A stretch of DNA of 64,000 nt. It comes from Bacteroidota bacterium. Its GTDB lineage: Bacteria > Bacteroidota > Bacteroidia > 2-12-FULL-35-15. Both the position numbers and the translations under genes were made by a program. Under the pieces are notes generated by a model. It was not told the origin of the DNA, did no database searches, and saw only the letters and a program-made list of their open reading frames with translations. Where the stretch lies: NCBI GenBank assembly GCA_025963715.1, contig JAOQAG010000051.1:77125-141124 (forward strand), given 5' to 3'. Below, piece by piece: positions 1-64,000 of the stretch (within the stretch, counting starts at the first letter, position 1; every line of letters begins with the position of its first letter).

Positions 1-2655
1 AATTTCCAAACTATTGAATTAAAAGGAAAGATTGATTTTAATACTTCCAATGAAGATGTTCTTAAATTTTTACGTGACCGTGTAGAAGAAGCGATCCTGA
101 CTTCTGAAACAACATTACGTGCCCGTATCGATAAATTTGGGGTAACACAACCCAACTTTCAGCTTTTGGGTACATCCGGTCGTATCATGATCGAGCTTCC
201 TGGTGTAACCGACAAAGCACGCGTTCGTAAGTTAATTACAGGAACAGCTAACCTTGAATTCTGGGAAACATACGACAATGCAGATATCTATCCTGTATTG
301 GATAAAGCAAACGGCATTCTGAAAGCAATTTTGACTCCTGCACTGGAATTGGATTCTATTGCAAAACAGGATTCAATTGTAAAAGCAAACAGAGTTGCGG
401 ACTCATTAAAAGCATTGACCGGCACACCTGATAAAAAAGGAAAAACACCTGCAGAGATCGCAAAAGAAGATTCCATTGCAAAAGCAAAACTTGTGTCAGG
501 AGATTTAAAAAACCAGTTGAAAAATGCAAAATCTGATCCTGCAAGCAAAGTTGGGCCTACAAAAGACGACACACTTAAAATGTATCAGAAAGATCACCCG
601 TTATTTTCACAGGTATCTATTTTAAGACCAAGTCTGATGCAATTGGAGGGCGGTAAAGTGGATCTGACAAGAGGCCCTGTTGTTGGTATCGCGCTCATCA
701 AAGATACTGCTAAAGTGAACGAATATTTAAACATGCCGAAAGTAAAAGCGTTGTTTAAAAACACTAAGTTTTTCTGGCACTTCAAAGCAATGGACAAAGA
801 TGAAACTGCCGTGCAGCTCATCGCGATCCATATAACCACACACGATGGCAAAGCACCTTTATATGGTGATATCATTGCCGATGCACGTAAAGTATTCGAC
901 CAGTCAAGTGGTGGTTTCCCGCAAATTTCCATGACCATGACTCCGGAAGCAGCGCAGGTATGGAAACGCTTAACCGGTGCAAACGTTAATAAATCAATTG
1001 CCATCGTACTGGATAACAGTGTGTATTCATACCCTAATGTTCAGAGCGAGATCTCAGGAGGCGTATCTTCCATTACCGGAGAGTTTTCAACGAAAGAAGC
1101 AGACGATTTGGTAAACATTTTAAAAGCCGGTAAATTACCAGCTCCTGCACACATCGTTCAGGAAACCGTTGTTGGCCCTACATTAGGTGCAGAAGCAATT
1201 CATAATGGATTTTTCTCCACCCTCATCGCATTGATCCTTGTACTGTTGTTCATGGGTTTCTATTACAACAAAGCAGGTTGGGTTGCCGATTTTGCCATGA
1301 TCATCAATAACTTCTTCGTAGTTGGTATTCTTGCCTCCTTCGGTGCTGTATTAACATTACCTGGTATTGCCGGTATCGTATTAACCATTGCCATGTCCGT
1401 GGATGCGAACATCCTGATCTTTGAGCGTGTACGGGAAGAGTTAAACCTTGGTAAAACAACAGCCGTAGCGATCAAAGAAGGTTACAGGAACGCAATGTCA
1501 TCTGTGATCGATTCCCACGTTACCGGTTTATTATTAGGTATCATCCTGTATGTATTCGGTACAGGGCCAATCCAGGGATTTGCAACTACGTTGATCATCG
1601 GTATCATTTCTTCTTTATTCTGTGCGATCTTTATCACACGTTTAATTTTCGATCGTTGGTTATCTAAAAACAAAGCAATTCCTTTCGGAAATAAATTTAC
1701 AGAGCATGCATTCAAAAAAATCAACATCAACTTCGTAGGAAAACGTAAATACTACTATTTGTTCTCCGGGTTGATCATCGCAGCAGGTATTTTCTGCTAC
1801 GTGAAAAAAGGCGGATTCAGCCTTGGTGTAGATTTTAAAGGTGGACGTTCATACGTTGTTCGTTTCGACAATGCAAAACCAACCGAAGATGTGTTAAAAG
1901 CATTGACCGCTACGTTTGGTGAAGCACCGGAAGTAAAAACATACGGTGAAGCAACACGTTTGCGCATCACCACTACTTATTTAATTGATGATGCCACACA
2001 GGAATCAGAAGCAAAAGTAGAAAGCAAATTACTGGAAGGCTTAAAACCGTTCGGCGTGGATAAATCCAACATCTTAAGCTCTGATAAAGTGGGAGAAACC
2101 GTTTCCCGCGACATTAAATCAAAAGCTATCTGGGCGGTATTATTATCCTGCCTGGTGATGTTCGTCTTCATCTTCGTACGATTCAAAAAATGGCAGTACG
2201 GTTTGGGTGCGGTTGTGGCCTTGTTCCACGACGTTGCCATCGTACTTTCCTTCTACCTGATCTTCGACGGGGTGTTACCATTCTCATTAGAGATCACACA
2301 GGATTTCATCGCTGCGATCTTAACCGTAATGAGTTACTCCATGACCGATACCGTAGTTGTATTTGACCGTATCCGTGAATACTTAACAGAACGTAACAAA
2401 TCCGACCTTGATAAACATGAAAGAGAGCGCGTGATCAATTTTGCATTGAACAGTACATTAAGCCGTACCATCAATACATCATTAACCATCTTCTTCGTAT
2501 TATTAGCGATCTTTATTTTCGGTGGCGAAACCATTAAAGGATTCTCTTTCGCATTGCTGATCGGTATCGTAATCGGTACTTATTCTTCCATCTGTATTGC
2601 AACTCCGATTGTAATCGATCTGGAAAGAGAAAAACCGGAAACAGAAAAAAAATAA
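1..2655 (+). CDS. secDF: Protein translocase SecDF fusion (5' end outside window)
   Basis: Frame is open from base 1, so the TTG at 166 is internal. SecD motifs (GPTLG, LTLPGIAGIVLTIAMSVDANILIFERVREE) are followed by SecF motifs (LGVDFKGG, DTVVVFDRIRE, TLSRTINTS). Confidence 0.96.
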   Translation, partial: NFQTIELKGKIDFNTSNEDVLKFLRDRVEEAILTSETTLRARIDKFGVTQPNFQLLGTSGRIMIELPGVTDKARVRKLITGTANLEFWETYDNADIYPVLDKANGILKAILTPALELDSIAKQDSIVKANRVADSLKALTGTPDKKGKTPAEIAKEDSIAKAKLVSGDLKNQLKNAKSDPASKVGPTKDDTLKMYQKDHPLFSQVSILRPSLMQLEGGKVDLTRGPVVGIALIKDTAKVNEYLNMPKVKALFKNTKFFWHFKAMDKDETAVQLIAIHITTHDGKAPLYGDIIADARKVFDQSSGGFPQISMTMTPEAAQVWKRLTGANVNKSIAIVLDNSVYSYPNVQSEISGGVSSITGEFSTKEADDLVNILKAGKLPAPAHIVQETVVGPTLGAEAIHNGFFSTLIALILVLLFMGFYYNKAGWVADFAMIINNFFVVGILASFGAVLTLPGIAGIVLTIAMSVDANILIFERVREELNLGKTTAVAIKEGYRNAMSSVIDSHVTGLLLGIILYVFGTGPIQGFATTLIIGIISSLFCAIFITRLIFDRWLSKNKAIPFGNKFTEHAFKKININFVGKRKYYYLFSGLIIAAGIFCYVKKGGFSLGVDFKGGRSYVVRFDNAKPTEDVLKALTATFGEAPEVKTYGEATRLRITTTYLIDDATQESEAKVESKLLEGLKPFGVDKSNILSSDKVGETVSRDIKSKAIWAVLLSCLVMFVFIFVRFKKWQYGLGAVVALFHDVAIVLSFYLIFDGVLPFSLEITQDFIAAILTVMSYSMTDTVVVFDRIREYLTERNKSDLDKHERERVINFALNSTLSRTINTSLTIFFVLLAIFIFGGETIKGFSFALLIGIVIGTYSSICIATPIVIDLEREKPETEKK

Positions 2656-2672
2656 TTTTGAATAGATAAAAT

Positions 2673-2707
2673 AAAAGCCCCGATGCGATCCGCACCGGGG
2701 CTTTTTG
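2673..2707 (+). terminator. Intrinsic terminator after secDF
   Basis: AAAAGCCCCG...CGGGGCTTTT stem followed by a T tract. Confidence 0.8.
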
Positions 2708-2719
2708 TTTGGAACGAGC

Positions 2720-2878
2720 ATGCTGTTTTTTTATTAAAGAGATTAAAACACAGCATCTCTGCGAGAAAACACACACAGTATTTCAACCACAGCCTTTGCG
2801 AACTTTGCGCCTCCTCCGTGCTCTCCGCGGTAAAACCCACACAGCAACTTTAAACTTTCCAACTTTGAACTTTCAACT
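2720..2878. repeat. Mosaic intergenic repeat (CACAGC junctions, 9-mer array ending GGTAAA, AACTTT(G/A) heptamer array)
   Basis: Same building blocks recur at 14355-14412, 15675-15990, 53414-53470 and 62221-62314. Confidence 0.6.
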
Positions 2879-2915
2879 AATATTATTCTGTACTTTTGTA
2901 CAATAATATTCTATC

Positions 2916-3245
2916 ATGTTAAATTCAATTTTTTTATTTCTAAACCTGGGTGGAGGCGAAGTATTCATGATCGTGCTGGTGGTACTCATGCTGTTCGGCT
3001 CTGATAAATTACCGGAGATAGCAAAAGGACTGGGAAAAGGATTGCGCGAAATTAACGATGCAAAAGACCAGATCCAAAATGAGATCTCAAAAAGTACAGA
3101 AGGATTTGCTTCCGAAATAAGAAAACATACCTCCGAAATTCAATCCGAAATTGAAAAAGCCGGAGAAAGTATGAAACGCCAGATGGATGATGTGGGTAAA
3201 GTGATTGCTGATGAAGGGAAAAACATGGAAGACACCATGAAATAA
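2916..3245 (+). CDS. tatA: Twin-arginine translocase TatA/TatB family subunit
   Basis: LGGGE-hydrophobic helix-LFG..KLPEIAKGLGKGLRE signature. Confidence 0.88.
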   Translation: MLNSIFLFLNLGGGEVFMIVLVVLMLFGSDKLPEIAKGLGKGLREINDAKDQIQNEISKSTEGFASEIRKHTSEIQSEIEKAGESMKRQMDDVGKVIADEGKNMEDTMK

Positions 3246-3321
3246 GATCTCAACACAATTTATACGCTCCTGCAATTTGCAGGAGCTTTTTTATTTACAA
3301 TACAATTTAAAAAATAAACGC

Positions 3322-3532
3322 ATGAAGTTTAATAAATTAATCCCTAACGTTTTTTATACCGATGCAAAAGTGGGATTAAAAACATTTGTGGATTGCCTCG
3401 GCTTTAAAATCGGAGCACCCGTTTTGTGTCATAGAAAGAGACGGCATTGTTATGCATTTGCATGAAAGCCGGGAATTTGCATTACTGGATGCGTCCGGTG
3501 TTTGCATCGTGATCCAGCAATGGGAAAAATAA
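3322..3532 (+). pseudogene. Frameshifted, probably internally deleted VOC/glyoxalase-family gene
   Basis: MKFNKLIPNVFY...DCLGFKIG in one frame continues in another frame as EHPFCVIERDGIVMHL..REFALLDASGVCIVIQQWEK*. About 70 codons in total, shorter than a normal VOC domain. Confidence 0.65.
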
Positions 3533-3552
3533 ATTTGCTTAAACCTGCTTAA

Positions 3553-4059
3553 ATGAAAGTAATAGAAACCGAACGTTTAGTGCTGGAAGAGATGGTTACA
3601 GAAGATGCCGCTTTTATGCTGGAGCTGTTAAATACGCCTTCGTGGCTTAAATATATTGGCGACAGGAATGTGCATACCATTGAGGAGGCCCGTAATTATT
3701 TATTATACGGAGCAATGAGCAGCTATAAAAAATCCGGCTTCGGTTTTTACCGCGTACGGTTAAAAGGTTCGGAGACTGTGATTGGTACCTGCGGGCTTGT
3801 GAAAAGAGATACACTGGAAGATGTGGATCTTGGCTTTGCTTACCTGCCTGAATATGAAAAAAAGGGATATGCACAGGAAGCCGCCGCTGCAACACTGGAA
3901 TTTGCAAAATTAACGCTGCAGCTGAAACGCGTTGTAGCCATCACCCTCGAAAATAATGAAAATTGCATTCGCCTGCTCAAAAAACTGGGTATGCAATACG
4001 AACGAAACGTCCGCTTTGATGAAACCGAAGAGTTGATGCTGTTCGGAATTACACTCTAG
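3553..4059 (+). CDS. RimJ/RimL-type GNAT acetyltransferase
   Basis: IETERLVL start, IGTCGL, DLGFAYLPEYEKKGYAQEAA, N..CIRLLKKLGM. Confidence 0.88.
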   Translation: MKVIETERLVLEEMVTEDAAFMLELLNTPSWLKYIGDRNVHTIEEARNYLLYGAMSSYKKSGFGFYRVRLKGSETVIGTCGLVKRDTLEDVDLGFAYLPEYEKKGYAQEAAAATLEFAKLTLQLKRVVAITLENNENCIRLLKKLGMQYERNVRFDETEELMLFGITL

Positions 4060-4175
4060 TTGGATGTTGGATCTTAGATATTGGACGGAAACACTCTTTT
4101 GCAGGTCATAAATTTCAATCTTATTTTAATTGAGTATCCGGAACTTTGCACCATGAAAAGAAATTATTTTAAGAA

Positions 4176-4267
4176 CGTCATTGCGAGGGCTTTTCGCCCG
4201 AAGCAATCTCACACCAGATTATGAGCTAGAATGAGATTGCTTCGGGCGAAAAGCCCTCGCAATGACG
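4176..4267. repeat. REPIN-like hairpin, family A (GTCATTGCGAG...GAAGCAATCT)
   Basis: Perfect 36-bp inverted arms (4176-4211 and 4232-4267) with a 20-nt loop. Near-identical copy at 27172-27261. Confidence 0.9.
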
Positions 4268-4701
4268 CACCAATTAATATTTTTCAATTAAAATAGTTAT
4301 AAGCTTGGTATAAACTTTCCGATTTCAATTTATTTCAACATTCCTTTTCAAATGATCTCCAATCAGGTTTTTTTTCACCCGGCCTAATATCCAACATCTA
4401 AAATCTAATATCTTCCCCACGGAGCCATTATTTTAAAATTACCACAAATGACTTTTTTTAACCATTTGTTCCCATTTTAATACCCTGTTGATAAAAAATA
4501 ATCACTTTTTTGTCCAATACCCCCTCTTTTTTTATACTTTTGTGTCAGAAAATTGATTTTTTTAATTTTGACTCCCGGTTTTTACACAATTAATATCGAA
4601 TATCTAAAATTTAACATCCTTTTATACACAGTCTAATATCCAACATCTAAAAATCTAACATCTTTATACACACAAACATCTAAAATCCAACATCCGGCAA
4701 C

Positions 4702-6891
4702 ATGGCATTTCACAGATTTAAAGCATTAGAAGCGGTTTTAACCAGGAAACCCATCGAAGTAACCTTGCCAAGCAACAAGGTTTCAGAATTTTTCGGAGAA
4801 AACGTGTTTGGCATCGATGCGATGCGCGAATATCTTTCGGAAGAAGCATTTAACAGCGTAATGTCTGCCATGCAGCAGGGAAGCCGCATCGACCGTAAAA
4901 TGGCTGATCAGGTAGCCTCTTCCATGAAAGCATGGGCCAACTCAAAAGGCGCAACGCACTACACACACTGGTTTCAACCTTTAACCGGAACAACAGCCGA
5001 AAAACACGATGCATTTTTTGAACCTACAGAAGGCGGAAGAGCGATCGAGCGTTTTGGAGGCGGACAATTAGTACAACAGGAACCGGATGCATCCAGCTTC
5101 CCGAACGGTGGGATCCGTAACACATTTGAAGCACGCGGTTACACCGCATGGGATCCCACATCGCCTGCATTTGTGATCGGTAAAACATTGTGTATCCCAA
5201 CGATCTTTGTTTCTTACACCGGCGAAGCGCTGGATTTTAAAACACCATTGCTGAAAGCCTTACACGCCATCGATAAAGCAGCGGTGGATGTATGCCAGTA
5301 TTTTGATAAAAATGTTACGAAAGTAAACGCAACATTAGGCTGGGAACAGGAGTATTTTTTAGTGGACGAGGCACTGTATAATGCGCGTCCTGATTTGTCG
5401 ATGACCGGCCGTACTTTATTCGGCCATACGCCTGCAAAAGGCCAGCAGCTGGAAGATCATTACTTTGGCTCCATTCCCGATCGTGCCACCGCTTTTATGC
5501 GCGATTTTGAGATCGAATCCCTTAAATTAGGCATTCCGATCAAAACCCGTCACAATGAAGTAGCTCCAAACCAGTTTGAGTGTGCGCCTGTATTTGAAGA
5601 GTGCAACATTGCTGTGGATCATAACCAATTACTGATGGATGTGATGGAAAAAGTAGCACGCCGTCATAACTTTTGCGTATTACTACATGAAAAACCGTAT
5701 GCAGGGGTAAACGGCAGCGGAAAGCACAACAACTGGAGCTTAGGTACCAACACCGGCAAAAACCTGTTGAGCCCGGGCAAAACACCAAAAACAAATTTAC
5801 AATTCCTTACCTTTTTCATCAATACCGTAAAAGCTGTTCACGATAATGCGGATCTGCTGCGTGCATGCATCGCTTCCGCGAACAATGATCACCGTTTGGG
5901 CGCCAATGAAGCACCTCCCGCGATCATGTCGGTTTTCCTGGGAACGCAGCTTTCCAATGTATTGGATGAACTGGAATCGAAAGTAAAATCAGGGAAAATG
6001 AGCCCGGATGAAAAAACGGCCTTGAAATTAGGCGTAGGTAAAATTCCGGATATTTTACTGGACAATACCGACAGGAACAGAACTTCTCCCTTTGCATTTA
6101 CCGGAAATAAATTTGAGTTCCGTGCCGTTGGATCCTCTGCAAACTGCGCCGGGCCAATGATGGTGCTGAACAGTATCATGGCGGATCAGCTGATCAAATT
6201 TAAAAAAGAAGTAGATGCGCTGATCGCTAAAAATGTGGACAAGGACGAAGCTATTTTCCAGGTATTGAGACAATGCATCGTGGATTCTAAAAAGATCCGT
6301 TTTGAAGGAAACGGGTATGGTGATGAGTGGGTAAAAGAAGCGGAAAAACGCGGCTTGTCCAACATCAAAACCACACCCCTGGCGCTGGGCGGATTTATAT
6401 CCAAACAAAGCATGGAATTGTTCGAAAGAAACAACATTATGACCGATCGCGAGCAACATGCACGTTACGATATTTACCTGGAAACATACACCAAAAAAAT
6501 TCAGATCGAATCCCGCGTAATGGCTGATCTGGCACTGAACCACATCATTCCTACATCGATCAAATATCAAAGCTCGCTGGTGGAAAATGTAAGAGGCCTG
6601 AAAGAGATTTTCGGTGCTGCCGAATTTAAAAAAGCATCCACCATTCAGCTGGAAATGATCACTGCAATTTCCGACCACATCAACACCATCAAAACCAAAG
6701 TGGATGAGATGACGGAAGCCCGTAAAAAAGCCAATGGAATTACTGATGTGAAAAAACAGGCAGTGGAGTATTGCGACAAGGTAAAAGCTTATTTTGACGA
6801 TATCCGTTACCATGTGGATAAGCTGGAATTGCTGGTAGATGATGAAAGTTGGCCGTTGCCGAAATACAGAGAGCTGTTGTTTACAAAATAA
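4702..6891 (+). CDS. glnA: Glutamine synthetase type III
   Basis: 729 aa with ATHYTHWFQPLTG, EPDASSFPNGG, HNEVAPNQFE, NGSGKHNNWS, RNRTSPFAFTGNKFEFRAVGSS and WPLPKYRELLF. Confidence 0.96.
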   Translation: MAFHRFKALEAVLTRKPIEVTLPSNKVSEFFGENVFGIDAMREYLSEEAFNSVMSAMQQGSRIDRKMADQVASSMKAWANSKGATHYTHWFQPLTGTTAEKHDAFFEPTEGGRAIERFGGGQLVQQEPDASSFPNGGIRNTFEARGYTAWDPTSPAFVIGKTLCIPTIFVSYTGEALDFKTPLLKALHAIDKAAVDVCQYFDKNVTKVNATLGWEQEYFLVDEALYNARPDLSMTGRTLFGHTPAKGQQLEDHYFGSIPDRATAFMRDFEIESLKLGIPIKTRHNEVAPNQFECAPVFEECNIAVDHNQLLMDVMEKVARRHNFCVLLHEKPYAGVNGSGKHNNWSLGTNTGKNLLSPGKTPKTNLQFLTFFINTVKAVHDNADLLRACIASANNDHRLGANEAPPAIMSVFLGTQLSNVLDELESKVKSGKMSPDEKTALKLGVGKIPDILLDNTDRNRTSPFAFTGNKFEFRAVGSSANCAGPMMVLNSIMADQLIKFKKEVDALIAKNVDKDEAIFQVLRQCIVDSKKIRFEGNGYGDEWVKEAEKRGLSNIKTTPLALGGFISKQSMELFERNNIMTDREQHARYDIYLETYTKKIQIESRVMADLALNHIIPTSIKYQSSLVENVRGLKEIFGAAEFKKASTIQLEMITAISDHINTIKTKVDEMTEARKKANGITDVKKQAVEYCDKVKAYFDDIRYHVDKLELLVDDESWPLPKYRELLFTK

Positions 6892-6905
6892 TACAACTGA
6901 AAATT

Positions 6906-6945
6906 AAAAAAGACCCCGGAAGCATTGTTTTTGGGGTCTTTTTTT
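6906..6945 (+). terminator. Intrinsic terminator after glnA
   Basis: AAAAAAGACCCC...GGGGTCTTTTTTT. Confidence 0.8.
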
Positions 6946-7139
6946 CCCTTGGGAACGAGGTCTCCGCTTGAATAAAACGGGAGAAAAAGAATATTTATCC
7001 TGCTAATATTGACAAGCAGGGCACACCCATTTGATATTTGCAATGTTTTCGGCTAAATAAAAAATCAATAAAGAATTTTTTTGTTTCAAATATTTCTTTA
7101 TTTTAGCACCCAATAATTAGTTAAAACCTAGAAACTGAT

Positions 7140-9245
7140 ATGAAGATAATTACAAAATTAACCGCCGGATTAGCAATTATTCTATTCTTCTCCACAGCTG
7201 CTGTGGCACAGAAAAACTTTTCGAAGGATGCGGATAAAGCGTATGATAACAAAGAGTATTTCAATGCTATAGAGCTTTATAAAAAGGCTTTTACAAAAGC
7301 AAAAAGGAAAGAAGACAAAGCGCTTATCATTTTCAGAACAGCGGAATGTTACCGTATGGTCAACGATAACAAACAAGCTGAAGCCTGGTATACAAAAGCG
7401 ATTAAAGCAAATTATACTGATCCGAAAGCAGAATTGTATCTTGCTGATGCTAAAAAAGCACAGGAAAAATACAACGAAGCGCTGATCGAGTACAATAAAT
7501 ATAAAACTCAGGTTCCTTCTGACCCACGCGGTGAAGACGGTGCAAAATCCTGCGAGCTTGCTCAGAAATGGAAAGATAACCCAACCCGTTACAAAGTGGA
7601 GAACCTGGCACAGATCAATACAAAAGATCCTGACTTTGCTCCGATGTACGCAGATAAAAAATACAACAAAATTTATTTTACTTCCATGCGTCCGGGTGTT
7701 GCCGGAAGCACAATCGATCAGACAAACGGTGAGCTTTACAGCGATATTTTTGAGACATCAATGGATAAAAACGGTAAATGGAGCACACCAACTGCACTTC
7801 CTGAACCGGTAAATACAAAAGACAACGAGGGTTTATCTACGATCTCTAAAAAAGGGGATATGATGGTGTTTACACGTTGTATCGTTGAAAAAAACAAAGA
7901 AATGTACAACCAGTTATGGTCAGCAGCTAAAAAAGGAAATTCATGGGGCGATCCTGTGAAAATCGCTTTCTGCATTGATACAATAAAATTTGCATCTCCA
8001 TCTTTATCTTCTGACGGACAGACATTGTTCTTCTCTTCAAATATGCCTGGCGGACAAGGAGACAATGATATCTGGTATTCAAAATACGATAAAAAAGCTC
8101 AAAAATGGGGTACACCGGTTAATTTAGGTCCTGGTATCAACACTCCCGGTAATGACGTATTTCCTTTCATTCACGATGACGGTACTTTATATTTCTCTTC
8201 AACAGGTCACTTAGGAATGGGTGGTTTGGATATCTTCAAAGCAGAGAAAAAAGGAGATGACCAATGGGCAAACGTTACCAACATGAAATACCCGATCAAC
8301 TCTGCAGGAGATGATTTCGGAATCGTTTTCGAAGGTAAAAAAGAAAGAGGTTACTTATCTTCTAACCGCGAAGGAACAAAAGGTGCGGATGACTTATGGT
8401 CGTTTGTATTGCCTCCATTGTTGTTCGTGATCGAAGGAGATATTACTGACTGTAAATTCAAAGAAACAATTGCTGGAGTAACTGTTAAATTAGTTGGTTC
8501 AGACGGTTCTTCCGTTGAAACTAAAACAGATGCAGCTGGTCACTATAAATTTGCAGAAAACGGTTCTGCACGTTATGTAAACCCAAATACTTCTTATGTG
8601 ATCTCTGTAAGTGTTGCTAACGATGTGAAAACAACACAGGCGCCTCAGGGATTCCTGAGCAGCTCTGAAAAACCAAAAGAAACAACTGTTGGTGTTGAAG
8701 AAGCTAAGACATTCAAACATGATTTCTGCTTAGTGCCTATTGAGCGTTTCATCCGTTTCCCGGATGTATTGTATGACTTAGGTAAAGCGGATCTTCGTCC
8801 GGAATCAAAAGATTCATTGGATTTCCTGTATCAAACATTATTGGATAACCCTACATTTGTGATCGAGTTAAGCTCCCACACCGATTACCGTGGTAGTGAT
8901 GCTGCCAACCAGAAATTATCTGAAGCACGTGCTAAATCCTGTGTTGATTATCTGATCTCTAAAGGAATTAACCCTGCCCGTTTAAAAGCAAAAGGTTACG
9001 GCGAAAAAGCACCATTGGAAGTAAAAGATGAAAAAGGAACTGTATTATATACACTTACTGAAGCATACATCAACAAGACAACCAAAGGACAGCCGAAACA
9101 GGTATACGAAGCGCTGATGCAGAAAAACAGACGTACTGTGTTCTCCGTATTAAGCAAAGATTTCGTTGATCCGAATGCACCGAAAGATGTTCCTAAAACA
9201 GATGCACCGAAACCGAAAACGGACGATGACGATAGCGGTGAATAA
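7140..9245 (+). CDS. OmpA-family peptidoglycan-binding protein with TPR, PD40 propeller and carboxypeptidase-regulatory-like domains (PorE-like architecture)
   Basis: Signal peptide, N-terminal TPRs, PD40 repeats (GINTPGNDVFPF, PINSAGDDFG) and a C-terminal OmpA domain (SHTDYRGS..NQKLSEARA, NRRTVF). Confidence 0.88.
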   Translation: MKIITKLTAGLAIILFFSTAAVAQKNFSKDADKAYDNKEYFNAIELYKKAFTKAKRKEDKALIIFRTAECYRMVNDNKQAEAWYTKAIKANYTDPKAELYLADAKKAQEKYNEALIEYNKYKTQVPSDPRGEDGAKSCELAQKWKDNPTRYKVENLAQINTKDPDFAPMYADKKYNKIYFTSMRPGVAGSTIDQTNGELYSDIFETSMDKNGKWSTPTALPEPVNTKDNEGLSTISKKGDMMVFTRCIVEKNKEMYNQLWSAAKKGNSWGDPVKIAFCIDTIKFASPSLSSDGQTLFFSSNMPGGQGDNDIWYSKYDKKAQKWGTPVNLGPGINTPGNDVFPFIHDDGTLYFSSTGHLGMGGLDIFKAEKKGDDQWANVTNMKYPINSAGDDFGIVFEGKKERGYLSSNREGTKGADDLWSFVLPPLLFVIEGDITDCKFKETIAGVTVKLVGSDGSSVETKTDAAGHYKFAENGSARYVNPNTSYVISVSVANDVKTTQAPQGFLSSSEKPKETTVGVEEAKTFKHDFCLVPIERFIRFPDVLYDLGKADLRPESKDSLDFLYQTLLDNPTFVIELSSHTDYRGSDAANQKLSEARAKSCVDYLISKGINPARLKAKGYGEKAPLEVKDEKGTVLYTLTEAYINKTTKGQPKQVYEALMQKNRRTVFSVLSKDFVDPNAPKDVPKTDAPKPKTDDDDSGE

Positions 9246-9273
9246 GAAATAATATTTTTAACATTTACAATGC

Positions 9274-9305
9274 AAAAACATCCTGACATTTGTCGGGATG
9301 TTTTT
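9274..9305 (+). terminator. Intrinsic terminator
   Basis: AAAAACATCCTGAC-ATTT-GTCGGGATGTTTTT. Confidence 0.75.
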
Positions 9306-9338
9306 ATTTTAAGACATTTCCACAGCTCTAAAGAATAT

Positions 9339-10535
9339 ATGACAACAGACAGTAACAGATACAATCAACGGGGAGTTTCGGCATCAAAAGAAGATGTACA
9401 TGCTGCGATCTCCAAAATTGATAAAGGATTATTCCCAAAGGCATTTTGCAAGATCGTGCCGGATTATTTGAGCGGTGATGAAGAATATTGCATTGTGATG
9501 CATGCAGATGGCGCAGGCACAAAATCATCGCTTGCCTATACCTACTGGAAAGAAACAGGAGATATGTCGGTTTGGAAAGGCATTGCACAGGATGCGATCA
9601 TTATGAATACAGATGATTTGCTGTGCGTGGGTGCTGTCAATAATATTTTACTTTCTTCCACCATTGGCCGTAATAAAAATGTGATCCCCGGGGAAGTAAT
9701 CTCCGCGATCATTAATGGTACGGAGCTGGTGCTGGAACAATTACGAAAATACGGGATCGGCATTTATTCCACCGGTGGCGAAACCGCCGATGTGGGCGAC
9801 CTGGTGCGTACGCTGATCGTGGATTCGACGGTAATTTGCCGCATGAAACGCAGCGATGTGATCGATAACAGCAACATCCGGCCCGGAGATGTGATCGTTG
9901 GCCTTGCTTCCTACGGACAAGCCAATTATGAAACGGAATATAACGGAGGAATGGGAAGCAATGGGCTAACATCCGCAAGACACGACGTTTTTCAGAAAGC
10001 ATTATCAAAAAAATTCCCGGAAAGCTTTGATCCTGCTGTGCCGGAAGATCTGGTTTACAGTGGAAAAGTAGGATTGGGCGAAAATATCAACATTCCGCCA
10101 ACGGAATTAAATTCGGCTTTTGAAGTAACGGCTGGCAAGCTGGTTTTGTCGCCTACGCGGACATACGCGCCGGTAATTAAAAAGATCCTGGATAAATACC
10201 GCGGACAATTGCATGGAATGGTGCATTGCAGCGGAGGTGCGCAAACAAAAGTGCTGCATTTTACAGATCAGGTGCACATCATTAAGGATAACCTGTTTCC
10301 GATCCCGCCGCTGTTCCGGCTCATCCATGAGCAAAGCGGTACCGACTGGAAAGAAATGTACAAAGTGTTCAATATGGGGCATCGTATGGAATTATATGTG
10401 TCGGGAGCAATTGCTGCGGACCTGATCGCGATTTCAAAATCATTTAATGTAGATGCCCGCATAGTGGGAAGGGTGGAGGAAAGTACGGTAAATAAGCTCA
10501 CGATCAAATCGGAGTTTGGAACCTACGAATACTAA
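9339..10535 (+). CDS. purM: Phosphoribosylformylglycinamidine cyclo-ligase (AIR synthase), Bacteroidota type
   Basis: RGVSASKEDVH, HADGAGTKS, GGETADVGD, HCSGGAQTK, VFNMGHR. ATG at 9339 preferred because the ATG at 9270 overlaps the upstream terminator. Confidence 0.92.
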   Translation: MTTDSNRYNQRGVSASKEDVHAAISKIDKGLFPKAFCKIVPDYLSGDEEYCIVMHADGAGTKSSLAYTYWKETGDMSVWKGIAQDAIIMNTDDLLCVGAVNNILLSSTIGRNKNVIPGEVISAIINGTELVLEQLRKYGIGIYSTGGETADVGDLVRTLIVDSTVICRMKRSDVIDNSNIRPGDVIVGLASYGQANYETEYNGGMGSNGLTSARHDVFQKALSKKFPESFDPAVPEDLVYSGKVGLGENINIPPTELNSAFEVTAGKLVLSPTRTYAPVIKKILDKYRGQLHGMVHCSGGAQTKVLHFTDQVHIIKDNLFPIPPLFRLIHEQSGTDWKEMYKVFNMGHRMELYVSGAIAADLIAISKSFNVDARIVGRVEESTVNKLTIKSEFGTYEY

Positions 10536-10624
10536 ATTATGTTAAAATTTACAGAGGGTTTATAAAGCAAGTAACTTTACTGTATAATTAACTATTATAC
10601 CTAAATCAAAAAACTTAAATCACA

Positions 10625-10846
10625 ATGAAAAAAACAATGACACTTGTAGCTTGTGCATTATTTGCATTCAGCTTAGTAGGAGTAGCTCAAACAGACACTA
10701 AAACTGCTAAAAAAGACGATTCTAAAAAAGAAGCTCCGGCTAAAAAAGATGACTCTAAAAAAGAAGCTAAAAAAGACGATTCTAAAAAAGCAGATTCTAA
10801 AAAACCTGCTAAAAAAGAAGAAGCAAAACCTGCTGACAAAAAATAA
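10625..10846 (+). CDS. Small secreted Lys/Asp-rich low-complexity protein
   Basis: Signal peptide ending GVA-Q, then KKDDSKKEA-type repeats. Has its own terminator and uses highly expressed-type codons. Confidence 0.75.
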   Translation: MKKTMTLVACALFAFSLVGVAQTDTKTAKKDDSKKEAPAKKDDSKKEAKKDDSKKADSKKPAKKEEAKPADKK

Positions 10847-10870
10847 TAATATCACCCGATATTATTTAAC

Positions 10871-10897
10871 AAAAAAAGCCCTTTACGGGCTTTTTTT
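10871..10897 (+). terminator. Intrinsic terminator
   Basis: AAAAAAAGCCC-TTTAC-GGGCTTTTTTT. Confidence 0.8.
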
Positions 10898-10934
10898 GTT
10901 GGTGTTAGCCTTGCATTAGAAAAATGTAGATTTT

Positions 10935-11395
10935 TGTTTGGACCTTTAGAAGATAAAATCGAATGCGGCTTCATTTCATCCTCTTTTCTTTTTGTCTTGA
11001 AACAAAAAGAAACAATCCCGCACCTGCGGGACAAGAACAATCCGCCGCGGCGGACCACGCACCACCTGACGCATCCCCGCTACTTGTTCCGGCCACCGCG
11101 CCTTTCTAAATTTCTTTTTCGTACTCCCTACGGATCGGGATGAATTAAAATCGTACTCCGCTTATTAGACATTCTGCTACCACTATGTAAAAAAAATAGG
11201 ATATTCATTCTACAGACTATTTCGGCCTGTCCAGTAATAGCGGGAATAAGCGCCAGAAAAATCATAGCTACGAAGCGACCAACCGCATGCGCGAAATTAA
11301 CCGCGGTTTTCCTGGAGCGACAGCGGAAGGAAAAATTACCTTACAGGCAGAAAAGGTTTTTGTAACTTTTTGCCTTCAAAAAGTAAAAGGTAGAG
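10935..11395. other. Non-coding structured insert (candidate MITE-like element or ncRNA)
   Basis: GC-rich patches and terminal hairpins TTTCTTTTTGTCTTGAAACAAAAAGAAA and TACTTTTTG-like/CAAAAAGTA. No credible ORF. Confidence 0.4.
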
Positions 11396-11469
11396 ATAAA
11401 ACCGACATTTTACTAATGCAAAATCTTGGTGTTTGTGCTCCCATACGAACGCTTTACGCCTTTTTTTCT

Positions 11470-11477
11470 TACCTTTG
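11470..11477 (+). promoter_or_regulatory. Bacteroidota -7 promoter element for prfA
   Basis: TACCTTTG matches TAnnTTTG about 50 nt upstream of the start. Confidence 0.6.
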
Positions 11478-11524
11478 CACCCTGAAAATAAATTCAGGAA
11501 CAGTAAAAATTAAAATATAATAAA

Positions 11525-12601
11525 GTGTTAGAGAAATTAGCTGCCATAAAAAGACGCTGGGAAGAAGTAGAGCAAAAACTATCGGATCCGAAAGTGATTG
11601 GCGACATGAAAGAATTTAAAAAATTCAATAAAGAATACAAAGATCTTACGGAAGTTGTGAATGCCTACCACGAGTATAAAAACGTGGTGGAAAATATTGA
11701 ATTTAATAAATCTGTTTTGGCCAGCGAAAAAGACGATGAGATGCGTGATATGGCAAAAATGGACATTGATGAATTGCTTCCAAAAAAAGAAAAAATGGAA
11801 GAGGATATTCGCCAGATGCTGGTGCCGAAAGATCCGGAGGATGCACGGAATGCCGTAATGGAAATTCGTGCTGGAACAGGTGGGGATGAGGCAAGTATTT
11901 TTGCAGGCGATCTGTTCAGAATGTACACGCGTTATTTTGAAGAAAGAGGGTTGAAATACGAAGTAGTGGATTCCAATGCAGGAACAATGGGTGGTTATAA
12001 AGAGGTGATCATCAACATCAATGCGGACGGTGCATACGGAATGCTGAAATTTGAAGCTGGTGTACACCGCGTGCAGCGTGTTCCTTTAACGGAAACGATG
12101 GGCCGTGTGCATACATCTGCCGCGTCAGTATTGGTAATGCCGGAAGCGGATGAAGTGGATGTGGTGCTGAACCCGGGTGATATTGAAATGCAAACGTCCC
12201 GTTCGGGCGGTGCAGGCGGACAGAACGTAAATAAAGTGGAAACAAAAGTGCAGCTGACACACAAACCTACCGGGATTGTGGTGGTTTGTCAGCAGGATCG
12301 TTCACAACTTGGTAACCGCGAACTGGCGATGCAAATGCTGAGAACGAAGCTGTATGATATCGAACTGCAAAAGCACCTGGATGCGATTTCTAAAAGAAGA
12401 AAAACAATTGTGGCAACAGGGGATCGTTCGGAAAAAATCAGGACATATAACTATCCGCAAAACAGAATAACGGATCACCGCATTAATTTAACGCTGTATA
12501 ATCTTACGGATTTTATGGATGGAAAGATCCAGAACATGGTTGATGCGCTGCAACTGGCTGAGAATTCGGAGCGTTTGAAAGAAGGCGGAATGGCGGTTTA
12601 A
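11525..12601 (+). CDS. prfA: Peptide chain release factor 1
   Basis: PxT (PLT) stop-recognition motif, GGQ motif and [18 protein letters not shown] start. Confidence 0.96.
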
Positions 12602-12730
12602 TTTGAAAGTTTGCTAATTTGAAAATCTACTAATTTGAAGATGTGCTGATTTGAAAATTTGAAAATGTGCTGTGTGGATGCTGTGTGTGATTTATGAATA
12701 TAATTTGAAAATGTGCTGTGTTTATTAAAT
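12600..12730. repeat. AATTTGAA-type short tandem array with GCTGTG junctions
   Basis: Repeated (A)ATTTGAAA units starting at the prfA stop codon. Similar array at 55605-55645. Confidence 0.6.
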
Positions 12731-12752
12731 GACCGGCAATGTTAATTAGAAC

Positions 12753-12785
12753 AATTCCCCTCTTGAGAGGGGTTAGGGGTGTGTT
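12753..12785. repeat. REP-like repeat, family C (CCCCTCTTGAGAGGGG)
   Basis: 33 bp identical to 61566-61598. Confidence 0.85.
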
Positions 12786-12813
12786 AAGCGCACAGTATGT
12801 AAAAAAATAAAGA

Positions 12814-13659
12814 ATGACCCGCGTAGAATTATTCGAAAATATAAAAAAGAAAAAAAGTTTTTTGTGCATCGGTTTGGATACCGATCTCACAAAGATCCCT
12901 GCGCACTTATTGCTGGAGGAAGATCCTGCATTTGAATTTAATAAACAGATCATTGATGCGACGCACGATCTGTGTGTTTCCTACAAACCCAACATGGCGT
13001 TTTATGAAACAGAGGGCGTAAAAGGCTGGATCAGCCTGGAAAAAACAATCAATTACATCAACGAAAAATACCCGGATCAATTTACAATTGCTGATGCAAA
13101 ACGCGGTGATATTGGCAATACATCCAGCATGTATGCAAAAGCATTTTTGGAAAAAATGAATTTTGATTCGATCACCGTTGCGCCGTATATGGGTGAAGAC
13201 AGTGTAATGCCTTTCCTGGAATATCCCAATAAATGGGTAATTCTGCTGGCGCTGACTTCTAACAAAGGTGCATTTGATTTTCAAACAACACTGAATGGCA
13301 ACAATGAAGCATTGTACAAGCAAGTGCTGGAAACGTCAAAAAAATGGGGCAATGCAGACAACCTGATGTATGTGGTGGGTGCTACAAAAGCGGAAATGCT
13401 AACAGAGATCCGCAGCATTGTGCCGGATAATTTTTTGCTGGTGCCGGGTGTTGGCGCTCAGGGCGGGAGTTTGAATGAGGTGGCAAAATACGGGATGAAT
13501 GATCAATGCGGGTTGCTGGTTAATTCATCAAGAGGAATAATTTACGCTGGCAACGGAAAAGATTTTGCGTTGAAAGCGCGTGCAGAAGCATTGATATTGC
13601 AGCAGGAAATGCAATTGTTACTATTGGATGCAAAATTAACAAAGTTGTTTGGGGAATAA
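12814..13659 (+). CDS. pyrF: Orotidine-5'-phosphate decarboxylase
   Basis: [44 protein letters not shown]. Confidence 0.95.
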
Positions 13660-13695
13660 AAAAGAGATTTTAACAATTCAATAAATAATAAGATT

Positions 13696-14352
13696 ATGAA
13701 AGTTTTACGTTTTTACATTTTATACCGCTTACCGATCATTGCGATATTAATTGCAATTGGGCTTTGGTCGCAATTAACACATTGGGATACGGCTACAGTT
13801 TGGATCTGTTACATCCTTGCGGGAATTTCCCTGTTGCTTTATTTTATGATGGGAACCATGCGCATTGTACAGGAAGCAATTACTGACGGCGACCCGGAGC
13901 TGGCAATGAAATACATTAAGCAAATTAAATTCCCGCGTTTGTTGTTCAAACCGATCCGCTCGGCTTATTACATGATCCAGAGTAATTTATTTTTAGCAAT
14001 AGATGATTTGGGTGCAGCAGAAAACAACATCCGCAAAAGCCTGAAAACAAAATCAAAAATTGTGGGCGATGTGGAAGGAACAAATCTAATGCAGCTGGCA
14101 TTCATTCAATTAAAAAAAGGCGAAACCAAAGAAGCGCGTGCCAATCTGCAGGCAGCTATCAAAGCGGGAATTCCTGATAAAGAAAGCTTGGCCGCATGTT
14201 ATTTGCAATTATCCTCTATCGAAATTCAGCGCAAGCAAAATAAGGTGGGTAAAGAATATTTCAGAAAAGCAAAAGCATTAAAACCAAAATCGGAAGAGCT
14301 GGTAAAACAGATCCAGCAAATGGATAAGCACATTTCACGCTTACCGGGGTAA
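13696..14352 (+). CDS. Membrane-anchored TPR-like hypothetical protein
   Basis: Two N-terminal TM helices followed by TPR-like helical repeats. Confidence 0.7.
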   Translation: MKVLRFYILYRLPIIAILIAIGLWSQLTHWDTATVWICYILAGISLLLYFMMGTMRIVQEAITDGDPELAMKYIKQIKFPRLLFKPIRSAYYMIQSNLFLAIDDLGAAENNIRKSLKTKSKIVGDVEGTNLMQLAFIQLKKGETKEARANLQAAIKAGIPDKESLAACYLQLSSIEIQRKQNKVGKEYFRKAKALKPKSEELVKQIQQMDKHISRLPG

Positions 14353-14440
14353 GGAGTTTAAAGTTTGGAAGTTTAAAGTTCAAAGTTTGTTGTGTGCGGA
14401 TGCTGTGTTTATTAAATCTGAAAACGATTTCCCTTTATAT

Positions 14441-14468
14441 TGTCATCCCCGGCCTGATCCGGGATCTG
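14441..14468. repeat. REP-like repeat, family B (GTCATCCCG...GGGATC/GGGATGAC)
   Basis: Related copies at 19850, 19955, 27069, 51778, 57813 and 62151. Confidence 0.75.
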
Positions 14469-14486
14469 TTAATTAGAACTAAATTT

Positions 14487-14512
14487 AGCCGCGATCATGA
14501 TCGCGGCTTTTT
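14487..14512 (+). terminator. Perfect 22-bp palindrome with T tail (probable terminator)
   Basis: AGCCGCGATCATGATCGCGGCT followed by a T run. Confidence 0.6.
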
Positions 14513-14763
14513 TATTTGTGAAAATTATTCATTAACTCTACTTATAATTGAAATTGTTGTCCTGTGGCTGATCCTTGATCTCATGATCTTATCAGAATTT
14601 CATTTCACAAATTGTCCGCTTTAGTCCATGTTTAACATCTGCAATTGTTAAATTTTGGTAATTCCCATCATGTAGCCAATCTGATGCTTCAAAAGCCGTT
14701 ACTTTTGAAGAAGTAAATGTTATATCCGCTTAAACTTTAGCGTGATTTATAAGTCTGATAAAA

Positions 14764-15675
14764 ATGATAAAAATTACCTTCCCGAAAATCCTTACAGCGC
14801 TGCTTGTGCTTACGCTGATCTCCTGTACCAAATACATTTATGTTTCCCGTAATCCGTTTCAGAGCGCGCCGGTTGTGGCCGATGGAAATGCTAATGAATG
14901 GAGCGTTCCCTTGAAATATTACGATGAAAAAAGCAAATTGCAATATTCTGTAACGAACGATAATGAAAATTTATACATCTGTATCAAAGCTACGGAAGAT
15001 GAAACGCAATCAAAGATCTTCCGTTCCGGTTTGCAGATCTGGATCGATACAACTGCGAATAACGAGCACCAGGTAGGAATTAATTTTCCATTATCATCTG
15101 ACCTGAGAAGAGGTGACCAAACACCGGAAATGCACAAAACAAAAATGCAAAGTGGTGGCGATGGAAATGCTTCTGAAAAGAAAAAATTCTTCAATAATTT
15201 TATCCAAATGGATCTGTCGGGATTTAAATTACCAGTAACAAACGGGATGACCTCGGTTCAGAATCCGTATGGAATTGCGGCGAGTGTGAACAAGGACAGC
15301 ATTGGGATTTTGACCTACGAAGCGGTGATCCCTTTTCGCACATTTTATAAAAATTCGTTAACCACAGCCGACAGTTTAAGATTAATTGGGATTTCGATTG
15401 TATTAAAAGCGGTGCCAAGCGGAGAAGCTGAAGGACACAGCGGTGGTGGGAGAATGGCCGGTGGCGGCGGCGGTGGTGGCATGGGTGGAGGAGGAATGGG
15501 CGGTGCTGGCGGTATGCGTGGCGGCGGAGGTGGTGGTGGAATGCGTGGTGGTGGAGGTGGCGGCGGACACAGTCACGGTGGTGGCGGTGGAGGCGGTTCA
15601 ACCGGCGGATCATCTGACTATATGAATCAAACAAATGTGATCAAAAAAATATTTCAGCTGGCGATTAGGAAATAA
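14764..15675 (+). CDS. Hypothetical lipoprotein with a Gly-rich low-complexity segment
   Basis: Lipobox LISC, a DG..NEW motif and a ~55 aa Gly/Met/Arg tract near the C-terminus. Confidence 0.75.
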   Translation: MIKITFPKILTALLVLTLISCTKYIYVSRNPFQSAPVVADGNANEWSVPLKYYDEKSKLQYSVTNDNENLYICIKATEDETQSKIFRSGLQIWIDTTANNEHQVGINFPLSSDLRRGDQTPEMHKTKMQSGGDGNASEKKKFFNNFIQMDLSGFKLPVTNGMTSVQNPYGIAASVNKDSIGILTYEAVIPFRTFYKNSLTTADSLRLIGISIVLKAVPSGEAEGHSGGGRMAGGGGGGGMGGGGMGGAGGMRGGGGGGGMRGGGGGGGHSHGGGGGGGSTGGSSDYMNQTNVIKKIFQLAIRK

Positions 15676-15990
15676 GTTCAAAGTTCAAAGTTTAAAGTTG
15701 GAAAGTTTAAAGTTTTGCTATGCGCAGATGCTGTGTTTTTTTAAATCGAAATAAAAATTAATTCGTGTGAGCAAAGATTATTAGATCTGTAGATAATTTA
15801 TTTTTCTTTACACCTTCGTGTCTTCGTGGTAAAAAAAACCGCTTCGAAGGAGCCAAGCTCACAGCAAAACTCTTTTTCTTCTTTTCTTTCTTAGTGCTTT
15901 CTCAGTGCCTGAGTGGTAAATCCGCTCCGCAGGAGCCACACAGCAAACTTTGAACTTTGAACTTTGAACTTTCCAACTTTAAACTTTAAA
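15675..15990. repeat. Intergenic element bounded by inverted heptamer arrays
   Basis: Left arm (AAAGTTC/T)n-TTGCT and right arm AGCAAA-(CTTTGAA)n are reverse complements. Interior holds 9-mer arrays ending GGTAAA. Confidence 0.7.
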
Positions 15991-16064
15991 TTAAATCCGA
16001 ATCCTAAATTCCTGCAAATTTTATTCACCTTCCGTAATGCTGCAATCACTACTTTGCGCGCTAT

Positions 16065-17339
16065 ATGACGGAAGAATTTTTGCATCACATCTGGAAATTC
16101 AAATTGTTTGATCAGTTAGAATTAGTAAGCACCCAAAACGAACGGATAGAAATAGTAAAAGCGGGCGCGCATAATTTTGATGCAGGCCCCGATTTTTTTA
16201 ATGCAAAAGTGCGGGTTGGAAATACGCTCTGGGCTGGCAATGTGGAGGTGCACATCAACGCAAGTGACTGGAAAAAGCACCAGCATCAAAAAGACAAAGC
16301 TTACGATAATATTATTTTGCATGTGGTATTTCATGCAGATGAGATCCTCTACCGGAAATCCGGCGAACAAATTCCCACCATCGAGATCAAAGAACGGATC
16401 AGCACTTCGCTGCACAAAAGCTATCTTGATTTTAAATCAAATAACGATTGGATCCCTTGTGAAAAACAGATTGCAAATGTTCCATCGATCATTATTAACA
16501 GCACCATGGATAAGCTGGTGCTGGAGCGTTTGGAGCGGAAATCAAAAGAGATCATCAATAGTTTAGCGCTGAACAATAATAACTGGGAAGAAACATTTTA
16601 CCAGTTTTTAGCGCGTAATTTCGGTTTTAAAACCAATGCCGAACCGTTTGAATTGCTGGCAAAATCGTTGCCTGCAATTGTACTGGCAAAACACAAAAGC
16701 AGTTTAATGCAGATTGAAGCAATGCTGTTTGGCCAGGCCGGAATGCTGGACAAACATTTTGAAGATAAATATGCATTGACATTGCAAAATGAATACGTTT
16801 TTTTACGCCAGAAATTTAAATTGCATTCCATCGATACACATTTATGGAAATTTTTACGTTTGCGGCCGGTTAATTTTCCAAGCATCCGCATTGCACAATT
16901 CGCCAGCTTGATCTTTCATTCATCCCATCTTTTTTCTAAAGTGATTGAAACGGCAGCGCCGGAAGAATTAAAAAAAATGTTTGACATTTCTGTTTCCGAT
17001 TATTGGAACACACATTATGTATTTGATAAAGCATCGGCGAGGAAAACGAAAAACCTGGGCGATGAAGCGATAAAAACGATCATCGTGAATACCGTGGTTC
17101 CGTTTTTATTTGTATACGGCAAACAAAAAGTGGAGGAAAAATACGTGGTTCGCGCTATACAGCTGCTGGAATTTGTGGATGGAGAAGAAAACGCGGTGAT
17201 CCGGCAATGGAAAAAATTAAAGCTGCCTGTGGAAAATGCATCCTGCACACAGGCATTGCTGCAGTTGAAAAACGAATACTGCAATCAAAAAAAATGTTTA
17301 AGCTGCACGATTGGCAATTATTTACTTAAAAATTCATAA
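16065..17339 (+). CDS. DUF2851 family protein
   Basis: EEFLHHIWK, N.DAGPDF.NA, GNVEVH..ASDW..H.H..D..Y.N.ILHVV, RLRPVNFPSIRIAQ and a C-terminal C...C..C.IG. Confidence 0.88.
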   Translation: MTEEFLHHIWKFKLFDQLELVSTQNERIEIVKAGAHNFDAGPDFFNAKVRVGNTLWAGNVEVHINASDWKKHQHQKDKAYDNIILHVVFHADEILYRKSGEQIPTIEIKERISTSLHKSYLDFKSNNDWIPCEKQIANVPSIIINSTMDKLVLERLERKSKEIINSLALNNNNWEETFYQFLARNFGFKTNAEPFELLAKSLPAIVLAKHKSSLMQIEAMLFGQAGMLDKHFEDKYALTLQNEYVFLRQKFKLHSIDTHLWKFLRLRPVNFPSIRIAQFASLIFHSSHLFSKVIETAAPEELKKMFDISVSDYWNTHYVFDKASARKTKNLGDEAIKTIIVNTVVPFLFVYGKQKVEEKYVVRAIQLLEFVDGEENAVIRQWKKLKLPVENASCTQALLQLKNEYCNQKKCLSCTIGNYLLKNS

Positions 17340-17370
17340 CTTAGTACTGGAAAAAATAATCCGGCTACTC

Positions 17371-17601
17371 ATGATAAAACATATTCAAAATTGGTTTGAA
17401 GCACGCGCATTTGGTGTGTGCGACTGGTGGGGAAAAAAATTAGGGATCAATACAACCAAGATCAGGATGTATTTTATTTACCTGTCTTTTTTTACAGTCG
17501 GTTCCCCGATCATCATGTATTTTATCATGGCGTTCATACTGGAGAACAAGGCATTTTTCAAACCTTTCAAAAGCAAGCGCAGAAGCGTTTGGGACCTGTA
17601 A
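17371..17601 (+). CDS. PspC-domain small membrane protein
   Basis: FGVC.W.GKKLGI...KIRMYFIYLSF.T.GSP. ATG at 17371. Confidence 0.78.
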   Translation: MIKHIQNWFEARAFGVCDWWGKKLGINTTKIRMYFIYLSFFTVGSPIIMYFIMAFILENKAFFKPFKSKRRSVWDL

Positions 17602-17637
17602 AAAGCAATTCATTTAATCGTGTAATCCGTAAACACT

Positions 17638-18648
17638 TTGTTTGGCTTCCGGCATTTTTCTAAATTTTATATTTCCATTGCATTCCTGCTGCTGATCGTT
17701 TGCATCGGCATTGGCGGCTATATTATTATTGAAGGATATAATTTCCTGGATGCATTTTACATGACCATCATTACCGTGGCAACGGTCGGTTTTGAAGAAG
17801 TAAAACCACTGAGCGATCCGGGTAAAGTATTCACTGCCTTTTTAATTATCACAAGTTTTGGTACATTTGCTTATGCGGTTACATCCATTTCGAAATATGT
17901 AATTGACGGCGAGTTTAATCAGTATTTTAAAAACCTAAAATTGAGCGCAGCAATTGAAAAATTAGAAGATCATGTGATCATTTGCGGTTTTGGCCGTAAT
18001 GGCAAACAGGCGGCACATGTGTTAAAAAAACACGACAAGCGTTTTGTGGTGATCGAACAGAAAAAAGAAATTATTGCTACCATCACACATAAATATTCCG
18101 ACTTGATTTTGGAAGGCGATGCCACACAGGATGAAGTGCTGGAAAGAGCCGGGATCAGGAAAGCAAAAGCACTGATCACCACATTGCCGATCGATGCCGA
18201 CAATTTATTTATTGTACTTTCTGCACGTACGCTGAACCCTAAATTAACGATCATCAGCCGCGCTTCCGAAGATAATTCCGATAAAAAAATAAAACTGGCG
18301 GGTGCGGATAATGTGATCATGCCGGATAAGATCGGCGGCGCTCACATGGCGTCGCTGGTGATGAAACCGGATGTAATGGAATTTGTTGATTTTATTACCG
18401 GGCAGGGTGGCGATAATATTCGTTTGGAGGAAATCACATTTGAGAATCTTACACAGGAATTTCAAAATAAAAGCATTCGCGAACTGGAGATCCGTAACCG
18501 TTCAGGCGCTAACATCATCGGGTTTAAAACCGCTCAGGGCGAGTTCATCATCAACCCGAGTGCGGATACGAAAATTATTCCGGATGCAAAATTATTTGTA
18601 TTGGGGACCTCGGAGCAGATCAATAAATTAAAAGAATTATTTGTTTAA
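17638..18648 (+). CDS. Potassium channel with TrkA-N/TrkA-C (RCK) domains
   Basis: Pore TVATVGF, HVIICGFGRNG Rossmann motif, GDAT, AGADNVI and a TrkA-C domain. TTG start. Confidence 0.9.
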   Translation: MFGFRHFSKFYISIAFLLLIVCIGIGGYIIIEGYNFLDAFYMTIITVATVGFEEVKPLSDPGKVFTAFLIITSFGTFAYAVTSISKYVIDGEFNQYFKNLKLSAAIEKLEDHVIICGFGRNGKQAAHVLKKHDKRFVVIEQKKEIIATITHKYSDLILEGDATQDEVLERAGIRKAKALITTLPIDADNLFIVLSARTLNPKLTIISRASEDNSDKKIKLAGADNVIMPDKIGGAHMASLVMKPDVMEFVDFITGQGGDNIRLEEITFENLTQEFQNKSIRELEIRNRSGANIIGFKTAQGEFIINPSADTKIIPDAKLFVLGTSEQINKLKELFV

Positions 18649-18666
18649 AAACATTTTATCATTCGA

Positions 18667-19584
18667 ATGAAAAAAATATTAATTACCGGCAGCAACGGAT
18701 TATTGGGACAGAAATTGGTGTATGCCTTGTTGAAAAGAAAAGATGTGCAGGTAATTGCTACGTCGGTTGGCGCCAACCGTTTGGTAAACCAGGAAGGATA
18801 TATTTATGAATCGCTGGACATTACAAAAAAAGCAGAAGTAGAAACGGTGTATAAAAAATATGCACCGGATGTGATCATCAACACTGCGGCGATGACCAAT
18901 GTAGATGCCTGCGAAACCAAACGTGATGAGTGCTGGGCGCTGAATGTAACGGCGGTTCAGAATATTGTAGATGCGATCGGGCAAAACGCAACCCAGCTGA
19001 TCCATTTGAGCACGGATTTTATTTTCGACGGTTTAAAAGGATCGCAATATGTGGAAACGGATGTTCCGAATCCGCAAAGTTATTATGCGCTTTCAAAATA
19101 TGAATCGGAAAAAATTCTGGAAAAAAGTACGATCAAATGGGCGATCGCCCGAACGATTATTGTGTACGGAATTGTAGATAACATGAGCCGTTCCAACATT
19201 GTGTTGTGGGCGAAGGATGCGTTAACAAAAGGACAAAACATCAATGTAGTGGACGATCAGTTCCGCTCACCAACGCTGGCAGAAGACCTTGCAGATGGTT
19301 GCATTCTGATTGCTGATAAAGGCGCTACCGGAATTTATAATTTATCCGGCCCCGAAACGGTAAGCATTTTAGAGCTGGTTTATAAGATCGCCGATTTCTG
19401 GGAATTGGATAGATCATTAGTAACGCCATCCAAATCAACCACGCTGAATCAAGCGGCAAAACGCCCGCCGTACACGGGTTTTATAATTGATAAAGCAAAA
19501 AAAGAATTGGGATATAACCCGAAAACAATTTCGGAAGGATTGAAAATACTGGATGAACAATTAAAAAAAACGGATACTAAATAA
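18667..19584 (+). CDS. RmlD-like NAD(P)-dependent SDR (dTDP-4-dehydrorhamnose reductase family)
   Basis: ITGSNGLLG, TAAMTNVDACE, STDFIFDG, YxxxK (YALSK), DQFRSPT. Confidence 0.88.
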   Translation: MKKILITGSNGLLGQKLVYALLKRKDVQVIATSVGANRLVNQEGYIYESLDITKKAEVETVYKKYAPDVIINTAAMTNVDACETKRDECWALNVTAVQNIVDAIGQNATQLIHLSTDFIFDGLKGSQYVETDVPNPQSYYALSKYESEKILEKSTIKWAIARTIIVYGIVDNMSRSNIVLWAKDALTKGQNINVVDDQFRSPTLAEDLADGCILIADKGATGIYNLSGPETVSILELVYKIADFWELDRSLVTPSKSTTLNQAAKRPPYTGFIIDKAKKELGYNPKTISEGLKILDEQLKKTDTK

Positions 19585-19592
19585 ACACCGAC

Positions 19593-19793
19593 ATGAAAAA
19601 ATTGATCTTTATTTTTGCCGCTGCGCTCGTTACAGCATCTTTTGTTTCCTGTTCAAAAGGGTATGATTGTAAATGCACGGATTCAACCGGTTATGTATGG
19701 TCGGAATCAACGATCCATGGTACCAAGAAAAAAGCAACGGATGAATGTACAGCCAATAGTACTGGTGCTACGATCACGTGCACGATCCAGTAA
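19593..19793 (+). CDS. Small Cys-rich lipoprotein
   Basis: Lipobox FVSC plus four more cysteines (CKC...C...C) in a ~46 aa mature part. Starts 8 nt after the upstream stop. Confidence 0.7.
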   Translation: MKKLIFIFAAALVTASFVSCSKGYDCKCTDSTGYVWSESTIHGTKKKATDECTANSTGATITCTIQ

Positions 19794-19800
19794 TTATATT

Positions 19801-20030
19801 TGATGTTGTTGTCGGAAAATATTGTTTTTCATAATATTCACATACAACACTGTCATCCCGGGTCAGGCCCGGGATGACAGATCAGAAAAGTATTTCTGTT
19901 TCCATTAGCAACATTATTCTACAACTTGACTCATTAAATACCATAAACATTTATGAGATCCCGCAACATTGCGGGATGACAGTATCATTCGAGAATATGA
20001 AAAAAATAACATTTTCTTACAACAACACCT
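19801..20030. repeat. Composite family-B element (full copy plus inverted half copy)
   Basis: 19801-19930 is a diverged inverted copy of 27018-27145. 19955-20030 is a further half copy in the opposite orientation. Confidence 0.7.
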
Positions 20031-22000
20031 TAAATCTTTATTCCAATCACCAAAATATCATCCACCTGTTCGCGGTTGCTTTTCCAGCGCTCAATGGTTT
20101 GTTCCACGATCAATTCCTGTTGAGCCATCGATTCCGTATGGATATTCAGTAATAATTTCTTGAAGTTTTTTGTCATGAATTTTTTTCCATGCTCGCCGCC
20201 AAACTGGTCCACATATCCATCGGAAAACAAATAAACCGAATCACCTTTTGAAAGCATGATTTTTGTTTTTTTGAAGATCCGGCTTTCTTCCGTTTGTAAT
20301 CCGCCGATCGAAAATTTATCCGCTTTGATTTCTTCTACCACATTGTTTTTTATGTACCATAAGGGGCGTTGCGCTCCGGCAAATTCAATTTCTGTTTCGC
20401 TGTTAAATACGATCAGCGCGATGTCCATGCCATCCGCATTTTTTTGATGCTCATCCTGTTTCAATGCTTTTCTTACTTCAATGTGCAGGTGATTTAAAAT
20501 TTCATCCGGCGCGGTCATTCCTTTTTCATTCACCAGCTGATTTAAAATGTTGGTACCGATCATACTCATCAATGCTCCCGGAACGCCATGCCCGGTACAA
20601 TCGCAGGCTGCTATCAATCGTTTGCCGCCTTTTTCGGCATACCAGTAAAAATCACCGCTTACAATGTCTTTGGGTTTGAACAGCACAAATGCATCATCAA
20701 ATAATTTGTATTGCAGTTCTTTCGGCGGCAGGCTGGCATCCTGGATGCGCTTGGAATAATTGATACTGTCGGTAATATCTTTATTTTTTACTTCAATTTC
20801 CTTGTAAGCATGCGACAATGCCTCGTTTGCTTTTTTCTTCTGGATGTTTCCTTTGTACAGTACAAACGCAAAAATGCCGATCGCAATAGCGAAAATAGCA
20901 ATGAGGATACAGATAATGCTCAGGTAAATTTTAAAGCTTTTCTCGCGCTCTTTGTCTTTTTCAAGCGAATTGATCGTCAATTCTTTTTTCTCCGATTCAT
21001 ATTTTGCCGACATTTCATTGACCTGCCTGCTGTTGTTTTCATTGAAAACAGAATCTTTCATCGCGGAAGCAGAATCAACGTAGAGATACGCATTCTGAAA
21101 ATCTTTTTTCTTTGCATACGCAATCGCCAGGTTTTGATAAATATCTTTTATCGCATCCTTGAATTTGATTTCCTTCCCATATATCAATGCTTTATCCAAC
21201 TTCGCGATTGCAAGCTCATACATTTCTTTTTTTGTATAGAACGAGCCCAGGTTGGAATACGTAATGGCCAGGTGTTGCTTGTTTCCAAGGATCTCTGCAT
21301 TTTTTGCAGCCGTCTCGATCGATTCAATCGCCTGGTCAATTTTCCCCTGCTTGTCGTAGATCACGCCCAGGTTCCCGTAATTGGCGATAAGGCCTTCAAT
21401 ATTTTTTGCATCTTCTTCCACCGCAATCGAGTGTTGAATGTACTCAATTGCTTTTGGATAATTATTCATGTGAGTATACACAATCCCCAGATCATTGTAG
21501 TTTTGTGCCATCGGCAGCGTATTTTTTAACTCTGTATTGATCGCCAGCGATTTATTGTAATATTCCAGCGTAACCGGATAATTATTCTGCGTAAAATATA
21601 CCCAACCAATGTTGCGGTAACAATTGGCAATTGCGGAGCGGTTTCCAAGTGTTTCAAAAATATTCAGCGCTTTAAAATAATGATCCGAAGCAGAAGCATA
21701 ATCGCCTTTGTACCAGTAAAGATCGCCAAGCGTGTTGTGCGCATTGCCCTGCCCGCGTTTAAAATTAATGGATTGCGCCAGCTGTAGCGATTGGTTTGCA
21801 AAATCAAATGCTTTATCCGAATTAAAACCCTGGTATTCGCCGGAAATGCCAAACAATGCAGAAACTTTGGTGGTGTCTTCTGTGGTTGTTTTCAGAACCG
21901 TTTGCAATGAATCGATCGCATGCTGATTTTGTGCATCTGTAAATAAAGCCGATTGCAAAAAGAAAATGAAGAAAATAAATGTGTAAAAACGGCTGCTCAT
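20030..22000 (-). CDS. TPR-sensor, single-TM, SpoIIE/PP2C-type Ser phosphatase
   Basis: Signal peptide, multiple TPRs, TM helix, DITDSINYSKRIQ, PKDIVSGDFYW, DCTGHGVPGA, DGMD, SDGYVDQFGG, DDILVIG. Confidence 0.92.
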   Translation of the reverse strand: MSSRFYTFIFFIFFLQSALFTDAQNQHAIDSLQTVLKTTTEDTTKVSALFGISGEYQGFNSDKAFDFANQSLQLAQSINFKRGQGNAHNTLGDLYWYKGDYASASDHYFKALNIFETLGNRSAIANCYRNIGWVYFTQNNYPVTLEYYNKSLAINTELKNTLPMAQNYNDLGIVYTHMNNYPKAIEYIQHSIAVEEDAKNIEGLIANYGNLGVIYDKQGKIDQAIESIETAAKNAEILGNKQHLAITYSNLGSFYTKKEMYELAIAKLDKALIYGKEIKFKDAIKDIYQNLAIAYAKKKDFQNAYLYVDSASAMKDSVFNENNSRQVNEMSAKYESEKKELTINSLEKDKEREKSFKIYLSIICILIAIFAIAIGIFAFVLYKGNIQKKKANEALSHAYKEIEVKNKDITDSINYSKRIQDASLPPKELQYKLFDDAFVLFKPKDIVSGDFYWYAEKGGKRLIAACDCTGHGVPGALMSMIGTNILNQLVNEKGMTAPDEILNHLHIEVRKALKQDEHQKNADGMDIALIVFNSETEIEFAGAQRPLWYIKNNVVEEIKADKFSIGGLQTEESRIFKKTKIMLSKGDSVYLFSDGYVDQFGGEHGKKFMTKNFKKLLLNIHTESMAQQELIVEQTIERWKSNREQVDDILVIGIKI

Positions 22001-22201
22001 TTTTTATATCGGAGTATAATTTTCTTTTCTCAAATATAGAACATATTAGGTTTTAAACATCGATTTTTTCCTTTTACACACACAGTTGTTATCCAACATT
22101 TTTATCACACAGTCTAATATCTGACATCTAATATCTAACATCCGATTTGATTATCAACAAAACTTGTATATATTTGGAATTCATTCATCAAGAAAAACAC
22201 T

Positions 22202-23881
22202 ATGGCAACATTTAGAAAAAAATCATTGGAAAGTATCCTTGCAACTGCAGCGGACCAGGAATCAGGATTGAAACGTACATTAGGAATGTGGTCGCTGATC
22301 GCATTGGGGATCGGTGCTATTATCGGCGCCGGACTTTTTGTTCGTACTGCTGCTGCTTCCGCTGAAGCTGCAGGTCCTGCTGTTACACTTTCATTTGTGA
22401 TTGCCGCTGTAGGTTGTGCTTTTGCAGGATTGTGCTATGCAGAGTTTGCTTCCATGATTCCCATTGCAGGTAGCGCATACACTTATGCGTATGCAACCAT
22501 GGGTGAATTAATTGCCTGGATCATCGGCTGGGCGCTGATATTGGAATATGCATTAGGTGCAGCCACCGTTTCCATTGCCTGGAGCGAATATTTAAATAAA
22601 TTATTAGGCGGCGCCATTCCCTATCAGTGGTGCCATTCCCCTTTCGAATCCAGCGTTTCCGGAATTCATGGAATTGTAAATGCTCCCGCACTGTTGATCT
22701 TATTATTACTCACATTATTGCTGATCAAAGGAACGCAAGAGTCGGCGTTGGTAAATGGGATCATTGTATTCCTGAAAGTTTCCATCGTTCTTATTTTTAT
22801 CGTGATCGGATGGCAATTCATCAAACCGGAAAACCACACTCCGTATATGATCCCTGAAGGAACTGCCGGACATGCCGGATTTTTCACCTGGGGTTGGGGC
22901 GGTGTACTGGGTGGTGCAGCCATTGTGTTTTTTGCATTCATTGGTTTTGATGCCGTTTCTACTGCAGCGCAGGAAGCAAAAAATCCAAAGCGCGATATGC
23001 CAATCGGAATTTTAGGCTCACTGGTAGTGTGTACCGCTTTGTATATTTTATTTTCGTACGTACTTACAGGTGTTGCCAACTGGCAGGATTTTGGCGATCC
23101 TGCAAAAGGAAAAGAAGCATCCGTTGCTTACGCGATCGCTACGTATATGCATGGATACAGCTGGCTGGCAACGGCGGTTACCGTGGCTATCCTTGCCGGA
23201 TTCTCTTCTGTAATTCTTGTTATGTTAATGGGACAAAGCCGCGTGTTTTTCTCCATGTCCAACGACGGATTATTACCAAAAGTATTTTCACACCTTCACC
23301 CAAAATTCCGTACACCGTATAAATCCAATTTAATGTTACTGGCATTTGTGGGTGTTTTTGGTGGATTTATTCCGGGGAGCATCGCCGGAGATTTAACATC
23401 CATTGGAACATTATTAGCATTTGTGCTCGTATGTGTTGGGATCTGGATCCTGCGCAAAACCGACCCGAAAGCAGAGCGCCCGTTCAGAGCACCATTGGTT
23501 CCGTTGGTGCCGATCCTGGGGATTTTAGTATGTGCCGGTATGATCATTTCACTCGATCGTTTTACACAACAATCCGCATTAACATGGATGCTGGTAGGAC
23601 TGGATGTATACATGATCTTCGGATTACGCAACAGTATTTTATCAAAAGGAGAAGAGCATCATCACCGTTTCCGCGGACAACGATCGGCTTCCATTGCAGG
23701 CATTCTGTGCGGCTTGTTCCTCCTCATTTTAAGCGGCTTGGATTATTATTTCAAACATAAAGATTACCTCAACGATACTACAAAACCTCAGCCTGCCATG
23801 CCATGGTTCTTTTTGGTACTTGGCGTTTTACACCTTGTGATCTTTGCTGTTAGCATGAATAAAAAACCAAAAGTAGCTTAA
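22202..23881 (+). CDS. APC-family amino acid permease (cationic amino acid transporter-like)
   Basis: GIGAIIGAGLF, CYAEFASMIPIAGSAYTY, FFAFIGFDAVSTAAQEAKNPKRD. Confidence 0.92.
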   Translation: MATFRKKSLESILATAADQESGLKRTLGMWSLIALGIGAIIGAGLFVRTAAASAEAAGPAVTLSFVIAAVGCAFAGLCYAEFASMIPIAGSAYTYAYATMGELIAWIIGWALILEYALGAATVSIAWSEYLNKLLGGAIPYQWCHSPFESSVSGIHGIVNAPALLILLLLTLLLIKGTQESALVNGIIVFLKVSIVLIFIVIGWQFIKPENHTPYMIPEGTAGHAGFFTWGWGGVLGGAAIVFFAFIGFDAVSTAAQEAKNPKRDMPIGILGSLVVCTALYILFSYVLTGVANWQDFGDPAKGKEASVAYAIATYMHGYSWLATAVTVAILAGFSSVILVMLMGQSRVFFSMSNDGLLPKVFSHLHPKFRTPYKSNLMLLAFVGVFGGFIPGSIAGDLTSIGTLLAFVLVCVGIWILRKTDPKAERPFRAPLVPLVPILGILVCAGMIISLDRFTQQSALTWMLVGLDVYMIFGLRNSILSKGEEHHHRFRGQRSASIAGILCGLFLLILSGLDYYFKHKDYLNDTTKPQPAMPWFFLVLGVLHLVIFAVSMNKKPKVA

Positions 23882-23902
23882 TCAGCATCAGTAAAAAAAA
23901 GT

Positions 23903-25357
23903 ATGCAGGATCAGGATCATGTAGAATTAAAACGTTCCCTCGGGCTTATCGATGCAACCAGTATTGTTGCAGGTTCCATGATCGGTTCCGGTATTTTTAT
24001 TGTTACCTCGCAAATGGCCCGCGATGTGGGTTCTGCCGGTTGGTTATTGGTGCTTTGGCTGCTCACCGGATTAATTACCGTGTTTGCTGCATTGAGCTAT
24101 GGCGAGCTGGCTGGCATGATGCCAAACGCAGGCGGACAATATGTTTACATTCAGCGCGCATACGGTAGAATGATTTCCTTTTTGTATGGTTGGACGGTTT
24201 TCACGGTCATCCAAACCGGTGTGATCGCAGCTGTTGCTGTTGCATTTGCAAAATATACCTCTGTTTTTTTTCCGGAATTAAATCACATCCTTCTTGCTGT
24301 TGGCGCTTCATTTAAGATCACGTATGCACAGGTCGTGGCAATGGCAAGCATTGCTTTCCTCACATTTATCAATAGCCGCGGCGTACAAAACGGGAAAAAA
24401 ATCCAGCTGATCTTTACATCCGCAAAATTATTTGCTTTGTTCGCGCTCATCATTTTAGGATTGGCCATCGGTTTCCGTGGCGATGTGATCGTGGAAAATT
24501 TTAAACACATGTGGGATGCAAGCAAAACCACGATAATGCCTGATGGAACATTAAATATAGTTCCTTTAGCAGGATCGGCTTTGCTTGGCGCGATGGGAGC
24601 TACTATTATCAATTCATTATTTTCCAGCGATGCCTGGAACAACGTTACGTTTATTGCTGCCGAAATTAAAGATCCCAAGAAAAATATTCCGCGCAGCTTG
24701 TTCCTCGGAACACTCATTGTCACCATTATTTACATCTTGGCAAATGTGGCTTATCTTGCTTTATTACCCATGAAAGGCGATCCCAATGCAGCATCCGTGG
24801 TGGGCCAGGGAATTATGTTCCCGAGCAACGACAGGGTAGGAGCGGCCGCAGCATCCATGATCTTTGGTGATCCTGCAGCATACATTATGGCGGGATTAAT
24901 CATGGTATCCACATTTGGTTGTAACAACGGGCTGATCCTTTCCGGGGCACGCTTGTTTTTTGCAATGGCAAAAGACGGATTGTTTTTTAAACAGGCGCAA
25001 ACGCTGAATACAAAACAAGTTCCCGCTGTGGCATTGTGGCTTCAATGTCTTTGGGCCTGCGTATTATGCTTATCCGGCAAGTACGGCGATTTGCTGACTT
25101 ACGCCACCTTTGCATCACTCATCTTTTATATTTTAACGATCGGCGGAATTTTTATTTTGCGCAAAAAAGAACCGGATACAGAGCGCCCTTACAAAGCATT
25201 CGGATATCCGCTGGTTCCCATTTTATACATTATCATTACCACGGCCATTTGCATTGATCTGTTAGTTTACGATACAAAAAATACAGGATTTGGATTACTC
25301 ATCGTACTCCTGGGAATCCCTGTATACCTTCTTATACAACGGAAATGCAGCAGCTAA
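23903..25357 (+). CDS. APC-family amino acid permease (LAT/SteT-like)
   Basis: GSMIGSGIF, SYGELAGMMPNAGGQYVY, DAWNNVTFIAAEIKDPKKNIPR. Confidence 0.92.
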   Translation: MQDQDHVELKRSLGLIDATSIVAGSMIGSGIFIVTSQMARDVGSAGWLLVLWLLTGLITVFAALSYGELAGMMPNAGGQYVYIQRAYGRMISFLYGWTVFTVIQTGVIAAVAVAFAKYTSVFFPELNHILLAVGASFKITYAQVVAMASIAFLTFINSRGVQNGKKIQLIFTSAKLFALFALIILGLAIGFRGDVIVENFKHMWDASKTTIMPDGTLNIVPLAGSALLGAMGATIINSLFSSDAWNNVTFIAAEIKDPKKNIPRSLFLGTLIVTIIYILANVAYLALLPMKGDPNAASVVGQGIMFPSNDRVGAAAASMIFGDPAAYIMAGLIMVSTFGCNNGLILSGARLFFAMAKDGLFFKQAQTLNTKQVPAVALWLQCLWACVLCLSGKYGDLLTYATFASLIFYILTIGGIFILRKKEPDTERPYKAFGYPLVPILYIIITTAICIDLLVYDTKNTGFGLLIVLLGIPVYLLIQRKCSS

Positions 25358-25493
25358 AGCGTTTCCTTTTCTGATTGATTTTTTTAATTACAAGCAATAA
25401 AAATTGCGAAATGCAGGGATTATTTCCGCTGGCATTTCGCGATCATTTATTTGCGTAAAATTTTATTAATCATTTTAAAAATTAAAAAAAAGC

Positions 25494-26423
25494 ATGAAAC
25501 AAATTATTCGTGATTACCTGACATTCAATAAGCGCGAGCGAAACGGAGTGTTTGTATTGTTAACCATTATTATTTTACTGATCGTTTATCTCAATGTTTC
25601 CGATAAATTTCTGAAAGCACAAACCCTTGATTTTTCAAAATTTGAAAAGCAGATCGATTCGATGAACCTTTCTCAGAAAGAACAGGAAGCTGTTGCAAAA
25701 AATACATCTGAAAAAAAGTATCCATCTCACGAAAGTACTGCAAATACGATCACACAAAAGATTGAACGTTTTAATTTTGATCCCAATAATTTACCCGATG
25801 CCGATTGGAAGCGCCTGGGATTATCCGATAAACAAATAAAAACCATTAAAAATTACGAATCCAAAGGCGGTAGTTTTCGCAAAAAAGAAGATGTAAAAAA
25901 AATGTATTGCATCAAAGAAGAATTGTACAATTCGCTGGAGCCATATATTCAGATCCCGCAGGAAAATAAGCCTGTTGCAGCATTTGTCGATTCCAAAGTA
26001 GTAACGCTCAAACCAATTGCGCCGGTTATGATCATTGAATTGAACACTGCCGATTCGGCGCAACTCACAACGCTGAAAGGCATTGGTGCTTTTTTTGCGA
26101 AAACCATCATCAAATACAGGAATTCGCTCGGCGGTTTTTATGCGAAAGAACAATTGTTGGAAGTCTGGAAATTTGATCCCGAAAAATACGCGATGATCGA
26201 AAAATTCGTAAGCGTAGATGCAGCATCCATCAAAAAGATCAATATCAATGCCTGCGAAGCAGCGCAATTAAAAAATCCGTATTTGAACTGGAACATGGCC
26301 AATGCCATTGTAAATTACAGGAAAGCACACGGGAAGTTCAAAACTATTGATGATATTAAGAAAACAGATTTGGTAGATGACGAAACACTCCGTAAAATTG
26401 CACCGTATTTGATCTTAGAATAA
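25494..26423 (+). CDS. ComEA-like helix-hairpin-helix DNA-binding membrane protein
   Basis: N-terminal TM, FDPN, IELNTADSAQLTTLKGIG, ININ..., YRKAHGKF. Confidence 0.88.
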   Translation: MKQIIRDYLTFNKRERNGVFVLLTIIILLIVYLNVSDKFLKAQTLDFSKFEKQIDSMNLSQKEQEAVAKNTSEKKYPSHESTANTITQKIERFNFDPNNLPDADWKRLGLSDKQIKTIKNYESKGGSFRKKEDVKKMYCIKEELYNSLEPYIQIPQENKPVAAFVDSKVVTLKPIAPVMIIELNTADSAQLTTLKGIGAFFAKTIIKYRNSLGGFYAKEQLLEVWKFDPEKYAMIEKFVSVDAASIKKININACEAAQLKNPYLNWNMANAIVNYRKAHGKFKTIDDIKKTDLVDDETLRKIAPYLILE

Positions 26424-26435
26424 AACAAACAAACG

Positions 26436-26963
26436 ATGCTTCAACAAAAAATAAAAGAGACCATTCGCGATGTCGCCGATTTTCCCAAAGAAGGAATTTT
26501 ATTCAAGGACATTACGCCCATTTTACACAATCCTGCGCTGTGTACAGAAATTGTAAACGCTTTCGCAGATGCTCTGAAAAACACAAAATTAGATGCGATC
26601 GTCGGTATTGAAAGCCGCGGATTTTTATTCGGATTTGCATTGGCCAATAAATTAAATATTCCGTTTGTACTTGTTCGCAAAGCTGGTAAATTACCGTACA
26701 AAAAAATTGCACATGAATACGATCTTGAGTACGGAAGTGCAAAAGTGGAAATGCATGTGGATGAAATTAAAAAAGGCTGGAATGTCTTGATCCACGATGA
26801 TTTGCTGGCTACAGGCGGAACGGCCGAAGCAGCAGCAAAATTAATTCAGATGCAGGAAGGGAACGTGGCGGGATTTGCATTTTTAGTAACGCTCGATTTT
26901 TTAAACGGAAAAGAAAAACTGAAACACTATTCGGAGAATATTATCAGTTTGGTGAATTATTAA
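26436..26963 (+). CDS. apt: Adenine phosphoribosyltransferase
   Basis: DFPKEGILFKDIT, ESRGF, RKAGKLP, YDLEYG, DDLLATGGT. Confidence 0.96.
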   Translation: MLQQKIKETIRDVADFPKEGILFKDITPILHNPALCTEIVNAFADALKNTKLDAIVGIESRGFLFGFALANKLNIPFVLVRKAGKLPYKKIAHEYDLEYGSAKVEMHVDEIKKGWNVLIHDDLLATGGTAEAAAKLIQMQEGNVAGFAFLVTLDFLNGKEKLKHYSENIISLVNY

Positions 26964-27017
26964 AAATAATTTTAAATGACTATGGGGAAGTTTATACCAA
27001 ATGCTTTTATTTTGTAT

Positions 27018-27145
27018 GGTTATGTTGCAGAACATTATTGTTTATGGAAACAGAAATATTTTCTTAAGCTGTCATCCCGGGCTTGACCCGGGATGACAGT
27101 ATTATTGTGAATATTGTAAAAAAAACATTTTACTACAACATAACC
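27018..27145. mobile_element. 128-bp MITE-like element with terminal inverted repeats and a central family-B REP hairpin
   Basis: Ends GGTTATGTTG and CAACATAACC, with central CTGTCATCCCGGG-CTTGA-CCCGGGATGACAG. Homologous copies at 19801-19930 and 57813-57891. Confidence 0.6.
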
Positions 27146-27171
27146 TTTTGTATTGCTAATTTTAATTTGCA

Positions 27172-27261
27172 CGTCATTGCGAGGGCTTTTCGCCCGAAGC
27201 AACCTCACACCAGATTATAAACTAGAATGAGATTGCTTCGGGCGAAAAGCCCTCGCAATGA
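27172..27261. repeat. REPIN-like hairpin, family A, second copy
   Basis: Matches 4176-4267, including the loop CACCAGATTAT..CTAGAA. Confidence 0.9.
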
Positions 27262-27410
27262 TATTTCAAAATAATTTATTTTAGTACCAGCTTCCGGAGA
27301 TTCATTAAAAATTAACATTTCTTATAGCAATCTGATATTTATTCCCCGATCAGAACGCTTCCCGTTTCAATAAAATTTCTATTTTTGTCGCTCTCTAAAT
27401 AAAATGAAAC

Positions 27411-28550
27411 ATGGATTTTAGCACAAACGAAAATCAGCAAATGATCGCTGACATGATAAAAAAATTTGGTGATGATCATATTCGTCCGAAAATGATGGAA
27501 TGGGACGAGTCACAGGAATTTCCGGTAGAAGTATTTAAAAAACTTGGCGAGCTTGGATTAATGGGCGTTTTGGTGCCACAGGAATACGGCGGATCCGGTT
27601 TTTCATACACCGAATACGTAACTGCAATTTCTGAATTAGCAAAAATCTGCGGTTCGATCGGATTATCCATGGCAGCGCATAATTCCTTGTGTACAGGGCA
27701 TATTCTTGCATTTGGTAACGAAGAACAAAAGAAAAAATATTTGCCGAAACTGGCTACAGCCGAATGGATTGGCGCATGGGGATTGACGGAAAGCGGAACC
27801 GGCTCTGATTCAGGTGGAATGACCACAATCGCTAAAAAAGACGGTGATTATTATGTGATCAACGGTTCTAAAAACTTTATCACACACGCTATTACAGGAA
27901 ATGTAGCCGTTGTAATTGTTCGTACCGGCGAAAAAGGCGATTCAAAAGGAATGTCGGCGTTTATCATTGAAAAAGGGACTCCGGGCTTTACATCCGGTAA
28001 AAAAGCAAATAAATTAGGAATGCGTGCTTCGGAAACAGCTGAATTGTTCTTCGATAATTGCCGTGTTCACAAAGATCAGTTGTTAGGTGAAGAAGGACAA
28101 GGTTTTGTTCAGGCAATGAAAGTGCTGGATGGCGGAAGGATCTCCATCGCTGCTTTATCACTGGGGATTGCAAAAGGCGCGTTTGATGCAGCGTTGAAAT
28201 ATTCAAAAGAACGCGAGCAATTCGGTAAGCCGATCTCCCAGTTCCAGGCAATTTCCTTTAAACTGGCTGATATGGCAACGGAAATTGAAGCGGCAGAGTT
28301 GCTGACCTTTATGGCGGCTGACAGAAAAAATAAAGGATTAAAAATGACCAAAGAAGGTGCATTTGCCAAATATTACGCTTCTGAAGTATGCGTAAGGGTT
28401 TCTACTGAAGCAGTGCAGATCTTTGGTGGATATGGCTATACAAAAGACTTTCCGGCCGAAAAATACTATCGCGATAGCAAATTATGCACAATCGGCGAAG
28501 GAACTTCCGAGATCCAGAAAATTGTTATTGCGAGAGAAATTATGAAATAA
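27411..28550 (+). CDS. Acyl-CoA dehydrogenase
   Basis: GAWGLTE..TGSD, NGSKNFIT, KLGMRASET, REQFGKPI..FQ, QIFGGYGY, IGEGTSEIQ. Confidence 0.95.
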   Translation: MDFSTNENQQMIADMIKKFGDDHIRPKMMEWDESQEFPVEVFKKLGELGLMGVLVPQEYGGSGFSYTEYVTAISELAKICGSIGLSMAAHNSLCTGHILAFGNEEQKKKYLPKLATAEWIGAWGLTESGTGSDSGGMTTIAKKDGDYYVINGSKNFITHAITGNVAVVIVRTGEKGDSKGMSAFIIEKGTPGFTSGKKANKLGMRASETAELFFDNCRVHKDQLLGEEGQGFVQAMKVLDGGRISIAALSLGIAKGAFDAALKYSKEREQFGKPISQFQAISFKLADMATEIEAAELLTFMAADRKNKGLKMTKEGAFAKYYASEVCVRVSTEAVQIFGGYGYTKDFPAEKYYRDSKLCTIGEGTSEIQKIVIAREIMK

Positions 28551-28594
28551 TTAAAAAATTCAGGATTAGGGATTTAGGATTTAGAAAAAATTAA

Positions 28595-28602
28595 TATATT
28601 TG
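28595..28602 (+). promoter_or_regulatory. -7 promoter element for rpsU
   Basis: TATATTTG matches TAnnTTTG. Confidence 0.6.
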
Positions 28603-28690
28603 CATCCCCAATCAAGAAAATTGGAAAAGGGATTTCGGGAATTCTAAATTCAAAAAATCTCCAAAATCAACAACTCAAAAATTAAAAAAC

Positions 28691-28885
28691 ATGTTAATAG
28701 TTCAAGTTAAAGAAGGCGAAGCAATCGAAAAAGCACTGAAAAAATTCAAAAAGAAATTTGAAAAAACAGGTGTTGTAAAAGAATTACGTGAACGTCAAAA
28801 ATTCACTAAACCATCAGTTGTATTCCGCGAAAGAAAAATCAAAGCAGTTTACAAAGAAAAATTACAACGCGGTACTGAAGAGTAG
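28691..28885 (+). CDS. rpsU: 30S ribosomal protein bS21
   Basis: VKEGE.IEKALKKFKKK, ELRERQ.FTKPSV, and Tyr54 typical of Bacteroidota. Confidence 0.96.
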   Translation: MLIVQVKEGEAIEKALKKFKKKFEKTGVVKELRERQKFTKPSVVFRERKIKAVYKEKLQRGTEE

Positions 28886-28914
28886 TACGTTCGTATTTCT
28901 CAATATTTTTTCTG

Positions 28915-28988
28915 AAAAGGAAAAATTTACATTGTCAGGTATAACTTTTAAAGGTTATTATCGTTTAACAATGTAGGTTTTTCCTTTT
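28915..28988 (+). terminator. Long hairpin/terminator after rpsU
   Basis: 21-nt arms with two G-U pairs, an inner ATAACTTT/AAGGTTAT stem and a T-rich 3' end. Confidence 0.6.
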
Positions 28989-28997
28989 TTAGTTTAA

Positions 28998-29190
28998 CTT
29001 GATTTTGCGCAGCAAAAGCTAGTTAAACTTATCCCGCTGAAAAGCGGGATCTGCCAAATGAAAGAAGAATTCTGCTTGATTTTACGAAGTAAAAACTAGT
29101 TATATACTTATCCCGCTGAAAAGCGGGATCTGCCAAATGCTAGCAGGATGTTAACACTGGAAACAAAATACAAATGCTGAAAGCGGGATC
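28998..29190. repeat. Tandem ~78-bp duplication (two full copies, one partial) with two hairpins per unit
   Basis: 28998-29060 and 29076-29139 share ACTTATCCCGCTGAAAAGCGGGATCTGCCAAATG. Partial copy at about 29171-29190. Confidence 0.8.
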
Positions 29191-29237
29191 ACATCCCAAA
29201 AGGCACATTTTTTTAGAGATTTAGAAAAAACTCTTGT

Positions 29238-30116
29238 ATGAACGCAGGCCGTGATAGTTTTCTTCAATATCTACAATACGAAAAGCGATTTTCCAATCAC
29301 ACGCTTTTAGCCTATTCCACCGATTTAAGCCAGTTTTACAGCTATCTGCAGCTTACTTATGAAATTAAGGAGCTGGCAGAGATCAGTCATACTGTGGTTC
29401 GTTCCTGGATCGTTAGCATGATGGAGCAAAAGATCAGCCCACGCTCTGTTAACCGCAAAATCACCACACTCAAAACCTTTTATAAATTTTTGCTGCGACA
29501 AAATCTCGTGACAGAAAATCCCATGCTGAAGATCCAATCTCCCAAAACCTCCAAACGCCTGCCTGTTTTTGTAGAAAAGCAAAAAATGGACGTATTGCTT
29601 GATAATGTTGATTTTGGCGAAGATGAAGAAGGTGTAAGGAATAAGCTGATCATTGAGCTTTTTTATGCAACAGGAATGCGCTTATCCGAGTTGATCAACC
29701 TAAGGCAGCAAAATGTGGATCTGGCTGCTTGTCAACTCAAAGTATTGGGTAAACGCAACAAGGAGCGGATCATTCCTTTCGGACATGAATTAAAACGCAA
29801 AATAGAAGAGTATCTGAAAACCAAAGAAGCAGCAGATTCCGAATACTTACTTACAGGCAAAAGTGGAAAAAAAATGTATGAAAAACTTGTTTATAGAGTA
29901 GTTAACAAGTACCTTTCAGTGGTTACAACAACCGACAAAAAAAGCCCGCATGTATTGAGGCACACGTTTGCAACACACATGTTAAACAATGGCGCTGATT
30001 TAAACGCAATAAAAGAATTACTCGGGCATGCAAATCTGTCGGCAACGCAAGTGTACACGCACAATACAGTGGAGAAGCTCAAGAATATTCACAAGCAGGC
30101 GCATCCGAAGGCATAA
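29238..30116 (+). CDS. xerC: Tyrosine recombinase XerC-like
   Basis: S.HTL.AY..DL, YATGMRLSEL, GKRNKER, SPHVLRHTFATHML.NGADL..IKELLGHANLSATQVYTH. Confidence 0.88.
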   Translation: MNAGRDSFLQYLQYEKRFSNHTLLAYSTDLSQFYSYLQLTYEIKELAEISHTVVRSWIVSMMEQKISPRSVNRKITTLKTFYKFLLRQNLVTENPMLKIQSPKTSKRLPVFVEKQKMDVLLDNVDFGEDEEGVRNKLIIELFYATGMRLSELINLRQQNVDLAACQLKVLGKRNKERIIPFGHELKRKIEEYLKTKEAADSEYLLTGKSGKKMYEKLVYRVVNKYLSVVTTTDKKSPHVLRHTFATHMLNNGADLNAIKELLGHANLSATQVYTHNTVEKLKNIHKQAHPKA

Positions 30117-30177
30117 ATATTGACTTAACAAATGCAACATATAAAGTTTAATTTTTAAATTAATCAGTATTAAAAAT

Positions 30178-30183
30178 AGGAGG
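30178..30183 (+). promoter_or_regulatory. Shine-Dalgarno AGGAGG upstream of hpf
   Basis: AGGAGG 8 nt before the ATG at 30192. Confidence 0.6.
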
Positions 30184-30191
30184 AAAGAATT

Positions 30192-30491
30192 ATGACAGTT
30201 AAAATCCAATCGGTACACTTTGATGCCGACAAAAAACTTTTAGATTTTGTACAGGAACGGGTAGACAAATTAACCACCTTTTATGATGGTATAATTAACA
30301 GTGAAGTAATTCTGAAGCTTGATAAATCAGATGCTACCGATAATAAGATTGCAGAAATAAAATTACACATTTCCGGGAATGATCTTTTTGCAAAAAAACA
30401 ATGCAAAAGCTTTGAAGAAGCTATCGATACAAGCATTGATGCATTAAAAACCCAGGTAAGAAAGCACAAAGAAAAAGTAAAAGGGATTTAA
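30192..30491 (+). CDS. hpf: Ribosome hibernation promoting factor (short HPF/RaiA)
   Basis: IQSVHFDAD.KL, NKIAEIKL...G.DLFAKKQCKSFEEAID, KHKEK. Confidence 0.9.
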   Translation: MTVKIQSVHFDADKKLLDFVQERVDKLTTFYDGIINSEVILKLDKSDATDNKIAEIKLHISGNDLFAKKQCKSFEEAIDTSIDALKTQVRKHKEKVKGI

Positions 30492-30624
30492 ATCCCCGGA
30501 TTCGCTTTTTTTTTTAAATAGCGGAACTGTCTGGTTTATAGTGTGATTGGCGATGATAACTGAAAACCAACAAAAAAATTTATTATTTTTTGCTTGTTAT
30601 CGCTAACAATCTCAAACAATTGAC

Positions 30625-30715
30625 TACATTTGCAGCCTCAAAATAAACGGGGCTGCATTTTTTTTGAAAAAACGAATATTTTTTTTGTTAATCAAATAAA
30701 TGTTTATTAAATTTG
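30625..30715 (+). promoter_or_regulatory. Tandem promoters of the tRNA-tuf operon
   Basis: TACATTTG at 30625-30632. TAAATTTG at 30708-30715 with TTTG at 30684-30687. Confidence 0.65.
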
Positions 30716-30766
30716 CAGTCCTTTTTCAAAAGGGTGTTGTTGAAAAGTTTCTCAAAAGCATCTGAA

Positions 30767-30776
30767 AGTTCTTTAA
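30767..30776 (+). promoter_or_regulatory. boxA-like antitermination motif
   Basis: AGTTCTTTAA just upstream of the first tRNA. Confidence 0.4.
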
Positions 30777-30805
30777 AATAAGGTATTACAAGAAAAATAG
30801 CATAA

Positions 30806-30879
30806 GCCGATGTAGCTCAGTTGGCCAGAGCAGCTGATTTGTAATCAGCTGGTCGGGGGTTCGAATCCCTCCATCGGCT
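30806..30879 (+). tRNA. tRNA-Thr(UGU)
   Basis: Cloverleaf with anticodon arm GCTGA-TTTGTAA-TCAGC and GTTCGAATCC T arm. Confidence 0.96.
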
Positions 30880-30907
30880 CTTTTTTTAAGAGGATTGTAG
30901 TATTGTC

Positions 30908-30988
30908 GGGGAGATACCAGAGTGGCCAAATGGGACGGACTGTAAATCCGTTGCGAAAGCTTCGAAGGTTCGAATCCTTCTCTCCCCA
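30908..30988 (+). tRNA. tRNA-Tyr(GUA)
   Basis: Anticodon arm ACGGA-CTGTAAA-TCCGT, long variable arm, GGTTCGAATCC. Confidence 0.96.
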
Positions 30989-31078
30989 CTTGGTTTCTGA
31001 AGCCTTGGCGAAAGAAAGCATTTTTAGGGAGAAGAATTCTAAAGTGTATAGTTTTGTTCTTTTAAAATAGTTAATTAA

Positions 31079-31151
31079 GCGGAAGTAGCTCATTTGGTAG
31101 AGCGTCAGCCTTCCAAGCTGAGGGTGGCCGGTTCGAGCCCGGTCTTCCGCT
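31079..31151 (+). tRNA. tRNA-Gly(UCC)
   Basis: Anticodon arm TCAGC-CTTCCAA-GCTGA. Confidence 0.96.
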
Positions 31152-31178
31152 CTTTTTTAAGCTCAATGCTCTCATTAA

Positions 31179-31250
<72 letters not shown>

Positions 31251-31394
31251 CTTAATGGTTGTTTTGGTGGCGTGTATTTTAAAAATAACATTTTTGTTTG
31301 TGTGAGCCATTGGATAAATGGGTTGCGCAAAATTTTTTTTGGAAAGAATTTCTTAAGTAAATATATAAAATAACAATTTAATAAATAACTAGCA

Positions 31395-32582
31395 ATGGCT
31401 AAAGAAAAATTCGACCGTTCCAAACCACACGTAAACATCGGAACAATTGGTCACGTTGACCACGGTAAAACTACCTTAACCGCAGCAATCACAGTGGTGT
31501 TGGCTGAAAAAGGTTTATCAGAAGTAAGAGATTTCTCTTCTATTGATAATGCTCCAGAAGAAAAAGAACGTGGTATCACGATCAATACTTCTCACGTAGA
31601 ATATTCTACAGCTAACCGTCACTATGCTCACGTTGACTGTCCGGGTCACGCGGATTACGTAAAAAACATGGTTACAGGTGCTGCCCAAATGGACGGTGCT
31701 ATCCTTGTTGTTGCTGCAACTGATGGTCCAATGCCACAAACCCGCGAGCATATCCTTTTGGCTCGTCAGGTTGGTGTACCTAAGATCGTAGTTTTCATGA
31801 ATAAAGTAGATATGGTGGATGACCTTGAGTTATTGGAGCTTGTTGAAATGGAAATTCGTGAATTATTATCTTTCTACCAATTTGATGGTGCTAATACTCC
31901 TATCATCCAGGGTTCTGCTTTGGGTGGTTTGAATAAAGATCCAAAATGGTCAGAAAAAATCATGGAATTAATGGAAGCTGTGGATACTTATATTCCAATT
32001 CCTACACGTGAAACTGATAAACCTTTCCTGATGCCTGTTGAGGATGTATTTACGATCACTGGTCGTGGTACTGTTGCAACTGGTAAAATCGAAACTGGTG
32101 TTATCAACACAGGTGATGAGATTGAAATCATCGGTATGCAGGAAGAAAAATTAAAATCTACTATCACAGGTGTGGAAATGTTCCGTAAAATCCTTGATAG
32201 AGGTGAAGCAGGTGATAACGTTGGTTTGTTATTACGTGGTATTGATAAAAAAGATATCCGCCGCGGTATGGTTGTTGTTCGTCCTGGTACGATCAAATGC
32301 CACACTGAATTCAAAGCAGAGATCTATGTATTGAAAAAAGAAGAAGGTGGACGTCACACTCCATTCCATAACAAATACCGTCCTCAATTCTACTTACGTA
32401 CAACTGACGTAACCGGAGAAATTGAATTACCAGCAGGACGCGACATGGTTATGCCTGGCGATAACGTAACAATCACTGTTAAATTGATCGTTCCGGTAGC
32501 TATGGATAAAGGTTTACGTTTCGCTATCCGCGAAGGTGGACGTACTGTAGGTGCAGGTCAGGTAACTGAAATTATTAAGTAA
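31395..32582 (+). CDS. tuf: Elongation factor Tu
   Basis: [31 protein letters not shown]. Confidence 0.99.
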
Positions 32583-32703
32583 TAATTCACACAGAATTAG
32601 TAGAACAGTAGGTAGTGGAAACACTACTTACTGTTTTGTACTAATAACGGGGGACATTAAAAAGATACTTTTTAAGGACCGGAATCAAAAATAATTGGAA
32701 CAA

Positions 32704-32774
32704 ACAGGTGTAGTTCAAGGGTAGAATAGAGGTCTCCAAAACCTTTGATGGGAGTTCGAATCTCTCCACCTGTG
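32704..32774 (+). tRNA. tRNA-Trp(CCA)
   Basis: Anticodon loop CTCCAAA, in the usual position between tuf and secE. Confidence 0.93.
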
Positions 32775-32862
32775 CAAAAAGAAAATTAAAGTTAAAAAAG
32801 TTTCAAGTCAAAAGTTATTGGAAATCAATACACTTCGAACCTGATTCATAATATTTGAAAAT

Positions 32863-33057
32863 ATGAGCAAATTTAAAGATTATATCAGCGAAACAACCGA
32901 TGAGCTTGTACATAAAGTAACCTGGCCAACCTGGAGAGAGTTGCAAAGCAGTGCAATCGTTGTGATGGTTGCTTCGGTAATTATCGCTTTGGTAGTATGG
33001 CTAATGGACATTTCTTTCAATACATTAATGCAATTTATTTACCATACATTTCAATAA
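32863..33057 (+). CDS. secE: Preprotein translocase SecE
   Basis: ELVHKVTWPT motif plus one TM helix. Confidence 0.94.
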   Translation: MSKFKDYISETTDELVHKVTWPTWRELQSSAIVVMVASVIIALVVWLMDISFNTLMQFIYHTFQ

Positions 33058-33075
33058 TTTTTATAGTTAAATAAA

Positions 33076-33642
33076 ATGAGCGAGCAAATTAAAACCGACA
33101 CTGTAAAAAAATGGTATGTAGTGAGAGCTATCAGTGGGCAGGAAAAAAAAGTGAAGCAGTATATTGAAGTTGAGATCAACCGTTTGGGCCTAAGCAGCTA
33201 TGTTTCCCAAATCCTGATCCCTACTGAAAAAATTTACCAGATTCGCAATGGTAAAAAAGTAAGTAAAGAACGTCCTTTTTACGGCGGATATATTCTTGTT
33301 GAAGCGGCTTTGGTTGGTGAGGTTCCTCACGTAATTAAAAATATTACCGGTGTAATCGGCTTTTTAGGTGAAACTAAAGGGGGAGCCCCGGTTCCGATGC
33401 GTTTATCGGAAGTAAACAGAATTTTAGGTACTGTTGATGATTTGTCAGAAAGCGATGCACAAATAAACATTCCGTTTATTGTGGGCGAAACTGTAAAAGT
33501 AATCAACGGGCCGTTCAACGGCTTTACCGGAACAGTGGAAAAAGTAATTGAAGACAAGAAAAAATTAGAGGTAATGGTGAAGATCTTTGGTAGAAAAACA
33601 CCACTGGAATTAGGTTACCTGGAAGTAGAAAAAGAAAGTTAA
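33076..33642 (+). CDS. nusG: Transcription elongation factor NusG
   Basis: KWYVVRAISGQEKKV, KOW domain GPFNGFTG, IFGRKTPLEL. Confidence 0.97.
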   Translation: MSEQIKTDTVKKWYVVRAISGQEKKVKQYIEVEINRLGLSSYVSQILIPTEKIYQIRNGKKVSKERPFYGGYILVEAALVGEVPHVIKNITGVIGFLGETKGGAPVPMRLSEVNRILGTVDDLSESDAQINIPFIVGETVKVINGPFNGFTGTVEKVIEDKKKLEVMVKIFGRKTPLELGYLEVEKES

Positions 33643-33833
33643 TCAACACCGCTTAAAGAAAGCGTTTAAGGCTGAACATTGGGCTTCCACCAAATAAGTA
33701 CGCTGTATACGGTGACAGATTCGTTAAGCACATAATTAATAATAATCTCAAAGTAAAGTAAAAGCCAATTGTAGTTATAGCGCCGCGGGGACTTTGAACT
33801 TTTAAACTTTGAACTTTAAACTAAAATAAAAAA

Positions 33834-34277
33834 ATGGCAAAAGAAATAAGTGCAATGATCAAATTGCAAATAAAAGGAGGAGCTGCAAACCCTTCACCAC
33901 CAATCGGACCAGCATTGGGTGCTAAAGGTGTTAACATCATGGAGTTTTGCAAGCAATTTAATGCAAGAACACAAGAGAAAGCTGGAAAAGTAATTCCGGT
34001 TATCATCACTGTGTACAATGATAAATCATTTGAATTTATCACTAAAAATCCACCGGTAGCAGTATCATTACTGGAGATCACAAAAGTAAAACAAGGTTCT
34101 AAAGAATCAAACCGCTTAAAAGTTGGTAATGTTTCCTGGGATCAGATTCGTCAGGTTGCTGAAGCAAAAATGCCGGATTTAAATTGCTTTACAATCGAAT
34201 CTGCAATGAGTATGGTTGCAGGAACTGCACGCAGTATGGGATTAACCGTAACAGGTGAGTCTCCTTTGAAAAAGTAA
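33834..34277 (+). CDS. rplK: 50S ribosomal protein uL11
   Basis: [30 protein letters not shown]. Confidence 0.98.
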
Positions 34278-34333
34278 GTTAAACAGATGGAGTCCGCCCT
34301 GAGCGTACGTTTGCACATCACAAATTAAATAAA

Positions 34334-35029
34334 ATGACAAAAGTTTCAAAAAACAGAAAGATCGCTCTTTCTAAGTATGATGCTACCAAAATCTACACAT
34401 TGGCAGAGGCATCTAAATTGATCAAAGAAATCACTACTACTAAATTTGACGCATCAGTTGACTTGAGTATCCGCTTAGGCGTTGATCCACGTAAAGCAAA
34501 CCAAATGGTTCGCGGATCGGTTTCATTGCCACACGGTTCAGGTAAAACTATGCGCGTATTGGTACTTTGTACACCTGATAAAGAAGCGGAAGCAAAAGCT
34601 GCAGGCGCTGATTATGTGGGATTGGACGAGTACATCGAAAAAATCAAAAATGGTTGGTTGGAGATGGATGTAGTTGTTGCTACACCAAGTGTAATGGGTA
34701 AATTGAGTACTGTTGCGCGTGTTTTAGGGCCTCGTGGTTTAATGCCAAATCCTAAAACAGGTACTGTAACAATGGAAGTAGGTAAAGCAGTTACTGAATC
34801 CAAAGGCGGTAAAATCGACTTTAAAGTTGATAAAGCAGGTATCATCCAGTCTTTAGTTGGGAAAGTTTCTTTCGATACCAACAAGATCACTGAAAACGCA
34901 AATGAGTTGTTACAAACAATAGTTAAGTTAAAACCATCATCTGCAAAAGGAACTTATGTGAAAAGTGTATACATGAGCTCAACAATGAGCCCAAGTATCC
35001 AGATCGACACTAAATTCATGGCGCAATAA
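34334..35029 (+). CDS. rplA: 50S ribosomal protein uL1
   Basis: [35 protein letters not shown]. Confidence 0.98.
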
Positions 35030-35090
35030 TTTAAACATTCATCACCGTTTTGTACTGGCTTCCACTGGACAAACAAATAAATAAATAGAA

Positions 35091-35588
35091 ATGAAAAAAG
35101 AAGACAAAACAAAAGTAATTGAATCGCTGGTAGAGCAATTGAATGCAAACAATAAAATCTACTTGGCAGATTGTTCTTCTTTAACTGTTGAAAAAGTTAA
35201 CCAATTACGGAGAACTTGCTTTCAAAGAAACATTTCGCTTACAGTAGTGAAAAACTCACTATTGAAAAAAGCGCTTGAAAGAGCTGCAGATAGTCGTTTA
35301 GTGGATTTAATCCCTGCTATAAAAGGCGCTACTGCAATTATGTTTTCAGAAGTAGGAAATGCTCCGGCGAAGTTAATTAAGGAATTCAGAGCAGCAAAAA
35401 ACGACAGGCCTTTATTGAAAGGTGCTTTCGTTGAAGAAAACATTTACATTGGCGATGATCAGCTTGAAGTGCTTGCTAACATTAAAAGCAAAAACGAGCT
35501 TATCGCAGATGTTGTGGCGTTGCTTCAATCTCCTGCACAACGAGTTATATCTGCTCTTCAGAACAGAGAAGAAAAGGATGCAGCTTAA
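35091..35588 (+). CDS. rplJ: 50S ribosomal protein uL10
   Basis: LRR, VVKNSL, LLQSPAQRVISAL and gene position. Confidence 0.95.
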   Translation: MKKEDKTKVIESLVEQLNANNKIYLADCSSLTVEKVNQLRRTCFQRNISLTVVKNSLLKKALERAADSRLVDLIPAIKGATAIMFSEVGNAPAKLIKEFRAAKNDRPLLKGAFVEENIYIGDDQLEVLANIKSKNELIADVVALLQSPAQRVISALQNREEKDAA

Positions 35589-35657
35589 TTGGCAAACAGC
35601 TTAAAGTAAGACAAACAAAAATTTTAATTAGTAACAAATTTTAAAAAATCAATAAAA

Positions 35658-36026
35658 ATGGCAGACGTAAAAGCAATTGCTGAACAGTTAGTAAATTTAA
35701 CTGTGAAAGAAGTGCAAGAATTATCAACTATCCTGAAAGACGAGTACGGCATCGAACCAGCTGCAGCAGCAGTTGTAGTTTCTGGTGGTGGCGGAGCAGC
35801 AGCAGCAGAAGTTAAAACATCTTTTGATGTAATTTTACTTGAGGCAGGTGCAGCTAAATTAGGAGTTGTAAAAGTTGTAAAAGATTTAACAGGATTAGGT
35901 TTGAAAGAATCTAAAGATCTTGTTGACGGTGCACCAAAACCGGTAAAAGAAGGAGTTTCTAAAGAAGAAGCTGAAGCATTGAAAAAACAATTAGAAGACG
36001 CAGGAGCAAAAGTTGAAGTTAAATAA
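35658..36026 (+). CDS. rplL: 50S ribosomal protein bL12
   Basis: Ala/Gly hinge, [20 protein letters not shown]. Confidence 0.98.
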
Positions 36027-36049
36027 GCTGTTTCTGATACAACATTAAT

Positions 36050-36092
36050 GTCATCACCTCATTGTTCCTCTCGGAACGATGAGGTATGTGAC
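36050..36092 (+). terminator. Hairpin between rplL and rpoB (possible attenuator)
   Basis: GTCA..ACCTCATTGTTCC-TCTC-GGAACGATGAGGT..TGAC. Confidence 0.5.
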
Positions 36093-36184
36093 TTTAATAC
36101 CGGTTCTAGTTGTTTTCATCTTATTAACCTGTTTGTTTCCTGTGAATTTATTTTACAAAAGAACAAACTCAATACTTAAGCACC

Positions 36185-39100
36185 TTGGCTCAAAATAAAA
36201 AACCTCAGAGAATAAGTTTTGCATCTATTAAAAGTCAAATTGAGTACCCTGACTTTTTAGATATTCAACTTCAATCGTTCCAGGACTTTTTCCAGTTGGA
36301 AACAACTTCCGAAAACCGTCAGAACGAAGGACTTTACAAAGTTTTTGCAGAAAACTTTCCTATTTCCGATGCACGAAACAATTTCGTATTGGAATTTTTA
36401 GATTATTTTATCGATCCGCCGCGTTACTCTCTTGAAGAGTGTATTGAGCGCGGATTAACATACAGCGTTCCGTTGAAAGCGAAATTACGCTTGTATTGTA
36501 CAGATCCTGAACACGAAGATTTCGAAACGATCGTGCAGGATGTTTATTTGGGTACGATCCCGTACATGACTCCAAAAGGTACATTTGTTATCAATGGAGC
36601 TGAACGCGTTATTGTTTCCCAGTTACACCGTTCACCGGGTGTGTTCTTCGGCCAAAGCCGTCACGCAAATGGTACCAAATTATACTCTGCACGTGTTATC
36701 CCTTTCAAAGGATCATGGATCGAGTTTGCTACCGATATCAACAGCGTAATGTATGCTTACATCGACCGTAAGAAAAAATTACCGGTAACCACATTATTGA
36801 GAGCTATTGGATTTGAAAGCGATAAACAAATCCTTGAAATATTCGGCCTGGCTGACGAGTTAAAAGTTAGCAAAGCTGCCCTTAAAGGTGCCGTAGGCCG
36901 CAAGCTTGCTGCACGTGTTTTGAAAACCTGGATTGAGGATTTCGTAGATGAGGATACCGGGGAAGTTGTTTCTATCGAGCGTAATGAAGTGATCATTGAT
37001 CGTGAAACGATCCTTGAGAACGGGCACATCGATATGATCGTGGATGCAAACGTAAAATCAGTAATCCTGCATAAACAGGAAGTAAATTCTGCTGATTACG
37101 CGATCATCTACAATACTTTACAAAAAGATACATCCAACTCTGAAAAAGAAGCGGTGGAGCATATCTACCGCCAGTTACGTAACGCTGAACCACCTGATGA
37201 GGAAACTGCACGTGGTATCATTGATAAATTATTTTTCTCTGATAAACGTTACGATTTAGGAGAAGTTGGACGTTACCGGATCAACAAAAAATTAAATTTA
37301 AATACACCTTCTGACACAAAAACGTTAACGAAAGAAGATATTATTTGCATCATTAAGTATTTGATCGAGCTGATCAACTCCAAAGCTGATGTGGATGATA
37401 TTGACCACTTGAGTAACCGTCGTGTCCGTACAGTTGGTGAGCAATTGTATTCACAATTTGGTGTTGGTTTAGCGCGTATGGCACGTACGATCCGCGAGCG
37501 TATGAACGTTCGTGATAACGAGGTGTTCACGCCAACCGATCTGATCAATGCAAAAACATTATCATCTGTGATCAACTCGTTCTTCGGAACAAACCAATTA
37601 TCACAGTTCATGGATCAAACCAATCCGCTTGCGGAGATCACGCACAAGCGTCGTCTTTCTGCACTCGGGCCTGGAGGTTTATCCCGTGAACGTGCAGGTT
37701 TTGAGGTACGTGACGTTCACTACACCCACTACGGCCGCTTGTGTACGATTGAAACACCGGAAGGACCAAACATCGGTTTGATCTCTTCATTGTGTGTATT
37801 TGCAAAGATCAACAAATTAGGTTTCATCGAAACGCCTTACATGACTGTGACAAACGGACGTGTGGATATCGAGAAATCTGTTACATATTTAAGTGCAGAA
37901 GAAGAAGATTCCAAAACCATTGCACAGGCAAATGCGCCGGTGGATGCAAAAGGAAAATTCCTTGAGGCAAAAGTAAAAGCACGTTACGAAGGTGATTTCC
38001 CTGTTGTAGAACCGGAAAAATTACAATTGATGGACGTTGCTCCAAACCAAATTGCGTCGATCGCAGCATCATTGATTCCATTTTTGGAACATGATGATGC
38101 CAACCGTGCATTGATGGGATCAAACATGCAGCGCCAGGCTGTTCCGTTATTACGTCCGGAAGCGCCAATCGTTGGTACCGGTTTAGAGCCATTGGTAGCG
38201 CGTGATTCTCGTGTATTGATCAATGCTGAAGGCGAAGGAACTGTAGAATATGTAGATGCAAACGAAATTGTGATCCGCTACAACCGTACGGATGAAGATC
38301 GTTTGATCAGCTTTGATGATGATATCAAACGTTACCAGTTAACGAAATTCCGTAAAACCAACCAAAGTACTTGTATCAACTTAAAACCGATCGTTAAGAA
38401 AGGTGAGAAAGTAACAAAAGGTCAAGTATTGTGTGATGGTTATGCGACTCAAAACGGTGAATTAGCTTTAGGTCGTAACATGAAAGTGGCGTTCATGCCA
38501 TGGAAAGGTTATAACTTTGAGGATGCGATCGTGATCTCTGAACGTGTTGCACGTGAAGATATCTTCACATCTGTTCACATTGATGAGTATGCACTGGAAG
38601 TACGTGATACGAAGCGCGGATTAGAAGAATTAACAGCAGACATTCCAAACGTTTCGGAAGAAGCGACAAAAGACCTGGACGAAAACGGATTGATCCGTAT
38701 CGGTGCTGATGTTAAAGAAGGTGATATCCTGATCGGAAAAATTACTCCAAAAGGAGAAACTGATCCGTCACCGGAAGAAAAACTTTTACGTGCGATCTTT
38801 GGTGACAAAGCGGGCGATGTGAAAGATGCTTCTATGAAAGCGCCTCCATCATTACGTGGTGTGGTAATCGATAAAAAATTATTCTCAAGAGCAATTAAAG
38901 ATAAGAAAGCAAAAGCGGAAGAAAAACCATTGCTTGAGAAAATCGATAAAGAACACAGTGCAGAAGTTGCGACATTAAAAGCGAAATTAATTGAAAAATT
39001 AAACACGCTTGTAAATGGCAAAACGTCGCAAGGTGTATTGAATATTCTGAAAGAAGAAATTGTTGCGAAAGGAACAAAATTCACTCAGAAAATTCTTGAA

Positions 39101-39994
39101 AAAGTGGATTATGCAACTGTTAATCCTAGTAAATGGACGACTGATAAAGATGTGAATGACAAAATTAAAATGTTGTTACACAATCATAACATCAAGTACA
39201 ACGATTTATTAGGTGCTTACAAACGTAAAAAGTTTGCAGTTACAATTGGTGATGAGCTACCAGCCGGTATCGTTCAGCTTGCGAAGATTTACATTGCTAA
39301 AAAACGTAAATTAAAAGTAGGTGATAAAATGGCGGGCCGTCACGGTAACAAAGGTATCGTTGCACGGATCGTTCGTGATGAGGATATGCCATTCCTGGAA
39401 GACGGAACGTTGGTTGACATCGTTCTTAATCCATTGGGTGTACCTTCCCGTATGAACTTAGGTCAGATTTACGAAACTGTTTTGGGTTGGGCCGGACAAA
39501 AGTTAGGTGAGAAATTCTTCACACCGATCTTTGATGGTGCTACTACAGAGCAATTGAATGAATGGACTGATAAAGCTGGTTTGCCACGTTTCGGCCGTAC
39601 TTACTTAACAGATGGTGGTACAGGTGAGCGTTTTGACCAGCCTGCAACTGTAGGTGTTATTTACATGCTGAAATTAGGCCACATGGTGGATGATAAAATG
39701 CACTCCCGCTCCATCGGACCATACTCTCTTATTACACAACAACCTTTGGGTGGTAAAGCTCAGTTTGGTGGTCAGCGTTTTGGTGAGATGGAGGTTTGGG
39801 CACTGGAAGCATTTGGTGCAGCTAACATTCTTCAGGAGATTCTTACGATCAAATCGGATGATGTTATCGGTAGAGCTAAAGCTTACGAAGCAATTGTTAA
39901 AGGTGAAAATTTACCAACTCCGGGAATCCCTGAATCATTCAACGTATTGTTGCATGAGTTAAGAGGTTTAGGATTGAATATTTCCCTTGACTAA
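36185..39994 (+). CDS. rpoB: RNA polymerase beta subunit
   Basis: [47 protein letters not shown] start. Confidence 0.99.
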
Positions 39995-40069
39995 ATTAAA
40001 TACAGGTGCGGATTTCTTATCTGCACCTGCTTTTGACTTTTTACATATCAACTTAAAAAAAGGAAAAAA

Positions 40070-43000
40070 ATGGCTTTCAATAAAAGAGATAACAAACTAA
40101 AAAGCAATTTCTCCAAAATTACCATCAGCCTTGCATCACCGGAAGCAGTTCTGGAGCGTTCAAGCGGTGAAGTAGTTAAGCCGGAAACAATCAATTACAG
40201 AACTTACAAACCAGAGATGGGCGGTTTGTTCTGTGAGCGTATTTTCGGACCGGTAAAAGATTGGGAATGTGCTTGTGGAAAATATAAACGCATCCGCTAC
40301 AAAGGCATTGTTTGTGACCGTTGTGGAGTGGAAGTAACAGAGAAAAAAGTACGTAGAGAGCGTATGGGACACATCAATTTGGTGGTTCCTGTTGCGCACA
40401 TCTGGTATTTCAAATCGTTGCCAAATAAAATCGGTTATTTGTTGGGCTTACCAACAAAAAAACTGGACATGATCATTTACTACGAGCGTTATGTTGTAGT
40501 AAACGCAGGTGTTAAAGCGGTTGACGGGATCAATTACCTTGATTTCTTATCCGAAGAAGAATACCTGAACATCCTGGATACATTGCCGAAAGACAATCAA
40601 TATTTAGATGATACAGATCCGAATAAATTTATCGCGAAAATGGGTGCTGAAGCGTTACAATCGCTTTTAAGCCGTGTTGATCTTGATAGTTTATCATTCG
40701 ATTTGCGTCACAAAGCAAATACTGAAACATCTCAACAACGTAAAAACGAAGCGCTAAAACGTTTACAGGTTGTGGAAGGTTTCCGTCATGCCAACCAGCA
40801 CGTTGAAAACCGTCCTGAGTGGATGATCGTTAAAATTGTTCCGGTTATTCCGCCGGAATTGCGTCCGTTGGTGCCATTGGATGGCGGCCGTTTTGCAACT
40901 TCCGATTTAAATGATTTATACCGTCGTGTTATTATCCGTAACAACCGTTTAAAACGTTTGATCGAGATCAAAGCTCCTGAAGTAATCCTGCGTAATGAAA
41001 AACGTATGTTACAGGAAGCTGTGGATTCATTATTTGATAACTCACGTAAATCGAATGCAGTGAAAACTGAATCGAACCGTGCGTTAAAATCATTATCGGA
41101 TTCATTAAAAGGTAAACAAGGCCGTTTCCGTCAGAACTTATTAGGTAAACGTGTGGATTATTCAGCACGTTCGGTAATCGTCGTTGGACCGGAATTGAAA
41201 TTGCATGAGTGCGGATTGCCAAAAGATATGGCAGCTGAACTTTTCAAACCGTTCATCATCCGTAAAATGATTGAGCGTGGTGTTGTAAAAACAGTAAAAT
41301 CTGCGAAAAAAATCGTTGATAAAAAAGAACCTATTGTTTGGGATATTTTAGAGAATGTGTTGAAAGGACATCCTGTTCTTTTGAACCGCGCTCCGACATT
41401 GCACAGATTAGGGATCCAGGCTTTCCAGCCAAAACTGATCGAAGGAAAAGCGATCCAGTTGCATCCTTTGACCTGTACAGCGTTTAACGCCGATTTCGAT
41501 GGGGATCAGATGGCAGTTCACGTTCCGTTGGGACATGCTGCAATTTTGGAAGCTCAATTATTAATGCTTGCATCTCATAACATCTTAAACCCTGCGAATG
41601 GTGCACCGGTAACGGTTCCATCACAAGACATGGTGCTTGGTCTGTACTACATGACCAAAGGAAAGAAAAATACTGCTGATGAAGTAGTAAAAGGTGAAGG
41701 CTTAACATTTTATTCTCCTGAAGAAACAATTATCGCGTACAACGAAAAACGTGTTGATTTACATGCGTGGGTGAAAGTTCGTTTACCGGTAAAAGAAGGT
41801 GATAAAACAGTTAACAAACTGATCGAAACAACTGTTGGACGGATCCTGTTTAACCAGGTGGTGCCGAAAGAAGTTGGTTATATCAACGAATTGTTGACAA
41901 AAAAATCATTGCGTGATATCATTGGAAGTATCGTGAAAGAAACTGGTATGGCTAAAACGGCTAAATTCCTTGACGACATGAAAACATTAGGTTTCATGAG
42001 CGCATTCCGCGGAGGTTTATCCTTTAACTTAGGTGACGTAATGGTTCCTGAGGATAAAGATAAAATGATCGCTGATGCGAATACGCAGGTGGATGAAGTG
42101 GTTGGAAACTATAATATGGGTTTCATCACAAACAACGAGCGTTACAATCAGATCATCGATATCTGGACACATACCAACTCACGGATCACTGCGAAAGTAT
42201 TGAATACACTGACAAATGACCGTCAGGGCTTCAATCCTGTTTACATGATGCTTGATTCCGGTGCCCGTGGTTCTAAAGAGCAGATCCGTCAGTTAGGCGG
42301 GATGCGTGGATTGATGGCGAAACCGCAAAAAGGTGCAGGGGGAGGAGAGATCATTGAGAATCCGATCATCTCTAACTTTAAAGAAGGTTTGTCCATCCTT
42401 GAGTATTTTATCTCTACCCACGGTGCGCGTAAAGGTCTTGCGGATACGGCGTTAAAAACTGCCGATGCAGGTTACTTAACCCGTCGTTTGGTTGACGTTG
42501 CTCAGGATGTGATCATCACTATTGAAGATTGCGGAACATTGCGCGGATTGATCGCGACAGCGTTGAAGAAAAACGACGAGGTTGTTGAATCATTATACGA
42601 CAGAATTATTGGTAGAACTACGGTTCACAATGTATACAATCCTTTAACCGGCGACATGATCATTGGTGCAGGTGAAGAGGTAACTGAAGATTACGCGAGA
42701 ACAATTTCTGAATCTCCAATTGAAGCAGTTGAGATCCGTTCGGTATTAACCTGCGAAAGCAAAAACGGTGTGTGCGCGAAATGTTACGGACGTAACTTAG
42801 CTACAGGCCGCATGGTTCAACGTGGTGAGGCAGTAGGTGTTATTGCAGCACAATCAATCGGTGAGCCGGGTACACAGTTAACGTTACGTACATTCCACGT
42901 GGGTGGTACAGCATCTAACACTGCTGCATCTTCTAAACTGGAGTCGAAATACGACGGGATCATTGAAGTGGATGAATTGAAAACGGTAAAACGTAAAAAT

Positions 43001-44362
43001 CCTGACGGTAAAGTTGTTGATGTTGTTATTGGACGTTCGGCTGAGATGCGGATCATCGATGCAAACACGAGAATCGTTTTAACAACTGCAAACATTCCTT
43101 ACGGATCACAGGTTTACATCACACACTTAGCGAAAGTTAAAAAAGGTGATTTGATTTGTGACTGGGATCCATACAATGCGGTAATCGTTTCTGAATTTGC
43201 AGGTAAGATCGAATTCGATAATATCGAAGAAGGTATTACTTTCCGTGAAGAATCGGATGAGCAAACCGGATTTAAAGAAAAAGTAATTGTTGAGAGCCGC
43301 GATAAATCAAAAAATCCAGCGATCAAAATTGTTGCAAACAAAGATACATTGCGTACTTACAACATTCCGGTTGGAGCGCACGTAATTGTGAACGACAGTG
43401 CTAAAATTGATGCAGGTCAGATCCTTGTTAAGATCCCTCGTACTGCCGGTAAAACGGGAGATATCACGGGAGGTTTACCACGTGTTACTGAGCTTTTCGA
43501 AGCACGTAACCCAAGTAACCCGGCTGTGGTTTCAGAAATTGATGGTATCGTTTCATTTGGTAAAATTAAACGTGGTAACCGTGAGGTGCATGTTGAATCA
43601 AGAACAGGTGAGAAAAAAACATATTTGGTTGCATTATCAAAACATATCCTTGTTCAGGAAAATGACTTTATCCGTGCGGGTGAGCCATTATCCGACGGTG
43701 CTATCACGCCAAGCGATATTCTTGCAATCAAAGGGCCTACAGCTGTTCAGGAATACTTAGTGAACGAGGTGCAAGAGGTATACCGTTTACAAGGTGTGAA
43801 GATCAACGATAAACATTTTGAAGTAATTGTTCGTCAGATGATGCGTAAAGTCGACATCAGCGAAGCTGGTGACACTATTTTCCTTGAGAAACAATTGGTG
43901 AACAAAGCTGAGTTTATGAGAGAGAACGACTCATTGTACGGTAAAGTAATTGTGGTTGAACCAGGTGATTCACCATTATTCAAAGCCGGTCAGATCATTA
44001 GTGCACGTCGTTTACGTGATGAGAATTCCTCATTGAAACGCAAAGACATGAAGTTAATTGAAGCGCGTGAAGCAATTCCTGCAACATCTCAACAGATCCT
44101 GCAAGGTATCACACGTGCATCGTTACAAACAAATAGCTTCATGAGTGCTGCATCCTTCCAGGAAACAACGAAAGTGTTGAATGAAGCTGCAGTAAGCGGT
44201 AAGGTGGATGATTTGTCGGGATTAAAAGAAAACGTAATTGTTGGACATTTAATTCCTGCAGGTACAGGATTGAGAGCATACGAAAAAATGATCGTAGGTT
44301 CACAGGAAGAGTACGACAAACTGATGGCTTCCAAAAAAGAAGCATTGGAAGAAGAAGCATAA
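40070..44362 (+). CDS. rpoC: RNA polymerase beta' subunit
   Basis: Zinc finger, [28 protein letters not shown]. Confidence 0.99.
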
Positions 44363-44378
44363 TCTTTAGCTTATAAAT

Positions 44379-44417
44379 AAAAAAGAGGGACCGCATTTCT
44401 GCGGTTCCTCTTTTTTT
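44379..44417 (+). terminator. rpoC terminator
   Basis: AAAAAAGAGGGACCGC...GCGGTTCCTCTTTTTTT. Confidence 0.85.
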
Positions 44418-44483
44418 ATATTTACTCCACCTCCATGTGGAGTGGGGGAAGCAGACAGATACCACAGTCAACTCCATGACAGC

Positions 44484-44737
44484 TTAGGAGATTATAAACA
44501 AGTTTTTGAATATTATAAAGATCACATCGTCGCAAGTAGCGACCGAAATGAACTTCGGATTCACTGAAAAATTATTTAAAGCTGAATGCAGAACGTAGAA
44601 CAAATCTGAAATTGCAGCGCTACTTTTCGTAAGTCCAAACACAATGATAACCACAGATCAAATATTGTAAAAAATTAGGATTAGAAGGAAAGAACTCTCT
44701 TCTGAAATTTGCCATCCAATCTAAAAATCCGCTTTAG
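44484..44737 (+). pseudogene. Remnants of a TPR sensor fragment and a NarL/LuxR response-regulator HTH
   Basis: LGDYKQVFEYYKDHI (TPR-like), then across two frameshifts KSEIAALLFVSPNT / DNHRSNI / KKLGLEGKNSLLKFAIQSKNPL*. Confidence 0.7.
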
Positions 44738-44784
44738 GATTTTTCAATCCATTTTCAAATTCCTTTTCTGTGCTCAAACACAAT

Positions 44785-44807
44785 ATAGGGGGTAACCACT
44801 ATTGTGC
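44785..44807. promoter_or_regulatory. Imperfect palindromic operator upstream of module 1
   Basis: ATAGGGGGTAACCACTAT between the LuxR remnant and the module promoter. Confidence 0.4.
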
Positions 44808-44879
44808 AGGATTTTATTTAGCCGAATCTTTGTTACCGGAACAAGGATCAGGACTATTTGATCCATTAAACTAACTCAC

Positions 44880-45365
44880 ATGATAAAAACAAAAAAATTA
44901 ACCTTCCTTTTTTGTTTCTTTTTCACTTTGATAACTACTGTCAAAGCGCAAAACGGAACAGATGCTTCAGGGGGCGATGCATCCGGTAGCGGTGGTTCAG
45001 CAAGTTATTCAATCGGCCAGATCGATTACATTACCGAACAGGAAACCGGCGGAACGATCACGCAGGGATTGCAGCAACCTTTTGAAATTTCCGTGATCAC
45101 GGGAATTGAAAATACGGCGATTAATTTATCGGCTACGGTATATCCGAATCCAACTGTTGACATGGTGACACTGAGCATTGAGGGCACTTCAACGGAGAAC
45201 ATGACTTTTATTCTCTGTGACCTGCAGGGCAAGGTGATCAGGAATGAAAAGTTAAGTGCTGATCAGACAATTATTTCGATGGCAGAATTAACCAAGGCAA
45301 CTTATTTAATAAAAGTGCTCGATAATAGTAAAGAAGTTAAAACATTTAAAATCATTAAAAACTAA
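44880..45365 (+). CDS. Small secreted protein with T9SS type A C-terminal sorting domain (module 1)
   Basis: Signal peptide, ~50 aa GG.A.G.GGSASYSIGQ...QGLQQPFEI segment, then CTD ([23 protein letters not shown]). Confidence 0.88.
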   Translation: MIKTKKLTFLFCFFFTLITTVKAQNGTDASGGDASGSGGSASYSIGQIDYITEQETGGTITQGLQQPFEISVITGIENTAINLSATVYPNPTVDMVTLSIEGTSTENMTFILCDLQGKVIRNEKLSADQTIISMAELTKATYLIKVLDNSKEVKTFKIIKN

Positions 45366-45371
45366 CACAAC

Positions 45372-47507
45372 ATGAAAAAAATAATACTCAGGTTAAGCGC
45401 TGTTATCTTTCTTAGCTTTCAGCTCTCGGTTAGCTTTGCACAGGCGCCACAAAAGATGAGCTACCAGGCGGTGATCCGCAATGCCGGAAATGCGTTAGTT
45501 ACTTCTTCACCGATTGGAATGCAGATAAGCATCCTGCAAGGTTCTCCAACGGGAACGGCGGTATATGTAGAAACACAAATGGCTACAACAAATACAAACG
45601 GATTAGTGACAATTGAAATCGGGAACGGAACTCCTGTAACAGGAACGTTTTCTTCTCTCGACTGGTCTGCGGGCCCGTATTTCATAATGACAGAAACCGA
45701 TCCGACAGGTGGAACAACTTATACAATTACAGGAACAACCCAGCTAATGAGTGTGCCTTATGCATTGTACGCGGCAACTTCAGGTAATGGTGCCGGTCCG
45801 GCAGGTCCGCAGGGCTCTGCGGGAGTTGATGGAATTAACGGTAACGATGGGGCAAATGGTTTGGATGGGGCCACCGGACCTACAGGAGTGCAAGGCCCGA
45901 TGGGACCAATGGGAATGCCCGGAATGCCGGGAACACCAGGTACTAATGGTGTTACGGGAGCAACCGGTGCGCAGGGGCCTGCGGGAGCAGACGGAGTGAA
46001 TGGTAATGATGGAGCCGATGGCTTAAATGGTAATGATGGAGTGAACGGAACAAATGGTATTGCTGGAGCTACGGGTCCAACAGGAGCTCAGGGCCTAATG
46101 GGACCAATGGGAATGCCGGGAACACCGGGAGCCGATGGGGCCACAGGTGCAACAGGAATAGCCGGTGCAACCGGCGCTACAGGAACGGCGGGTTCACCCG
46201 GATCAATGGGAATGCCCGGAATGCCGGGAACCCCGGGAGCTAATGGAGCAGCAGGGGCTACAGGTGCAACAGGAATAGCAGGTGCAACCGGCGCTACAGG
46301 AGCGGCGGGCTCACCCGGATCAATGGGAATGCCTGGTATGCCGGGAACCCCCGGAGCTAATGGAGCAGCAGGGGCTACAGGTGCAACGGGTGCAACAGGA
46401 ATAGCAGGCGCAACAGGAGCAGCAGGCTCACCCGGATCAATAGGAATGCCCGGAATGCCGGGAACACCCGGAGCTAATGGAGCAGCGGGTGCAACAGGTG
46501 TAGCCGGTGCAACCGGAGCTGACGGAGCAGCAGGCGCTACAGGAACAGCAGGGGCTACAGGTGCAACCGGAGCTACAGGTTTGTTGGCAAACGGCGCAGC
46601 AGCAGGTAATACTCCTTATTGGAATGGTACATCGTGGATAACCAATAGCAGCAATATTTATAATAATGGAGGAAGTATAGGTATCGGAACAACAACACCC
46701 AGCACTGCAAAACTGGTAATTGCAGGCTCTGCGGGTAGCCCCGGGATTGATTTGTCAAGCACTGATCAGTACGCCAACCTTCGGGTCATTCAAAATACAA
46801 ACGGAATTCCTGATAAAGATATGTATATTGGACTTGGAAGTGGAACGACTTCAAAACTTCATTTCTATTCCAACAATGCCGAATTGATGACATTAGCCGG
46901 TTCCAATACTAAAATTAACGGCCAGCTGGAAATAGCTACAACAACCGGCGCCATATTGCTTCCAAGGCTTACAGCAATAGAAAGAACAGCTTTAACAGCG
47001 CCGGTACCGGGTATGATGATTTATAACAGCAGCACCGGCAAGTTTCAGGGCTATGCTACAGCTCTTGGTGTTGAGGCACTTGATCAAAGTGCGACCATTT
47101 CAAATAGTCAGTTTTCCGGCTCAAATATCGGCCAATCGTTTATTGCAGGAGTAACAGGCGAATTATCGAAAGTAGATGTAACAGTATCTTTTGTAAGCAC
47201 TGCCGGTTCATGCTCAGTTAATGTATATGCCGGAACAGGCTCGGGAGGTACTTTATTAGGTTCTTCTGCAGCCGTTACAATTTCTTCAACCGGAATAAAG
47301 TCATTTGTATTAACGGGGATAAATGTAACTGCAGGCAATACATATTCATTTATTCTTGTAAATTCAGCTAATTGTGCCTTTTCAACAGATAATACTAATA
47401 GCTATCCTTCCGGAAGTTTCACTACAGTCATTCCAACCCCAATCTGGGACTTTTGGTTTAAAACATATATTAAGCCGGCAGTCAACTCCTGGGTTGATTT
47501 TAACTAG
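45372..47507 (+). CDS. Secreted collagen-like trimeric fibre protein (module 1)
   Basis: Signal peptide, [14 protein letters not shown]...SVPYALYA domain, ~87 uninterrupted G-X-Y triplets, GIGTTTP and LPRLT..ER...GMMIYN motifs, beta-rich tip domain. No T9SS CTD. Confidence 0.88.
45795..46586 (+). repeat. Collagen G-X-Y coding repeat with ~117-bp higher-order units
   Basis: Units start near 46143, 46260 and 46377. Confidence 0.85.
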
Positions 47508-47525
47508 CACAAGAATTGAACATTT

Positions 47526-47565
47526 AAAAAGCCCGTCGGATCTTTCTTCCGGGTTTTTTATTTTT
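47526..47565 (+). terminator. Terminator of module 1
   Basis: AAAAAGCCCG...CGGGTTTTTT. Confidence 0.7.
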
Positions 47566-47632
47566 AGCACCTGCAATGATAAAAGACGGGTGCTTTTAAT
47601 GGTTGTGGTTTATTCTAAGAAATAATATTGAT

Positions 47633-47669
47633 AAAAAGCTCTTCAGGACAGACGTCCGGGGAGCTTTTT
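47633..47669. terminator. Orphan second terminator-like hairpin
   Basis: AAAAAGCTCTTCAGGAC-AGAC-GTCCGGGGAGCTTTTT with no adjacent gene ending here. Confidence 0.55.
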
Positions 47670-47700
47670 ATTTGTTCGTACAGGTGTGATTTGTTCTTTT

Positions 47701-47750
47701 GACTCATTGTACGGTAAAGTAATTGTGGTAGAACCAGGTAATTCTCCATT
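47701..47750 (+). repeat. 50-bp copy of an internal rpoC segment (43928-43977)
   Basis: 47 of 50 bases identical by direct alignment. Confidence 0.92.
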
Positions 47751-47778
47751 CTTTTTCTCTTTATTGCGATTGATTTTC

Positions 47779-47813
47779 TTTTCTGTCGTTGGAGTACATT
47801 TTTCTGTCGTTGG
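47779..47813 (+). promoter_or_regulatory. LytTR-type direct-repeat operator upstream of module 2
   Basis: TTTTCTGTCGTTGG twice with a 21-bp period, upstream of a TACTTTCG -7-like element at 47847-47854. Confidence 0.6.
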
Positions 47814-47877
47814 TACCAAATAATTAATTACTGTATGTCTGATGCTTACTTTCGGCATATTATTTATACTGCGTACG

Positions 47878-48360
47878 ATGACAAAAACAAAAACGATTTT
47901 ATTTTTCAGCTTGTTTCTTTTTGCTGTAACAGCGCTTAAAGCACAAACCGGAACAGTTGCCGCCGGCGGCAATGCCACGGGACCGGGAGGTTCCGTAAGT
48001 TATTCGATCGGGCAAACCGATTACATTACTGAAAGCGGTAAGCCCGGAACTGTTTCACAGGGTTTGCAACAGCCTTACGAAATTCAGGTAATGACAGGAA
48101 TTGGAGTTACGGGAATAAACCTTTCGGCAACAGTTTATCCAAACCCTACAACAGATGTGGTTACGCTGAGCGTGCAGGATCTTTCGGTTGCGAACATGAG
48201 CTATGCTGTTTATGATATACAGGGAAAGCTAATCATGCATGATAAATTATCGGGAAGCTCAACCGTTATTTCTTTTGAAGGGTTAAGCAAGTCGGGTTAC
48301 TTTATAAAAGTGCTGAGCAATAACAGTGAAGTAAAAACATTTAAGATCATTAAAAATTAA
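47878..48360 (+). CDS. Small secreted protein with T9SS type A CTD (module 2, paralog of 44880-45365)
   Basis: ATG at 47878 aligns with the paralog start. Same [15 protein letters not shown] segment and CTD. Confidence 0.88.
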
Positions 48361-48368
48361 AAAGCAAT

Positions 48369-51248
48369 ATGAAAAAAACACTCCTTAAAATTGTAACAGT
48401 TCTGCTGTTGAGTTTTCAATTTATAACTGCATCAGCGCAGGCTCCTCAAAAAATGAGCTACCAGGCGGTGGTGCGCAATGCAGGTAACACACTTGTAGCA
48501 TCATCGCCGGTAGGGATGCAAATCAGCATCCTGCAGGGCTCGCCTGCAGGAACCCCGGTGTATGTGGAAACACAAACTGCAATGACAAATGCAAACGGAT
48601 TGGTAACAATTGAAATAGGAAATGGAACTCCGGTTACGGGAACGTTTGCCGCGATTAATTGGGTAGCAGGCCCTTATTTTATAATGACAGAAACTGATCC
48701 TGCAGGAGGAACTGCTTATTCGATCACAGGAACAACTCAATTGATGAGCGTGCCTTATGCATTATATGCTGAGACATCCGGTAACGGAGGTGTTGCAGGT
48801 GCTACAGGTGCTACAGGGGCAACTGGTGCAACAGGTTCTATGGGACCGATGGGTATGGGAATGCCGGGGATGCCGGGGATGCCAGGTTCAAATGGAGCAA
48901 CAGGAACCACCGGTACAACCGGTGATGCCGGGATAAATGGGATGGATGGAGCAACCGGAGTTACCGGGGCAACAGGTACAGCAGGAACGAATGGAACTGA
49001 TGGCGCAACCGGTGCTGCCGGTATGAACGGGATGGATGGAGCAACCGGAGTTACCGGAGCAACGGGTACAGCAGGAACGAATGGAACTGATGGCACAACA
49101 GGTGCAACCGGTGCTATGGGGCCTATGGGAATGGGTATGCCGGGTATGATGGGTGCTGCAGGTGCAACCGGGTCAACAGGTGCAAATGGAACGACAGGTG
49201 CAACCGGTAATACAGGTGCAACCGGAGCAACGGGTGCAAATGGAACTAATGGAATCGCAGGAACAACGGGGGCACTGGGAGCCACTGGTGGAACCGGATC
49301 AACAGGAGCAACCGGAAGTACGGGCGCAACGGGTATAGCTGGTGCAAATGGTACCAACGGAACGAATGGTGCCACCGGAGTTACAGGTGCTAACGGAATC
49401 GCAGGAACAACGGGGGCACTGGGAGCCACTGGTGGAACCGGATCAACAGGAGCAACCGGAAGCACAGGTGCAACCGGTGCTATGGGTCCAATGGGGCCGA
49501 TGGGAATGGGTATGCCGGGCATGATGGGTGCCGCAGGTGCAACCGGATCAACGGGTGCAACTGGAACGACAGGTGTAACAGGTAATACCGGTGCAACCGG
49601 TGCTATGGGTCCAATGGGGCCTATGGGAGTGGGTATGCCGGGTACGATGGGTGCCGCAGGTGCAACGGGATCAACGGGATCAACGGGTGCAACTGGAACG
49701 ACAGGTGCAACAGGTAATACAGGTGCAACTGGTGCAGCAGGTGTAGCAGGAACGAATGGAACTGATGGCGTAACCGGATCAACGGGTGCAACAGGCTTTA
49801 TAGCAAACGGTTCCTTGGCCGGTAATACACCGTATTGGAATGGTTCTGCGTGGATAACAAATAGCAGCAATGTATTTAATAATGGTGGAAATGTGGGAAT
49901 CGGAACGACAACTACAGCTGCCAAATTACACATTAAAGGAAATGCGGATAATACGCAGCTGATTATACAGGGAAATGCCACACAAAGCATTTCAAGCCCG
50001 TTAATAAGGCTCCAGAATGCTGCAGGTACCGATCTGATGTGGATCAGTTCGGATAATACTTCAAATACATTTGTCGGCCTTAATACCGGAACCGCAAATA
50101 CCGGAACGGCCAACACATTTATCGGCAGTAGTGCAGGGCTTTCAAATACCAACGGATCATCAAACACCGCATTAGGAACAGGTGCTTTAAAGTTTTCCAT
50201 AAATGGTTCCGCGGATGTTGCTATAGGCTCGTTAGCGCTGCAATCAAATACATCAGGCAATTCAAATACCGCTGTTGGCTGTACCGCGCTTTTTGGGAAC
50301 ACTACAGGATCAAATAATTCAGCAACTGGTTATTACAGCCTTGCTCAGAATACAACCGGAGGATTCAACATCGCGTCAGGTTCTTATGCACTCTATAATA
50401 ACACAACTGGTCTAGCAAATACAGGTATCGGGTACAAAGCTTTGTATAGCAATGTTTCCAGTAACTACAACACTGCAACAGGCTATTATGCGCTTTATTC
50501 CGCAACGGGAGCGGGAGCCAATAATACGGCAACGGGCTATAACACGCTTTACGGTACCACTACCGGAACAAATAATACGGCTATGGGATTCTATGCCCTT
50601 TCTAATAACATAACAGGAAATAATAATTCAGCTTTCGGAAACTTTGCCGGCCCGACTGTAGATAACCTGAACAACACAACTGCATTGGGAAATAACGCTA
50701 TTCCCACGGCAAGCAACATGGTGAGGATAGGAAACAATGCAGTTACGGTAATTGAAGGCCAGGTGGCTTATTCTTTCCCTTCTGATGCACGTTTTAAATA
50801 CAATGTGCAAAGCAACGTACCCGGACTGGATTTTATCATGAAGCTGACACCTGTTACTTATTATTTTGATGAACAGGGTTTGCAAAAATTCTCTACAACA
50901 GGCGTGATCGATAAAAGCTTCAGGGAAGCTGCAAAAAACCAGGAACTGCATACAGGCTTTCTTGCACAGGATATTGAGAAAGTTTGTAAAGATTTGAATT
51001 TTAAATTTGATGGCGTGCATACGCCAACTTCCGACAAGGACCATTACAGCCTTGCTTACAGCCAGTTTATTATGCCATTGGTTAAAGCGGTGCAGGAACA
51101 GCAGGTGATCATTGAAAAGCTGGAAAAACAGAATGCGGAAATTGTTGCTGCTCAAAAAGCAATGATGGAACGCCTGATTCAGTTAGAAACTACTGCAAGC
51201 AACAAAACCGAAACTGCAGGTGCTGTTACTGCGGAAATAAAAAAATAA
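48369..51248 (+). CDS. Secreted collagen-like fibre protein with ~14-residue NTA.G..AL repeats and a C-terminal S74 intramolecular chaperone domain (module 2)
   Basis: Same N-terminal domain as 45372, ~109 G-X-Y triplets with four GM/GV interruptions, NT(A/F).G..AL..NTTG repeats, SDARFKYNV...[22 protein letters not shown] and a coiled coil. Confidence 0.88.
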
Positions 51249-51267
51249 TAAACGAATATTTTCGTTT

Positions 51268-51302
51268 AAGATCCCGGGCAATTTTTTGCCCGGGATTTTT
51301 TG
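51268..51302 (+). terminator. Terminator of module 2
   Basis: AAGATCCCGGGCAA-TTTT-TTGCCCGGGATTTTT. Confidence 0.8.
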
Positions 51303-51438
51303 CTTTGAAAAAGAAGTGAAAAACGGTTTGCTTTAATTCTGCGGTGATCGACGATCTGCAATCATTAGTCGAGAGAGCTGTTTGTACATTTTAATTATTG
51401 ATAAAAACACTTAACTTTACGATTCAAAAAAAATAATC

Positions 51439-51750
51439 ATGGAAGAGCAAAACGAAAATCAGCTAAATATTGAATTGTCTGAAGAGGTTGCAGAAGGAAT
51501 TTATTCCAACCTGGCGATCATTACCCATTCCACCTCCGAATTTGTGATCGATTTTATCCGCATGATGCCGGGAGTGCCAAAAGCAAAAGTAAAATCCCGG
51601 ATCGTATTAACGCCTCAGCATGCAAAACGATTAATGAAAGCACTGAAGGATAACATCAGCAAATTTGAGCAGCAGAACGGCGCTATTAAAGATACGGATA
51701 TGCCGAACGGTTTACCGCTGAGCTTTGGCGGCCCAACTGCACAGGCATAA
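51439..51750 (+). CDS. DUF3467 family protein
   Basis: QLNIELSEEVAEGIYSNLAIITHS.SEFVIDF, KSRIVLTPQHAKRL, FGGPTAQA. Confidence 0.9.
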   Translation: MEEQNENQLNIELSEEVAEGIYSNLAIITHSTSEFVIDFIRMMPGVPKAKVKSRIVLTPQHAKRLMKALKDNISKFEQQNGAIKDTDMPNGLPLSFGGPTAQA

Positions 51751-51957
51751 TAAATTACAGATTGCTTATATATTTAGCAGATCCCGTGTCGCGGCAGGGG
51801 ATGACGATCTAAAAATAAATTTGCAAAAATAATGTAAAACAGAAGATCAAAAAGCAATTCTTCCCGGTTATAAACCGTATTCGCCGTTCATCCAATACTA
51901 CAAAAAGAATGCATTTTTTTCCTGATATTTAATAAAAATAAAAACTCTCTAGACAAA

Positions 51958-53142
51958 ATGAATTTTAAAAAACAATTAATCATCGCGATGGCTTTTGTAA
52001 GTGTTTCTGCATTTGCGCAGACGCCGACACCGCAAACGTTTACCAACAAAAAAGACGGTAATTATAAATTTACTGTTGTGAAAAACCTGGATGCTACAGC
52101 AGTTCAGGATCAGGCGCATTCCGGTACCTGCTGGACGTTCTCTTCCCTTTCTTTTATTGAATCGGAATTGTTGCGCATGGGAAAACCGAAAGTAAATCTT
52201 TCTGAAATGTTCATCGTGCATAACGCGTACAATATGAAAGCAGACAAATATGTGCGCATGCACGGTTCTGTTAATTTTGGCGAAGGTGGAGCATTTCACG
52301 ATGTAATGGCGGTAGTGAAAGATTCGGGAATTGTGCCGCAAATGGTTTACTCCGGATTTGCAAACGGTGAAAAAGATGTGAATGGCGAGAAAAAGATCAA
52401 TCATAGCGAACTGGATGCACTTACGAAAAACATCGTGGAAACGGTAGTCAAAAGTGATAAGCCGGGAATTGCATGGAAAAAAGCATTTAACGGTACGTTG
52501 GATGCCTACCTTGGCCCGATCCCTAAAACATTTACCTACGAAGGAAAACAATACACTCCGCAAACATTCCGCGATATGTTAGGGATCAATCCTAACAATT
52601 ACATTGAGATCAGCTCTTTTAATCATCACCCGTTTTATTCCAAATTTGTATTGGAAGTGCCGGATAATTGGGCGGCTGACCAGGTGTATAACCTGCCTTT
52701 GGACGAAATGATCGCGGTAATGGATAATGCGCTGATGAACGGATACACGATTGCATGGGGCGCGGATGTAAGTGAAAAAGGATTTTCTTTCAAAAACGGT
52801 GTAGCTATTGTTCCTGACCTGGAATGGGGCGATGTGAAAAAAGAAAAAATGGATTCTGTTATTTTAAATCCGGGAAAGCAAAAAGTGATCACACAGGAGA
52901 TGCGCCAGGAAGCGTTCAATAATTACGAAACGCAGGATGACCATGGAATGCACATTGTAGGGATTGTGAAAGACCAGAATGGTGTAAAATACTACATTGT
53001 AAAAAACTCATGGGGAGTTAAAGGAAACGATTGTGACGGTTTCTTTTATGCATCTGAAGCGTATGTAAAATACAAAACTACTTCGATCATGCTTAATAAA
53101 GATGGTGTGAGCAAAGACATTGCTAAAAAACTAGGCTTGTAA
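51958..53142 (+). CDS. Secreted C1B cysteine aminopeptidase (PepC/bleomycin hydrolase family)
   Basis: Signal peptide, DQ..SGTCWTFS (catalytic Cys), DDHGMHIVG (His), KNSWG (Asn). Confidence 0.92.
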   Translation: MNFKKQLIIAMAFVSVSAFAQTPTPQTFTNKKDGNYKFTVVKNLDATAVQDQAHSGTCWTFSSLSFIESELLRMGKPKVNLSEMFIVHNAYNMKADKYVRMHGSVNFGEGGAFHDVMAVVKDSGIVPQMVYSGFANGEKDVNGEKKINHSELDALTKNIVETVVKSDKPGIAWKKAFNGTLDAYLGPIPKTFTYEGKQYTPQTFRDMLGINPNNYIEISSFNHHPFYSKFVLEVPDNWAADQVYNLPLDEMIAVMDNALMNGYTIAWGADVSEKGFSFKNGVAIVPDLEWGDVKKEKMDSVILNPGKQKVITQEMRQEAFNNYETQDDHGMHIVGIVKDQNGVKYYIVKNSWGVKGNDCDGFFYASEAYVKYKTTSIMLNKDGVSKDIAKKLGL

Positions 53143-53345
53143 AACTGAAATGGATGTTTGATGTTAGACTGTGTGAAGGAGATGTATTTGCTGTGTGGAA
53201 TTGGAACGCTGATCTGTTAGGATTTTTTATGATAAAAAAGGATAGCTGCGTTTGCTTGTGCTAATATGATAAAATAGGATTAGCGCCGTTTCTTGTTCGA
53301 GCGAAGCCAGGAAATAAACATTTTTATAGAAACATATAAATTCAA

Positions 53346-53378
53346 AACAAAAGCGAAGCACAATGCTTCGCTTTTGTT
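53346..53378. terminator. Bidirectional terminator between convergent genes
   Basis: AACAAAAGCGAAGCA-CAA-TGCTTCGCTTTTGTT. Confidence 0.8.
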
Positions 53379-53475
53379 ATTTTTTAAATACAGAAGAAAG
53401 ATGAACTTTTTACAAACACAGCATCTGCGCAAAGCAAACTTTAAACTTTTGAACTTTAAACTTTGAACTACATTA

Positions 53476-54348
53476 TTATTTTACAATTTTTCCATTTTCA
53501 AATGCAACAATAAATGCACCCTGGAACCCTTTGTCGATCATTTCTTTTTTGCGTTTTACAGCTTCGTCGTATGTTTTAAAATTACCGCTGAAATATTTGG
53601 TCATGCCGTTATCCAATTGCAGCGTTGATGGCTCGGAAACGCCATCAATGTGCGGTTTTTGACTGAATGCACCGATCTGTACTTTGTAGGTACGGCCCGG
53701 AATGCTTGCAGCAGCAGCGGTAGCAGGTACCGGAGCAGGTGTTGGTTTTGTAACAACAGGAGGCGCTTCTTTTTTAGTTTCTACCGGTTTTGGTTTTTCC
53801 GCAACAGGTGCAGGTGTTGAAGCAGGTGTTGGTTTCGGCGTTTCAGCAACCACCGGTTTTGTTTCTGCTGGTGCCGGTGTGCTTTCTTTTACAGGTTCGG
53901 TTTTTACAGGCGTTGGAGCAGGAGCGGAGCCGCCAATGCTTACGGCTTGTGGCGCTATATCAAATACTTTGCGCTCGTTACCCATTACGTAGGAAAATTT
54001 CCCGCCAATGGAAAGTGTTCCGCTTGCACCTGCCGGAACCGTGATTTTATAAGTGATCACAAACTGGTCGGTGCTGGGTGGTGAGATCCAGATGATCTTA
54101 GCGCCATTATCGGCAAATGTAAAATTCCCTCCTTTGCTATCAATATCGGTGGCTGTATAATTGGCAGGCAGTTCCTGGAAATATTTCATAAACCCGCTTA
54201 CCCCGGCTTTATTTACGGTAATCTCCACGGTAAAATCTTTACCGGGTGCCGCCGAGCTTACTGTTTTAACGGTTGCGGTAATATCCTGTGCAGAAGCAGC
54301 CAGTGAGGCGGTCAAAATTAACAGGAGCATGTTTAATTTTTTTAGCAT
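53476..54348 (-). CDS. Secreted protein with Ig/cohesin-like N-domain, Pro/Thr linker and C-terminal SPOR-like domain
   Basis: Signal peptide, PAPT-rich linker, YKVQIGAFS...KYFSGNF...A......GFQGAFIVAF.NG. Confidence 0.8.
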   Translation of the reverse strand: MLKKLNMLLLILTASLAASAQDITATVKTVSSAAPGKDFTVEITVNKAGVSGFMKYFQELPANYTATDIDSKGGNFTFADNGAKIIWISPPSTDQFVITYKITVPAGASGTLSIGGKFSYVMGNERKVFDIAPQAVSIGGSAPAPTPVKTEPVKESTPAPAETKPVVAETPKPTPASTPAPVAEKPKPVETKKEAPPVVTKPTPAPVPATAAAASIPGRTYKVQIGAFSQKPHIDGVSEPSTLQLDNGMTKYFSGNFKTYDEAVKRKKEMIDKGFQGAFIVAFENGKIVK

Positions 54349-54415
54349 TTGTATCTCTATTTTTAAGGGATACCAAAATTAAGAAAATTCCTTAATTTGG
54401 CTAATAAATTTATCA

Positions 54416-55621
54416 TTGAAAAAAAGCATTGAAATACTCTCGCCTGAACAGGTAAAAACGCTTGCTCTGCACAGTCAGGGCTTGCTGTTGCCCGCTTATG
54501 GCAAAGGAAACAAAGCGGTTGTTGCCGCCATTGAGCATTTGGGTTATGTACAAATTGATACGCTGGCGGTGGTAGCGCGGGCGCATCATCATACCTTATG
54601 GAGCCGTTTGCCGGATTATAATGAAAAACGGCTGCACACTTTATTGGAAAACGACAAACAAATTTTTGAATACTGGAGTCATGCGGCTTCGTACCTGCCG
54701 ATGAGCGATTACCGTTTTTCGCTGCCGCGTAAAAAAGCATACGCTGATGGAAAATCGCATTGGTTTGCGCAGGATAAAAAATTAAAAAAATATGTGCTTG
54801 ATCGCATTAAAGCGGAAGGTGCATTACAATCGAAGGATTTTGAATTTAAGCGTACCGGCCCGGGAAACTGGTATGAATGGAAACCTGCAAAACGTGCATT
54901 GGAACAATTGTTCATGGAAGGCGAGCTGATGGTTGCAAAACGACAAGGCTTTCAGAAAGTATATGATCTTACGGAACGTGTGCTTCCGGCAGAAGTAAAT
55001 ACCATCGTGCCAACGGAAAAAGAATATGCGGAATATTTGATCCGGAAAGCGATCCAGTCGAACGGAATTGCGGAAGAAAAAGAAATTGCCTACATCCGAA
55101 AAGGCTTGAGGGAAGTGATCAATAAAGCATTAAAAAAAATGCTGAAAGACGGTGAGTTGATGGAAGTGAAAGTAGAAGGATTGGGTGAAACGTTGTTTGT
55201 GACAAGCGCCGCGCAATTAAAATCGATTGAAAAAATAAAAGAGAAAAAAAACATTCAATTGCTTTCTCCTTTTGATAATGCGGTAATTCAGCGGAAGCGT
55301 GTACAGCGTTTTTTTGATTTTGATTACCAGATCGAATGTTATGTGCCGGAACCGAAGCGGAAGTTTGGCTATTTTTGTTTGCCGGTATTGTACGGGCATT
55401 CTTTTGTAGCGCGCTTTGACCCGAAAGCGGACCGTGCATCAAAAATATTTTACATCAAACAAATGCATTTCGAAAAAAGCTTTGTGCCGGATGCCGATTT
55501 TAATGCGGCTTTTGCATTGCGTTTAAAGGAGTTTGCAGCATTTAACGGTTGTACAAAAATTGTGATCGATAAGGCAGATGCGAAGTGGAAAAAGGAAATG
55601 AAAAATAATTTGAAAATTTGA
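54416..55621 (+). CDS. YcaQ-like (HTH_42) interstrand-crosslink DNA glycosylase
   Basis: QxD motif (VQIDT..VVARAHH..LWSR), FEYWSHAAS, YDLTERVLP, LSPFDN, YVPEPKRKFGYF.LP. Confidence 0.87.
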   Translation: MKKSIEILSPEQVKTLALHSQGLLLPAYGKGNKAVVAAIEHLGYVQIDTLAVVARAHHHTLWSRLPDYNEKRLHTLLENDKQIFEYWSHAASYLPMSDYRFSLPRKKAYADGKSHWFAQDKKLKKYVLDRIKAEGALQSKDFEFKRTGPGNWYEWKPAKRALEQLFMEGELMVAKRQGFQKVYDLTERVLPAEVNTIVPTEKEYAEYLIRKAIQSNGIAEEKEIAYIRKGLREVINKALKKMLKDGELMEVKVEGLGETLFVTSAAQLKSIEKIKEKKNIQLLSPFDNAVIQRKRVQRFFDFDYQIECYVPEPKRKFGYFCLPVLYGHSFVARFDPKADRASKIFYIKQMHFEKSFVPDADFNAAFALRLKEFAAFNGCTKIVIDKADAKWKKEMKNNLKI

Positions 55622-55659
55622 AAATTTGAAAATTTGGAAATTTGCTGTATGGAAGAAAG

Positions 55660-55926
55660 GGATTACTGATGTGCAGATTACTAATGTGCAGATTTGCCGG
55701 ATGCTTAAAAGAACTAAACCCTTTCAGGGCTTTTTTGTCCCTGGAAGGGTTAGATAGCAAACGTTGGAATGGAAAAGATTACTGATTTCTGATGTACAGA
55801 TGAGAAAAATGTTGCCACAGATTCACGGATTAAAAAATTAAAAAAAGAAATTACACAAATCTTAAAATCGCTTTGCGATTTAATCCGGGTAATAATTTTT
55901 TCATTAAAAATCTGTGAATCTGTGGC
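55660..55926. repeat. ~160-bp direct repeat copy 1 plus GCCACAG-bounded inverted repeat
   Basis: 55660-55820 matches 56334-56487. Contains hairpin AACCCTTTCAGGG..CCCTGGAAGGGTT. Arms at 55814-55831 and 55909-55926. Confidence 0.88.
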
Positions 55927-55960
55927 TCTTCATTTTCAGTCTTAAAAATAATTTAAAAAA

Positions 55961-56332
55961 ATGCCGAACCAAACCGAAATAGAAATAAAAGAGCAGGAGG
56001 AAGTTGAAACCGAAACGATGGTGGCGGAGGAAGGTCAAACGATCGTGCATTGTATTTGCGGTGCGGAAGCGGCTTACCGGATTTGGCCAAGCACATTTTT
56101 GATCGAGCATGGAACCGGAAAACGCGCCAAACTGATCACCGCATTTAACATTAGTTTTTATCCGTACTGGACATTAAAAAATGCCGGACAAAAATTTACG
56201 TTGATCTTTGAAGGGTTAAGCCGCAATTGCATTATGCTGGACCTGAAAGAAGAGATCCCGCAGGATGGCGGCTTTGAAGTAAAAAATATTTTGAGAAATA
56301 ACAGCGATGTGTATACGGTACATATCGGGTAA
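55961..56332 (+). CDS. Hypothetical protein
   Basis: Clean 123-aa ORF with RIWPSTFL, FTLIFEGL and GGF.V.NI.RN.SDVY.V segments and an acidic N-terminus. Confidence 0.75.
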   Translation: MPNQTEIEIKEQEEVETETMVAEEGQTIVHCICGAEAAYRIWPSTFLIEHGTGKRAKLITAFNISFYPYWTLKNAGQKFTLIFEGLSRNCIMLDLKEEIPQDGGFEVKNILRNNSDVYTVHIG

Positions 56333-56333
56333 T

Positions 56334-56512
56334 GGATTACTGATTTCTGATGTGCAAATGTGCAAATTTGCCGGATGCTTAAAAGAACCAGAGCCTTTCA
56401 GGGCTTTTTTGTCCCTGGAAGGGTTAGATAGCAAACATTAGTATGGAAAAGATTTCTGATGTGCAGATGAAAAAAATGTTGCCACAGCCCCGATAGCTAT
56501 CGGGGCTGTGGC
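56334..56512. repeat. ~155-bp direct repeat copy 2 ending in a perfect 32-bp palindrome
   Basis: GCCACAGCCCCGATAGCTATCGGGGCTGTGGC at 56481-56512. Confidence 0.88.
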
Positions 56513-56538
56513 TATAAATTTTAACCTGCCGCTGTAAA

Positions 56539-56880
56539 TTATCCCTGCGAATTGATCACTCCCCTGAAAAATTGAAATCCGCCAAAAACAATGGCGCCCC
56601 AGAATATAAAACCGATGTTGGACAATGTTAATACTGTTCCGCCAACGCACCACAACGCGCCGTAAAGCATATCTTTTTGCGCTCTTGATTTTTTTGCTTC
56701 AACAATTTGTTGTTCCAGGTTGGTAACTACAATGCGCGCGCTTTCGCTGTCGAGCCCTTCGTTAATAAGCATGTTTTGCACTTCGTAACCGGTTTTTCCT
56801 GAATGTACAAGTAAATGTGCAGCGCGGTTGTATACAGCTGTTACTGCCTGGTCTGTTGTTTGAGTTGTTTCTGTTTCCAT
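56539..56880 (-). CDS. Hypothetical membrane protein
   Basis: C-terminal hydrophobic hairpin DMLYGALWCVGG...FWGAIVFGGFQFFRG. Confidence 0.75.
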   Translation of the reverse strand: METETTQTTDQAVTAVYNRAAHLLVHSGKTGYEVQNMLINEGLDSESARIVVTNLEQQIVEAKKSRAQKDMLYGALWCVGGTVLTLSNIGFIFWGAIVFGGFQFFRGVINSQG

Positions 56881-56936
56881 GAGTAGTGGTTTAGATTCAT
56901 TTCAAATTTAATAAAATAGTTGAAAGATGCAAAAAA

Positions 56937-57680
56937 CTATTGTGCTCCATCATTATCCCAACCATTACTGTCTTTATTGTCTGCAAAATTTATTAGCTTG
57001 TAGCTAACGCCGATCAGTGTGGTAATGCCCGATTGCCGGAATTTAGCAATGTCGGTTTTGTCTTTATTAGCCACATTTAACCGTCGCCAGTTGGGCTTGG
57101 ATACATCATATTCTGCTTCCGCGATGAGCGTGACCGTAAATTTTCCGATCAGCAGTTTGGGCTGGATGCCGACCTTTGGCGAGAAAAAAGGATTTTTTTG
57201 CCTCACCTGCTCATCTCCGTAAAAGCGAAGTCTGCCGGTATTAAATCCAACATACAATATGGTTAAAAAATGTTGGTTGTCGCTTTCAAATGCGCCGCCA
57301 TAAGCAAAACTAAATATAAAGCCGGTCATTTTACAATGAATGGAATCATTGATGCGCACCGGTTGCGGGATCACATAACTGTATAACATGTGCCCGTAAA
57401 AATCACTACTCCGGTTTAAAAGATAATGTCCGCTTCCACCAACGCTGATCAGCTGCGCAGGCTGGCTGATCTTAAATTTATAAACGGTATTGAGTTGTTT
57501 TCCGAAACTGTGAAAGAATGTTTTATAACCGTAATAAACATCAAAATAAGAAGGACCGTTATTGGCGGTATCTTTTTTTGTGGCTGTTTCTTTAACCGGC
57601 TTCTGTACTTTTATCGTACCTGTTTGTGCCGAAAGAACAATGCTGAACAGAAGAAGAAAGGAGAGTAGTTTTAGCTTCAT
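56937..57680 (-). CDS. Hypothetical secreted, probable outer-membrane beta-barrel protein
   Basis: Signal peptide, aromatic-rich alternating strands, terminal strand LIGVSYKL. Confidence 0.6.
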   Translation of the reverse strand: MKLKLLSFLLLFSIVLSAQTGTIKVQKPVKETATKKDTANNGPSYFDVYYGYKTFFHSFGKQLNTVYKFKISQPAQLISVGGSGHYLLNRSSDFYGHMLYSYVIPQPVRINDSIHCKMTGFIFSFAYGGAFESDNQHFLTILYVGFNTGRLRFYGDEQVRQKNPFFSPKVGIQPKLLIGKFTVTLIAEAEYDVSKPNWRRLNVANKDKTDIAKFRQSGITTLIGVSYKLINFADNKDSNGWDNDGAQ

Positions 57681-57812
57681 ATTATTTTTAAATAACTATC
57701 TGTTTTTTATAAAGAAAATCTTAATTTTTCGTCATTGCGAGGGCTTAAAGTAATTTTATTTTTATGGAATAAAGTTCCCGGTATTCATATTGTTTTATTC
57801 GTTCTTAATTGG

Positions 57813-57891
57813 CAGATCCCGGGTCAGGCCCGGGATGACAGCTAAGGAAATTATTTCTGTTTCCATAAATAACATTGTCCTACAACATAAC
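57813..57891. repeat. Half copy of the 128-bp family-B element
   Basis: REP hairpin plus TATTTCTGTTTCCAT...TACAACATAAC tail shared with 19861-19930 and the reverse complement of 27018-27099. Confidence 0.8.
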
Positions 57892-57931
57892 TTTCTTTCT
57901 TAATTAACAGATTCCGTATCCTTCGTTTTAT

Positions 57932-59035
57932 TTAAAAATCAGTTGAAAATAATTTTAACTGCCGGTAATTTCCTTTTTCTACAATCCTTTCCGGGATCTC
58001 ATTAAAATTTGATAATGAAATTCCCAGCAAGCGCACTTTTACATTTTCCAAACCACTTTTTAATAACAGGTCTTTTGCTGTTTGCGCAATTGTTTCCAGA
58101 TCGCCCACCGGGTAAGGAAAAGAATGATTGCGGGTGATCTGTTTAAAATCGTGGTACTTTACTTTGAGCGTAATGGTGCGGCCTTTCAAATCATATTTTT
58201 TTAAGCGTTCAAATACGATCAATGCGATCTTATCCAGTTCTTCATTCATTTCTTCCTCCGTTCGCAAATCGTAGCTGAATGTATCTTCGGCACCCAGCGA
58301 TTTTGTTTCACGGTCGGGCTGCACGATCCTGTTATCAATACCGCGCACAATTTTATAAAAAAAGCGACCGGATTTTCCGAAATGTTTTACCAGTTCGTCT
58401 TCACTTAATTTTTTAAGATCGGCACCGGTATGTAAGCCCATTCCTTTCATTTTATCGGCAGTCACTTTTCCTACGCCGAAGAATTTTTCAACAGGTAATT
58501 TTTCCATGAATGCTTCGATTTTCGACGGGCCAATGAACGTAAGACCATCGGGCTTGTTGATATCGGAAGCGATCTTCGCTACAAACTTGCTGGAGGAAAC
58601 GCCTGCGGATGCTGTTAATCCAGTTTCTTCTTTGATCTGTTTCCTGATGAGCTTTGCAATATCAATGGCAGAGCCAATGTTGAGCTTGTCATGGGTGACA
58701 TCCAAATACGCTTCGTCGAGCGAAAGCGGTTCAATAATATCGGTATAGCGGTGGAATATTTCGCGGATCTGCCTGGAAACCTCTCTGTAGGCTGCAAAGC
58801 GTGGGTATACAAAAATTACATGCGGACAAAGCTGTACTGCTTTTTTACTGGGCATGGCCGAACGGATCCCGAATTTGCGTGCTTCATAACTGGCTGCTGC
58901 TACCACACCGCCGCGTCCTTCCGGCCCACCGCCCACCACAATCGGCTTACCGCGATAATCGGGATTATCGCGCTGCTCCACCGATGCATAAAATGCATCC
59001 ATATCGATGTGAATTATTTTGTGAGTAGCATCCAT
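57932..59035 (-). CDS. dinB: DNA polymerase IV
   Basis: IIHIDMDAFYASVEQRD, ASYEARKFG, SLDEAYLD, KPDG, VRLLGIS, C-terminal QLKLF. Confidence 0.96.
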   Translation of the reverse strand: MDATHKIIHIDMDAFYASVEQRDNPDYRGKPIVVGGGPEGRGGVVAAASYEARKFGIRSAMPSKKAVQLCPHVIFVYPRFAAYREVSRQIREIFHRYTDIIEPLSLDEAYLDVTHDKLNIGSAIDIAKLIRKQIKEETGLTASAGVSSSKFVAKIASDINKPDGLTFIGPSKIEAFMEKLPVEKFFGVGKVTADKMKGMGLHTGADLKKLSEDELVKHFGKSGRFFYKIVRGIDNRIVQPDRETKSLGAEDTFSYDLRTEEEMNEELDKIALIVFERLKKYDLKGRTITLKVKYHDFKQITRNHSFPYPVGDLETIAQTAKDLLLKSGLENVKVRLLGISLSNFNEIPERIVEKGNYRQLKLFSTDF

Positions 59036-59094
59036 GCATTATTCCTTATTACAAAGACGGGTATTGAAATAAACAGTTGTGCCCTGCGATAAAT

Positions 59095-60150
59095 TTATAC
59101 GCGCACACCCATCAGTAAAATATCGTCCACCTGCTCGTTGCTGCCTTTCCAGCTGGCAAACGTACTACTGAGAATGGTTTGCTGCTCCGGCATTGTTTTA
59201 GTATTGACGGATAAAAGTAATTCCTGCATGCGGCTGCTTTTGAATTTTTTATTGTCTTTCCCACCAAACTGATCGGCGAAACCATCACTGAAAATATACA
59301 CGCAATCACCTTTTTTTAATTGCATGGAATGATTTTCAGGCGGAGCAATGACTGTTTCTTCCAGGCTGCCAACAGTGAGCTTGGAACCTTTTATAATTGT
59401 GAGCTTATTATCCGAAACAATATATAGGGGATTGTTAGCGCCTGCATATTCAAGCGTATTTGTTTGTTTGTCGAACGTGCAAAGCGCCATGTCCATTCCA
59501 TCGCGGATGTCGCTTCCCTTATCCTGGTGCAGGATTTTTTTAATCAGTGTATTCATCGAATCCAGCACTTTTGCCGGTTGTGTGATCCCAAGTTCGTTTA
59601 CCGTTTGGTTGATGGCACTATGCCCTACAATGCTTAGCAATGCACCCGGAACGCCATGCCCGGTACAATCCACCGCGGCAATCATAAATTTAGTGTCGTG
59701 GTGCGAAACCCAGTAAAAATCACCGCTTACAATGTCTTTTGGTTGATATAAAATAAAATGTTCCGGTAAAATATTCGTTACAATTTCCCTGGATGGAAGA
59801 ATGGCATTCTGCAAACGTTTTGCATAATTGATACTATCGGTAATGCTTTTATTTTTTTCTTCGATGATCTCGTTTTGTTCTTTCAGCATTTTAGTGGTGC
59901 GCTTGTTCAGCAACAACAAACGGATGGCGCCGATGGCAATAATAATGATGAGCCCTGTTACCAGGAAATACATGTTGCGGTGTGCTTGTTTGTAACACAC
60001 AATGGTATCGTCGCCGCTGCCCGAAAGAATATCCAGCGGAGTGTGATGATGACTTTTTGCGATGGAATCCATGAATGTTTGTTGAGCATCAGTGGAAATC
60101 ACCATCAGCATACATGCGGAAAACAGTAAATAAAAAATGTATTTTTTCAT
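59095..60150 (-). CDS. Membrane SpoIIE/PP2C-type phosphatase with a very short extracytoplasmic segment
   Basis: Signal peptide, TM, SITDSINYAKRLQ, PKDIVSGDFYW, DCTGHGVPGA, DGMD, SDGFADQFGG, DDILLMG. Confidence 0.9.
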   Translation of the reverse strand: MKKYIFYLLFSACMLMVISTDAQQTFMDSIAKSHHHTPLDILSGSGDDTIVCYKQAHRNMYFLVTGLIIIIAIGAIRLLLLNKRTTKMLKEQNEIIEEKNKSITDSINYAKRLQNAILPSREIVTNILPEHFILYQPKDIVSGDFYWVSHHDTKFMIAAVDCTGHGVPGALLSIVGHSAINQTVNELGITQPAKVLDSMNTLIKKILHQDKGSDIRDGMDMALCTFDKQTNTLEYAGANNPLYIVSDNKLTIIKGSKLTVGSLEETVIAPPENHSMQLKKGDCVYIFSDGFADQFGGKDNKKFKSSRMQELLLSVNTKTMPEQQTILSSTFASWKGSNEQVDDILLMGVRV

Positions 60151-60217
60151 GAATAAAGAATAAGAATATTGAGTAAAAACCGTCAGTAAAAGGTAAGCAG
60201 TTTCTTTGGCTTTTTAA

Positions 60218-60244
60218 AATAATGCTATTAATAATAGCATTGTT
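60218..60244. promoter_or_regulatory. Palindromic operator between the divergent phosphatase-dinB and radical SAM genes
   Basis: AATAATGCTATT-AAT-AATAGCATTGTT. Confidence 0.5.
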
Positions 60245-60299
60245 GTTAAAAATGAAACGAATCGTTTTTTAGTCCGTTATTTTGTATAAAGATAAAAAA

Positions 60300-61376
60300 A
60301 TGGACAAGAACGAAGTGGAGGAGAAGTATTTTAAAGGCAGAGGTTCACAAATAAATACTTCCAATAAATTTCTCAAAAATAAGTATGTAACCGAGCACGA
60401 TGAAGTGCTGGATGAACCGTTATTAAGCGATGAAAAAACGCAGGTTTTCCTGGAACATCCCAAAAAGATCGTGAACATAATCAAGAGTCCGGATCTGATG
60501 GGTATGTATTCCATGAACCCGTACCAGGGCTGCGAACATGGCTGCATTTATTGTTATGCGCGTAATACACATGAATATTGGGGATACAGCGCCGGTTTGG
60601 ATTTTGAACGTAAGATCATTGCGAAGCCGAATGCGGCAGAAGTGCTTGCAAAACAATTTATGAATAAGAACTGGGTGGTGGCACCGATCATGTTTTCGGG
60701 AAACACCGATTGTTACCAGCCGCTGGAACGCAAAATGAAGATCACGCGGCAAATGCTGGAAGTGGTCGTAAAATTCCGGCACCCGGTAAGCATGATCACA
60801 AAAAATAGTTTGATCCTGCGGGATATCGACCTTTTACAGGAATTGGCCAAATACAACCTGGTGCATGTAATGGTTTCTATTACGAGCTTGCGCGAAGAAC
60901 TGCGCTTGAAAATGGAACCGCGCACAGCAACAGCAAAAAACAGGTTGAAAGTGATCCGCGAATTGAACAATGCAGGCATCCCGACAGGAGTGATGACTGC
61001 ACCGATCATTCCCGGTTTGAACAGCGATGAGATCCCGCAGCTGATCGAGGCCGCGGCAGATCATGGTGCAGATACGGCGGGCTACACGATCGTGCGGCTG
61101 AATGGCGCTATCGGCGAATTATTCAAAGACTGGATCTATAAAAACTTCCCCGACAGGGCGGAAAAAGTGTTGCACCACATCCAGGAGGTGCATGGCGGTA
61201 CTTTGAGTGATAGCCGCTTTGGAACACGGATGAGTGGGGAAGGGAAGATGGCGCAATCCATCAAACAATTATTTAAGATGGCGGTTAAAAAACATTTATC
61301 GGGGCGTGTGCGGGCTCCGTATGATCTTACTGCTTTCAGGCGGCCGGGAGAGGTGAAGCAGATGGAATTATTTTAG
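60300..61376 (+). CDS. PA0069/Rv2578c-type radical SAM protein (SPL-like)
   Basis: SMNPYQGCEHGCIYCYAR (CxxxCxxC), SGNTDCYQPLE, ITKN.LILRD.D, APIIPGLN, ends QMELF. ATG at 60300. Confidence 0.9.
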   Translation: MDKNEVEEKYFKGRGSQINTSNKFLKNKYVTEHDEVLDEPLLSDEKTQVFLEHPKKIVNIIKSPDLMGMYSMNPYQGCEHGCIYCYARNTHEYWGYSAGLDFERKIIAKPNAAEVLAKQFMNKNWVVAPIMFSGNTDCYQPLERKMKITRQMLEVVVKFRHPVSMITKNSLILRDIDLLQELAKYNLVHVMVSITSLREELRLKMEPRTATAKNRLKVIRELNNAGIPTGVMTAPIIPGLNSDEIPQLIEAAADHGADTAGYTIVRLNGAIGELFKDWIYKNFPDRAEKVLHHIQEVHGGTLSDSRFGTRMSGEGKMAQSIKQLFKMAVKKHLSGRVRAPYDLTAFRRPGEVKQMELF

Positions 61377-61447
61377 TTCATTTGTTCATTGGTATACTGG
61401 TTCATTGGTTTATTGGTGTGTTGTGTGTGAGTTGATGCACTTGGTTT

Positions 61448-61598
61448 ACACACCCCTGGCCCCTCTTAAGAGGGGAATCGAAACATTCAGCTGATTTTTT
61501 ATTTATAGTTTTTAAAATCATTTCAGATTAAATTTTAGAATATGATGGTTCTGATTGCAGGATCAAATTCCCCTCTTGAGAGGGGTTAGGGGTGTGTT
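61448..61598. repeat. REPIN-like inverted pair, family C
   Basis: 61448-61478 is the inverted partner of 61566-61598, which is identical to 12753-12785. Confidence 0.85.
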
Positions 61599-61604
61599 GC
61601 CTTT

Positions 61605-62123
61605 CTATTTATCAAAATTATTTTTCCCCCAAACATATTTCACAATCTCATCCCCATGTTCCACATCGTGCTCTTTATAAGTTAAGCCTGCTTTTTCCAA
61701 TACTTTTATTGAGTTCAGATTTCCAACGGCAGCCCTACCCACGATCGTTTCCAGGTTCAAAATAGTTGCTCCGTATTCCATTACTGCTTTTGCGGCTTCG
61801 GTAGCATAACCTTGTCCCCAGTGTTTTTGAAAAAAGCGATAACCCAAATCGATCTCGTTGAGCTCCGCAATGTGTTTTAATCCACACCAGCCAATAAATT
61901 CACCGGTGGATCTTAAATGTACCGCCCAGCGGCCTAAGTTGTTTTTGTATTGCGGAAAGATCACATCGCTCAGGATTTTTTTTGCAGCATCCAGGTCTTT
62001 CACCGGTCCATCTCCGGTGTAACGTGTTACTTCCCGATCGCTGTTCAGATCGATCAGTAATTGTGCATCTTCCAATGCAAATTCACATAAGTACAAGCGT
62101 TCTGTTTCAATTGTTTTTTTCAT
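61605..62123 (-). CDS. RimJ/RimL-type GNAT acetyltransferase
   Basis: IETERLYL, FIGWCGL, DLGYRF..KHWGQGYATEAA, N.NSIKVLEKAG. Confidence 0.9.
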   Translation of the reverse strand: MKKTIETERLYLCEFALEDAQLLIDLNSDREVTRYTGDGPVKDLDAAKKILSDVIFPQYKNNLGRWAVHLRSTGEFIGWCGLKHIAELNEIDLGYRFFQKHWGQGYATEAAKAVMEYGATILNLETIVGRAAVGNLNSIKVLEKAGLTYKEHDVEHGDEIVKYVWGKNNFDK

Positions 62124-62150
62124 AAAATTTTAATATGATTTTCTATTTAA

Positions 62151-62314
62151 CAGATCCCGGGTCGGCGCCCGGGATGACAGTTCGAAGGGAGATTGTTCTC
62201 TGAATTAGCATACAGTATCGGCACACAGCACTCTTTTTTTCTCTGCGCTTTCTTTGCGGCCTCTGCGGTAAATTCACACTGCATCTGCATACAGCAAACT
62301 TTGAACTTTGAACT
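62151..62314. repeat. Mosaic intergenic repeat (family-B REP, 9-mer array, CACAGC junction, heptamer array)
   Basis: CAGATCCCGGGTCGGCGCCCGGGATGACAG, CTCTGCG...CTCTGCGGTAAA, ACAGCAAACTTTGAACTTTGAAC. Confidence 0.7.
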
Positions 62315-63032
62315 ATTCTATCAAATCTCTTAACACTACAGAAGCGCACATACCGCCAAATGCAGCCGGTAAATAAGAAATAGTACCGTATGCCGATTTT
62401 TTAAACTTAGTTCCGTCGGTCATCATCAGCGATTCTTTCATCGGTACTTCCGATGAAAATACCGTTTTGATCCCTTTGTAAATTTTGTACTCTTTTAAGC
62501 GTTTGCGGATGTATTGTGCAAACGGACAATTATGTGTTTTTGAAATATCGGCGACCTCCAGTTTGGTCGGATCAAACCTGCCGCCTGCGCCCATGGAGCT
62601 GATGATGCGAACCTTTTTTTCGTACGCTGTTTTTATGAAGATTAATTTCGGTGTTACACTGTCGATGGCATCCACTACATAATCAAACGGCTGCGATAAC
62701 AATTGTTCTGCACGGTCGGGTGTAATAAATTCTTTGATCACATTCAATTTTAATTCCGGATTAATTGCCAATAAACGTTCCGCCATTACATCCGCTTTGG
62801 ATACCCCGTGTGTGGTGGAAAGTGCCGGTAACTGGCGGTTGCGGTTGCTGGCTTCCACCACATCACCATCTACGATCGTCATCGTGCCTACACCGCCCCT
62901 GCAAATAAATTCCGCTGCAAAAGAACCCACGCCGCCCATTCCAACCACCAGTACATGAGAGTTTTGCAGCTTCATCAGCTTTTCTTTTCCAATCAATAAT
63001 TCGGTGCGCGATAACCAGCTTAGATCATTCAT
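62313..63032 (-). CDS. tcdA: tRNA threonylcarbamoyladenosine dehydratase (ThiF family)
   Basis: VVGMGGVGSFAAE, D.V..SNRNRQ, VDAIDS, SSMGAGG, CPFA..IRKRL, GTISYLPA.FG. Confidence 0.88.
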   Translation of the reverse strand: MNDLSWLSRTELLIGKEKLMKLQNSHVLVVGMGGVGSFAAEFICRGGVGTMTIVDGDVVEASNRNRQLPALSTTHGVSKADVMAERLLAINPELKLNVIKEFITPDRAEQLLSQPFDYVVDAIDSVTPKLIFIKTAYEKKVRIISSMGAGGRFDPTKLEVADISKTHNCPFAQYIRKRLKEYKIYKGIKTVFSSEVPMKESLMMTDGTKFKKSAYGTISYLPAAFGGMCASVVLRDLIE

Positions 63033-63675
63033 AAATAAATAAGCGTTTAAAATTTAACATCATTTTTTCTTTTAATTCTTCCACAGAAATATTTTTCAGG
63101 CCTGCCGCTTTTTCATAAATAACACTGATGGAAATTTCCGAATCATCCGTTTCCAGGAAAAAATTAGTGCAGTCCACTGTTTTTATCATCTTTTGAGCAT
63201 TGGAATTTTCCTGGAGTAATGCTTTGCCAAAGGATAGCATAAAGCCGTTTTGCAGTAACTGATCCGCAATGATCGCGTTGTTGTTGTATCCGTGTACGAT
63301 CATCGGCACCATTATTTTTTGTTCTTTTTTGATCCGGATCAATTCGTCAAATGCTTTTACACAATGAATGATCAATGGTTTTTTTACCGCTTCCGCGATC
63401 TTGATCTGCTCGCTAAAAATAATTGTTTGTAATGCCAGATCAGCTGTTGCAAGCCGGTCCAAACCGCATTCGCCGATTGCTTTTACATGCGCATGTGTGG
63501 CGTTGGCACGAAGCGCTGTTAAATTTTGCTGAACATCTTCCTGCTGCACCTGCCAGGGATGGATCCCGGTAGAAACGGCTTTGTGCTCAGTTATTTTTGA
63601 AACATCCGTAAAAATATTAAGGATCGAAACCGCATCTTTTTCTTCGTGATGCGTATGTATATTAATAAATTTCAC
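63025..63675 (-). CDS. TatD-family nuclease/hydrolase
   Basis: NIHTH, GIHPW, AIGECGLD, PLIIHCVKA, HGY, LETD. GTG at 63675 preferred. Overlaps the tcdA start by 8 nt. Confidence 0.9.
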   Translation of the reverse strand: MKFINIHTHHEEKDAVSILNIFTDVSKITEHKAVSTGIHPWQVQQEDVQQNLTALRANATHAHVKAIGECGLDRLATADLALQTIIFSEQIKIAEAVKKPLIIHCVKAFDELIRIKKEQKIMVPMIVHGYNNNAIIADQLLQNGFMLSFGKALLQENSNAQKMIKTVDCTNFFLETDDSEISISVIYEKAAGLKNISVEELKEKMMLNFKRLFIYE

Positions 63676-63746
63676 GTACCGCCTGGTATAAATAAAAATG
63701 CCATACAATTAATTGCATGGCATCTTTTATATTTGAAAATCAAAGA

Positions 63747-64000
63747 CTATTTATCGTCCCCTGCACCAGCTCTGCCTTTATTTTTTTGTTTTTCATTTTC
63801 CCATTTCGCTTGTTGCTCAGGAGTTAATACCGCTTTGATAGCAGCATCACGTTGTGAACGGATCACTTTGCGCTCGTCAGCAAATACTTTAGCATCAGTA
63901 TCTTTTACTTTAGCAGCAGAAATCGCTTTATCCTTATCAAGATAGATCGCGTATACTTTTGCTTTTTGATCAGCAGTTAAACCCAATACCTGCGTCATTT
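63747..64000 (-). CDS. Helical periplasmic-type protein with LTxxQ motifs (5' end probably outside window)
   Basis: LGLTADQKAKV and VLTPEQQAKW repeats. Frame is open to the window edge. Confidence 0.65.
   Translation of the reverse strand, partial: MTQVLGLTADQKAKVYAIYLDKDKAISAAKVKDTDAKVFADERKVIRSQRDAAIKAVLTPEQQAKWENEKQKNKGRAGAGDDK

Follow-up and report, generated by a model that had tools for sequence, protein, structure and literature searches.

The window (the whole 64,000-nt stretch of Bacteroidota DNA that was analysed) contains two tandem gene pairs, each of which we read, with a probability of roughly 0.65, as a two-component surface-fibre module in which a small protein is the T9SS-delivered adaptor or anchor for a mosaic adhesive trimer (MAT)-like fibre. 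Judged by sequence, the fibre belongs to a Bacteroidota branch of the MAT superfamily. No prior account of such a small-protein/fibre pair was found in print. The original prediction, of the small protein as an export or anchoring adaptor of a modular fibre, passed in every testable part (co-occurrence, interface, mosaic tips and MAT homology).

The locus lies between rpoC (40070-44362) and a DUF3467-like gene (51439-51750), a gap that differs among congeners. Its upstream limit is a strong terminator-like hairpin 3' of rpoC (44379-44416, + strand; 17-bp stem followed by a T-run). Four forward-strand ORFs form the two pairs (44880-47507 and 47878-51248), with gaps of 6 nt between small1 and fibre1 and 8 nt between small2 and fibre2, all as first described. 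The same description placed a terminator after each pair. This is borne out for pair 2, where a strong hairpin (51268-51299, + strand; 14-bp stem) marks the end of the locus, but less so for pair 1, where the hairpin is a weak one (47536-47552, + strand; 5-bp stem with three GC pairs, then a T-run) that is not convincing alone. The terminator scan gave nine sites in total, no excess over the 7.1 ± 2.3 found in shuffled sequences.

Small1 (44880-45365, 161 aa) consists of a signal peptide (aa 1-23, ending TVKA before Q), an N-segment (aa 24 to ~86, 44949-45137) and a type A T9SS CTD (aa 87-161, 45138-45362). Small2 (47878-48360) has 160 aa if begun at the Met aligned with that of small1, although the ORF is open from 47842 (172 aa); its signal peptide ends ALKA before Q, the N-segment spans ~47944-48132 and also matches the N-segment profile, and the type A CTD begins at 48133. 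The two share 96 of 161 residues (E 1e-67). Por_Secre_tail (PF18962) is the sole Pfam domain of either (42.6 and 47.6 bits, cut-off 27), and small1 also matches TIGR04183 (43.8 bits) and the N-segment profile (E 1e-23). ORFs and Pfam together thus support the view that the first gene encodes only a signal peptide, a short conserved segment and a CTD. The passenger is just this N-segment of ~50-60 aa, with the consensus ..SGG.A.G.GGS.SYSIGQ......G....QG.QQP. T9SS machinery is encoded in the same genome, with matches to PorU (1334.7 bits), PorV (503.8 bits) and SprA (2625.3 bits).

Two kinds of CTD carry the N-segment: type A, or type B (CHU_C), the latter with a PorP_SprF gene, with or without OmpA, next to it; every partner examined has one or the other. 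Type B examples include one on another contig of the same genome and four at other loci, and type B adaptors sometimes carry SprB repeats. The type B carriers had not been foreseen, nor had the frequent arrangement in which two fibre genes share a single small gene.

Fibre1 (45372-47507, + strand, 711 aa) begins with a signal peptide (aa 1-23) and a MAT-like N-domain (aa 24-141, 45441-45794; AF2 model pLDDT 83.9), followed by 88 uninterrupted G-X-Y triplets of collagen (aa 142-405, 45795-46586), a neck (aa 411 to ~445, 46602-46706) and a tip (aa 446-711, 46707-47504). Fibre2 (48369-51248, + strand, 959 aa) has the same signal peptide positions, a MAT-like N-domain at aa 24-137 (48438-48779), 111 triplets with four short breaks (aa 138-478, 48780-49802), and the neck from aa 484 (49818), leading into an Asn/Thr/Gly-rich repeat region. 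It alone of the two has a Peptidase_S74 match (35.8 bits, cut-off 22), an intramolecular chaperone whose SDxxxK motif is SDARFK at aa 805 (50781) and which extends to the C-terminus.

The N-terminal 139 aa of the two fibres are 78% identical and the neck motif AGNTPYWNG is common to both, while sequence comparison found no similarity between the tips beyond ~45 neck residues, so a shared base and neck with unrelated tips is confirmed. The fibre1 tip gave a model of pLDDT 62.2 with weak, CBM-like jelly-roll matches only; that of fibre2 is also found on other fibres, five of them noted as examples. A constant base with a variable tip also holds more widely: in a catalogue of 76 related fibres, stalks and tips form a mosaic of Collagen (18), Lcl_C (13), S74 (11), Fib_succ_major (10) and, less often, YadA_head, phage collar and other domains. 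The N-domain family is always at the extreme N-terminus, directly after the signal peptide.

The fibres had been described as lacking both CTD and lipobox, and this stands. Neither has a CTD match at E<=0.1, and inspection found no Cys in either signal peptide. Among the 76 complete related fibres, none matches Por_Secre_tail or CHU_C at E<=1e-4, and a local type A CTD model matches none of 137 fibre ORFs.

A likeness to the fibres of Bdellovibrio had been suggested, and it proves to be a true homology of N-domains. All nine N-domains of the genome match NF053851 (Bdello_MAT_N; best E 6.4e-14, fibre1 42.8 bits), and hhalign pairs the fibre N-domain with Bdellovibrio MAT N-domains at 98.3% (E 1.7e-14, 121 columns). 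Because the NF053851 matches fall below the NCBIfam cut-off of 60 bits, the Bacteroidota fibres form a separate branch. As in B. bacteriovorus (Caulton et al., 2024, PMC10769870), the chain passes straight from its signal peptide into a conserved, beta-rich N-domain (~115-130 aa) and continues as a trimeric stalk with an exchangeable tip; both systems have S74 (SDxxxK) as well as non-S74 subtypes, with many paralogues in a genome. Here, however, a collagen stalk takes the place of the beta-helix; the host, a soil Bacteroidota that possesses a T9SS, shows no sign of predation; and each Bacteroidota locus has a dedicated partner with a T9SS CTD. No homologue of this partner was found in five Bdellovibrio-like genomes (best E 0.27), and no surface partner of the Bdellovibrio N-domain is named in print. 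The main text of the MAT paper does not contain the string "Bacteroid", and, as that paper also says, no N-domain homologue was found in the PDB (PMC10769870).

The pairing of the two families is far from chance, as genome-wide and phylum-wide adjacency counts show, and is near-obligate throughout the phylum. In the same genome, all six N-segment matches (E<=1, all six-frame ORFs of at least 45 aa) adjoin a fibre gene, and eight of nine fibre genes lie within an N-segment locus. At 80 related loci from named Bacteroidota records, an N-segment ORF is directly upstream on the same strand in 64 and directly downstream in three; the other 13 have none, though for two of these less than 350 nt of upstream sequence is available. 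In an unbiased sample of 150 other Bacteroidota genomes, 50 contain the fibre N-domain. A narrow N-segment profile has matches in 10 genomes, 17 of 18 of them adjoining a fibre match. A broad profile finds partners in 24 of the 50 fibre-positive genomes, with all 32 matches within ~600 nt of a fibre match (positions compared by eye), and in none of the 100 fibre-negative ones. The co-occurrence of the two families is therefore upheld.

The broad profile finds no partner in the other 26 fibre-positive genomes. Sixteen apparently solo fibre loci, drawn from 13 genomes of which about six are among these 26, were inspected by eye, and 13 of the 16 proved to have a divergent partner; the eight of these that were searched against Pfam have confirmed CTDs. 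Such partners occur beside the fibre in four no-match genomes and beside an extra fibre in a genome with matches; in one other no-match genome inspected by eye, none was seen beside the fibre. No partner was found near one fibre in the window's own genome, at three further loci (L095-L097) or at the 13 of 80 mentioned above, so a partner in cis is not obligatory, and these fibres would have to depend on one in trans or take a different route. Among the genome's own paralogues, partner and N-domain co-vary only modestly (Mantel r 0.57, a value reached in 18 of 720 permutations), and the two pairs in the window account for this signal.

An interface between the small protein and an N-domain trimer is likewise predicted. 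Co-folding three fibre N-domains with one N-segment, that of small1, gave ipSAE values of 0.87, 0.86 and 0.86, against 0.02 for the best of three controls; these are model confidences from custom alignments and 3+1 chains, outside the calibration, whose mark (reached by 58 of 80 solved complexes and 2 of 110 mismatched pairs) holds only roughly here. The runs agree in at least 87% of contacts, with a partner pLDDT of 75-77. In the models, partner residues 1-48 contact all three fibre copies, most tightly where residues 19-23 meet fibre residues 8-13.

Since the pairing is conserved across the phylum, it is suggested that the N-segment plugs into the fibre base to take the fibre to the surface or hold it there. 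For the binding itself, the export route, the anchoring chemistry and the ligand, we infer the following scheme. The fibre would be a Sec-exported chain whose beta-rich N-domain of ~115 aa forms a trimer base, bearing the collagen stalk, neck and exchangeable tip. One N-segment copy would plug into the base of three N-domains, pairing by beta-strand augmentation with their invariant YQAV.R strand. Because the small protein bears a CTD, the T9SS would export or anchor the fibre through it: the CTD would take the adaptor out, and the fibre trimer would either be carried along as a hitchhiker or dock on a surface socket left by the adaptor, with a slight preference for the former. PorU would then cleave off the type A CTD and leave the ~60-aa adaptor fixed to the outer membrane, an attachment known for P. 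gingivalis type A cargo after CTD removal. In the sister architecture, a PorP/SprF-like protein encoded alongside would hold the type B adaptor. The variable tip would bind a target, probably a glycan or the surface of another cell.

Gingipains are an example of type A cargo: the PorU sortase processes them, and they become joined to anionic LPS. The small proteins resemble such cargo in their signal peptide and C-terminal Por_Secre_tail/TIGR04183 match above cut-off, but the passenger, only ~60 aa, itself contains neither an enzymatic nor an adhesive domain and is predicted to hold another protein instead. Gorasia et al. (2022, PMC9143113) describe a link to anionic LPS for type A cargo and an association with PorP-like proteins for type B cargo. 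The sister architecture, a CHU_C type B adaptor with PorP_SprF, with or without OmpA, directly downstream, is of the SprB/SprF type discussed there, except that the functional passenger is a separate, CTD-less polypeptide outside the cargo chain; in the window, both pairs have CTDs of type A. Hitchhiking, one of the two sub-models here, has a parallel in Tat export and peroxisomal import, where a folded partner without a signal is borne by a signal-bearing subunit across a translocon that accepts folded proteins (PMC9251779, PMC4273604), although machine and membrane differ. The T9SS does transport folded and very large proteins (PMC9251779); no report of hitchhiking through it was found in the literature. 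The long G-X-Y stalks (88 and 111 triplets) recall collagen-like adhesins such as Scl1/Scl2 and Legionella Lcl, whose Lcl_C tip is on 13 of the 76 related fibres, and the S74 chaperone of fibre2 recalls collagen/S74 phage tail fibres. There is no LPXTG anchor here, however, and the collagen-adhesin equivalog scores, which come from collagen repeats only, are far under cut-off (e.g., 125.7 vs 500 for Lcl).

The small protein could instead be an assembly factor only, its N-segment nucleating or registering N-domain trimerisation in the periplasm before being discarded, with fibre exit independent of the CTD. A registration peptide would fit the predicted 1:3 stoichiometry, in which three chains bury the peptide, and some fibres have no partner in cis. 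Bdellovibrio MATs are surface-borne without a T9SS (PMC10769870), so the family can reach the surface by another path. We nevertheless consider this unlikely: a periplasmic chaperone needs no T9SS CTD, yet every examined partner has one of type A or B, type B partners retain a dedicated PorP/SprF anchor gene as a neighbour, and trimerisation is already provided by the collagen and S74 domains. We give similarly low odds to an unanchored complex: the small protein would escort the fibre through the T9SS, and the fibre would then end up in the medium or on vesicles as a soluble adhesin or lectin. In favour of this, the stretch between the buried N-segment and the CTD is only ~10-15 residues long, and not all type A CTD cargo in Flavobacteriia remains cell-bound. 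However, the type B architecture with its cognate PorP/SprF(-OmpA) gene points to surface retention (PMC9143113), and adhesins that stay on the cell are built in this way, with the binding tip at the far end of a long stalk (PMC10769870).

That the two genes are merely co-regulated neighbours without contact, such as independent surface proteins of one island, seems very improbable. Adjacency alone is weak evidence, and 7 of 44 blind-picked neighbour pairs pass the co-fold test, but here adjacency (32/32 and 6/6) spans deep divergence and two CTD types, the partner is absent from all fibre-negative genomes, and the co-fold contrast is 0.86 to 0.02. A prophage or tailocin remnant, with tail fibre and assembly chaperone, has phage-type parts in its favour (S74 chaperone, collagen-like stalk, phage collar and phage fibre repeats) but is hardly credible given the Sec signal peptides on both proteins, the T9SS CTD on the partner, the invariable N-domain position after a signal peptide, and a site that has rpoC on one side, a DUF3467-like housekeeping neighbour on the other and no adjoining phage genes.

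If the adaptor reading is true, CTD-less trimeric fibres would rely on a tiny secreted partner for their delivery to, or retention at, the surface.

Four plus-strand ORFs follow rpoC (40070-44362) in the window, arranged as two pairs of a small T9SS cargo gene and a collagen fibre gene: small1 (44880-45365, 161 aa) and fibre1 (45372-47507, 711 aa), 6 nt apart, and small2 (47842-48360, where a Met at 47878 aligns with the small1 start and gives 160 aa) and fibre2 (48369-51248, 959 aa), 8 nt apart. The original prediction had described both pairs, each closed by a terminator. The genes and their anatomy were found as described, but the terminator after the first pair is weak, a hairpin of just 5 bp 3' of fibre1, compared to 14 bp 3' of fibre2 and 17 bp 3' of rpoC. 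The Bacteroidota -7 promoter consensus, TAnnTTTG, is absent from the regions upstream of both pairs; these regions show no similarity to each other, and a sigma-70 scan gave no more matches than in shuffled sequence. Within the collagen region of fibre2 there is an antisense ORF (48755-50302, minus strand, 515 aa, Pro/Val/Ala-rich), and the same genome has comparable ones in further collagen stalks. It was rejected as a gene and is a by-product of G-X-Y codon periodicity.

Between rpoC and a DUF3467-like gene downstream lies a gap that serves as a variable insertion site. Here it is 7,080 nt long (44363-51438) and holds the two modules. The two flanking genes share a contig in seven of 12 relatives searched (G165-G168, G171, G174 and G175), and in four of these seven the gap is only 91-223 nt. 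The congener G167 has a single small+fibre module in it (locus L142), and G171 and G175 have unrelated genes. A prophage reading of the locus was rejected in view of the signal peptides, the housekeeping flanks and the T9SS C-terminal domain (CTD).

The small proteins (96/161 identities to each other) have a type A T9SS CTD as their sole domain, scoring 42.6 and 47.6 bits for PF18962 (cut-off 27) and 43.8 and 43.4 bits for TIGR04183 (cut-off 23). About 60 residues, here called the N-segment, remain between it and the signal peptide. The Sec signal peptides, as read from the sequence, have a basic N-terminus, a hydrophobic stretch and ends in ..VKA and ..LKA, each followed by Q; they contain no Cys, so the proteins are read as non-lipoproteins. 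The genome encodes a T9SS, with SprA at 2625.3 bits (cut-off 200), PorV at 503.8 (cut-off 250) and PorU at 1334.7 (cut-off 420). With CTD, signal peptide and host translocon, shuttle and sortase all present, both small proteins are predicted type A cargo.

The fibres are 78% identical over their first 139 aa, followed by collagen stalks of 88 (fibre1) and 111 (fibre2) G-X-Y triplets (collagen repeat scores of 138.1 and 147 bits) and a common neck of ~45 aa starting AGNTPYWNG, beyond which the tips are unrelated. Fibre2 has a C-terminal Peptidase_S74 domain (PF13884, aa 805-876, 35.8 bits against a cut-off of 22), which is absent from fibre1. Its SDARFK at aa 805-810 corresponds to the SDxxxK catalytic Ser-Lys motif, which is named in the paper on the mosaic adhesive trimer (MAT) fibres of Bdellovibrio (PMC10769870). 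With the score above cut-off and the motif present, an intramolecular chaperone is predicted for fibre2, and the collagen and S74 regions suggest that the fibres are trimeric. Neither fibre has a CTD, as originally noted, and the same holds for their relatives: Por_Secre_tail and CHU_C, the type A and type B CTD families, had no match at E<=1e-4 in 76 complete fibres from the best 80 loci considered below, and a local type A CTD model had none in 137 fibre ORFs. Judged from these searches, the fibres cannot be ordinary T9SS cargo. They also differ from the Lcl/Scl collagen-like adhesins, scoring 125.7 bits for adhesin_Lcl (cut-off 500) and 126.7 for SclB (cut-off 325), with matches confined to the collagen repeats and no LPXTG anchor.

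The conserved base of the fibres (N-domain) has no match in Pfam, and a Foldseek search of its model against the PDB gave none at E<=0.001 (best 7kjk_A3, a generic beta-sandwich, E 4.8e-3, TMq 0.37). All nine N-domains in the window's own genome match the NCBIfam family NF053851 (Bdello_MAT_N), and no other family at E<=0.01, with a best E of 6.4e-14. The 60-bit cut-off of this family is not reached, the fibre1 N-domain scoring 42.8 bits and the whole fibres 34.7 and 32.1. A set of 13 Bdellovibrio-like genomes, 12 of them with MAT_N above cut-off, supplied 17 MAT N-domains for alignment. Profile-profile comparison (hhalign) of these with the nine gave a probability of 98.3% (E 1.7e-14, 121 columns), taking in the YQ..R strand and the SVP(Y/F)A end of a ~130-aa beta-rich domain directly after the signal peptide. 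On the strength of this homology the fibres are, at the level of sequence, a Bacteroidota branch of the MAT superfamily, which bears out the likeness to Bdellovibrio fibres proposed earlier. They share with the MAT family a stalk predicted to be trimeric, exchangeable tips, and both S74 (fibre2) and non-S74 (fibre1) subtypes.

The Bdellovibrio-like set was reached through a short contig (L016, JANOOI010000319.1, 1728 nt) in G151, a metagenome-assembled genome labelled Bdellovibrio sp., which carries a typical Bacteroidota small+fibre pair. Its fibre N-domain is 72% identical to the query and the rest of G151 has true MAT_N matches above cut-off; the contig is probably a piece of Bacteroidota DNA that was binned wrongly.

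The N-domain profile matches 39,576 cluster representatives (50% identity) at E<=1e-3 and 14,643 at E<=1e-30, and among the best 150 matches listed the domain is nearly always at the protein start. Two database proteins, P0121 (916 aa) and P0122 (548 aa), have it six and three times in a single chain, which does not fit a picture of one base per fibre. Across the 76 complete fibres the stalks and tips are mosaic, in keeping with the constant base and swappable tip first suggested. The catalogue of domains comprises Collagen (18), Lcl_C (13), Peptidase_S74 (11), Fib_succ_major (10), DUF7151 (4), YadA_head (3), fn3-type (3) and phage Collar (2), with one occurrence each of phage fibre repeats, Laminin_G_3 and a depolymerase C-domain. 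The fibre1 tip is also found on further N-domain proteins whose stalks differ or are missing (P0132, P0268 and others), and the fibre2 tip is widely recurrent on other fibres. The structure model of the fibre1 tip is weak (pLDDT 62.2); in the PDB it most resembles CBM-like jelly rolls, with low TM scores (7zvo, E 4.2e-4, TMq 0.22, TMt 0.41), a hint of possible glycan binding.

The pairing itself recurs throughout the window's own genome (4.9 Mb, 98.5% complete), which has nine fibre N-domain genes. A profile search of all six-frame ORFs of at least 45 aa found exactly six N-segment genes at E<=1, every one adjoining a fibre gene; a single-sequence search recovers three of the six, and the profile is needed for the rest. 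Besides the two pairs in the window, there is one small gene followed by two fibre genes on each of contigs C15 and C5, and one small+fibre pair on C35. On C44 the order is reversed, with a 1404-aa fibre followed by a 269-aa N-segment protein and then a PorP_SprF gene (272.9 bits). The 269-aa protein has the same N-segment joined to a type B CTD (CHU_C, 80.6 bits), a sister architecture to that of the window's pairs. Since the same passenger is found on two kinds of T9SS sorting or anchoring device and invariably has a CTD-less fibre next to it, its job would seem to concern the fibre, and this recurrence in two architectures is the strongest genomic argument that it serves the fibre. The only fibre gene without an adaptor gene nearby (G000:C8:10475-12007, in the same genome) may use an adaptor in trans. 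Its divergently oriented neighbour encodes a 993-aa protein whose end resembles a T9SS CTD. Partner and N-domain distances co-vary over the six pairs (Mantel r 0.57, a value reached in 18 of 720 permutations), but the signal stems from the two pairs in the window and is too slight to serve as evidence.

The wider distribution was surveyed in two ways. Scanning one genome per species with a sequence pattern gave at least 598 matching stretches, 578 of which were confirmed relatives. The best 80 of these 578 loci come from Flavobacteriales, Bacteroidales, Chitinophagales, Cytophagales and others, and include the cultured strains Flavobacterium bizetiae CIP 105534 (L090), F. chungbukense CS100 (L069) and Snuella sedimenti CAU 1569 (L082). 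In 64 of the 80 an N-segment ORF is directly upstream on the same strand and in three it is directly downstream. No N-segment ORF was found in the other 13, two of which hold less than 350 nt of upstream sequence.

The second survey was an unbiased sample of 150 evenly drawn Bacteroidota genomes, 50 of which have the fibre N-domain. A narrow partner profile (A4) matched in just 10 of the 150, with 17 of its 18 matches adjoining a fibre match, so that many fibres seemed to be solo. When 16 of these were fetched, 13 proved to have a divergent partner: eight type A, upstream, and five type B, downstream and followed by PorP/SprF with or without OmpA. The CTD was confirmed by Pfam in all eight that were submitted. 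Because 13 of 16 inspected loci have such a partner, solo status under the narrow profile is probably mostly an artefact of sensitivity. A broadened profile of 34 rows matched 24 of the 150 genomes, all fibre-positive, six of its rows being drawn from sampled genomes and so detected by construction, which leaves its absence elsewhere unaffected; in the 100 fibre-negative genomes it had no match. All 32 of its matches are within ~600 nt of a fibre match, as judged by eye from the result lists, and the two families thus co-occur across Bacteroidota as anticipated.

Towards the edges of the family the resemblance fades. With an iterated local HMM, E<1e-3 was reached by the six partners in one Bacteroidota family (f25) and by one type B partner; the HMM missed those at L101, L102, L104 and L107-L109, where the N-segment likeness is at motif level, by eye. 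Similarly, neighbouring CTD proteins in distant fibre subfamilies (L113, L114, L119-L122) have an N-segment-like motif judged by eye only. The type B adaptors at L098, L101, L104 and L108 score 72.5-98.6 bits for CHU_C, with a PorP_SprF gene at L098 and L101. Three of them (L101:3749-4960, L104:4259-5584 and L108:2797-3501) have SprB repeats between the N-segment-like start and the CTD, one with a weak PKD match; such adaptors would contribute their own stalk below the fibre. In f25 (L099, L100, L103, L105, L106 and L110) there is a single adaptor+fibre pair at a conserved chromosomal site, flanked by an RlpA/SPOR-like gene on one side and a rhomboid-like one on the other. Of 22 f25 genomes, 16 have the fibre N-domain and 15 match the partner profile, which suggests a core rather than accessory function there.

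A physical interaction was examined by co-folding three chains of fibre1 aa 24-165 (63-row alignment) with one small1 N-segment (57 aa, 13-row alignment). An interface is predicted (0.86 against 0.02 in the best control), as the original prediction would have it: ipSAE values were 0.87, 0.86 and 0.86, compared to 0.01, 0.00 and 0.02 in three controls, with a partner pLDDT of 75-77 and at least 87% of contacts common to the runs. The mark applied to ipSAE was reached by 58 of 80 solved complexes and two of 110 mismatched pairs, a calibration that applies only approximately to alignments of our own and to a 3+1 job. In the model, partner residues 1-48 make contact with each of the three fibre chains, on the fibre side at residues 6-17, 51-60, 82-88 and 95-107, and the tightest contacts are between fibre 8-13 (the YQAVIR strand) and partner 19-23 (SASYS). 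To the extent that the model can be trusted, the most conserved motifs of both families would meet, one to three, at the base of the trimer. This arrangement fits the loci with one small gene before two fibre genes. The predicted contact falls on YQ..R, the sole strand conserved between the N-domains of the two phyla.

On the Bdellovibrio side, a search of five Bdellovibrio-like genomes with the N-segment profile gave no match below E 0.27. Directly upstream of one MAT gene in genome G159 is a ~100-aa lipoprotein gene (lipobox ..GC/AC). Genes of this kind are located at L128:11236-11526 (= G159:C1:3073735-3074025), L137:2106-2405, L138:1824-2117 and L139:1965-2264. A six-row profile had 14 matches at E<=0.002 in 11 of 13 Bdellovibrio-like genomes, eight of them directly upstream of a MAT_N match on the same strand, and the upstream lipoprotein is a candidate for the MAT surface anchor. 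The mature protein has a three-strand motif (..VSGS.Q...GY.V..SVG...GYKV...VQG) resembling the N-segment. Homology between the two is unsupported, hhalign aligning the expected motif at 2.4% (E 0.02). The passages searched of a 2026 review (PMC13689555) add nothing on a MAT anchor.

These observations allow a mechanism to be proposed. The small protein and the fibre would both enter the periplasm by Sec; the fibre would trimerise through its collagen, plus S74 in fibre2, three N-domains would clasp one N-segment, and the adaptor CTD would engage the T9SS. The complex might then cross the outer membrane as a whole, the fibre hitchhiking on its adaptor. Alternatively the adaptor might be displayed first, with the fibre docking after exit by another route; in Bdellovibrio, a T9SS-free route exists for this fibre family. 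Joint crossing is slightly favoured, since no other export signal can be recognised in the fibres. The T9SS is described as transporting folded and very large cargo in the excerpted text of PMC9251779. By analogy with known families, PorU would then cut off a type A CTD, leaving the ~60-aa adaptor attached to LPS, and a type B adaptor would stay on its PorP/SprF partner, as is stated for type B cargo and PorP-like proteins in excerpts of PMC9143113.

A more general form of this reading is that the ~50-residue plug formed by the N-segment is the socket partner of the whole MAT-type superfamily, hung on three different anchors: a type A CTD leading to LPS, a type B CTD held by PorP/SprF, and in Bdellovibrio the ~100-aa lipoprotein, with the CTD-less trimer hitchhiking on the plug in Bacteroidota. 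This is tentative, and we would give it about one chance in four. If true, it would be the first piggyback export through the T9SS, and would name the surface element holding the prey-recognition fibres of Bdellovibrio. The main text of open-access papers and bioRxiv preprints (supplements, those of PMC10769870 included, may list homologues or neighbours) yielded no description of the small family or the pairing, nor any of hitchhiking through the T9SS or an anchor for MAT fibres. MAT fibres and T9SS cargo are each known; what appears new is their pairing via the small protein, with a specific and readily testable mechanism proposed for it. Since the module is present in cultured strains, genetic work on it is feasible.

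At present, a protein is identified as T9SS cargo by the CTD in its own chain. Mini-cargo adaptors acting in trans for CTD-less trimeric fibres would add a second way to load and decorate the Bacteroidota surface. The family is large, with 39,576 N-domain cluster representatives and, within a restricted length class, 1,707 partner relatives, so secretome predictions built on the CTD would overlook an entire group of adhesins. The constant base and its plug look like a natural display scaffold for exchanging binding tips. The Bdellovibrio MAT paper raises the question of what the invariant N-domain interacts with, and the small protein is a specific candidate that can be tested.
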